From NCBI GenBank assembly GCA_964636215.1, contig CAZWRJ010000006.1:1-39802 (forward strand): 39,802 nucleotides of DNA, read 5' to 3'. This DNA comes from an uncultured Candidatus Saccharibacteria bacterium (GTDB lineage: Bacteria; Patescibacteriota; Saccharimonadia; Saccharimonadales; CAZJQT01). The position numbers and the translations under genes are program-made. This document shows positions 1 to 39,802 of the stretch, one piece after another. Below the pieces are notes generated by a model. That model made no database searches. It was not told the DNA's origin and worked only from the letters and a program-made list of their open reading frames with translations. Position 1 is the stretch's first letter. Each line of letters opens with the position of its first letter.

Positions 1-66
1 GACGCGCTAGCTTCAGGAGCTAGTGAGAGCAATCTCGTGGAGGTTCAAGTCCTCTCCCGCGCACCA
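1..66 (+). tRNA. tRNA-Leu(CAG), 5' end cut off by window edge
   Basis: Anticodon arm CTAGC-TTCAGGA-GCTAG, long variable arm, T-arm GGAGG-TTCAAGT-CCTCT, encoded CCA ending at 66. Confidence 0.93.
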
Positions 67-95
67 AGTAATTTGACAAAACCTACGCTTAATAA

Positions 96-172
96 GGGTG
101 ATTAGCTCAGTTGGCTAGAGCGCCTCGTTTACACCGAGGAGGTCGGGGGTTCGAGCCCCTCATCACCCACCA
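96..172 (+). tRNA. tRNA-Val(TAC)
   Basis: Acceptor stem GGGTGAT/ATCACCC, anticodon arm CCTCG-TTTACAC-CGAGG, TTCGAG T-loop, ACCA end. Confidence 0.96.
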
Positions 173-187
173 AATAACTAGAATTTA

Positions 188-1825
188 TCAACTTAGCGGT
201 AAGTGATCATAGAAGTGAGATAAGTCATATTCCTCGCGGAGTAATGGCTTAACATCGTTGATGCTAACATTGATTTTAACTCCTGGGTTTAGGATCCCGT
301 ATGGGTCAAAGATCTTCTTAACTTGTGTGAATAAATCATAGGCTTTGTCACCATAAAGTTTCTTGAGAAACGGACCTCTCAGCCGCCCGTCACCATGCTG
401 TCCAGTAGTGCTACCTCCTAGACTCAAAATCAAAGTGTAATAATCTTCTAGTAATCTAAATAGTTTTTGACGATCACCAACCTGGGCCAAGTTAAGCAGC
501 GGCTGAATGTGCAAATTAGCGTTGCCGGCGTGTCCCCAAACAGCAATTGGCATTCGCTGTCTGTCGAAGATATCGTAAATTGACTCCAGAAATTCACTGA
601 ATTTTTCGACCGGTACCACACCATCCTCAATTACCGGCACGGCTCTAGCGCCGCCTTCATGGTGTGATAGCCAACTAGTTACGGCCTCGCGCATTTTCCA
701 TAGTTGCTCTTTTTTTTCTGGTTCCGTTTCAACTTGGTAGGTAACGTTGTTACGTTTCAGAAGCTTGGTGGTACGCTTAGCCATTCTCTTTTGTGTGCGT
801 TCCGCACCGTTGTCAAATTCAATAAATAGCACTAGCTTAGGTAAGGGTTGTTCCACAATACCTTTAAGTAGGTTGGGGTGACGAGCTTCAACGAAAGCTA
901 GAAGTTGGCCATCAATCATTTCCACTTTGGCTGGCTGTTCTGGTAGTTTGCCTAGTTCTGTGATAACGGTTTGTGCAGTGGAAATATCCGACACGAAAGC
1001 AGCAATTAAGGTGGTATTAGGGTTATAGGGTTGAGTCTCGAGCGTTGCCTCAGTAACTATGCCTAGGGTTCCTTGAGATCCAACAATTAACGGCGTAAGG
1101 TCGAATGAACCATCTTTGTTCTTCACTTTATCAAGTGCGTAGCCGGCTGAGTTTTTACTAACCCCTAGTACTGATTCTTTGATAAGCGCGGAGTTTTCTT
1201 CAATGAGCACGTCTAGTTGACGATAAATTTCACCCTCAAGACTTGATAGTCCTAATTTTTTATTAAATTCACGTTTACTAAGCCTTTGGGTTTCAATCAC
1301 CTCACCGTTTGATAAAACAACACGAAGACGTTTGACCAAATCTCGGGTGGAACCATACTTGAGACTACGTTCACCTCCTGCGTTGTTAGCTATAGCACCA
1401 CCTAGAGTACTGTACTCCAAAGAGGCAGGATATGATGGCAGGAAACGATTATGAGTGAACAGAGTTTGTTGCAGCTTTCCATAAACAATTCCAGGTTCTA
1501 TTGTCACTTTGCCTGATTTACTTTCAAGCTCCAAAATGCGGTGCATGTGAGCTGGGAAAACTAAGACAATACCACTGCCTAGGGCCGCACCACTTTGGTC
1601 AGTACCCAGCCCGCGGGCGGTTATTGGAATAATTCTGCCACGCTCCGCCAGCTGCCAACTAAAACGGGCTGTTTTACGAACATCGTTTTCACCTTTAGGG
1701 TAAACAATGATCGATGGCGACAGAGTAAAAATACTGGCATCTGTAGAGAAATAAGCCCGGGCATCGGCGCCAGTCATCACTTCTCCCAGTAAATGTTCTT
1801 GAAGATAATGGGCTACTTTGCTCAT
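188..1825 (-). CDS. FAD-binding oxidoreductase (GlcD / D-lactate / D-2-hydroxyacid dehydrogenase family)
   Basis: FAD_binding_4-type motifs (ARGLGTDQSG, STLGGAIANNAGG, GSQGTLGIVTE) and C-terminal GHAGNANLH, GQHGDG, FDPYGILNPG. Start taken at MSKVAH (1825); the ORF extends to 1843. Confidence 0.85.
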   Translation of the reverse strand: MSKVAHYLQEHLLGEVMTGADARAYFSTDASIFTLSPSIIVYPKGENDVRKTARFSWQLAERGRIIPITARGLGTDQSGAALGSGIVLVFPAHMHRILELESKSGKVTIEPGIVYGKLQQTLFTHNRFLPSYPASLEYSTLGGAIANNAGGERSLKYGSTRDLVKRLRVVLSNGEVIETQRLSKREFNKKLGLSSLEGEIYRQLDVLIEENSALIKESVLGVSKNSAGYALDKVKNKDGSFDLTPLIVGSQGTLGIVTEATLETQPYNPNTTLIAAFVSDISTAQTVITELGKLPEQPAKVEMIDGQLLAFVEARHPNLLKGIVEQPLPKLVLFIEFDNGAERTQKRMAKRTTKLLKRNNVTYQVETEPEKKEQLWKMREAVTSWLSHHEGGARAVPVIEDGVVPVEKFSEFLESIYDIFDRQRMPIAVWGHAGNANLHIQPLLNLAQVGDRQKLFRLLEDYYTLILSLGGSTTGQHGDGRLRGPFLKKLYGDKAYDLFTQVKKIFDPYGILNPGVKINVSINDVKPLLREEYDLSHFYDHLPLS

Positions 1826-1902
1826 AAAACCCCCGAAACCCATTGATTAAGCGTTAGCATGCTTGATATATGATAACAAAAAACTGTTCAGCCAGTATGT
1901 TT

Positions 1903-1987
1903 TGGTGCGCGAGAGAGGACTTGAACCTCCACGCCCGAAGGCACAGCCACCTCAAGGCTGCGTGTATACCAATTTCACCACTCGCGC
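1903..1987 (-). tRNA. tRNA-Leu(GAG)
   Basis: Reverse complement reads GCGCGAG...CAGCC-TTGAGGT-GGCTG, long variable arm, GGTTCAAGTCC, CTCGCGC-ACCA. Confidence 0.96.
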
Positions 1988-2038
1988 TTGTCAGAACCGT
2001 GGTGTTATCTTAGCGAACATTGACCAGTGGCCGCAAGT

Positions 2039-3829
2039 CTAGTCAGCTATGACTTCGTGACCCTCCCTGATCATCCACTTGTCAACGTTAGAAAAACGAT
2101 CGGTTGCGGAGTTAATACTAACGGGTTTGAAGTTATAGATCGATTCATCACTAATGTACAAAAATCGTGGCTGATAGAACACAACTCCTGGGGCGTCTCC
2201 CCGCCAAGTACTTAAGAAAGCTCGATATTTTGCTGATCGTACTGCTGGGCTTAAACGGCTACGTCCGGCTTCTAGAGCGGTGTCACTGGCTTTTGAACGA
2301 TAGTTGGAGAAGTTTAGGCGATTGGCCGATAACGGATTAGCTTGGCTGCTGTGCCAATAAGCAAAGACATCGGGGTCTACTCCGATAGATATACTATTTA
2401 GCAATACATCATAGTTGCGACTTTTGATGGTTTGCTGCAGCTGGTCTGAGGTTTGTAGAATAACTTCCACCTTAGCTCCCAACGCTTGCCAGGCAGTTTG
2501 TAGATCTTGGGCGACCCTTTCATTATCAGACGTATTCTGGGCATAAAGAGAGATGACTAAAGGTACTTTATGCTTATAGCGAAGTTGGTCAGTGGGCGAT
2601 CGGTGCCAGCCATTTTTATCCAACAACTGATTTGAGATTTTGGGGTTAAAACTTAGTTGCTTAAATCTGGGGCTATATCCCAACTGAGAGCGAAGTAATG
2701 GTTCATCAGCTTTAACAGTTGGATAGCCAAGACTGTTTTGAACCTCAGCGACATTTACTGCTCTAGTTAGGGCCTGTCGAACGCCTAGATTTTCTAAAAA
2801 TTTGGAATCAGTTCTGAAAAAAGCAATCGTTTCAGCAGTTAAGGGAACATTAGAAATGTGCAGACGAGTGTCTTTAGTGTATTGTTCTGGCACTTTATCT
2901 AGGCCAACCATGGCGTTTACCTGTTTGTGTTTAAACCCGGCAATTAATTTATCTTCACTGGCATAGGTTTTCACCACAAATTGGTCGAGTTTCGGTTTGC
3001 CAGCTTGATAGCCATCGAAAGGGACTAGCCCAATGTGTTGCTCAAGCTCTTCTGGACTTTTACCACTTACTTCTACTGTTTGCCAACTAAATGGTCCTGC
3101 CCCAACAGGGTTAGTGGTGTTAAAAGCGGCTGAGCGTAAATCGGCAGGATCAACGTCGCTTAAACTATGCGCTGGAATAATACCAACGGTCAGACCATAA
3201 ACGAATGAAGCTAGAGCACTTGGTAGTTTAAAAACCACAGTACGTTGGTCTATAGCCTGGACATTGATGCCCCGCCAACTACTAAAAAGTGGCGAACCAG
3301 CGTCGGGATTTTGAATGCGATGGAAAGTAAATACCACGTCACTAGCTGTCAACGGCTGACCATCCTGCCAAGTCAAATTAGGCTTCAGGGTAACGGTATA
3401 AATTTTGCCAGCCGGATCACTCTTCCACTTTTGGGCTAAGTCACCAACTATATGATTGGATTGATTATATTTCAGTAGCCCGGCAAAGATTAGCCGTGAG
3501 ACGGTAGTATCCACCAGGCTGGTGGCATACATAGGGTTAGCATTAGTAAAACTGCCGATCAAACCCTCGCTATAACTTCCGCCGGCCACCGGCTCGAGCT
3601 TTTTATAATAATGTCCGAGTTGTTTGGTCTGGATAACCAAAAGGCTACCAAGTAAAACTAAAAGAAAAATCCAGCTAGCTACAAAACGGCCAACTTGCGG
3701 CAACCGGGTGAGTCGACGTATAAATTGTTGCTCGAGACGTTCCTCGGCCTGGCTACCAATATCCTCAACTTGTATACGACTAAGGCGTAGCCGTCGACGC
3801 CAACGTAATTTGGTGGGGCGGTTGATCAT
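2039..3829 (-). CDS. ABC transporter peptide-binding protein (OppA/DppA, SBP family 5), N-terminally membrane anchored
   Basis: GDLAQKW...YTVTLKPNLTWQDGQPLTASDVVFTF signature, PVGAGPF, VRQALTRAVN; hydrophobic segment at about aa 48-66. Confidence 0.88.
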   Translation of the reverse strand: MINRPTKLRWRRRLRLSRIQVEDIGSQAEERLEQQFIRRLTRLPQVGRFVASWIFLLVLLGSLLVIQTKQLGHYYKKLEPVAGGSYSEGLIGSFTNANPMYATSLVDTTVSRLIFAGLLKYNQSNHIVGDLAQKWKSDPAGKIYTVTLKPNLTWQDGQPLTASDVVFTFHRIQNPDAGSPLFSSWRGINVQAIDQRTVVFKLPSALASFVYGLTVGIIPAHSLSDVDPADLRSAAFNTTNPVGAGPFSWQTVEVSGKSPEELEQHIGLVPFDGYQAGKPKLDQFVVKTYASEDKLIAGFKHKQVNAMVGLDKVPEQYTKDTRLHISNVPLTAETIAFFRTDSKFLENLGVRQALTRAVNVAEVQNSLGYPTVKADEPLLRSQLGYSPRFKQLSFNPKISNQLLDKNGWHRSPTDQLRYKHKVPLVISLYAQNTSDNERVAQDLQTAWQALGAKVEVILQTSDQLQQTIKSRNYDVLLNSISIGVDPDVFAYWHSSQANPLSANRLNFSNYRSKASDTALEAGRSRLSPAVRSAKYRAFLSTWRGDAPGVVFYQPRFLYISDESIYNFKPVSINSATDRFSNVDKWMIREGHEVIAD

Positions 3830-3841
3830 AAACTAAAAAAT

Positions 3842-4054
3842 TTAACTCAGTATTCCTACCAAGATGGAAGAAGTAAATATTACCGCTAAAATTATGGTCA
3901 TTTGGTGAAGGGTTTTATCCGAACCTCTTCGTACAGTATTAACTTCCCCACCTCCACCCAACCCCGCACCCAGTGTGGCTCCACGAGTTTGAATCAATAT
4001 AAGAATGGTCATCAGTAACATTGAGACGATTGTAATGTAGTTATATATGCTCAT
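3842..4054 (-). CDS. secG: Preprotein translocase subunit SecG
   Basis: 70 aa, two TM helices joined by the ILIQTRGATLGAGLGGG...RRGSDKTL loop typical of SecG. Confidence 0.9.
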   Translation of the reverse strand: MSIYNYITIVSMLLMTILILIQTRGATLGAGLGGGGEVNTVRRGSDKTLHQMTIILAVIFTSSILVGILS

Positions 4055-4058
4055 TTGT

Positions 4059-4445
4059 TTAACGCTTATCTAAAATTGTTGTCACCAGATAGTTTACCAA
4101 GCCAATCACCATACCAGCAAGCATTGCAGCACCAAAATTGGTCACCTTAAGTGGTGAATATAACCAACTGACAAGTAAAACCATTAGTCCATTAATGACT
4201 ATCATGAACAGGCCCAGGCTAAATAGGATGGCCGGTAGTGAAAGAAGTATGACAATTGGTTTAATAATGGCATTAACTAGAGCCAGGATCAGACCAGCAA
4301 TTAATATAACTCCTAATCGACTATCGTAAGTGATTCTTTCGCCTAAAACACCAGCCGCAATCCATAGACCTAAACTGCAAACAAACCACCTAAGCAATAA
4401 TCGACCAATCGGCCCGCTTTGCATAAGCATTATTGTATCATTCAT
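4059..4445 (-). CDS. Four-TM membrane protein, YvlD / phage holin superfamily IV-like
   Basis: LALVNAIIKPIVILLSLPAILFSLGLFMIVING motif; ATGA overlap with the pepP stop. Confidence 0.8.
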   Translation of the reverse strand: MNDTIMLMQSGPIGRLLLRWFVCSLGLWIAAGVLGERITYDSRLGVILIAGLILALVNAIIKPIVILLSLPAILFSLGLFMIVINGLMVLLVSWLYSPLKVTNFGAAMLAGMVIGLVNYLVTTILDKR

Positions 4446-5659
4446 TTGGGCAGTTTAGCGCTGAGTACTTTTGCTCCTTCAGGAGTAATTAGTACGTCGT
4501 CTTCGATACGCACACCAATACCTTCTTCGGGTATATAAATACCAGGCTCGACGGTTATAACGACATTTGGACTCAAGGGTTGTTCATAGTCACCAGCATC
4601 ATGAGGATCTAAGCCCAAGAAATGTGATGCAGCGTGTGGGAAATAATGCCTTACGTTTTCGCGGTTGATGATTTTGATCAGTCCTAATTCGCGTAGTTTT
4701 TCACCCATGAATTGGACGACTTTCTGCTCAGTCTCTTTAACTAAGATACCCGGTTTGAGTTGACTGATGGCAAAGATTTGGACTTCCAAAACAGCATTAT
4801 AAACGGCTTTTTGACGACGGGTCATGGACTTATTTATAGCCAGAGTACGAGTGATGTCAGCAGCATAATGTTCAACTTCAGCGCCAATATCAATTACCAG
4901 TAGCTCGCCATTTACTAGCGGCGTTGACGAGGCTTGGGCATGGAGTACAGCGGCTTTGGCTCCTGGAGCGACCATTGGTTTCCAGGCGTTATCTGCGTTA
5001 TGCCTTAAAAAATACTCAGTTATGACCGCTTCAACTTCGTAGTCAAACTTAAGTCTGGGTAATTTGGTACTGACTCTCTTTAGGGCACCAATAGTCAGAT
5101 CAATAGCCGCTTGTACAGCCATTATTTCCGGTGGCTGTTTGATCATACGCATATGATTTAAGTGCTGTTTTAGGTCTAGTAGCTCCAGTTGGGGATTGAT
5201 TTGTTTTAAGCGACGTATCAAATGACGACGCGCCGGATTGGTATACAGTCCGTACATCTCTATATAGGCTGGGCTAGGCGCCAGTGTGGCAACATGCTTG
5301 ACTCGTTTTAACCTAGTGCCGAGTTCTTTCCAGCCGTCTTTTTGATTTAATACTGTGTCTATGCCAGAGCTTTTAGATAGCCGCTCGGCAGATAAACTGC
5401 CGTCAAAGCTGTGTTGATAATCAGACTGATCTGGAAGTATTAAATACTCCTTGGATTTGTCTAGAACTAAAATTACTCCCGCGTCATCAATGCCAGTTAG
5501 ATACCAAAAACTGCTGTCTTGTCGAAAAGGATAACCAACATCACTATTACGCTGCAATAAGCCATGGGCTGTAACCACAATCGGGGCAGTTCCACTGAAC
5601 AGTGTACGCAGACGTTGGCGGTTTCCTTGGAAAAATTCCACCCCAAACAAATCAGTCAT
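4442..5659 (-). CDS. pepP: Xaa-Pro aminopeptidase (M24B)
   Basis: FRQDSSFWYLTG N-domain; metal ligands in DIGAE, YAADITRT, SHFLGLDPHD, TVEPGIY, GVRIEDD. Confidence 0.92.
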   Translation of the reverse strand: MTDLFGVEFFQGNRQRLRTLFSGTAPIVVTAHGLLQRNSDVGYPFRQDSSFWYLTGIDDAGVILVLDKSKEYLILPDQSDYQHSFDGSLSAERLSKSSGIDTVLNQKDGWKELGTRLKRVKHVATLAPSPAYIEMYGLYTNPARRHLIRRLKQINPQLELLDLKQHLNHMRMIKQPPEIMAVQAAIDLTIGALKRVSTKLPRLKFDYEVEAVITEYFLRHNADNAWKPMVAPGAKAAVLHAQASSTPLVNGELLVIDIGAEVEHYAADITRTLAINKSMTRRQKAVYNAVLEVQIFAISQLKPGILVKETEQKVVQFMGEKLRELGLIKIINRENVRHYFPHAASHFLGLDPHDAGDYEQPLSPNVVITVEPGIYIPEEGIGVRIEDDVLITPEGAKVLSAKLPK

Positions 5660-5710
5660 AATTAGTAACCCTCTATTATAGCAAATAACCCTAAGTTTAG
5701 GTTACGGACG

Positions 5711-7201
5711 CTACTTGAAGTATTTTATTAGAACAGTTGTTTTTTTAGGACCAAGTAACTTAGTTAGTTCAGCCTCCGAAGCTTGTTCAACAGCCCGCAT
5801 ACTTCCAAAACTTCTGATTAGTTTACGACGAGTTGCTGGACCAAAACCCGGTAAGTCGTCAAGTGCACTGGCTGTTTGACGTTTCACCTTTAGCGATGAA
5901 TGGTAGCTGATAGCAAAACGATGTGATTCATCGCGTATTCGCTGCAAGAGTTTTACTAGGTTAGTGTTGGTTGGTAGATTAACCAACAGGTATTCTCCAG
6001 TCTCGGTAGTGAATCCCCCCAATTTTTGTAAAATAACTAGGTTAAGGGTTACATTTGATTTGGCTTTATGAATAACGATTTGTTCTTCGCGCTTTGCCAA
6101 GCCAATAAAGGAAATGGTAGTCTGCAAGGCGTCGTCACGAGCCCGAATGGCAGCATCGAGTTGCCCTTTGCCGCCGTCTATTAGAACTAGATCTGGCAAT
6201 CCCCATCTCCTGCGATTAGTTTCTGAAAGTCGGCGACTAAGTGTTTCGTTCATGTTATAAAAATCGTTGTTTTGATCTTTTTTCATCTTAAATTTGCGAT
6301 ATTCGCCCTTATTACTGACTCCGTTAGTAAAAACCACCATGCTAGCAACTACATCTCTTCCTTGCTGATGTGAGATATCATAGCCCTCAATTCGCCTTGG
6401 AGAGCTTGTCAGTCCAAAAAGTTCAACTAACTCACTCAGGGCATAGTCTTTGCTAATATCCAGAAACTCTTTATCACTGAAAATAACTTGTTGGCTAAGG
6501 CGACGTAGTGCAAACAATTGATTACGTGCTCTGGCAGCGGCTTCAAATTTAGAACTTTTGGCTAATTGCTTCATTTCTTTTTCAAGTTCGCGCTCAATTG
6601 ATTTGCGCTTACCTTCGATTACCGCCATTAGTCGGCGTAGATTAGCCCGATAATCTTCCAAACTGGTTTTGCCCTCTTCAAGGCCCGGGTCAAGTCCCAG
6701 GTGATAATGTAAGCTAGCGCGTTTATTACCGATCGGCCGTTTAGTGGCAAACGGAAAAGCTCGTCTAAGTAATCTAAGAGCTTGACGAATACTTAGGGCA
6801 CTTAAGTAAGGGCCGAAGTAACGAGCACCGTCGTCAAGTGGTCGACGCGTAGTAGTAACGGTTGGGTAATCACTGTTGTAATCGATTCGCACGTAAACCA
6901 TCGATTTGTCGTCACGGAGCAAGATATTATAAGGAGGCATGTAGCGTCTTATTAACTCGCCTTCTAGAAACAGGGCATCAAGTTCCGAATCAACTACCAC
7001 CCAATCAACATCGGCTATTTCCGCCACTAAAGCATCAGTTTTGGGATCCTTTTGGCGACTCGACTGAAAATATTGGCGAACTCGATTTTTAAGTACAGCT
7101 GCTTTCCCAACATAAATAATTTCACCCTGGCTATTTTTGTGAAAATAAACGCCAGGTGAGTTTGGTAGAGTATTGAGCTTATTTTGTAACTTGCTTTTCA
7201 C
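5711..7201 (-). CDS. uvrC: Excinuclease ABC subunit C
   Basis: GIY-YIG domain (PGVY...IIYVGKA), UVR coil, RIEGYDISH, LIDGGKGQL, RIRDESHRFA, C-terminal HhH. Confidence 0.96.
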   Translation of the reverse strand: MKSKLQNKLNTLPNSPGVYFHKNSQGEIIYVGKAAVLKNRVRQYFQSSRQKDPKTDALVAEIADVDWVVVDSELDALFLEGELIRRYMPPYNILLRDDKSMVYVRIDYNSDYPTVTTTRRPLDDGARYFGPYLSALSIRQALRLLRRAFPFATKRPIGNKRASLHYHLGLDPGLEEGKTSLEDYRANLRRLMAVIEGKRKSIERELEKEMKQLAKSSKFEAAARARNQLFALRRLSQQVIFSDKEFLDISKDYALSELVELFGLTSSPRRIEGYDISHQQGRDVVASMVVFTNGVSNKGEYRKFKMKKDQNNDFYNMNETLSRRLSETNRRRWGLPDLVLIDGGKGQLDAAIRARDDALQTTISFIGLAKREEQIVIHKAKSNVTLNLVILQKLGGFTTETGEYLLVNLPTNTNLVKLLQRIRDESHRFAISYHSSLKVKRQTASALDDLPGFGPATRRKLIRSFGSMRAVEQASEAELTKLLGPKKTTVLIKYFK

Positions 7202-7226
7202 GCCTTGTATTATACGACTGTCATAC

Positions 7227-8702
7227 CTAAGATTGGCTGAAAAGGAAGACGATCAGCAGAATAGATATCACTATAGCCAACGTGACTCCAATTAAAACTG
7301 GTGTCGGAACACGAGATTTTGAGCTATGGGGCGCTGAATCTGAGTATGAGTGTCCGCCGTATAGAGATGGTGCTTCATTTAAAACAATACCTTTAGCTGC
7401 TAGGGCCTCGGCCAGTGGATCAACTTTAGTTCTGACAATTGTTTGATCCTTATCAAGTTGAATTGAACGATCAAATTCTGGACTCAGTAAATTATCACTC
7501 AGTAGTCGTTCATAGCGTTCACCTTTTAGGTGAGATTGGACTATACGACGTAAACTCTCTTCGTTCAAACGTCCGGTTTCAAAAAGCTTCTTGAGTGTGC
7601 TGTTTTCGACTTTAATCTGCTCGGCGATAATTAGTAGTTCAGCTACTGTCATTAATTCAACTGGTTTAATCCGGTTTTCGGACTTCGTTAGCTGGTCGAG
7701 TTCTTTGCTGGAAATAGTTGGTTTTTGTTCAAGTTTTTCGGGAGTCATTTCTGGGTTTAACTGTTTTTTATGTCTAGCTTCCAGGCGTTCTATAATTTCG
7801 ACCTGTTTGACTAGTGACTGCGACTTGAGTTGATCACGGGTACGACGGCGTATTTCGTGTTCTTTTCTAAGAACCTGGTCATGCAAAGTCTTAACTTCTT
7901 CTTCCAGCTTTTGCTGAATAGGTAATAGTTTCTTTTCGGTGTTTATGCGCCCTCTACGGCGTCCTATTAGGTAACCAAGAATGCCACCTACTAGGGCTGC
8001 ACCGGCTGTTGAACCTTGTTCAAAATCATTCTCAGGTTCCTTTTCGGGCGTGATAGAAGTTGGATACACAGCTTCCGGTCTTGGTGCGATCAATTCTTCA
8101 GCTCTTGTTATCGACCCAACATCTGCTATGTCCTCCTCGAGGGGTGGGCTGCTTTCTACCACCACCGTTGGCGGAATTATCGGTGGTTTAGATGAAGTGG
8201 CCGCATGCTCGGCATCTTCTTCGGGTAGATCAACAACTGGCTCCGCTTCATAGCCTGTGATTGGTTCCGGAATTTCATCTGCCAGTTCCATGTCTTCCGA
8301 TTCGTCACTATCAATTTCCTGGATAGTTTGCTCAGCTATATTATCTATATCTGTTTCATCTATCTCTTGGTGCTGATCGGCAAAGGTCTCAAGGTTGTCG
8401 TAAAAGACATCGACAGCTATTGCTTCAGCTTCTTCTATGCTCCCTGCTTCGGCTTTTTCGGTCTCTTCATCAATTTCTTCTCTTTTTTTAGGCAGCAAAT
8501 CCTTGATAACTAGTTTCTTTTCGTCACCTGCTAGTTCGTCATCTGGTGGTTGCTTATCTTTTTTCTCTTGATCATCAGCCAACAATTTTTCCCAAATTGT
8601 CAGTTTTTTGTCCTTTTTTTTATCGGTACTTTTTTTGCTATCATCAAGCTTCTCCGGATCGTCATCAGGACCTGCTTCTGGAAAATAAATAAACTCGGAC
8701 AT
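7227..8702 (-). CDS. Hypothetical membrane protein with acidic N-terminal half, internal Gly-rich hydrophobic helix, coiled coil and C-terminal TM
   Basis: 491 aa ORF with its own -10 box (TACAAT 8 nt upstream); AGAALVGGILGYLIGRRRGR internal segment; VLIGVTLAIVISILLIVFLF tail. Confidence 0.75.
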   Translation of the reverse strand: MSEFIYFPEAGPDDDPEKLDDSKKSTDKKKDKKLTIWEKLLADDQEKKDKQPPDDELAGDEKKLVIKDLLPKKREEIDEETEKAEAGSIEEAEAIAVDVFYDNLETFADQHQEIDETDIDNIAEQTIQEIDSDESEDMELADEIPEPITGYEAEPVVDLPEEDAEHAATSSKPPIIPPTVVVESSPPLEEDIADVGSITRAEELIAPRPEAVYPTSITPEKEPENDFEQGSTAGAALVGGILGYLIGRRRGRINTEKKLLPIQQKLEEEVKTLHDQVLRKEHEIRRRTRDQLKSQSLVKQVEIIERLEARHKKQLNPEMTPEKLEQKPTISSKELDQLTKSENRIKPVELMTVAELLIIAEQIKVENSTLKKLFETGRLNEESLRRIVQSHLKGERYERLLSDNLLSPEFDRSIQLDKDQTIVRTKVDPLAEALAAKGIVLNEAPSLYGGHSYSDSAPHSSKSRVPTPVLIGVTLAIVISILLIVFLFSQS

Positions 8703-8737
8703 ATTGCCTTATTGTACAACACCTGAGCCTAAGGAGT

Positions 8738-8766
8738 TTGACCTCTATGACTGGTTGAAGTATAAT
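8738..8766 (+). promoter_or_regulatory. Sigma70-type promoter of the ABC exporter
   Basis: TTGACC (8738-8743), 17 nt spacer, TATAAT (8761-8766). Confidence 0.75.
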
Positions 8767-8808
8767 TGGCCTCACTGTTCATAAATTTAAAGGAAGGGCC
8801 GGTAAGCC

Positions 8809-8859
8809 ATGTTGGTAAAAACGAATTTTTGTAGTGCTCGCCGCGCCGTGCGGTGCTAG
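8809..8859 (+). CDS. Putative leader peptide (uORF) MLVKTNFCSARRAVRC
   Basis: ATG..TAG of 17 codons inside the 5' leader, preceded by purine-rich AAGGAAGG; its 3' codons are complementary to the downstream SD region. Confidence 0.5.
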   Translation: MLVKTNFCSARRAVRC

Positions 8860-8931
8860 CCGCTCTTTAGTAAAAGCTCGCTTAAAATCACATTCAGTTA
8901 AAAATAAATCACGGGCGGGAGGCTCGTGACT

Positions 8932-10710
8932 ATGACTAAGACAAGTTCAGTGACCCGAAGAACCATCGGTTTGTTCTGGCACCACGCTACAAGATATAAA
9001 AGGTTTTTGATACCTCTTTTGGTTCTGATACCTATAACCGTATTGGTTATGGATTTTTCAATACCATACATCATGTCTTTAGTGTTACAAAAAATAAGTA
9101 CTGGAAATTACAATCCAGAGGCTTTGTTAAATAGTTTTTGGCCATATATTTTGGCATACGGCGTGGCAATGTATGTCAGTGGCGTGGCTGGTTGGCGACT
9201 AATTATTTGGTTGATTTGGCATTTGGAGCTAAGGGTTGTCAGAGATATTGCCCAGAGAATTTTTGATCATTTAATGGAAATGAGTGCCGCTTTTCATGCT
9301 AATCGTTTTGCCGGATCTTTAGTTTCGCAGGCCAACAAATTAACCGGAGCTTATGTGCGTTTTGTGGACGCCACAGTATTCAACCTCTATACCTTGGTTA
9401 TTAGCATCATAGCCACTATGGTTATCCTGGCTCCAAGGGCTCCATTGTATGCGGTGGTACTCTTAGTTTTGTCCTTTGCCTACATTGTCGGCACCATTCA
9501 TTTTGCTAAACCAGTTAGAGATGCCAACACGCTTGAAGCCGAGGCCCAGAGTCATCAAACCGGCACCCTAGCCGACAGTATTACTAATATTATGGCGGCT
9601 AAAAGTTTTGCCGCTATTGAGTATGAAAAAGAGCGTTATTGGAAAGCTGCCAGTCACACCCGCAATACTGGTCTGAAATCGATGCGTACCACCATGGTAC
9701 GTGAGACTTATTCAAGTATTATAACCTCGACCATAGGTGTTAGCGCCCTGCTTATTGCCATATTAGGGGCAAAGGTTTTTAGCGCTAATATTGCTACATT
9801 ATTCCTAATCGTTAGTTATACATCGGCTATTGGTCATCGGCTCTGGGAATTTCAAAACGTCCTAAGACAATATAATCGGGCCCTGGGTGACGCCAGTGAT
9901 ATGGTTAAGATTCTAGCCATTGAACCAGATATTAAGGATCCAGTGAATCCTGAAAAGGTCAAAATTATCCGCGGCAGTATAACTATTAATAAAATGACTT
10001 TTACCCACGATGAGAATAAAGAAAATTTGTTCCATGAAATGAATTTACGCATTAAAGCCGGCGAGAAAATTGGCCTCGTTGGTCATTCTGGTTCAGGTAA
10101 AACTACTCTTACCCGTTTGCTGCTACGCTTTTCAGATATTGATAGTGGTGAAATATTAATTGATGGTCAGAATATTGCTGCTATAACCCAGTCTGATCTA
10201 CGCAGTCATATTGCTTACGTCCCCCAAGAACCACTGTTATTTCATCGAAGTCTATCTGAAAACATTGCCTACGGTCGACCTGGGGCTTCACAGCGAGAAA
10301 TTGAGGCTATTGCTAAGTTGGCTCATGCCAATGATTTCATTGAAGAGTTACCTACTGGTTACGATACATTGGTTGGTGAGCGCGGTGTTAAGTTGTCTGG
10401 CGGACAAAGGCAACGTGTGGCCATTGCTAGAGCCATGATAAAAAACGCGCCGATTTTGGTACTTGACGAGGCCACTAGTGCCTTGGACTCAGAGAGCGAA
10501 GCTCTGATTCAGGATGCTCTTTGGAAGCTAATGGAAGGCCGCACCGCAATCGTTATTGCCCATAGGCTTAGCACTATTCAGCGCATGGACCGGATTATTG
10601 TCCTGGAACAAGGTGAGATCGTAGAAGAAGGAACTCATAAGGAGCTGGTACGTCAAAATGGAGTTTACGCCGATCTTTGGAATCGCCAGTCGGGCGGATT
10701 CCTAGAGTAG
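8932..10710 (+). CDS. ABC exporter, fused permease and ATPase (MsbA/multidrug type)
   Basis: N-terminal TM domain, Walker A GHSGSGKT, signature LSGGQRQR, Walker B ILVLDEATSALD, IAHRLST. SD GGGAGG (8917-8922) favours ATG 8932 over GTG 8926. Confidence 0.93.
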   Translation: MTKTSSVTRRTIGLFWHHATRYKRFLIPLLVLIPITVLVMDFSIPYIMSLVLQKISTGNYNPEALLNSFWPYILAYGVAMYVSGVAGWRLIIWLIWHLELRVVRDIAQRIFDHLMEMSAAFHANRFAGSLVSQANKLTGAYVRFVDATVFNLYTLVISIIATMVILAPRAPLYAVVLLVLSFAYIVGTIHFAKPVRDANTLEAEAQSHQTGTLADSITNIMAAKSFAAIEYEKERYWKAASHTRNTGLKSMRTTMVRETYSSIITSTIGVSALLIAILGAKVFSANIATLFLIVSYTSAIGHRLWEFQNVLRQYNRALGDASDMVKILAIEPDIKDPVNPEKVKIIRGSITINKMTFTHDENKENLFHEMNLRIKAGEKIGLVGHSGSGKTTLTRLLLRFSDIDSGEILIDGQNIAAITQSDLRSHIAYVPQEPLLFHRSLSENIAYGRPGASQREIEAIAKLAHANDFIEELPTGYDTLVGERGVKLSGGQRQRVAIARAMIKNAPILVLDEATSALDSESEALIQDALWKLMEGRTAIVIAHRLSTIQRMDRIIVLEQGEIVEEGTHKELVRQNGVYADLWNRQSGGFLE

Positions 10711-10711
10711 A

Positions 10712-11425
10712 TTATTCTTCTTCGCTGGATTCAGTAGATTCAGCGGCTTCAGCATCAGCTTCGCCTTCAGTCTTCTCAGTAGTTTCGGTGGATTCATCAG
10801 CTTCGGCAGTTCGAGCAGCATCTTCGGCCAGGGCGGCGGCGGCGGCGTTGGCTTCAGCTTCTTGGTCTTTAGGTAATTCGACGATGGCAATTTGCTGATG
10901 AGGTTCGGTTAGAATAGTCACACCACTAGGCACGACTAGATCAGCGACTGTTAAGTGGTCACCAACTTCAGCCAGTTTACTAGGATCAACAACTAGTTCG
11001 TCGGGTAGATCCTTAGGTAGGGCTTTGACTTGGACGTGGTCCAGTTGTTTAAGTACCATTAGACTTAGTTTCTCGGCAGGTATCTCAACTTCGGCAAAAA
11101 GTACTGGTATTTCAGCTTCGACCGCTTCATCTTGCTTAATAGCCTGGAAAACAACGTGACGAAGATTGTGCTTAGTGGGTTCGAAATCAACATCTTTAAT
11201 TAAAGCTAGATGCTGTTTACTACCAACGCTGAGTTGTACGGGGTGGTGCTTCCCAGCGTGAGTATAAACTTTATTAACCTGAGTAGCGTCTCCCATCACA
11301 TGGATTGAGGGCTTACCATGATCATGAATAACGGCCGGTACTAGCCCTTCTTGACGCAGGCCGCTGAGGCCTTTACGCACTACAGTGCGCTCTTTGAGGT
11401 CTAGAGCAATAGTTTCATCTGACAC
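10712..11425 (-). CDS. rplY: 50S ribosomal protein L25 (Ctc/TL5 long form) with acidic tail
   Basis: LRQEGLVPAVIHDHG, LIKDVDFEP...HVVFQA, C-domain ALPKDLPDELVVD; SD AGGAG 7 nt before GTG; TGtTATAAT at 11454-11462. Confidence 0.93.
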   Translation of the reverse strand: MSDETIALDLKERTVVRKGLSGLRQEGLVPAVIHDHGKPSIHVMGDATQVNKVYTHAGKHHPVQLSVGSKQHLALIKDVDFEPTKHNLRHVVFQAIKQDEAVEAEIPVLFAEVEIPAEKLSLMVLKQLDHVQVKALPKDLPDELVVDPSKLAEVGDHLTVADLVVPSGVTILTEPHQQIAIVELPKDQEAEANAAAAALAEDAARTAEADESTETTEKTEGEADAEAAESTESSEEE

Positions 11426-11519
11426 TTAAATTCTCCTAAGCTTTCTGGATCGTATTATAACAGATGTGAGTGTGCTTGCCTAGTGTCAGACGATCACTAA
11501 ATCTGCTAACCTAAGTTCA

Positions 11520-12134
11520 ATGTTTGATGTCACCCACGTCATTGAAAGCGGCGGCCTGTTATTGATCGGATTTATTGTATTTGCTGAGAGCGGATTACTG
11601 ATTGGCTTTTTCTTACCTGGTGACTCGTTGTTGTTTACGGCTGGCTTTTTTGCTGCCCAAGGTAAATTAAATATCGCGTGGCTACTTTTGGTACTATTCA
11701 TAGCCGCTGTTGTCGGTTATGAGTTTGGCTATCATATTGGACACCGCTTTGGTAAGCGACTATTTAGCAAGCCTGATGGACGCATTTTTAGACAAGACTA
11801 CTTGGTGAGGTCAGAGTTGTTTTATGAAAAGCATGGTGGAAAAACAGTGATGTTATCTAGATTTGTGCCTATCGTTCGAACTTTTGCTCCAATTGTGGCG
11901 GGTGCTGGCAATATGTCAAAAAGCCGGTTTACGGTCTTCAATATTATTGGTGCTCTAGGCTGGACAATGAGTGTTACGATTCTGGGTTATTTTTTGGGTA
12001 GCCGTGTGCCTAATATTGAAAAGTATTTAGTGCCCGTTGTTCTAGCGGCAATGTTGATAAGTTTTGGCCCAACGCTTTATCATCTACTCAAAGACACTTC
12101 ACTTTTTCGTAGACTGAGGCGGTCTGGCCCTTGA
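11520..12134 (+). CDS. dedA: DedA family membrane protein
   Basis: FAESGLLIGFFLPGDSLLFTAG and SRFVPIVRTFAPIVAG motifs. Confidence 0.93.
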   Translation: MFDVTHVIESGGLLLIGFIVFAESGLLIGFFLPGDSLLFTAGFFAAQGKLNIAWLLLVLFIAAVVGYEFGYHIGHRFGKRLFSKPDGRIFRQDYLVRSELFYEKHGGKTVMLSRFVPIVRTFAPIVAGAGNMSKSRFTVFNIIGALGWTMSVTILGYFLGSRVPNIEKYLVPVVLAAMLISFGPTLYHLLKDTSLFRRLRRSGP

Positions 12135-12353
12135 AATAGGTGAAGCCTCATACATTATCCGTACAGTCAGTGAAGCAATTTTTGTTAGTACTTTGTCGTA
12201 ATCGGGTGCAAGTTGCCTAACAACTTCTGGGAAATTTTCTGACTCAGGATCAACATTTATTTCAGGATGTTCGTTTTGAATCTTTCTAACCGCCTCGTAT
12301 TCAACCACACCAAATAATCTCCACAGTTCTCGGATTTCGGCTTCGCCTGGCAT
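12099..12353 (-). CDS. Hypothetical protein (84 aa)
   Basis: ATG 2 nt after the uvrA stop, fills the gap, 3' end overlaps dedA convergently. Confidence 0.55.
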   Translation of the reverse strand: MPGEAEIRELWRLFGVVEYEAVRKIQNEHPEINVDPESENFPEVVRQLAPDYDKVLTKIASLTVRIMYEASPISRARPPQSTKK

Positions 12354-12355
12354 AG

Positions 12356-15169
12356 CTACTTTAAAATTCGGCTCAAGAACTGGCCAGTGTAAGATGACTT
12401 ATTCTTAGTCACTTGTTCAGGGGTGCCCTCAGCAATTATATAACCGCCCGCGTCGCCGCCTTCAGGACCCATATCAATCAACCAGTCGGCATTCTTAATG
12501 ACGTCAAGGTTGTGTTCGATAACTATCATGCTGTTGCCGGTATCAACTAGAGCATGGAGCACCCCAAGCAGCTTGCTGACATCGTCCATATGTAGACCCG
12601 TAGTCGGTTCATCGAGAATATACAGTGTCCGACCGGTTGGCCTGCGGGATAATTCAGTAGCTAGTTTGACTCTCTGGGCCTCGCCACCAGACAATGTGGT
12701 AGCTGGTTGACCCATGGTTATGTAGCCAAGACCAACATCCACCATAGTTTGTAGTTTTCTGGCAATGCTGGGAATATTTTCAAAAAATTCTAAGGCTTGC
12801 TCGCAGGTCATTTCTAAGATGTCACTAATAGTTTTGCCTTTATAGTGAATCTCTAGGGCCTCACGGTTATAGCGTTTGCCTTTACAAACTTCACAGGGCA
12901 CATAAACATCTGGTAAAAAGTGCATTTCGATTTTAATAATCCCATCTCCAGAACAGTTTTCACACCTGCCGCCTTTGACGTTAAAGCTAAATCGTCCCGG
13001 GGTGTAACCCCTGAGCTTGGCCTCCGGAACACTGGCAAATAGTTCTCTTATAGGCGTAAAAAGTCCAGTATAGGTTGCTGGGTTACTGCGTGGTGTACGG
13101 CCAATTGGCGACTGATCAATAACAATGGCTTTATCAAGTTCTTTTATACCCTCAATATCATCATGTGCTCCTGGTACTTCGTTAGCTCTCATAAGTTGAG
13201 CCGATAATTCTTTGGCTAAAATATCGTTAATCAAACTAGATTTTCCAGAACCGGAAACACCGCTGATAACCACCAATTTACCCAACGGAATATCAACATC
13301 GATTCTCTTCAGGTTGTTTTCGCGGGCCCCACGGATGGTCAATTTCTTGCCGTTGCCATCTCGGCGTTTAGGTGGCGTCACAATACTTTTGTCGCCCCTC
13401 AAATACTGTCCAGTGATGCTACCAGGGGTTTTAGCCACAGACTCAGGTTGGCCCGCGGCCACTACCTTGCCACCGTGAATACCAGCACCTGGACCAATGT
13501 CCACTAGATAATCGGCTGTCCGGATGGTTTCTTCGTCATGCTCAACCACTAACACGGTGTTACCTAGATCACGTAAATGTTTGAGGGTTTGTATGAGACG
13601 TGCGTTGTCCCGCTGATGAAGACCGATACTGGGTTCATCCAGTACATATAAAACGCCTTGTAGACCACTACCAATTTGAGTTGCCAGACGGATGCGCTGG
13701 GCTTCACCACCCGATAACGTGACCGCACTACGAGCAAGATTTAGATAATTTAGACCGACGTCATGCATAAATATCAAGCGGGCTTGAATTTCCTTGAGAA
13801 TTTGTTTGGCAATTTGTGATTCTTTGTCGTCAAGTTTCAAACCTTTAAAAAAGTTTAGAGCTGCATCAATTGATAATTCGCAAATATCCATAATAGACTG
13901 CTCAGCTACGGTGATAGCTAAGACCTCTGGCTTGAGGCGTCGACCCTTACACTCATGACAGGGTCGTTCGCGCATAAAACGTTCGATGTCACGGCGCATG
14001 AAATCACTTTCGGTTTCCTTATGACGACGTTCGAGATTAGGTATAACTCCTTCAAAAGTAGTTTCAAAAGTTCTTCCGATTCCAAGTGATACTCGGTAAA
14101 TCTCGCTTCCGGTTCCGTACAAGAGTCGTTTTAGATCCTCTGGTTTTAATTGGCGGGTTGGAACATGAAGGCTAAATTTATAGCGATCAGCCACAGCCTG
14201 CATTTTTTTGGTATACCAGGCGTCGGCGTTTATCCGGTTAAAGGGACGAATAGCACCTTCAGCAATGGTTAATCGACCGTTAGGAATTACTAATTCTGGA
14301 TCGACTTCCATGCGTGAGCCCAGCCCAGTACAAACCGGACAAGCACCGTGCGGACTATTAAAACTAAAGGTTCTTGGTTCCAGCTCAGGAATGGTAATAT
14401 CCGGATGATCAACACAGGCATATTTTAGTGAGTAACTATGCTCAGCTTGAGTGTCAGCATTAAAAACTATCAGTTTGCCTTCAGCCGCCTCTAAAGCTTG
14501 TTCTATAGATTGACTTAATCGTCCCTGACTAGCTTCATCGTTAACTAGTCGGTCAACAACAATTTCTATATTATGTTTATAGTTTTTATCAAGCTCAGGA
14601 AATTCATCTAAAGCATAGATAACTTTATCTACACGAACTCGAGCGTATCCGGCTCGGCCGAATTGATCAGGTATATGTTCAAAGGCTCCTTTCTTATCTA
14701 TAACTACTGGTGCTAAAACCATTAGTTTACTGCCGGGATCCTGGGCAGCCACTTGGTCGACAATGGCTTGAATGGTTTGACGTTTTACGGTTTTGGCACA
14801 AATTGGACAATGCGGAATACCGATCCTGGCAAACAACAGACGTAAGTAATCATAAATTTCAGTAACAGTAGCTACTGTGGAGCGAGGGTTACGACTAGTA
14901 GATTTTTGGTCAATGCTGATAGCCGGTGAAAGACCGTCGATTTGATCAACATCTGGTTTTTCCATAAGCCCCAAGAATTGTCTGGCATAGGCACTAAGAC
15001 TTTCCACGTAGCGACGTTGTCCTTCGGCATATATAGTGTCAAAAGCAAGAGACGACTTGCCAGAGCCAGATAAACCAGTTATGACCACTAATTTGCCACG
15101 AGGGATCACAAGATCAATATCTTTAAGGTTATGCTCGCGGGCACCTCTAATTGTTATATTCTCACTCAT
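12356..15169 (-). CDS. uvrA: Excinuclease ABC subunit A
   Basis: Two ABC ATPase modules ([26 protein letters not shown] twice) and CxxC zinc fingers. Confidence 0.98.
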
Positions 15170-15276
15170 AGTTGACGCAGTATTGTAGCAAAAAACAGGG
15201 GAATAATCCAGTCCCTAAGTAGCTGCTTTCTACTTAATGACTACCTTAAGTAGCTATAGCGGGCTATGATAGACAG

Positions 15277-15507
15277 ATGCAATCCGCAAAACATCTTGCA
15301 ACTGATGCTTTAGGCATTCTACTTTTAGTTATTGCTCTCCTGATCGGTTGGCTGCCAGGTCCAGGTGGTATACCTTTGACTATTGCTGGGCTAGCATTAC
15401 TTGCTGTCAACCACAACTGGGCCAGACGTTGGCTGGCGTTACTAGTAAAAAGTGGTGAGACTGCTTTGCAAAAAATACGTCGTTCTTCACCACCCGATAA
15501 AAAATAG
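15277..15507 (+). CDS. Small membrane protein, PGPGW-domain-like
   Basis: Hydrophobic hairpin with LPGPGGIPLTIAGLALLA...WARR; TATGAT 6 nt upstream. Confidence 0.7.
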   Translation: MQSAKHLATDALGILLLVIALLIGWLPGPGGIPLTIAGLALLAVNHNWARRWLALLVKSGETALQKIRRSSPPDKK

Positions 15508-15562
15508 ATATTTGACATATCTACAATTAAGTGTAAGATATATATAATTATCTGGGGCAACG

Positions 15563-15772
15563 ATGTTAGATTTTATTGTACTCGGCTTAGTACCGGGAAC
15601 CAGTCTTCAAATTACTTACGGCGAGGTGGCGCTGTTGTTTATAATTGGTCTAGCAATTATGGGTATCATTTATGAGCTCCGTAAAAACTACTCTAGTCTT
15701 AGAGCCTTAAACAAAAAAACAAACTTGTTTAGTCAGCGTCGTCAGGGATCACACTCTCTCCGTACAGCTTGA
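15563..15772 (+). CDS. Small hypothetical membrane protein
   Basis: MLDFIVLGLVPGTSLQITY, one TM helix and a basic tail; TTGACA upstream at 15512-15517. Confidence 0.6.
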   Translation: MLDFIVLGLVPGTSLQITYGEVALLFIIGLAIMGIIYELRKNYSSLRALNKKTNLFSQRRQGSHSLRTA

Positions 15773-17180
15773 GTTCTTCCAACAGATAGAGTTTTGATTT
15801 ATCTTTGGCAAATTGCTTAGTTAGTTCCTCGAGTCGTTTAAAGTATGTTGCTAAGAGGCTATTCTGTTTCCCTCCAAGTAATCGGCGATTTAAGAATCGC
15901 TGCCACTGCAGGCGTTCGTCATCAGTTAGCAGCTTGGGATAATTGCGGGCTTTATATAAAGGCAGTAGACCTTTTAGACGATCGTCGCTAAAAGTTGGTT
16001 GAAGCTGTGGTAGTTCTTCAGGTGAGACACTACGTACTTCTGACATTTTAGTCTTGTCTTGGGTAGTAATAAAACCTTCGTACAAGCGGTCATCGACAGT
16101 TTGTTCGTTAGTAAGTAGTTCGGTTTGTTGGCGTTTGTCGAGTAGTTCAAGAGCTTTTAGAAGATTGGCCGAAAAATTAGCAATATCTGTTTTTAAGTTT
16201 TTTAGATTTTCCTCGACAATTTTTAGAGGCAAATGTAGCCTTTTTTCACTGTCCTTGTCGAATACTGACAAAGGGGCAACTGCTGGACAACGATTAAACT
16301 GCAGGGTCTTGACCGGCAGCCTGGGGTGAGGACAAGGACGCTCATGGCAGTAATGCTTCCACATTTCAGCTAGCTCGTCTGGTTTAAGACTGAAGAATGG
16401 CCCTGGATCATAATGCAGGTCATAGACTAAGGCGCCATTTTTATTGGGATGGTCGACCAAACGACTGACTATAGTTGTTTTTTCGAATTCACTTGAGTAT
16501 TTACCACTAGTATAAACAAATGGCTTACCTGATTGAACTAGAGCAGCCACTTTTTGTTTATCCCTATGTTCGAGCATAAATTCGAATAATTTTGGTTGTT
16601 TAAGTTTTAAAAGTTGAGCCAAATGCAGGCTGGCCATGACGTCGCTCAGCGCGTCGTGAGCATTGTCGTGCGGTAGGTTATTGATTGACGACAACAAGGT
16701 CAATTGATTACTGGCTTGGCCTTTACTATCCATGGGCCACTTGATCCCCTCCGGCCTTAGAGCCCTGGTCATTCGCACCACATCAAGCAGATCCCAACGC
16801 GATTTACCGTCAGCCCAGTGCCACTCATAAGCATCGTAAAAATTACGGTAATTAAGAAATCTGATGAATTCGTCGTCGAAACGAATGTTGTTAAAACCTA
16901 CAAAAATAGTGTCCGGGATGGCAATTTCTTCATAAAATAATTCCAGAAAATCCTTTTCGCTTAGGCCTTCCGAAATTGTCTGTTGAGGAGTTATGCCAGT
17001 CACTAAAATGGCATCTGGGCTAGGTACAACATCGGGAGTGAGTTTAATAAAATGGCGGTAGGCTTTGCCGATTGGTTTAAGCTCAAGGTCTGTCCTTTGG
17101 CCACCAAACTGCATTATTCGATCGCTTCTGGGATTAAACCCAGAGGTCTCAAGATCGTAAAAGAAAAGTGTCTGGCTCAT
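15729..17180 (-). CDS. sbcB: Exodeoxyribonuclease I
   Basis: DEDDh motifs FYDLETSG, GFNNIRFDDEF, AHDALSDV; NRCPAVAP; LYKARNYP. Start taken at MSQTLFF, 1 nt after the obgE stop. Confidence 0.93.
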   Translation of the reverse strand: MSQTLFFYDLETSGFNPRSDRIMQFGGQRTDLELKPIGKAYRHFIKLTPDVVPSPDAILVTGITPQQTISEGLSEKDFLELFYEEIAIPDTIFVGFNNIRFDDEFIRFLNYRNFYDAYEWHWADGKSRWDLLDVVRMTRALRPEGIKWPMDSKGQASNQLTLLSSINNLPHDNAHDALSDVMASLHLAQLLKLKQPKLFEFMLEHRDKQKVAALVQSGKPFVYTSGKYSSEFEKTTIVSRLVDHPNKNGALVYDLHYDPGPFFSLKPDELAEMWKHYCHERPCPHPRLPVKTLQFNRCPAVAPLSVFDKDSEKRLHLPLKIVEENLKNLKTDIANFSANLLKALELLDKRQQTELLTNEQTVDDRLYEGFITTQDKTKMSEVRSVSPEELPQLQPTFSDDRLKGLLPLYKARNYPKLLTDDERLQWQRFLNRRLLGGKQNSLLATYFKRLEELTKQFAKDKSKLYLLEELKLYGESVIPDDAD

Positions 17181-17181
17181 T

Positions 17182-18453
17182 TTAGCTATACTCAAGATGC
17201 TGGGTACGGTCATTTCCTATCTGAATTTTGTCGCCAGACTTAACATTTTGTCGGGCCAGTTCGTGCATTATGCCCATTTTTTTCATAATGTCCCAGAGCC
17301 GCTCAGTAGCAAAGGAATTACTAAAATCGGTTCGAGCGGCAAATTGCTCAATTTTGACGCCAGTAACTTTAAAGAGTTTACCGTCCCTGATCACTCGCCA
17401 ACCGCTATCATCACTTAGGCGGATTACTGGCTTGGCAGGCTTTTGTTTCTTTTTGTAGACTCTCTCAGAATTACTAACCAGTTCTTGTATAGCCTTCAGA
17501 AGAAGCGGTAGATTCTGGCCGCTAACGGCCGATATTGCCATAGGCTTACTTCTAGCTGGCAGAGCGATTTTTAGCTCGCGAAGTCGATCTTTTACTAATA
17601 CCTCGTCCAGGCCGTCTATTTTTGTTAGCACGATTAGTTGTGGTCGCTTGCTAAGGTTTAGTTTGTATTTCTTTAATTCGTCCTGGACTGTCTGGTAAGC
17701 TACTGCCAAATCATCTTGATAGGCATCGATTAAGTGTACGAGTACCTTGGTGCGTTCAATATGACGTAGGAATTCATCACCCAGACCTTTGCCTTGGCTA
17801 GCACCAGCAATTAGCCCTGGGATGTCAGCAAACAATAGCTCTTGCTCACCAGTTTTAACCATTCCCAGATTAGGTATTAATGTAGTAAATGGATAGTTAG
17901 CAATGGTTGGGCGAGCATTACTAATAGCGCCCAGAAGAGTGGATTTCCCGGCGTTAGGAAGACCAATAAGGCCAACATCAGCAATCATTTTAAGCTCTAG
18001 ACTTAGATCAAACTCTTGTCCGGGTTCACCTTTTTCAGCCATTCTTGGTGCTTGTCTAGTACTACTAACAAAGTGCGCGTTTCCAAAGCCACCCTTGCCA
18101 CCATTAGCTATTATTACCTCCTGACCATCTGACACAAGATCAGCCACCAATTGATTCTGGCTGTCACTTATGGCTGTACCAACTGGCAAGGCAACGATCA
18201 GGTCTTTACCGTTCTTACCATGTTGACGCCTCTTACCGCCTGGCTGGCCAGAAGCAGCTTTTAACTCCTTTTGAAAGCGAAACTTAGCCAAGGTATTTTG
18301 GTTATTACTGGCCACAAAAATAACGTTGCCACCATGCCCACCGTCGCCGCCATCTGGACCACCCTTATCTACAAATTTTTCACGTCTAAAACTAAGATGG
18401 CCGTCGCCGCCGCGGCCGGCTATAACTTTTACCTGGGCTTTATCCACAAACAT
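17182..18453 (-). CDS. obgE: GTPase ObgE/CgtA with C-terminal OCT domain
   Basis: MFVD...GGPDGGDGG Gly-rich domain, GLPNAGKST, YPFTT, DIPG, TKID. Confidence 0.97.
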   Translation of the reverse strand: MFVDKAQVKVIAGRGGDGHLSFRREKFVDKGGPDGGDGGHGGNVIFVASNNQNTLAKFRFQKELKAASGQPGGKRRQHGKNGKDLIVALPVGTAISDSQNQLVADLVSDGQEVIIANGGKGGFGNAHFVSSTRQAPRMAEKGEPGQEFDLSLELKMIADVGLIGLPNAGKSTLLGAISNARPTIANYPFTTLIPNLGMVKTGEQELLFADIPGLIAGASQGKGLGDEFLRHIERTKVLVHLIDAYQDDLAVAYQTVQDELKKYKLNLSKRPQLIVLTKIDGLDEVLVKDRLRELKIALPARSKPMAISAVSGQNLPLLLKAIQELVSNSERVYKKKQKPAKPVIRLSDDSGWRVIRDGKLFKVTGVKIEQFAARTDFSNSFATERLWDIMKKMGIMHELARQNVKSGDKIQIGNDRTQHLEYS

Positions 18454-18504
18454 ATGTAGTAGCGTAGCTGTTTTAAGAGTACAGTTCCAGTCTTTAGTTG
18501 AATA

Positions 18505-19608
18505 TTAGTAGATAAAACGCAAACTGCCGACGCTATTGTAAAACTTGTAATCAATGTGGTTCCAACCACCGGCTGGTGTTGGATCGTTGATGCTTACTTG
18601 ACCACTTGAGTTCATTTCCGAAACCCAGAAACTGCCGTCAGCCTTAACTACTTCAACTACTGATACATGGTCACCGGCGGTATTAACTGCCACTGCGCCA
18701 ACTCGTGGTTCACTACCAGTTGGAAGGCCTTGGGCCTGAGCTATGTAAAGCCAGCTATAGGCGTCACCTAGGTTGGCTGGAACTGGTCTACCAATTTGCT
18801 GACGTCGATTAGCAACATACCAGGTACAGAAGCCATAGTCATAACCATTAAATCCATACTTGGCAGTGCTGGCAAAGGCATTGTAACTGAAAACTGGCAC
18901 TGGTAAGCTACCGTTTGGTATAAAAATCTGTTCCCCAGGCCGCAGCCCACCGACTTCGGCATCATTAAAGGTGATGATCAGCTCTTTATCAGCGTTATAT
19001 TTTTGGGCTAAGCTGCTCGGCGTATCACCAGACTGGACGGTGTAAACAATGCCGTTTTGACCAGCTGGCGGTAAATATAGAGTTTTGCCAGGCAGTAGTA
19101 GATCTCCGGTTAGACCGTTACTCCAGCGAACACTATTGGAACTAACTCCAAATTTTTGGGCTATTGAAGCCACTGTGTCGCCCGACTTAGTAATATAAGA
19201 TCTTATATCCAAGCGTGAAGGCAAAGCCACACCAATTAATAGCGGTTTAGCAATAACTGTTTCGTTAACGGTGTTGGAGTTCACTTGGGCATCAACCGAG
19301 TCAGCGTGGTTAGTTATAGAGACAGCTTCTTCGAGGCTAGCTATGCGCGCTACATTAACGGCAATATCGGCCGATGATAGTTGATCAATTGGCCCACTGG
19401 CAACATCGGCATTATCGGAAGCACTCAGATGAGTAAAGCGACTGGCTGGTGCCTTAACGACAAAACCAACAACCATTATTAATAGAATCAGATTTGCAGC
19501 CAATAGACCGACCCGCACAAAACGCTTGTGCGATCTGAAAAACAGGCGGCGAACCCGGCTGCGACGAATTTTCTTGAGCTGGCGTGCGCTTGGCAATCGT
19601 TGGCTCAA
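18505..19608 (-). CDS. Membrane-anchored LysM-LysM-CHAP peptidoglycan hydrolase
   Basis: Basic N-terminus and TM, two LysM repeats (YITKSGDTVASIAQKFGV, YTVQSGDTPSSLAQKY), CHAP motifs GFCTWYV, DHVSVVE, SEMN. Start uncertain: TTG 19608 or ATT 19629. Confidence 0.9.
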   Translation of the reverse strand: MSQRLPSARQLKKIRRSRVRRLFFRSHKRFVRVGLLAANLILLIMVVGFVVKAPASRFTHLSASDNADVASGPIDQLSSADIAVNVARIASLEEAVSITNHADSVDAQVNSNTVNETVIAKPLLIGVALPSRLDIRSYITKSGDTVASIAQKFGVSSNSVRWSNGLTGDLLLPGKTLYLPPAGQNGIVYTVQSGDTPSSLAQKYNADKELIITFNDAEVGGLRPGEQIFIPNGSLPVPVFSYNAFASTAKYGFNGYDYGFCTWYVANRRQQIGRPVPANLGDAYSWLYIAQAQGLPTGSEPRVGAVAVNTAGDHVSVVEVVKADGSFWVSEMNSSGQVSINDPTPAGGWNHIDYKFYNSVGSLRFIY

Positions 19609-19629
19609 AATATTTGAATAGCTACGAAT

Positions 19630-19782
19630 AGATGCTCCTGTCCGTCTAAAACGGACAACTCTACCACTGTTTATTAAGGATGATGTCTGTCCTTTTAAGG
19701 GGCAGACATGTATTAACAGTAACAGAGGTAACTTCTTTGATCAAAACAGACCTACCTCTGTTGTATGATCTAATCAGTTACG
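19630..19782 (-). promoter_or_regulatory. Structured 5' leader (candidate cis-regulatory RNA) of the LysM/CHAP gene
   Basis: Inverted repeats 19721-19730/19753-19762, 19666-19671/19715-19720 enclosing 19683-19689/19703-19709, and 19639-19645/19651-19657 abutting AGGAG. Confidence 0.5.
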
Positions 19783-19788
19783 GGCCTG

Positions 19789-19817
19789 ATTGTAACAAAA
19801 ATAGGTCTCGTGATCAA
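19789..19817 (-). promoter_or_regulatory. Sigma70-type promoter of the LysM/CHAP gene
   Basis: TTGATC, 17 nt spacer, TACAAT with extended TG on the minus strand. Confidence 0.7.
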
Positions 19818-19854
19818 TGTTTGAAGACACCTAATTAATCAAAATTAATATCTG

Positions 19855-20904
19855 TTAAGAGCACAGTTTTTTACAATGTGTTTCGACAGCTTTTTGGTGT
19901 TCTTCCAAGGTACGCGAAAAATAGGTTTTGCCGTCATCACCAGCCACAAAGTAAAGATAGTCGGTATGTGCCGGGTGGGCTACAGCCGCCAAGGAGCTAT
20001 CGGTGACATTGCTGATTGGCCCAGGGGGGAGTCCTAAGTGCAAATGAGTATTATATGCCGAGTCGTAAGTTAGCGAGGGAGCTTTGCCAGCCTTTAGAGC
20101 TCCGTAAATTACAGTTACATCCGACTCCAGCGGAATACCCTCTTTAAGACGTTTTAGAAAAACTTGAGCCACAACCGGTTTGTCTGCAGGATCACTGATT
20201 TCCTGTTCAATAATCGAAGCTAAAATAACCCCTTGATGAACGGTTAGGTGTTGTTTAACAAAGGCTTCTCTAATAGCAGGCGTCAGATGCTTTTGCATTT
20301 CATCAAGTGAAGCCTTAATAATCTCCTGTGGCTTGGTATTAGCAGTTTTCTGATAAGAGTCAGGGTAAAGATAACCTTCTAGGCTAGCGTTAGTCGGCTT
20401 ATCGGCTAGTGCTGGATGATTAGCATATAAGCGCGGATTTAAAGCAGCATCAACGTCGGCTGCCGAGAAGCCATTATTAATTAAAGCGCTTCTGACTTGA
20501 TCAATTCTTTGTCCTGGTAGAATAGTTACCAGATCTGTAGCAACCTTGCCTTGGGTCAATACGACAACTATATCCTGTACACTCTGATTTGGTCTTAGGC
20601 TATAGGTTCCGGCTTGTAGCTGGTCTCTGACATCATTGTTTCTAACATACCATTCAAAGGCCCAAGCAGCCCTAATAACCCCCTGGTTTTGTAAATTGGT
20701 GGCTATTTCGTGCACGGTCGAACCCAGCGGGATATCTACCAATACTGCTCGTTGTGAAGCACTAACTGGTTGAAGGTTATGATTATATGTCTGCCTAAGA
20801 ACGACAACCGTACCGATAATTAATAATGCTACCCCACCGATGATAATTAATTGTAGCCTAGATAACTTACCTGATTTTTTATTGGACTTATAAGTTTTCA
20901 TCAT
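19855..20904 (-). CDS. mltG: Endolytic transglycosylase MltG (YceG)
   Basis: N-terminal TM, LEGYLYPDSY, LASIIEQE, VFLKRL, YNTHLHLGLPPGPISN, YLYFVA. Confidence 0.95.
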   Translation of the reverse strand: MMKTYKSNKKSGKLSRLQLIIIGGVALLIIGTVVVLRQTYNHNLQPVSASQRAVLVDIPLGSTVHEIATNLQNQGVIRAAWAFEWYVRNNDVRDQLQAGTYSLRPNQSVQDIVVVLTQGKVATDLVTILPGQRIDQVRSALINNGFSAADVDAALNPRLYANHPALADKPTNASLEGYLYPDSYQKTANTKPQEIIKASLDEMQKHLTPAIREAFVKQHLTVHQGVILASIIEQEISDPADKPVVAQVFLKRLKEGIPLESDVTVIYGALKAGKAPSLTYDSAYNTHLHLGLPPGPISNVTDSSLAAVAHPAHTDYLYFVAGDDGKTYFSRTLEEHQKAVETHCKKLCS

Positions 20905-21314
20905 TGCTTCGCCGCCAGGGTTAGGTAGTCGTCAAGGATTAAACAAGCGGCAGCACTATCGATGTCTTCTTTGGTGTAGGTTCCCTTGCTTTTTAGTGAT
21001 TGCTCGGCAGAGTGGGATGTAAGAGCTTCGTCCTGGTGAATGGTCGGAATGTTTAACTGCCTAATTAACTCGGCTTCGAAATTTAGGGTGAGTTCAGTTT
21101 GAGCCGTAGGTTGGCCTGACAGGTTTCTAGGGATTCCGATCACAATCAAACCTATATCATTCTCATCAACTAACGATTTAAGTTTTTGCCAAAAATTTTG
21201 ATCACGTATCAAAGTTAAAAGTGGTCTTGGTAGCCGAGCCTGGTCGCTAGCAATCGCTATACCTACCCGCTTATCACCAACGTCCAAACCTAAGAAGTTA
21301 CGGCGTGATGTCAT
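20901..21314 (-). CDS. ruvX: YqgF/RuvX pre-16S rRNA nuclease
   Basis: LGLDVGDKRVGIA, VIGIP, DEALTS, IDSAAACLILDDYL. Confidence 0.93.
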   Translation of the reverse strand: MTSRRNFLGLDVGDKRVGIAIASDQARLPRPLLTLIRDQNFWQKLKSLVDENDIGLIVIGIPRNLSGQPTAQTELTLNFEAELIRQLNIPTIHQDEALTSHSAEQSLKSKGTYTKEDIDSAAACLILDDYLTLAAKQ

Positions 21315-22968
21315 TGTTCTCCTCGAACTTGATAGTAATGTGGCTTAGCTTTTTAGGTGTTGAAAAGACCCAGAATGGTGAATAATGAACGGTCACTGCT
21401 TTAATCCCAGGTCGAGCTAAGATTAGATCTTGGGTATCGCCTTTTTTCTTTCCTGCGACCATTTGCTTTATGGTGTCCTCGTTTAGATCCGGACCAGTTA
21501 GAGCTGTAGACTGAATATTTACCGTCACTTTGTCAGAGCTGATTTTTTTAGTCACCTTGATGACCGCTTGGTCTAGTCCTGTGTCCTGAACAACTTGTTT
21601 AGTGGTATCAATGTGCTTACTAACTTGGTCTTCGACAAGCTTTTTCAGATCTTCTTGCTTGACGCCCAGCTGTGAGTAAGTAGTACTAACGTTAACGGTT
21701 ACGCTATCGGCTGCTTCGTTGACTTTGGGGCTAGAGGTGACTTTAGGTGTAGTATTGGTCAGCGTATCAGCGATCGCAACTTCCCCTGCATCGGAAAATT
21801 GTTGTTTTAGATCGTCGGTGGCTTCTGGTTTAAGTTTATCAAGGGCGGATTGCTTGGCATTGTCCAGATCAGTTTGTGAGACTACTTTAATTAGTTTATC
21901 GGTCCCGCCGGACATAGAGCTTCCGCTGGCAGTGACATTAGAGGGTCCACCTTGAATAGTGTATGAACTTGCATCAAGATTGTAACTTTCGCCTCCCGAT
22001 TGAGCTGTTACGGCAACATTTCGAAAGCCGTTTTTATCACATACGAATCCGCCCAGAGTAAAACTATAGCTACTTTTCGGCACTGAAACTGCTTCGTCGC
22101 TCAAGAATTTTTTGCTTCCAGAACTAAACACTGTGCCGGCCGGTAAATCAACAACCTGTGAGCTACAATTAAAAATAGTCATAGTGCCAGTAGCTTTATT
22201 ACCATCGTTTTTTGTGCCGGTGGCTGCTACCTTTTGACTAGTCGATTGATCGGAAGTCTTCTTACTAGCTGGCAAAATTAAATGCGCGGTATCGACAGTC
22301 TTTTGTGCGGTATCGGCGGTGATACTTAAATCAACGGCAGACTTGGTGCTGTCAGTCGTAATGGTTATTTTTGCTCTTGGTAACACAACGCTTCCAAACA
22401 CAAAGACAATTAAAAAGACAACCAAAACACCGGCAGCTGCAAACAGTTTCATTCTAAATTTATTGAAATCCGGAATTTTAAACTTGCCACCAATATCTTT
22501 AGTCTTAGGTGTTTGTTCTTTCTTGGTTTCGTTATCTACGTCTATGGTTTCCTCAGCGGCTAAGGCAGCCGCTCCGGCCAACACACCGATTGGTGTTTTT
22601 GGATCAATCGAGGAGTCTTCATCAGATGAATCCGAAGTATCGCTATCAATAGTTATATCAGCTTCTGCTGGTTTTGGTGGCTCAGGAATAACCGGCTTAC
22701 TTTGAAGTGTTTTAGCAACGTGTAGGCCAACAGCTCCGGCCATAGGTAGCAAAGTGGCATCTGAAGTGATTAGTACAATATTTTTCTTGGCATTGCCGGC
22801 ACTACGCTTGAGCAGTTTGAGGTTTACTACCGATTGCAGGGCAGCACTACGTTTAGGTAGCACCAGTGCGACAATTTTGGCTTCTGAATGCTGCAACTTG
22901 TCAATGATGGCAGTAATCTCATCTTCAACGTCAATATAAATAGTATCTTTAGTAACTTCTTTGGTCAT
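21298..22968 (-). CDS. Bitopic membrane protein with cytoplasmic alpha/beta N-domain and extracytoplasmic baseplate J/gp47-like region
   Basis: TM at about aa 175-196; ATGTMTIFN...LPAGTVF...VAVTAQSGGESYN...SGGTD resembles the Baseplate_J pattern (recognised by eye). Confidence 0.65.
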   Translation of the reverse strand: MTKEVTKDTIYIDVEDEITAIIDKLQHSEAKIVALVLPKRSAALQSVVNLKLLKRSAGNAKKNIVLITSDATLLPMAGAVGLHVAKTLQSKPVIPEPPKPAEADITIDSDTSDSSDEDSSIDPKTPIGVLAGAAALAAEETIDVDNETKKEQTPKTKDIGGKFKIPDFNKFRMKLFAAAGVLVVFLIVFVFGSVVLPRAKITITTDSTKSAVDLSITADTAQKTVDTAHLILPASKKTSDQSTSQKVAATGTKNDGNKATGTMTIFNCSSQVVDLPAGTVFSSGSKKFLSDEAVSVPKSSYSFTLGGFVCDKNGFRNVAVTAQSGGESYNLDASSYTIQGGPSNVTASGSSMSGGTDKLIKVVSQTDLDNAKQSALDKLKPEATDDLKQQFSDAGEVAIADTLTNTTPKVTSSPKVNEAADSVTVNVSTTYSQLGVKQEDLKKLVEDQVSKHIDTTKQVVQDTGLDQAVIKVTKKISSDKVTVNIQSTALTGPDLNEDTIKQMVAGKKKGDTQDLILARPGIKAVTVHYSPFWVFSTPKKLSHITIKFEENNDITP

Positions 22969-24260
22969 ATTTGTAACATCCTGTCGATTCGTTGACGAAT
23001 AGAACCCTCGGTCTTACTAGCATCTTGCATTTGCAGGGTATCTAGTCCAACACGCAGTAGCCCCATGGCTGTAATGAGCGTGTGATCATTTACTTTACCA
23101 GTTTTATCGGTCATACCTACGACTTTTTCCGGTTGAATATGCTTGATTACTGGCCGTTTAGTGAAAGGTAGTCCGTCGTACCATTTGGACTCTGCCAGTT
23201 TCTCCATTAGCATATCAAGACTAGAACCGCCTCCACAGAGGAAAATTTGGTTAGGCAAGTGATCAATCATGGTAAATTCGCCCAAGGCCAATTCTACTCC
23301 ACTAATCCAAACTTCAAGTGTTTTTGTCAGCGGCTGTTTGACGATCGGTTGCTTACTAGCCGGTAAACGGTTGTCACCTAAGGCTAGTTTTAACTCCTCG
23401 GCACGGCCAAAACTAATACTCATGTCCCGAGCAATTGAGTTAGTGTAAGCTCGACCGCCAATGCCGAACATTTTCGTTCCTTGCACACCACCTTCGTTGA
23501 TTACGGCAATATCAGTTGTGCCACCGCCAACATCCATTAATATGGCACTCATGTTAGCATTTGGGTCATTTCCAATGACTGCACGAGCTACAGCAAATGG
23601 TTCAGCGGCCACGGCCAGCAGATCAAGGTCAAGCTCTTGGGCGGTGCGTTCTAGTGCTCCAATGTGAATTAACGGTGCGAAGGCTGTATATAGTTGAACC
23701 ATGACTTCCTTGCCCTGGAAACCGACAGGGCTGGTAACTTGGTAACCATCAATTTCAATTCTTACCAGAGCGCTGTTAACTAACCGTATGTCGACATCCT
23801 TGCCTCCAAGCTCCCAGGCTAGTTGCTGCTTAGCTCGAGTTTGGGCTCGTTCTTGAACTAGTCCAATGATGTGTTCTATCTCTTCAATATCAAGTTGTTT
23901 GTTGGGATCTTTGCGGCGACATTTAACGGTTGTCGTGGTTCCTTTTACTAATTCACCGGCAATCCCTATAACGGCTGTTCTGACACTAACCCCCGCCTCC
24001 TCCTCGGCTTGGTTAAGAGCAGCATCACAATTACGAACCACAGCTGCAATGTCGGCAATGGCTCCAGCCTGCATGTCAGTCAGATCCTGGTGCTGACGTC
24101 CAACACCAATAATTTCCAGTGTGTCATTATCAATCTTGGCAACTAACGCTTTGACGAATTCAGTACCAATGTCCAATCCGACCAGATACTCAGTACCCTT
24201 AGAGCTCTGATTTCGTTTGGACAATGCGGCGGCCTTTAACTCTTTGAGTTTAGAGAGCAT
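22965..24260 (-). CDS. FtsA-like actin-fold ATPase (no adjacent ftsZ)
   Basis: VGLDIGTEFVKA, AEPFAVA, LMDVGGGTTDIAV, GGRAYT, AEELK, LCGGGS; 1C-like subdomain insert; amphipathic C-terminal tail. Confidence 0.82.
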   Translation of the reverse strand: MLSKLKELKAAALSKRNQSSKGTEYLVGLDIGTEFVKALVAKIDNDTLEIIGVGRQHQDLTDMQAGAIADIAAVVRNCDAALNQAEEEAGVSVRTAVIGIAGELVKGTTTTVKCRRKDPNKQLDIEEIEHIIGLVQERAQTRAKQQLAWELGGKDVDIRLVNSALVRIEIDGYQVTSPVGFQGKEVMVQLYTAFAPLIHIGALERTAQELDLDLLAVAAEPFAVARAVIGNDPNANMSAILMDVGGGTTDIAVINEGGVQGTKMFGIGGRAYTNSIARDMSISFGRAEELKLALGDNRLPASKQPIVKQPLTKTLEVWISGVELALGEFTMIDHLPNQIFLCGGGSSLDMLMEKLAESKWYDGLPFTKRPVIKHIQPEKVVGMTDKTGKVNDHTLITAMGLLRVGLDTLQMQDASKTEGSIRQRIDRMLQI

Positions 24261-24311
24261 AGTTCTTGTGATTATAGCATAAAACAGGGGTAATAATTGA
24301 TGTGACGACTA

Positions 24312-26195
24312 TCAAATAAGGACTGCTTTAATCCTTCGGATGCCAGCCGATGATGCTTCTTCTTTGACAATTTTGAACTTTTTACCGTCTTCGGCTAAAA
24401 CACTGGTGTGCTCAACATGAGGTCCACCACAAATCTCAAAACTATACGGTTTATCGGCTCCGTCAGCTATCATTTTGTATACCTTAACAGTGTCGCCATA
24501 GCGATCACCAAACTGACCAAGGGCTCCAAGTTTGCCCCTGGCCTCTTCGGTAGGATATTCCGCCCAAGAAATTTTTAGATCTCTGTTAATTTGATCGTTG
24601 ACGATATCCTCTACTTGCTTGATCTGTTCTGGAGTAACTTTTTCGGGGTGCGAGAAGTCAAAGCGCAGTCGTTCTTCGGTGATATTACTACCGTTTTGGA
24701 CTACATGGTCACCTAACACATCTCTGAGTGCTTGGTACATCAAATGAGTAGCAGTGTGATATTTTTTGTGTTGCAAAGTCTGACCGCCAAGCCCACCTTT
24801 AAATGTGCCCTTACTGGCTGTCTGGCTTCTTTCACGTTGCTCGGTCATCCTGGAATCGAATTGTTTTTGCCAAGCACTATCAACTTCTATATTTTGCTTA
24901 AAGGCTTCTTCGAGGCTCAGTTCGACCGGAAAACCATAAGTGTCATAGAGTTTGAAAACTTCATCGCCTGTAAGACCTTTGCTACTAAGTTTGGTAAGCT
25001 CATGGATTCCTTTTCTTAAAGTCTGGCGAAAGATTTTTTCCTCTTTCATGAGTGTATCGATAACTTGTTGGCGTTTATCGGCGACCTCCGGAAAATCGTC
25101 GTGATACATATCAGCAATCACTGGCACTACTTCTTTCATGAAATTCTGTTCGATACCAAGCTCAAAGGCGAACCGAATTGCCCGGCGCATAAACCGACGC
25201 ATTACATAACCTTGTTCTTTGTTGCTCGGTGTTACACCATCTACAGCCATAAAGGTAGCAGCTCGTAAATGATCGGCAATTACTCTCATGCTCTCGGTAT
25301 GATTGTCGTAGTTTTTGCCAGATATATTTTGCAATTTTTCAATAATTGGCCAAAGTAGGCTGATTTTGAACATGTCTGGACTGTTAAGAGCGGCTTGGGC
25401 GATGCGTTCTAGGCCTGCTCCAAAATCAACATTTTGTTTTGGCAGTTTTTCAAAACCTTTTTCTGTACGCAAATACTCCATAAACACCGAGTTACCAACT
25501 TCGATGTAGCGACCGCAGTCACAGTTTGGATGACAATATTTTCCCCACCTTTCGTCGTGTTGGACTGATTCAAGCAAGAAGAATACTTCGCTATCCGGGC
25601 CACACGGTTCACCGACTTTAACTTCTTTGGGTGCACCATTGCGACTCCACCAGTTTTTTTCATCATAAAAGAAAATTCGGCCAGCTTGTTCGCCAACCTT
25701 GTATCCGTTAGCTTCAGAGCCTATTTCGACTTCTTTGACGTCTATACCCTTGGCTTCAAAAAGTCCCTTCCATATTGAGGCAGACTCAGTATCCTTGGGC
25801 ACATTAAATTCTGGGAAGCCACTACAACAGGACACGTAAAGCTGCTTTGGGTCTAAGCCAACAACGCTTGTAAGGAACTCAAAGAACCACGGCAATTGCT
25901 CTTTTTTAAAGTAATCACCAAGGCTCCAGTTACCGAGCATTTCAAAAAAGGTGGTGTGCCTGTTATCACCCACTTCGTCTATATCTTGGGCACGCAAACA
26001 AGTCTGACTATTCACCAATCGCTTACCATCCTGATGAGGCTCACCTAGCAAATAGGGAATAAGCGGTTGCATACCACTACCTGTAAATAAGGTCGTAGGA
26101 TCGTTGTATGGTACCAGTAGTGCTCTGGGAATTGCTTTATGCTGTTGTTTCTCGAAAAAGTCCAGATAAGCCTGGCGAATTTCTTGTGCGGTCAT
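24312..26195 (-). CDS. alaS: Alanine--tRNA ligase, short form lacking C-Ala
   Basis: DPTTLFTGSGMQ, HTTFFEMLGNWS, GAGLER, IADHLR, LYDTYGFP; editing motifs HTATH and CGGPH; ends at GIRRIKAVLI. Confidence 0.95.
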   Translation of the reverse strand: MTAQEIRQAYLDFFEKQQHKAIPRALLVPYNDPTTLFTGSGMQPLIPYLLGEPHQDGKRLVNSQTCLRAQDIDEVGDNRHTTFFEMLGNWSLGDYFKKEQLPWFFEFLTSVVGLDPKQLYVSCCSGFPEFNVPKDTESASIWKGLFEAKGIDVKEVEIGSEANGYKVGEQAGRIFFYDEKNWWSRNGAPKEVKVGEPCGPDSEVFFLLESVQHDERWGKYCHPNCDCGRYIEVGNSVFMEYLRTEKGFEKLPKQNVDFGAGLERIAQAALNSPDMFKISLLWPIIEKLQNISGKNYDNHTESMRVIADHLRAATFMAVDGVTPSNKEQGYVMRRFMRRAIRFAFELGIEQNFMKEVVPVIADMYHDDFPEVADKRQQVIDTLMKEEKIFRQTLRKGIHELTKLSSKGLTGDEVFKLYDTYGFPVELSLEEAFKQNIEVDSAWQKQFDSRMTEQRERSQTASKGTFKGGLGGQTLQHKKYHTATHLMYQALRDVLGDHVVQNGSNITEERLRFDFSHPEKVTPEQIKQVEDIVNDQINRDLKISWAEYPTEEARGKLGALGQFGDRYGDTVKVYKMIADGADKPYSFEICGGPHVEHTSVLAEDGKKFKIVKEEASSAGIRRIKAVLI

Positions 26196-26210
26196 ATGCA
26201 GCTTATTCTA

Positions 26211-27251
26211 TCAGATGACAACACCACCACCGAGTACACGACCATGATCATAAATGACAGTTGACTGGCCAGGAGTGATAGCCCGTACTGGTTCGGCTAA
26301 TACTATCTGGAGCTTACCAGATACTATCCTAAGAGAACCGCCTACTAGGGGTGCACGGTAACGAGTCCGAACCTGATAGCTCTTCGACAGATCGGGAGAG
26401 CTATTGATCCAATGTACTGAAGTTAGGTCTATGCTGTCTTGCCACAGCCGTTGGTCATCTAACTTGGTAGTTACATAAACAGTGTTCTTTTTCATATCTT
26501 TACCTACGACGTAGTATGGCAAGCCACCTCCCACGTCCAGCCCATGACGTTGTCCGATGGTGTAGAAAATAGCGCTGGGGTGCTCACCAATAACTTTGTC
26601 GTTCTGATCAATAATCGGTCCTGGTTTAGTTGTTACGTATTGCTGTAGAAATTCCTTGATGCCCACTTGTCCGACAAAACAAATACCCTGAGAGTCTTTT
26701 TTGTCGGCTGTCGACAAGCCAAATTTTTTGGCCATTGATCTAACTTCTGCTTTGGTCTTGAATTCACCAATTGGGAATAGGGTTTTTTGAAGCGCTTTTT
26801 CACTAACGCGATACAAAAAATAAGTTTGATCTTTATCTTTATTAATTGCTGTTAAGAGTTGTCCGTTTTTCGTTCTGGCATAATGGCCAGTGGCAATCAG
26901 TTCGGCACCATTTTCTAAAGCTGTGTTTAGAAATAGTTTGAACTTAATTTCCTGGTTGCACATTATGTCTGGGTTTGGCGTCCGACCAGCTTTATACTCG
27001 TCTAACATGTAATCCACTACTTTCTGTCTGTACTGTTTCTGGAAATCAAAGACCTTGAACTCAATACCCAACTTAGTGGCTACTCTTTTAGCATCTTGGT
27101 AGTCCTCCTGCCAAGTGCACGGTGTGCCAGGAAAATCCTGTGTCCAGTTTTTCATATAGACCCCGACAACTTTAAAACCGCGGTCTTGTAACAAAGCCGC
27201 TGTAAGTGAACTATCAACGCCACCACTCATGCCAACGTAAACTATTTTCAT
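26211..27251 (-). CDS. mnmA: tRNA-specific 2-thiouridylase MnmA
   Basis: SGGVDS, TPNPDIMCN, ATGHYA, KDQTYFL, DSQGICF, TIGQR, TPGQ. Confidence 0.97.
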   Translation of the reverse strand: MKIVYVGMSGGVDSSLTAALLQDRGFKVVGVYMKNWTQDFPGTPCTWQEDYQDAKRVATKLGIEFKVFDFQKQYRQKVVDYMLDEYKAGRTPNPDIMCNQEIKFKLFLNTALENGAELIATGHYARTKNGQLLTAINKDKDQTYFLYRVSEKALQKTLFPIGEFKTKAEVRSMAKKFGLSTADKKDSQGICFVGQVGIKEFLQQYVTTKPGPIIDQNDKVIGEHPSAIFYTIGQRHGLDVGGGLPYYVVGKDMKKNTVYVTTKLDDQRLWQDSIDLTSVHWINSSPDLSKSYQVRTRYRAPLVGGSLRIVSGKLQIVLAEPVRAITPGQSTVIYDHGRVLGGGVVI

Positions 27252-27301
27252 AACTGACCCATTTTAGAGGTATTTATCCCAAAAGAGAAGAACAGATGCG
27301 T

Positions 27302-27565
27302 TCAAACGTCCAAAAAGACAATTACTTCGTCGGCCTTGACGTGCATAATACCGCGGGCAATAGGAATTTTTTCTTCTTGGTTATCATGCCTAACTATGAC
27401 ATCACAGGGATTGAGTAAGGTCATGAAGTTATGATGATGTGGCAGGATGTCAAAAGCACCTTTTCCGTTAACGGCCGAAATGCTATCGGCCTGGCCATCG
27501 AAATAAACTCTAAATGGGGCATGGATCTTAACATGAATACTTGGTGTAATTTTGGTAGCCATCAT
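27302..27565 (-). CDS. atpC: F1 epsilon-like subunit, N-terminal beta-sandwich only
   Basis: VKIHAPFRVYFDG...GAFDILPHH...IARGIMHV pattern; 87 aa; follows beta with a 1 nt overlap. Confidence 0.8.
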   Translation of the reverse strand: MMATKITPSIHVKIHAPFRVYFDGQADSISAVNGKGAFDILPHHHNFMTLLNPCDVIVRHDNQEEKIPIARGIMHVKADEVIVFLDV

Positions 27566-28872
27566 CAGGCGATTATCTCCTCAATACTTTGCAGGGTTTG
27601 TTCACGAGTGAAGTAATCGCCCGGAATGTCATTGTGCCTAGTCATGACATTTAGATTTTGGGTAAAGTTGGTAATCAAACGCTTGGCTTTAGCGTAATCA
27701 GCACGATCATTAACAGACAGTTCGTTTTCACCAATAATACTTATGATACTTTTGAGCGATTCATACTTTTGCAGCAAAGCTTGAACCTGAACACTTAATA
27801 CATAGTGACGATCTCCAACAATCTCGGGGGTTAGTAGCGAAGAAGTAGTCTTGTTTAGATCAACTGCTGGGCGAATACCCTGCTCAGCTACCTCTCTAGA
27901 TAAAACAATTATGGAATCTAGTTCGTGCTGAATAAACTGAACGGCCGGATCGGATAAGTCGTCAGCCGGCACATAGATAGTTTGGACTGATGTTATCGAA
28001 CCTTTATCGTTAGAACTCAAACGATCCTGCAAAATTTTGACGTCTGAGAAAATACCTGGCTCGTAACCACCTTCACTAGGAGTTTGGTTAAGAATGATAG
28101 CTACTTCGTTACGAGCTTGGACATAACGGTACATATTATCAGCGAAAAATAGAATATCTTTACCCACTTCGTCACGAAAGTATTCAGCACCAGCTGTGGC
28201 TGCTATACCAACCAAGGCCCTTTGTACTGGGTTCTCATTCATCTGGCCAAAAAACATGCAGGTATTCTTTAGCAGATCGTTCTCACGAAGCGTGTCCCAC
28301 AGTTCATGACCTTCCCGAATACGCTCACCAATACCGGCAAAAAACGACAAGCCAGCGTGGCTGCGAGCAACATTGTTTATAAGCTCCATGGTAGTTATGG
28401 TCTTGCCAACCCCTGCCCAACCAACGATGCCAATTTTGTGACCTTTAACAAAAGGGGTGAAGAAATCAATAACTTTAATGCCTGTTTCTAATATTTCGGG
28501 TTTAGTAATTTTAAAGTCTAGGTTGCGTTTAGTAACCTGAAGAATATCTCTATAAACCACATTTTCGCCCTTGATAGGTGGTTGGCCGTCCAGTGGTTCT
28601 CCGACAGCGTTCAGAATCCGACCAATCGTCACTTCACCAACTGGCACTTCAATACCTTTGCCGGTTCGATTAATAGCCATGCCGCGTTGCACGCGGCGAT
28701 CGGAATGTATGTTTAGACAAATAGCCACCGAATCAGATTCTAGTTTGTCAACCAGTAGTTTGGTGTTAAAACCGTTATCAACAATTACTACTTCGCCAAT
28801 ATTGGGGCTATCGTCCTCAAACTGGGCCCAAACGACCAAGTCCTTTATAGAGATGATTTCACCAGCACTCAT
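27565..28872 (-). CDS. atpD: F1 beta-like subunit (divergent)
   Basis: ETGIKVIDF, GWAGVGKT, GIGERIREG, FGQMNENP, AEYFRD, SITSVQTIYVPADDLSDPA. Confidence 0.9.
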   Translation of the reverse strand: MSAGEIISIKDLVVWAQFEDDSPNIGEVVIVDNGFNTKLLVDKLESDSVAICLNIHSDRRVQRGMAINRTGKGIEVPVGEVTIGRILNAVGEPLDGQPPIKGENVVYRDILQVTKRNLDFKITKPEILETGIKVIDFFTPFVKGHKIGIVGWAGVGKTITTMELINNVARSHAGLSFFAGIGERIREGHELWDTLRENDLLKNTCMFFGQMNENPVQRALVGIAATAGAEYFRDEVGKDILFFADNMYRYVQARNEVAIILNQTPSEGGYEPGIFSDVKILQDRLSSNDKGSITSVQTIYVPADDLSDPAVQFIQHELDSIIVLSREVAEQGIRPAVDLNKTTSSLLTPEIVGDRHYVLSVQVQALLQKYESLKSIISIIGENELSVNDRADYAKAKRLITNFTQNLNVMTRHNDIPGDYFTREQTLQSIEEIIA

Positions 28873-29732
28873 AAACCTACCTTGCTGTGTTTATTTTTCA
28901 GCCCATTTATTACCTCTTTTAGACGCTCATCTTTAAGTGCTCGACGTGAGCGATTAAAACTTAGTCTGAGATCAGATTCTGCTTCGTCGGCTCTTTGATG
29001 ACTAGCAGTCATGGCACGAAAGCGTGAAGCATATTGGGCCAGTTTGGAATCAAGAATTAGCTGGCTCACAGCTATGTAGAGCATGGAACGCTCTAGGTGA
29101 TCAACTAGATCATAGGTGCTGGGCTCGAATATATAATTGGCCTCACTGATGACATCTTCTTTGGCGGCAGCCTTTCGGCCTTGTTGCTGAACCACATTAA
29201 TTAATTCAATTCGTTTTACATCCTGGACCATTAGAGTGACGTATTCCTGATAAAAAACCACAGTGCTACGGTAGGTTTGGATCTCATTAATAATTGGTGC
29301 CACGTTGATATTTTGATCTCTTACCGGCAACTTGAAGTACTTTTTGTAGGAAACCCCTCGTTGAGCTAGCTGGAGCGCTCCGTGATGACCGATAACAATG
29401 ATGTCGTTCTTATCAGCCTGATAAGTTTGCATCATCAACTTGATTAATTTTTGGTCAATATCACCGCTAAAACCACCCTCGGCAGTAATCAATATGTAGA
29501 GTTCTTTGTTGTTAACCTGGCCTGCTTCTTGTCTTCGCCCAAAACCAAAATCAGGATTAACTCTAAGCTGGGAGTATATATACCAAAGTTGTTTAAAAAA
29601 TTCAGTGGCTTGAAGCACTTGGTTTTTAATCTGAGCAATGCGCATACTAGCCAGACTCTCAAAAGCACCAGTCAACTCCACGAGGGTGGTCATGGCTAGT
29701 TCTTCACGCTTGATATCATTAGGCCGTTTCAT
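28869..29732 (-). CDS. atpG: F1 gamma-like subunit (divergent)
   Basis: N-terminal helix [36 protein letters not shown]...FNRSRR; lies between alpha and beta. Confidence 0.85.
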
Positions 29733-31249
29733 GATTTAGCCTTTTGATGGACTTCAGGCTTAGCGCCTTTAGCAGCTGCCGTCTTGTCTTGGTCGAATTT
29801 TGGAGCCGCTTGAGTTGAATCAATCTTTAGATTTATTAGACATTTAGTTTTAAGCTCTTCTCGCACCGGCTGATAACTATTATCATCCTTTACCATAGAC
29901 GCAAAACTATCAACGTTTAATTTTAAAGTTCCAATGTCTACGGAGGAGTTATCTTCAAGATTAAGTACGATATCAAGCATTAATTGTTGGGCAATTAGCG
30001 AGAAAGTAGTGCCTGTGGTTTGAGTTAAAAGTTCAAAAACTTGTTTACCAATTGTCATGGTTCGCTTGGTCTCAAGTGCCAATTCTGAACCAAAATGTGA
30101 ATATTCTTCAGCCTGACGGTAATCAGCTAGTAGTTTTAAGGTTTTGGCAGATAGTTCTTTTTGGCGCTTGTTATGACCTGCACCACCAACACGGGTAACA
30201 CTCAAACCTACATTTAAGGCCGGCCTAATACCTTTTCGAAAAATATCCATGTCCAAAATCCACTGACCATCGGTGATTGACATAACATTGGTGGGTAAAT
30301 AAGCTGTTATATCTCCACCGGCAGCATTGACGATAGCAATGCTGGTCAAATGAGCGCCTGTGCTTTCAAGACGACCAGCCCTTTCTAGGAGGCTAGAGTG
30401 GGTATAAAACATATCGCCTGGATAAGAGTCACGTCCTGGGCTAACACCACTAAGCAAGGCGATTTCTCTATAGACGTGGGCGTGGCTAGTTAAATCATCG
30501 TAAATAATAATGGTGTCTTGGGACAATTGTTGCCACAAGTACTCCGCCATGGAACAGGCCACATAAGGAGCAAGGTAGTTCATGATCGGCGACTCAAGCA
30601 TGGTGGATACTACAATTATGGCTTTGCTTAGTGCACCATTGGTTTCCAGTTGAGAAATCAGTGTATCGACGTCGTTTCGACTCTTAGCGATTAAAGCATA
30701 GACCACTATTTGATCAGTGTTTTTTTGATTAATCGTAAGTTGAGTTACTAAAGTACTTTTGCCTGATTTACCATCACCAAGTAGAGCCATACGCTGACCC
30801 CTTACTACCGGGAATAACGAATCGACAGCCATAACTCCACTTTCTAGTTGAGTATCAAGTAGTTTACGGTTATGCAGTGGGGGAGCCGCGTTAAAGACTG
30901 GCCAAACTGCGTCAGCAGCAATTGGTCCTTTGCCATCTAGCGGTTCACCCGTCACGCTGACTACTCGGCCTATGAAGTCCTTGCCAACTTTGCAGACTAG
31001 CTCTTGGTGCTGAATTACAGCCACCATGCCAACTGTCAGGTTTTTCGATCCAAGATGCAGAACTAACACATCGTCTTCGTTTATATGGTGCACAAACCCC
31101 TTACTACCGTCAGAAAACATTACTAGCGCCCTAGTATTGCATGGTTGTAAACCACGTACTCGAATTAAGAAACGATCTACGGAAATAACTTCGCCCACTG
31201 GGTTGCCGCTTTTGACTAGTCGGTCAAAGTGTTTGTTGTCACCATTCAT
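29729..31249 (-). CDS. atpA: F1 alpha-like subunit (divergent)
   Basis: [65 protein letters not shown]. Confidence 0.9.
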
Positions 31250-31767
31250 GCCGTCGGATTTCCTTTGGCAACTTCATCAGATTTAGGTTCAAAACGTGAG
31301 ATTAGTAATGAACGTTTGTCAGTAAACTTTTGTCGAAGGCTGAAATCGAAGTATTTATTGTCAGTACGTATTGTGCAGCCGGCACCCATTCCAGGTTGTA
31401 GGCCAGTTTGTAACATAACTTGAGGGTGAATATTCTGTCTGAGCCAAGTGATGAGTTTTTGCAGGAAAATAGCCGATGGATCAGTACTAAAACTCATATG
31501 CAAACGTGGAGCTTGCTCATAGACAGACTCCAAGTAGATTTTTAGCTTCTGGCGATCAGCTTCTTGAAGCATGTTAAGTTTGTTTAGCATAATTAAGTCA
31601 TCAAATAGCCGACTGGTTCTCGGCAACTTCATAGATGTACCAGGTTGACGCACCGCCGCTTGACGTAAAAAGGTATCGACAGTAACAAGTTCTTTCTGTA
31701 AACGAAAGATATCACTTCGGCCAACTACACTAGTAGGCAGGTGTAGTTCTACGAGCTCAGCTGTCAT
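31246..31767 (-). CDS. F1 delta-like protein (divergent)
   Basis: C-terminal [26 protein letters not shown] resembles the delta/OSCP C-domain (D..l.gG..i..gd..iD.S); lies directly before alpha. Confidence 0.65.
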
Positions 31768-32374
31768 GAGTTATGTCCTCGATGATTTCTTGCTTATGGG
31801 TTTCCAGTTCGCCCAGGATATATTCCAGCTGATCACTGAGGTCAATTTGGTCACCAACGGCCGCCAGTACGTAATGATTAACGATGTCGGCCATCTTGTT
31901 TTCGAATTGTTTGATCAAACGTTGTTTCTCATTATTGAGTTCTTGGGTCAATTGTTGACCCATCATTTGACGTTGTTGTTCAATAGCTTCTTGGGTCTTA
32001 GTAAGAGACTGGGTGGCTAGATCTTTGGCATCGGTGATTGATTTTTCATAGCGAGCAAATTCTTCCTGCAAGGTCCGAGTAATTTCTTCCTTCATGAAAT
32101 CGTTCAAATGAGAGGTTGTTAGGCGTAGATCTTGTTGCAAAAACATAGCATTTTCACCAATAATTTTTTCAAAGTGCAACCGCCCACGATTACGCAGTTC
32201 CTCGCGAAAATCACTATTAAAGATATGTTCAACGTCACGCTCAGCTTGATCTTGGTATGGATCTTTACCGGTCTTTGAGCCGTGACCTTTACCGAGTTGC
32301 TGAGCTATATAAATAAAAGCCACAGTCGCCGATAAGAGAGTGGCTAAAATTATTGCTAACTCCCATGCACTCAC
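31757..32374 (-). CDS. Fo b-like protein (single N-terminal TM plus long coiled coil)
   Basis: TM at aa 4-24 followed by about 150 aa of E/Q/K-rich helix; first gene of the F1-like operon. Confidence 0.55.
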   Translation of the reverse strand: MSAWELAIILATLLSATVAFIYIAQQLGKGHGSKTGKDPYQDQAERDVEHIFNSDFREELRNRGRLHFEKIIGENAMFLQQDLRLTTSHLNDFMKEEITRTLQEEFARYEKSITDAKDLATQSLTKTQEAIEQQRQMMGQQLTQELNNEKQRLIKQFENKMADIVNHYVLAAVGDQIDLSDQLEYILGELETHKQEIIEDITHDS

Positions 32375-32472
32375 TATAAAATTCCCACCTTAAATTGTGC
32401 TCATTACTTCAGTATAAATATACCTCAAAGATACCGCTTATGGAAATCACTTGATATAGGCATCTACCTCTG

Positions 32473-33633
32473 CTAGTGGACAATACTAGACAAACTGTCA
32501 ACAAAGTAACGAATACTGCTTTCGGTAGTGAATTGGCCCATGGTTATGCGCAAGCTAGCCTGGGCGTCTTTATCACTAAGGCCAATGCTCTTTAGTACAT
32601 GGGAGGGTTCGGCAGAACTGGCACTACAAGCAGAGCCAGCTGCACATTCAATGCCTCTCTCGTCAAGGGCAAATAATAGTCTTTCATTATCTTGACCATG
32701 TATGGTTATGTGCAAATTATTAGGCAGACGATGTTTTAAGGAACCGTTAATTTTTGCCTGTGGCAATTGTTGGCTAAGTAGATCAATAAGTAATTTCTGT
32801 AACGAATTTAGGCGTTTAACTTCTATTGGTCTTTTTTTGGCAACTAGTTCCAGAGCCTTAGCCAAACCAATTGAAGCTGCCACATTTTCAGTACCGCTTC
32901 TAAGACCTCGTTCTTGGCCGCCACCGTAAATCAAAGGCTCAAGTTTTACCTTATTACTGACATATAGGACACCGCTCTGTTTTGGCCCATAGATCTTGCC
33001 ACCATTCAGGCTCATAAGATCAACCCTCAAGCGATTTACGTGTAAATCAAGATAATTAGCTGCTTGACAGGCATCTGTGTGAAAATAAAGCGGTAGTTTA
33101 TTACCTTTTTTAAGCCGTTCGATTTTAATTTGTTGGATAACTCCAGCTAGTTCTTTGATTGACTGAATGGTACCAATTTCGTTGTTGGCATACATAATAC
33201 TGATTAGCACCGTGTCACTTGTAATAACTTTGTTGAGTTCATCGGCGGTGATCAGGCCTTCTTGGGTGGGTCTAAGCTCCGTGAGACGAAAGCCTTTAGA
33301 CGCCAACTTTTTGGCCGGCTGAAGTATCGAATCATGCTCCAGACTACTAACGACCAGGTGCTTACCTGGAAATTGTTTCATGATCCCAAAGATCGCTAGG
33401 TTGTTAGCCTCGGTGCCACCAGCTGCAAAAATTATTTCGCTGGATCTGGCTCCTAGTACCGATGCCACCTTACTTCTGGCGCTACCTAGGTCTTGGTTGA
33501 CTTGTTTGGCAGCAAGATAGATAGCCGATGGGTTATAAAATTGATCACTCAAATAAGGCTTCATAGCCGCGAGAACTTGTTTATTTAACGGTGTAGCGGC
33601 TGCATAATCTAGATATACGTGGTTTTTAGCCAT
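32473..33633 (-). CDS. iscS: Cysteine desulfurase (IscS/NifS type)
   Basis: YLDYAAATP, GGTEANN, MYANNEIG, HTDACQA, GGKIYGPK, RSGTEN, AGSACS. Confidence 0.93.
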   Translation of the reverse strand: MAKNHVYLDYAAATPLNKQVLAAMKPYLSDQFYNPSAIYLAAKQVNQDLGSARSKVASVLGARSSEIIFAAGGTEANNLAIFGIMKQFPGKHLVVSSLEHDSILQPAKKLASKGFRLTELRPTQEGLITADELNKVITSDTVLISIMYANNEIGTIQSIKELAGVIQQIKIERLKKGNKLPLYFHTDACQAANYLDLHVNRLRVDLMSLNGGKIYGPKQSGVLYVSNKVKLEPLIYGGGQERGLRSGTENVAASIGLAKALELVAKKRPIEVKRLNSLQKLLIDLLSQQLPQAKINGSLKHRLPNNLHITIHGQDNERLLFALDERGIECAAGSACSASSAEPSHVLKSIGLSDKDAQASLRITMGQFTTESSIRYFVDSLSSIVH

Positions 33634-33665
33634 TTAAGCAAACCTAAAGCTTATGTTTAGTAATA

Positions 33666-34034
33666 CTAGGTGATGTTGGCGTACATTTCGCGGTCAACTC
33701 GCTCAACATACAGCTCAACAGCTTGGCGGAAACGTAAGGCTTCTTGTCTAGAAATTCTCTGGTATTGACCGTTTTGAAACTTTAGTACTCCATCAGGACG
33801 GACATCATAACGCGTGGTTCTAATCTGTGTCTTACCGGATTGGTCTTTCCATTCCTCGTGCCAAATCCAACTGTGGTCGTCCAAACGAAAGAATTCCCGT
33901 CTGTGGCCAGCCGGTATTGGACCAAAAACTTGGCCGCCAATTCGAGCTTCGTGACGAATAAGATCGCGGTACAGGTCAGCTTTCCGCTGATTGTGGCGGT
34001 CGTTTAGAATGGTATTAAGCAGCTTTTGGATCAC
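33666..34034 (-). CDS. Hypothetical protein (122 aa)
   Basis: Operonic ORF with globular, aromatic-rich composition (REFFRLDDHSWIWHEEW). Confidence 0.7.
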   Translation of the reverse strand: MIQKLLNTILNDRHNQRKADLYRDLIRHEARIGGQVFGPIPAGHRREFFRLDDHSWIWHEEWKDQSGKTQIRTTRYDVRPDGVLKFQNGQYQRISRQEALRFRQAVELYVERVDREMYANIT

Positions 34035-34305
34035 TGTCTAATCCTTCGTATTGAATAAATGCATCTGCAACACTTTTTTGAGCGGCCTCTACATCAGTTG
34101 ATGGAGAAGTCGGTGGTGTGATTTGAGGCTCTGGGGCTTTAGGGACAAATTCTACGACATTAGATTCTTGTGCTGGCTTTTGGACTTGTGGTTGGTCTTC
34201 TGGTGGGATGACTTCGAACACTATTCGTAATTGTGCGTAATTACCAAATTTACGCTGTCGCGGAATAGCGGTTAAGTCTTCTGGTGCTTGTTCTGGTGTG
34301 TACAT
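34015..34305 (-). CDS. Hypothetical Pro/Gln/Glu-rich protein (96 aa)
   Basis: ATG immediately after the tatD stop; overlaps the next gene by 20 nt. Confidence 0.6.
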   Translation of the reverse strand: MYTPEQAPEDLTAIPRQRKFGNYAQLRIVFEVIPPEDQPQVQKPAQESNVVEFVPKAPEPQITPPTSPSTDVEAAQKSVADAFIQYEGLDSDPKAA

Positions 34306-35079
34306 CTAGTCCTCTAGCCCGAACAATTTTATAGCGTTGTGGGTTGTGGCCGCAGCTAGCTCCTCGAGAGATTCATTTCTCAAGTTGCTTAAAAAATTTG
34401 CAGTCACCACCACGTGTTTAGGCTGACAGATTGTACCACGCTCTGGGGCTGGTGTCAAGAAGGGCGCATCTGTTTCTAGTAGTAATTTTTGCAGCGGAAC
34501 TGTTTTTGCTGCAGCTAGTTGTTCAGCGTTTTTAGTAAAGGTCATGATGCCATTAAGACCAACGTAGAGCTCCCTGGCTAATATTTCATCAAGTTCTTTC
34601 TGACCGGCCGAAAAACTATGTATTACCCCTGTTAAACTCGGATATTCATCGTAAATTTTCCAAAAATCATCAAAAGCCTCTCGAACATGAAAAATTAATG
34701 GTTTCTGGTTAACCGAGGCTAGCTCCAACTGAAATCTAAATAGTTTTTTCTGATCTTCTTTAGACGAATGCATGTAGTGGTAATCAAGCCCCGTTTCGCC
34801 AATGGCTACCACTTTAGGCTTATTAGCTAGATCCCGAAACTTATCCAGTAAGACAGTGTCATTGACATAAATTTCAGCTTCGTGAGGATGTAAGCCTATA
34901 CTAGCCCAACACCCTGGATTAGAGCTGGCAAAATCAATGGCCATTTGACTATCGCTCAAGGTGCAGCCTACACAGATTAACCGTTTAACGCCTTCTTTTT
35001 GGGCTTCATCAAGAACCGCCCTTGGGTCAAGCTGATAGTCAGGAAAATGTATGTGACAGTGGGTGTCTGTCAATTCCAT
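34306..35079 (-). CDS. tatD: TatD family deoxyribonuclease
   Basis: DTHCH, GLHPH, IGETGLDY, HVREA, VIHSF, LETDAP. Confidence 0.95.
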   Translation of the reverse strand: MELTDTHCHIHFPDYQLDPRAVLDEAQKEGVKRLICVGCTLSDSQMAIDFASSNPGCWASIGLHPHEAEIYVNDTVLLDKFRDLANKPKVVAIGETGLDYHYMHSSKEDQKKLFRFQLELASVNQKPLIFHVREAFDDFWKIYDEYPSLTGVIHSFSAGQKELDEILARELYVGLNGIMTFTKNAEQLAAAKTVPLQKLLLETDAPFLTPAPERGTICQPKHVVVTANFLSNLRNESLEELAAATTHNAIKLFGLED

Positions 35080-35088
35080 GGTTTTTCT

Positions 35089-36540
35089 TTAGGCCCCGGG
35101 GACGTCGAGTTTTTCTTTGCGGGGGAACAAGGTAGTTTCTAGAGGATGAACTAAACCAGTTTTTATGACGTGTTGGATTCTAGTAGCGGTAGTCGGCAGA
35201 AAGGGCGTCAAAAGCTCGGCAATCTCTAGTAAACAGCTAACTTGATAAGCTAATACTTCCCTGAGATGTTCGGTGTCACCGTTCTTGTGTATTTCCCAAG
35301 GTTTTTCCTCGTCGATGTATTGGTTGAGCCCACGAACCTGCTCCCAAATGGCATCCAGAGCTTGGTCAAAGTGACATTTTTCCAGTGCTGCCCAGATTTG
35401 GGCTTTGTCATGACCGCCTTCTGGAATATCGCCGATTATACCGTTTTGATACTGTTTAACCATAGCAACGGTACGTTGAACAGCATTACCAAGCTCATTG
35501 GCTAATTCGTGGTTGTAGGCATCATGAAATCGTTGCCAATTAAAATCACCATCCTCGTATGACGGGATGTGCCTTAAGAAAAAGTAACGGAAGGCATCAG
35601 TACCGTAAGCCTTGATGACGTCAATTGGCGATACAGAATTGCCTAGTGATTTGCTCATTTTTTTGTTGTCGACGGTTATATAACCATGGACGTATAGAGT
35701 TTTAGGCAACGGCAAACCAAGTGCTAGTAGCATGCCAGGCCAAATGGCTGCATGAAAGCGCAAAATACCCTTACCAATCACTTGAACATTGGCTGGCCAG
35801 AACTTCTTAAAGTCATCGTTTTCAGGATAACCAAGGACTGTTAAATAGTTCATTAGAGCTTCAAACCAGACATACATCACTTGGGAGTCATCACCAGGAA
35901 CTGGAATGCCCCAGGCAATTTTGTCTTTGGGCCGGCTGACACTAATATCCTCCAGGCCGTCTTTAAGTACGCTGAGGATTTCGTGTTTACGAGTAGCTGG
36001 AATTATCTGAAAGGAACCATTCTCGATTTTGGTTTTTATCTCGTCGGTGTATTTACTAAGTTTAAAGAAATAATTTTCTTCTTCGATTTTTTCGTAAGGA
36101 CGATTATGGTCTGGGCAGATGCCCTTGTTAGCTTTGACAGTTTGTTCAGTAAAAAATTCCTCGTCGCCAGTGCAGTACCAGCCTTCGTATTTGCCCTTAT
36201 AAATGTCTTTGCTGATACTTTTCCAGATAAGCTGAGCCCGTTGCTCATGTCCTTTGTCGGTCGTTCTGATGAAACGATCATTGCTAATATCCAAGATCTT
36301 GCAGAGATTTCTGAAATCCTGACTCATCTTGTTACTAAGAGCTTGCGGTGTCATCTTGAGTTCTGCGGCTTTTTCGGCCACTTTGCCACCGTGTTCATCC
36401 GTTCCAGTGCTAAAAATAACAGTTTTGCCCTGAGCTCTAGCAGCTCGAGCTAAAACATCAGCCATTACAAACTCCAAGGCGTGGCCTAGGTGTGGCTCGC
36501 CATTAACATACGGAATGGAGGTGGTGATGTAATAATTCAT
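35089..36540 (-). CDS. metG: Methionine--tRNA ligase (short form)
   Basis: YVNGEPHLGH, GTDEHG, YVWFEAL, KMSKSLGN; no C-terminal tRNA-binding appendix. Confidence 0.96.
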   Translation of the reverse strand: MNYYITTSIPYVNGEPHLGHALEFVMADVLARAARAQGKTVIFSTGTDEHGGKVAEKAAELKMTPQALSNKMSQDFRNLCKILDISNDRFIRTTDKGHEQRAQLIWKSISKDIYKGKYEGWYCTGDEEFFTEQTVKANKGICPDHNRPYEKIEEENYFFKLSKYTDEIKTKIENGSFQIIPATRKHEILSVLKDGLEDISVSRPKDKIAWGIPVPGDDSQVMYVWFEALMNYLTVLGYPENDDFKKFWPANVQVIGKGILRFHAAIWPGMLLALGLPLPKTLYVHGYITVDNKKMSKSLGNSVSPIDVIKAYGTDAFRYFFLRHIPSYEDGDFNWQRFHDAYNHELANELGNAVQRTVAMVKQYQNGIIGDIPEGGHDKAQIWAALEKCHFDQALDAIWEQVRGLNQYIDEEKPWEIHKNGDTEHLREVLAYQVSCLLEIAELLTPFLPTTATRIQHVIKTGLVHPLETTLFPRKEKLDVPGA

Positions 36541-36560
36541 AACTGGTCTATTGTACCAGT

Positions 36561-37091
36561 TTACAGAAGTGAAATTTGCTGATTATTCAATTCTGTTTCA
36601 CTAGGCCCGGAATTTTGCTCAGGCAGTGATTCGCCCAGTTTGGTAGCTAGTCTTCTAACTAACTCATCTTGGCCGGGGTGAAGCTTTGTGGTGGCTGTTA
36701 ATAAATCAAACCATTCTACCCGATCCACCTCTGGGAAAGTTTGTTGCTGGTCAGAGCGTGGTGGCCACTCCATAGTAAAACTATTGCTGGCAGCTACTAT
36801 AGAGCCTAGGTCTTTTTCGATAGCCCAGGCGGTAACAATTTTGCCACCGGCTTGAACAATATTACCGAGCTCCTGATATTCGCCTTCGGGTGGTTTCTGG
36901 CCAGTCTCTTCCTCAAATTCACGTTTAGCTACCACAAAAGGATTTTCTTCTGGTTGATACTCACCTTTCGGGATAGACCAAGCCTGATTATCTTTTTTGG
37001 CCCAAAAAGGACCACCAGGATGAGCCAACAGAACCTCAACCTTCTGGCCATTACGTCTATAAACTAAAATTCCAGCGCTTTGCTTCTTCAT
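36561..37091 (-). CDS. NUDIX hydrolase
   Basis: SAGILVYR, HPGGPFW, Nudix box GEYQPEENPFVVAKREFEEETG, FPEVDR. Confidence 0.9.
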   Translation of the reverse strand: MKKQSAGILVYRRNGQKVEVLLAHPGGPFWAKKDNQAWSIPKGEYQPEENPFVVAKREFEEETGQKPPEGEYQELGNIVQAGGKIVTAWAIEKDLGSIVAASNSFTMEWPPRSDQQQTFPEVDRVEWFDLLTATTKLHPGQDELVRRLATKLGESLPEQNSGPSETELNNQQISLL

Positions 37092-37098
37092 AAATTAT

Positions 37099-37175
37099 TG
37101 GTGGGACTGCATGGATTCGAACCATGGACCTCACGAATGTGAATCGTGCGCTCTAGCCAACTGAGCTACAATCCC
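37099..37175 (-). tRNA. tRNA-Val(CAC)
   Basis: Reverse complement reads GGGATTG TAGCTCAGTTGGCTAGAGC, CACGA-TTCACAT-TCGTG, CATGG-TTCGAAT-CCATG, CAGTCCC-ACCA. Confidence 0.95.
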
Positions 37176-37211
37176 GAGATATCTTCATTCTACTCCTTAA
37201 AACTTAGAAAT

Positions 37212-38471
37212 TTATTGTACGTCGATAAATTTCCGGCAAAAGTATTCAAACACCGAATTAGTCCAACCAAATCCCGTCTGTGAAGGATACAAACCTTTAG
37301 CTGGTGGTTTTTCTGGTGAAACAACATTATATTTTTCTAAGAAAATACCGTTTTTGTTGAACCAATCCAGGTTGGTTCTCAGCCATTTCAGGGCAATTCG
37401 CCTAGCATCGTCCTTGTAACCATAGCGCTCCAGGCCTTGCACGACCAGAAAATGTAACGGCGCCCAGCCATTGGGGTAAGCCCACTGGGTCGGTGTGCCG
37501 GCGCGAACTAGCTGACCGAGTTGTGGCACATCAGTAGTAGCCAACCCACCAGTTTGCTCAAAACGTCTTAGGGCTTTAACCATTTGAGCGGCTTGTTTCT
37601 CGCTGACCATCCCAGCCCACAGCGGGTAAAAACCAGCTAGTGAGCTAACAACTGAGCGCTTTTGGCGCACGTAATCATAGTCATAGTAAAAGCCCTTGAG
37701 ACTGCTCCACATTAGATCATTCATGATCTTTTTACGTTCGTGTGCTAAGGTAGCCCATTTATCAGCAGTTTGTTCATCACCTAGAAAGTGATAATAACGA
37801 GCCAGATCAATTTCGTATTTATACAAAAGAGCATTCAGATCAACTGGTAAATAATTGAGACATTTGCGGCCAAATCTTGGTGTCATATCCCAGCCACTCT
37901 CGGCCTCAGCTAAGTCATGCAAATAATTAAGGTCATAGTAACGGCTTAGACCTTTATGTACTAGGCGAGCATGAGGTTTGGTGGTCCCCATCCAGACTTT
38001 GTTATATTCAGCTTCGGCCACCTTCATTGCTGACTTTAACCATCGTTTCCCGGGATGATATTCATCATAAACATCCCATATAAAACTGGTTAGAAAAGGC
38101 GGCTGGGAATGCCCGCTCAAGTAAGTACGAGAGGCGTTGGGGATTACGCCGCATACGTCAAACTCTACAAATAAATCGTCAAGTATACCTTGCACTAGGT
38201 CTTGATGAGTCTTGTCTAATAAACCCTGAACCATGAAATAGCTATCCCAGTAATACAGCTCATTGAAATCAAACTCGTGCCCTTCTTCGTGTGCAGGCAC
38301 TAGATAAGGATTAGGTAATCCAATTAGGCTTTCGTCGTTTTTTGGATGAAAACGAGTAAGCTTTTCCCAATAGTCAGCGATATAGTCGCGAGCTGGTTGA
38401 ACATCACCGGCCGACAGGCCTCGTTGGCGTCTGAATAGATTCCTAGCGAAGTGTTTGGTTTTGGAAAGCAT
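37212..38471 (-). CDS. Alpha,alpha-trehalase (GH37), probably cytoplasmic
   Basis: ELYYWDSYF, SQPPFL, AESGWD, PVDLNALLY, PNGWAP, LEKY, GFGWTN. Confidence 0.88.
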   Translation of the reverse strand: MLSKTKHFARNLFRRQRGLSAGDVQPARDYIADYWEKLTRFHPKNDESLIGLPNPYLVPAHEEGHEFDFNELYYWDSYFMVQGLLDKTHQDLVQGILDDLFVEFDVCGVIPNASRTYLSGHSQPPFLTSFIWDVYDEYHPGKRWLKSAMKVAEAEYNKVWMGTTKPHARLVHKGLSRYYDLNYLHDLAEAESGWDMTPRFGRKCLNYLPVDLNALLYKYEIDLARYYHFLGDEQTADKWATLAHERKKIMNDLMWSSLKGFYYDYDYVRQKRSVVSSLAGFYPLWAGMVSEKQAAQMVKALRRFEQTGGLATTDVPQLGQLVRAGTPTQWAYPNGWAPLHFLVVQGLERYGYKDDARRIALKWLRTNLDWFNKNGIFLEKYNVVSPEKPPAKGLYPSQTGFGWTNSVFEYFCRKFIDVQ

Positions 38472-38537
38472 GATCTCAGCCTAGGTCAATACTGACGCCC
38501 GGTCAACACCCAGGTTGGATAATGTGGATTTATGAGC

Positions 38538-38798
38538 CTATACGGGGTCTGATGGTTGTACGTCAGCTGGTTCGGCTTGACTCAAGCTTTGTAATTCATC
38601 TAGTTCAGCTAAAATACCAGCATTTTCGTCGCTGTGAGCAGTTTGTGCTCTGCGCAATTTGGCCATGGCACCGAAAACTACTTTGGTAACTGGGTTCCCA
38701 GCATTGTCTCTTCGGCGAACTGCTTCTTCGAAGGCTGTTCTATCAGCGTCGTAACGAGCTAATGCAGCCTCAAAAGTTGATTCATCTAATCTTTCCAT
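38538..38798 (-). CDS. Hypothetical helical protein
   Basis: ORF fills the gap; start taken at MERLDE (ATG 38798). Confidence 0.55.
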   Translation of the reverse strand: MERLDESTFEAALARYDADRTAFEEAVRRRDNAGNPVTKVVFGAMAKLRRAQTAHSDENAGILAELDELQSLSQAEPADVQPSDPV

Positions 38799-38926
38799 GA
38801 TGCAGATTAAAACATATCTTTGTAGCAATAACAAGAATGGAGGTATTTACTCTGGGATTACTATACAGAGTTCAAACAAGAGAAAGAAAGACGAAAGAAG
38901 TTGTTAGTCCCCTGAGGGGATATGCC

Positions 38927-39685
38927 CTATGTGGCCAATTTACCAGGAAAATGGTAGTGAATACCAATGGTGGCATAGTGGCCGCGTCTTGTAGTTTTAA
39001 CTCGCACATTACTTCCAGCTCTTCCAAGCTCTTCTGCCATTTCGTGTTGATAGATAGTGGGAATAATCTTATCAGTTAAAGAGACTGTCATATTCACTGG
39101 CTTACCTTTAAATGCACTCGTATGATTTTTTGGAGCAAGGTCTTGCCAGGCTTCAACAATTGTTTTTTCATCAACCCCTTGTTTTTCTAACTCTTGGCGT
39201 ATTTTTACAGTTCTAGACCCATGCCACATACTACGAGCAAGGTCACTGCTTCCGGCAATTATTGTTGCGCCAGTAAATCTTGGTAGTCTTTCCGCTAAAA
39301 GCGCTAAGGAGACTGTCCCAAGACTGGCAGATACTAGGTGGAATTCTTCTAGCTGTGTGTTTTCTGTCAGATCTTCTAAGTCTTCAGTTACTACATCTTG
39401 AATGTGGTGAAATGAGGCTAGTACACTGTCTAAGTCTGGTTGAAGAATATGATCACTAAAATCATATCTTCGAACTGCGAAACCCTGCCTGTTTAGATGT
39501 CCAGCGAAAGCAGTATAATGCCAGTCGTCCTGGTGAGTGTGCCAGGGTGGAAGTAAAACGGCCCAACGATTAGAATCTTCAGGACCACTGTCTTTATATC
39601 CTAAAACTGCTTGTTCTGGTGTATAGCCTGGATCAACCATGTCATCGCTTTCAATGGCACGTGACTCCATAAACTTGTCAATCAT
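38927..39685 (-). CDS. Alpha/beta-hydrolase fold protein
   Basis: VLLPPW, nucleophile elbow LVSASLGT, DKIIP and GHY give Ser-Asp-His order. Confidence 0.65.
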   Translation of the reverse strand: MIDKFMESRAIESDDMVDPGYTPEQAVLGYKDSGPEDSNRWAVLLPPWHTHQDDWHYTAFAGHLNRQGFAVRRYDFSDHILQPDLDSVLASFHHIQDVVTEDLEDLTENTQLEEFHLVSASLGTVSLALLAERLPRFTGATIIAGSSDLARSMWHGSRTVKIRQELEKQGVDEKTIVEAWQDLAPKNHTSAFKGKPVNMTVSLTDKIIPTIYQHEMAEELGRAGSNVRVKTTRRGHYATIGIHYHFPGKLAT

Positions 39686-39704
39686 TCAAATATGATAGCA
39701 AATC

Positions 39705-39737
39705 AAATAAAAATGACCTCAAATATAAGAGGTCATT
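39705..39737 (-). terminator. Rho-independent terminator after tmRNA
   Basis: 9 bp stem AATGACCTC/GAGGTCATT (39712-39720/39729-39737) followed by a T-rich tract on the minus strand. Confidence 0.8.
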
Positions 39738-39748
39738 ACGCTTATGCT

Positions 39749-39802
39749 TGGTGGAGCTGCCGGGTACTACCCCCGGGTCCGCTAGTCTACCTAGTTAGTC
39801 TT
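39749..39802 (-). ncRNA. ssrA: tmRNA 3' end (rest outside the window)
   Basis: Reverse complement reads GTAGAC...GGAC-CCGGG-GGTAGTA-CCCGG-CAGCTCC-ACCA; an Ala-type acceptor half (U70, A73) with no anticodon arm before it. Confidence 0.85.

Follow-up and report, generated by a model that had tools for sequence, protein, structure and literature searches.

Rotary F-type ATPases are textbook ion-coupled machines, and the only repurposed versions of them known to us are the F1-like X0 ATPases of Mycoplasma. As portrayed in two papers (PMC3369863; PMC12994834), these comprise an extra alpha/beta/gamma/epsilon set encoded beside a genuine F1Fo enzyme, acting either as a gliding motor (Mycoplasma type 2) or as a helper in MIB-MIP antibody cleavage (type 3). 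The gene clusters given there contain seven genes in an order unlike that of the present locus (12-TM protein, protein 2, gamma, epsilon, protein 5, alpha and beta) and list neither a c-like protein nor b or delta. The N-type (alternate F1F0) ATPase of some prokaryotes resembles the present locus in that it, too, is encoded by an additional F-type operon next to the main one. N-ATPase operons, in addition, encode a, c and atpQ/atpR, and move ions. Finally, the available text passages of a preprint place F-type operons of this kind, with unknown function, in many bacterial genomes, and its methods refer to unusual beta-subunit neighbourhoods in the Candidate Phyla Radiation; those passages hold no mention of a c-like fusion partner, a short epsilon or Saccharibacteria.

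A second F1-like gene set

Six overlapping genes are found at 27302-32374 of the window (the whole stretch of DNA that was analysed, 39,802 nucleotides from an uncultured Candidatus Saccharibacteria bacterium), on the minus strand of the ORF list and in the order b-like, delta-like, alpha, gamma, beta and epsilon that a sequence-only reading had assigned to them. The overlaps claimed by that reading (11, 4, 4, 4 and 1 nt) are reproduced from the ORF coordinates, as is the gap of 98 nt to the upstream ORF (32473-33633), a class-V aminotransferase that is iscS-like (Pfam Aminotran_5, E 1.6e-63). We refer to the second F-type set of Patescibacteria as type 2, a label of our own that is distinct from Mycoplasma type 2, and to the gene for a c-like hairpin protein found upstream in most relatives as cX, likewise our own name. 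The spacer between the iscS-like and b-like genes (32375..32472, minus strand) is the slot taken by cX in most relatives and is empty here; it holds one promoter-like site (32446-32417, n=1), of a kind whose frequency in the region is not above chance.

The b-like stalk protein (31757..32374, minus strand; 205 aa), with a GTG start preceded by the ribosome-binding site AAGGTGG, has a single N-terminal transmembrane helix at about residues 6-24 in a hydrophobic segment scan, followed by a long helical region; one such segment is present in 20/20 Saccharimonadales orthologues and in 9/10 distant ones, in agreement with the membrane tethering proposed earlier. The delta/OSCP-like protein (31246..31767, minus strand; 173 aa) shares 11 nt with the b-like gene. 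Next follow the alpha-like non-catalytic subunit (29729..31249, minus strand; 506 aa), with the P-loop GDGKSGKS, the arginine finger SVTRVGG and a Lys/Ala-rich C-terminal tail, and the gamma-like central shaft (28869..29732, minus strand; 287 aa). The beta-like catalytic subunit (27565..28872, minus strand; 435 aa) contains Walker A GWAGVGKT, GIGERIREG, Walker B LFFADNMYR and a degenerate acidic loop, GENELSVND. Both motifs singled out by the sequence-only reading, GERIRE of beta and SVTRVG of alpha, are thus present. The last gene (27302..27565, minus strand) encodes a short epsilon of 87 aa, an N-terminal beta-sandwich alone: the PF02823 match spans residues 10-85, the family alignment stops at the sandwich, and there is no C-terminal helical hairpin, a point that favours the earlier reading.

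Homology to the F-type rotary ATPase superfamily is evident for alpha and beta (PF00006, E 8e-65 and 4e-60), gamma (PF00231, E 2e-30), epsilon (PF02823, E 1e-14) and delta. For the b-like and delta-like proteins the direct matches to ATP-synt_B and OSCP lie at E values of about 0.003-0.03 (b-like: ATP-synt_B 0.006, alt F0 B 0.005; delta-like: OSCP 0.028, atpH NF004402 0.004). In profile comparisons by hhalign, the delta-like protein matches canonical delta with 97.2% probability (E 3e-11, 85 columns of the C-terminal part), the b-like protein canonical b with 80.6% (E 1e-5, helical coiled-coil part only) and gamma canonical gamma with 99.9% over 273 columns, while four mismatched profile pairs used as controls all gave <1%. 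The set had been called divergent, rightly so, because all four strong NCBIfam matches score below the curated equivalog cut-offs (atpA 380 against 484 bits; atpD 406 against 463; gamma, atpG, 86 against 194; epsilon, atpC, 45 against 67). Identity to the canonical subunits of the same genome is 41% for alpha, 44% for beta, 22% for gamma and 25% for epsilon.

No a- or c-like ORF was found in the window, as had been stated. In the genome as a whole, a complete canonical atpI-B-E-F-H-A-G-D-C operon lies on a separate contig, C9, and contains the genome's only a and c genes; the genome totals are exactly one a, one c and one cX. Whole-genome searches with PF00119, PF00137 and our own a, c and hairpin profiles gave matches confined to contigs C9 and C3, except for one PF00137 match on contig C4 (E 0.22, under the family cut-off). 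The window F1 therefore represents a second, paralogous F1-like set and is not the cell's ATP synthase, and a simple split operon is ruled out by the complete operon on C9. In its beta catalytic residues and its alpha arginine finger the set matches a canonical enzyme, whereas an epsilon C-terminal helical domain and a dedicated a subunit with an ion-binding c are absent from the window set.

Conservation and phylogeny of the type-2 set

The six genes occur in identical order in 20/20 loci from 19 genomes of the same order (Saccharimonadales), and the operon recurs in other classes. A type-2 beta orthologue is present in 30/40 relatives, with 53-79% identity across families. Canonical a-c operons are found in all 16 canonical loci fetched (by BLASTP, a in 15 and c in 14). 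The beta P-loop reads GGAGVGKT in 20/21 Saccharimonadales and 10/13 other type-2 sequences, the window beta, with Trp at the second position, being the sole exception among the 21; the GERxREG pattern is found in 33/34 type-2 sequences (GERSREA in the remaining one) and the arginine of alpha SV(S/T)R in 34/34. Epsilon measures 82-98 aa in 15 type-2 loci as compared with 136-151 aa in 11 canonical loci.

In a tree of beta sequences (65 rows, 455 columns, LG+F+G4, 1000 UFBoot), a single clade with UFBoot support of 100 holds 29 of the 33 type-2 betas, the window's among them, and has members in a large number of classes of Patescibacteria. Canonical betas from Patescibacteria, 14 in all, group instead with four of the eight other representative betas (UFBoot 99), and the window beta branches outside the canonical betas, in support of the earlier reading. 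Mycoplasma type 2 (P0171) and type 3 (P0170, P0183) betas likewise fall outside the type-2 clade. Of the comparison envisaged by the sequence-only reading, the tree covers the betas of canonical and Mycoplasma type 2/3 enzymes. Together with its beta, the short epsilon, one-TM b-like protein, delta-like protein and lack of an a subunit place the window operon in the Patescibacteria type-2 group. Of 401 sampled Patescibacteria genomes, 63 have a type-2 gamma scoring 157 bits or more.

The kinship with Mycoplasma type 2/3 ATPases that had been considered did not hold. Membership of the type 3 (MSC_0618/0619) family is rejected by model scores (NF045934, NF045936: beta 360 against a cut-off of 570 bits, alpha 251 against 520), gene content and the beta tree, and membership of the type 2 gliding (MMOB1660/1670) family by model scores (NF045858, NF045863: beta 330 against 850 bits, alpha 314 against 600); the beta of the latter also has an N-terminal extension of ~30 kDa, which the window beta lacks. 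An N-type ATPase is likewise rejected, the alt_F1F0 NCBIfam scores being well under their cut-offs (beta 364 against 752 bits, alpha 318 against 750, gamma 38 against 282, epsilon 29 against 100).

That the set is a decaying, functionless duplicate is disfavoured and, in our estimate, extremely unlikely. Scores under the curated family cut-offs, the unusual P-loop Trp of the window beta and a failure to find the operon in 10/40 relatives would fit such decay, but the six frames are intact with coupled overlaps, the catalytic motifs and the beta sequence are conserved across families, and the gene order persists across the order and beyond.

The c-like hairpin protein and independence from Fo

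The cX protein has a signal peptide and an ectodomain of ~190 aa, and its C-terminal part is a hairpin of two helices that is a homologue of F-type subunit c. A profile of 26 cX hairpins matches one of 14 canonical c sequences (hhalign, 94.8%, E 4.8e-8, 66 columns) over both helices, and 6/11 matches of the cX profile to PDB sequences are ATP synthase c chains (best 9itj_H, E 0.0097). The loop residues R, N and P are invariant in 26/26 hairpins; in subunit c this cytoplasmic R-N-P loop is the docking place of gamma and epsilon on c-rings. The position of the canonical c Glu is hydrophobic in cX, with no acidic residue, so that the mid-membrane ion-binding carboxylate is missing, and the Gly-rich motif by which c-rings pack is absent from helix 1.

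The gene for cX lies directly upstream of the type-2 genes, on the same strand, in 13/20 Saccharimonadales loci (between iscS and b), in 11/15 and 17/20 loci of a first and a second distant set, and in 69 of the best 80 loci among 366 cX relatives from GTDB species genomes (62 with alpha/beta/gamma and 7 with b or b-delta before the contig end). Among 40 relatives, 28 have both beta and cX, eight neither, two beta only and two cX only, and in the 401-genome phylum sample cX occurs in 55 genomes, of which 52 belong to the 63 whose type-2 gamma scores 157 bits or more and two others have a lower-scoring gamma adjoining cX, these counts being taken over related, non-independent genomes. The remaining 11 of the 63 are without this cX family. 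In other loci the same hairpin is fused to an NHL propeller (L079), lies in ORFs of 631 and 658 aa, or forms part of 2573- and 2592-aa ORFs about 3 to 5 kb from their respective ATPase operons.

In the present genome, by contrast with most relatives, the b-like gene is preceded by the spacer and iscS rather than by cX. The sole copy of cX lies outside the window (G000:C3:80235-81071), adjoins a giant surface-protein gene on contig C3 and falls into "type B", a subclade of cX paralogues (FastTree support 0.989) that are conserved next to a giant ORF rather than next to the ATPase; because of this position and neighbourhood, it is paired with the window operon by elimination only. The claim that the set has no c partner thus stands for the window itself and fails for most relatives, where cX is upstream, and for this genome, where one copy exists. 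In public annotation the type-2 genes are named "F0F1 ATP synthase subunit" and cX "hypothetical protein", and metabolic reconstructions may therefore over-count ATP synthases.

It is very unlikely that the type-2 enzyme translocates ions through a cX ring bearing polar residues and a non-homologous, unrecognised a-like stator channel. A Gln/Glu 12 residues after the loop Pro in 16/26 cX hairpins and the unassigned ORFs neighbouring some operons are compatible with such an arrangement; however, conservation of this residue does not extend beyond Saccharimonadia, the cX of the present genome carries Arg in its place, with its Glu only nine residues after the Pro, the canonical carboxylate position is hydrophobic, and no conserved multi-helix membrane protein stands beside the compared operons.

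Also significant is the persistence of the operon in genomes that offer it no Fo. Annotation with our own profiles of the 55 type-2 loci retrieved around beta or gamma revealed neither an a nor a c gene in any of them. In one relative (G066, 0.5 Mb, 100% complete), type 2 and cX are present and PF00137 and PF00119 both give no match, another (G062) has type 2 alongside a V/A-type ATPase and no F-type a, and two (G023 and G027, 93% and 88% complete) keep the operon with no a or c found in the genome. This retention supports the ion-uncoupled character that the sequence-only reading had attributed to the set.

The same genomes bear on the possibility that an alternative F1 and stalk dock on the canonical a/c-ring encoded on C9, as a hydrolysis-biased isoform that pumps protons for membrane potential in a fermenter. 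We consider this unlikely. The canonical a and c do exist here and a canonical operon is present in nearly all type-2 genomes, the window operon has no adjoining cX gene, a 99% complete relative (G003) possesses the operon with no cX-type hairpin and canonical c only, and a short epsilon is compatible with a hydrolysis-biased enzyme. Against this, G066 keeps the operon without a or c, and in G062 its sole companion is a V/A-type enzyme; the b-like protein shows no similarity to canonical b, the subunit that has to bind a, in its transmembrane segment or the stretch after it; identity to the gamma and epsilon that dock on the canonical c-ring is only 22% and 25%, respectively; and the adjacency and co-occurrence of cX would be left unexplained.

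A putative ion-uncoupled motor and its relation to known systems

We favour, with a probability of roughly 0.55, the reading that the window holds the genes for the stalk and the cytoplasmic portion of an F-type motor that hydrolyses ATP, is uncoupled from ions and acts on an externally decorated cX ring, its membrane partner probably being a dedicated cX rather than an Fo a/c pair. Gene content, homologies, conserved catalytic motifs, phylogeny, distribution, adjacency and co-occurrence were computed, and it is only from these that we infer assembly, ring formation, rotation and a biological role for the type-2 motor. Of the overall reading made earlier, the second divergent F1-like set is retained; a c-type partner is probable, and kinship with Mycoplasma type 2/3 falls away.

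In the proposed mechanism, alpha3beta3 would hydrolyse ATP, and the short epsilon would allow operation in the hydrolysis direction, since it lacks the C-terminal domain that in bacterial F1 is known to inhibit hydrolysis. Gamma and epsilon would rotate a cX hairpin ring, with delta and the b-like protein, anchored in the membrane, as the stator. Because there is no a subunit and no carboxylate, no ion would be moved, and torque or movement would pass to the cX external domains and whatever these contact, which might be the host cell or giant surface proteins resembling fibres. As the likely partner is a c-like hairpin fused to an external domain, the second motor may use ATP to perform mechanical work on the surface of the cell. 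A previously undescribed Patescibacteria surface machine, in which ATP drives spinning or cyclic displacement of a c-derived ring with external domains ranging from a 190-aa module to 2,500-aa fibres, is put forward more tentatively.

Some features are counterpoints to the motor reading. The alpha-like N-terminus is, by alignment, ~15 residues shorter than that of canonical alpha, in the region that binds delta in F1Fo; the b match is modest, cX lacks the Gly packing motif, and the window beta has the P-loop Trp.

A parallel can also be drawn with FliH-FliI-FliJ, the ATPase complex of flagella and type III secretion, in which a stalk, a P-loop ring and a shaft, with no ion channel, act on a membrane machine. 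By this analogy the type-2 set would be a non-rotary or gate-activating ATPase, tethered by its stalk, whose shaft activates or feeds a translocase or unfoldase, cX being an anchor or cargo receptor and not a turning ring. The FliI/SctN families do appear as secondary NCBIfam matches of alpha and beta, and the missing Gly motif of cX would be in keeping with such a role. Nonetheless, this explanation seems fairly unlikely: the window has two P-loop paralogues of heterohexamer type (alpha and beta), a full-length gamma and an epsilon sandwich, all nearest to F1, the invariant R-N-P loop of cX is a c-ring feature that meets gamma and epsilon, and no translocase or export-gate gene is a conserved neighbour in the compared type-2 loci.

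Compared with canonical bacterial F1Fo (atpIBEFHAGDC), the putative type-2 motor shares the b-delta-alpha-gamma-beta-epsilon order, the folds as judged by profile matches, the catalytic Glu, P-loops and arginine finger, a single-pass b-type anchor, and a hairpin homologous to c with a common loop motif. It differs in having no a subunit and no epsilon C-terminal domain, in a cX devoid of the carboxylate and Gly motif that combines its hairpin with a signal peptide and an external domain, in subunits that score under the equivalog cut-offs, and in its coexistence with a true F1Fo in the same genome. With the Mycoplasma F1-like X0 ATPases as described in PMC3369863 and PMC12994834, it has in common a genome-reduced, host-dependent bacterium, non-Fo membrane partners and a proposed role in powering a surface process. 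Type 2 nevertheless represents a lineage independent of that in Mycoplasma and much more widespread, which still has a rotor foot, a stator and a hairpin derived from c, has lost the ion path and carries extracellular domains on the hairpin.

Should assembly follow what the genes suggest, the energy of ATP would cross the membrane as torque, which could explain how surface events are powered in organisms without a respiratory chain and would open the epibiotic lifestyle of Saccharibacteria to experimental tests, with host attachment, surface movement and envelope remodelling as possible uses. In other bacteria, MotAB, ExbBD and GldLM are motors driven by the proton-motive force (PMF) that work outside the membrane; the type-2 motor, if the proposal is true, would be their ATP-powered counterpart in fermentative, low-PMF epibionts.

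Two ATPase gene sets in one genome

The ATPase genes of the window (27302-32374, minus strand) are six open reading frames (ORFs) encoding, in order, a b-like protein of 205 residues, a delta-like protein of 173, alpha (506), gamma (287), beta (435) and epsilon (87), with successive overlaps of 11, 4, 4, 4 and 1 nt. Upstream of the b-like gene, a 98-nt spacer is followed by a class-V aminotransferase (iscS-like) gene; the gene order, the overlaps and this gap, as first described from the sequence alone, all match the ORF list. The b-like gene has a GTG start with a Shine-Dalgarno-like AAGGTGG 5' of it, and a promoter and terminator scan of the operon region gave no signals above chance. mnmA and alaS lie downstream and a TatD gene further upstream, such that the operon is flanked by the iscS-like cysteine desulfurase gene and mnmA (26211-33633). 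IscS and MnmA cooperate in tRNA 2-thiolation.

Alpha, beta, gamma and epsilon fall in F1 families in Pfam and NCBIfam searches, all with scores below the curated equivalog cut-offs, while the b-like and delta-like proteins give marginal family matches as single sequences. Comparison of profiles built from orthologues gives 97.2% (E 3e-11) for the delta-like family against canonical delta and 80.6% (E 1e-5) for the b-like family against canonical b, the four mismatched profile pairs used as controls all scoring below 1%. One hydrophobic helix is present at the N-terminus of the window b-like protein and of all 20 of its orthologues in the order, and the sequence-only description of the operon is thus confirmed.

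The own genome (740,556 bp in 37 contigs, scored 97.7% complete, with the window as contig C6) also holds an ordinary, canonical F1Fo operon on contig C9. This encodes an atpI-like protein, a (273 residues), c (77), b (175), delta (134), alpha (520), gamma (291), a 174-residue ORF, beta (469), an 81-residue ORF and epsilon (143). The two extra ORFs, between atpG and atpD (L008:5083-5607, in the coordinates of the C9 locus) and between atpD and atpC (L008:3448-3693), have no Pfam match; the gamma-beta spacing is also variable in the canonical operons of relatives. Across the whole genome PF00119 (a) and PF00137 (c) exceed the cut-off on C9 only, and PF00006 identifies one alpha/beta pair on C9 and a second in the window. 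A simple split operon, with the window genes as the displaced F1 part of a single enzyme, is ruled out by these two pairs and by the complete canonical operon on C9, to which a and c are confined. A recent duplication of the canonical F1 genes is likewise ruled out, since the window and C9 proteins share 41% identity in alpha, 44% in beta, 22% in gamma and 25% in epsilon and neither the two b proteins nor the two delta proteins match each other by BLASTP; the beta tree described below agrees.

Distribution and phylogeny of the second ATPase set

The name type 2 is used here for the second F1-like set of Patescibacteria that lacks a and c genes, the window operon included, and is distinct from the type 2 of Mycoplasma. 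Alignment shows that the catalytic motifs are retained throughout this set. The P-loop of the window beta (region 28350-28430) reads GWAGVGKT, as against GGAGVGKT in the other 20 of the 21 Saccharimonadales type-2 betas, which could be a genuine lineage substitution or an assembly error. The DELSEED-type acidic loop of type-2 beta is cut down to GENELSxxD, alpha is some 15 residues shorter at its N-terminus than its canonical counterpart, and epsilon is devoid of C-terminal helices.

The genome comparison within Saccharimonadales covered 40 relatives (2 of the same family and 38 of the same order, mostly one genome per family, and counting the unpublished G035). An orthologue of the window beta occurs in 30 of the 40 (at least 52% identity, or high-identity fragments), canonical betas being about 42-46% identical. 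Database records of its near relatives, assigned to Candidatus Saccharibacteria or the Patescibacteria group, are all named 'F0F1 ATP synthase subunit beta'. The synteny survey suggested in the sequence-only reading shows the identical six genes in identical order in all 20 Saccharimonadales loci (19 genomes), and the order extends to distant classes; an iscS-like gene lies upstream in 18 of the 20 and mnmA downstream in 7, with only a short flank covered on that side. The 16 canonical loci of relatives are arranged a-c-b-delta-alpha-gamma-beta-epsilon, with a detected by BLASTP in 15 and c in 14, one locus stopping at a contig end. Two complete type-2 operons (L031 and L032) are present in G012, one linked to iscS and the other more divergent (62% beta identity), and two beta orthologues appear for G035 in the search table.

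Beyond the order, the window beta as query retrieves two or three betas from several genomes of other classes. The window gamma as a single query matches 19 of 401 genomes sampled across the phylum, and a gamma profile of 34 sequences reaches at least 157 bits in 63 of the 401 (own canonical gamma, 108 bits), which is a conservative count because the scores form a continuum below about 150 bits. Annotation of 27 loci with profiles from the Saccharimonadales set yielded 15 operons without a and c and 8 full canonical operons with both. The 15 carry b-like, delta-like, alpha, gamma, beta and an epsilon of 82-98 residues, compared with 136-151 residues for canonical epsilon (11 canonical loci with epsilon captured). 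Several loci depart from this plan in detail: about 2.4 kb with four small ORFs is inserted between type-2 gamma and beta in L069 (G208, same class), betas with C-terminal extensions, 646-764 residues in total, occur in L074, L076 and L079 (G068, G095 and G059, from two Patescibacteria families), and a short epsilon-like ORF is called on the strand opposite to the operon in the distant loci L093, L182, L184, L187, L189 and L192.

The relationships of the betas were analyzed in a tree of 65 rows and 455 columns (LG+F+G4, 1000 ultrafast bootstraps) with four alphas as outgroup, to which metagenomic representatives were added from a phmmer scan of 1.84 billion representatives and a cluster look-up. 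One clade (support 100) contains 29 of the 33 type-2 betas, including that of the window, and its sister (98) consists of L079 and one representative. L070, L080 and L194 have betas in a clade of their own (100), termed type 2b; these loci (G049, G045 and G420) contain an F1-like operon of a second kind without a and c, and three further gene families are common to L070 and L080. The canonical betas of Patescibacteria, 14 in all, fall together with four of the remaining eight representative betas (99), and P0171 (Mycoplasma type 2 by NCBIfam), P0170 (type 3) and P0183 (type 3, just under the cut-off) branch elsewhere. Of the tree comparison suggested at the outset, the separation of type 2 from canonical and from Mycoplasma type 2 and 3 betas is thus obtained; no N-type sequence was found among the representatives scanned, and the tree has no N-type rows. 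The root is poorly supported (53-57), with a long outgroup alpha branch of 2.9 substitutions per site; in FastTree and fast IQ-TREE runs the type-2 betas form a grade near the alpha-rooted base.

A c-like protein encoded beside the operon

When the ORFs around the 15 distant operons were clustered, one family appeared in 11 loci, mostly directly upstream of the b-like gene and on the same strand; 13 of the 20 Saccharimonadales loci have a member of it in the interval separating iscS from the b-like gene. The protein, cX, is 250-307 residues long. It starts with a hydrophobic signal or anchor, continues with a domain of some 190 residues and ends in two hydrophobic helices, which an invariant G-R-N-P-L loop connects; the equivalent position in the canonical c of these genomes is G-R-N-P-E. 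There is no Pfam family for cX, and nearly all named rows among the best 120 of 353 homologues are 'hypothetical protein'.

A profile of 26 cX hairpins matches one of 14 canonical c sequences at 94.8% (E 4.8e-8, 66 columns). Against all PDB chain sequences, 6 of the 11 matches of the cX profile are ATP synthase c chains (best E 0.0097) in alignments spanning the whole of c, and the profile also matches the own canonical c at E 0.004. The predicted topology, with the N-terminus outside and the loop inside, is that of c. Collectively, these comparisons indicate that the cX hairpin is a homologue of subunit c of F-type enzymes. The membrane-embedded Glu that is nearly invariant in canonical c is replaced by hydrophobic or small residues in cX, and helix 1 is without the Gly-rich motif. 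The external part of the cX-type protein at L079 is an NHL beta-propeller; the usual ectodomain module (profile positions ~30-185) is frequent in giant predicted surface proteins across Patescibacteria, in ORFs of about 400-6900 residues (up to 6895).

Relatives of cX number 366 in GTDB species genomes; of the 80 top-ranking loci, nearly all carry the label Saccharibacteria, Saccharimonadales or Patescibacteria. Among these 80, the complete series b, delta, alpha, gamma, beta and epsilon comes immediately after cX in 62; b, or b and delta, follows it up to the contig end in 7, and a giant ORF (1433-2856 residues) in 4, with 7 too short or ambiguous. In 20 further loci from other families, cX lies upstream of the operon in 17, and none contains a or c. 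The co-occurrence counts that follow come from related genomes, so that kinship inflates them, and they describe a pattern and do not amount to a statistical test: the 40 relatives divide into 28 with both beta and cX, 8 with neither, 2 with beta alone (G003, 99% complete; G018, 81%) and 2 with cX alone (G037, 89%; G004, whose short cX contig also has an alpha-like gene after cX), and in the 401-genome sample 52 of the 55 genomes with a cX-type ORF are among the 63 with type-2 gamma. The other three are G339 and G283, each with a lower-scoring gamma 2-3 kb from cX, and G070, with cX only.

This cX family is absent from 11 of the 63 genomes with type-2 gamma. A hairpin-only profile, run on four of the eleven and on G003, shows that G049 and G045 have ORFs of 2573 and 2592 residues ending in the hairpin (loop GRNPF in G049), about 3 to 5 kb away from their type 2b operons, and that in G068 and G095 the hairpin occurs in ORFs of 658 and 631 residues unlinked to the operon; in G003 it matches the canonical c only. 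Family f40 of the window's order is mostly without the system, with gamma of the cX-linked kind in 3 and cX in 3 of 11 sampled genomes. If f40 corresponds to the mammal-associated Saccharimonadaceae, which include most cultured strains, this rarity might explain why the system has gone unnoticed.

Genomes that lack F-type Fo genes also carry the operon. In G066 (about 0.5 Mb in 30 contigs, with a marker-based completeness of 100%) the sole alpha/beta pair is type 2, cX is present, and neither PF00137 nor PF00119 has a match up to E 1. G062 (2 contigs, 100% complete) combines type 2 with a V/A-type enzyme with doubled proteolipids and has no F-type a, and no a or c was found in G023 and G027, from the window's order (93% and 88% complete).

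The sole cX of the own genome lies on contig C3 (C3:80235-81071, 278 residues), and 145 nt past it on the same strand begins an ORF of more than 2030 residues that runs off the sequenced stretch examined (L094:2-6091). In a FastTree phylogeny of 87 cX sequences, this copy falls in a subclade (0.989), here type B, with all four giant-ORF-linked copies of the 80 loci, sister (0.966) to the operon-linked subclade. The window organism's operon has thus lost its adjacent cX, and the fibre-linked paralogue on C3 is the sole candidate ring protein in the genome. The relatives G009, G011, G017, G022 and G034 are in the same condition. The own giant ORF is rich in Gly, Thr, Ser and Asn, has an N-terminal membrane anchor and has no Pfam match; one other cX-linked giant ORF has a Peptidase_S74 domain ('chaperone of endosialidase'), of the sort present in trimeric phage fibres.

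Proposed function and relation to known ATPases

In F1Fo enzymes the c loop binds gamma and epsilon and the peripheral stalk serves to resist torque, and in bacteria the C-terminal domain of epsilon inhibits hydrolysis. The type-2 operon is intact and translationally coupled and keeps the catalytic residues, the rotor foot (gamma with the epsilon sandwich) and the stator (delta-like and membrane-anchored b-like proteins), together with a dedicated c-derived hairpin that has an invariant cytoplasmic loop and no ion-binding carboxylate, and with no a subunit. The most economical inference is an ATP-hydrolysing, ion-uncoupled rotary motor on a cX ring, in which hydrolysis by the F1-like part would turn the putative ring against the b/delta stator, rotation would proceed without ion movement, and the movement would be delivered to the external domains of cX. 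Retention of the b/delta stalk argues for real torque. However, several observations count against such a motor: the own cX is unlinked and belongs to type B, G003 has the operon and no cX, the alpha N-terminus is shortened, and the P-loop of the window beta contains a Trp. Possibilities for the role of an external ring on the proposed motor include attachment, movement along the host and handling of the giant fibres. In two reports, Patescibacteria are fermentative and without a respiratory chain (PMC11665869, PMC10633639); extracytoplasmic work may consequently run on ATP, in place of the proton-driven motors used elsewhere, which offers a plausible rationale for the system.

No description of the type-2/cX system was found in the literature searched on F1-like ATPases, paralogues and c-rings of Saccharibacteria and Patescibacteria, although Supplementary Figure S3 of an October 2026 preprint may bear on priority. 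In the accessible part of that preprint, one sentence reports truncated F-type operons with cytoplasmic subunits only, of unknown function, in many bacteria, and is the nearest statement in print; its methods refer to unusual beta neighbourhoods in the Candidate Phyla Radiation. The accessible text of a 2023 Tn-seq study in Cell gives the Southlakia F-type ATP synthase as dispensable (PMC10633639), and a second F1-like set goes unmentioned in the portions available of this report, PMC10656485 and PMC11665869.

Membership of the Mycoplasma type 2 and type 3 groups is ruled out by NCBIfam scores and gene content, and membership of the N-type by scores and gene content. Among known systems, the F1-like X0 ATPases of Mycoplasma come closest. 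Their gene clusters are without b and delta, whereas the type-2 operons of Patescibacteria keep both, and the type-2 lineage is independent of these enzymes, with every accessory part different.
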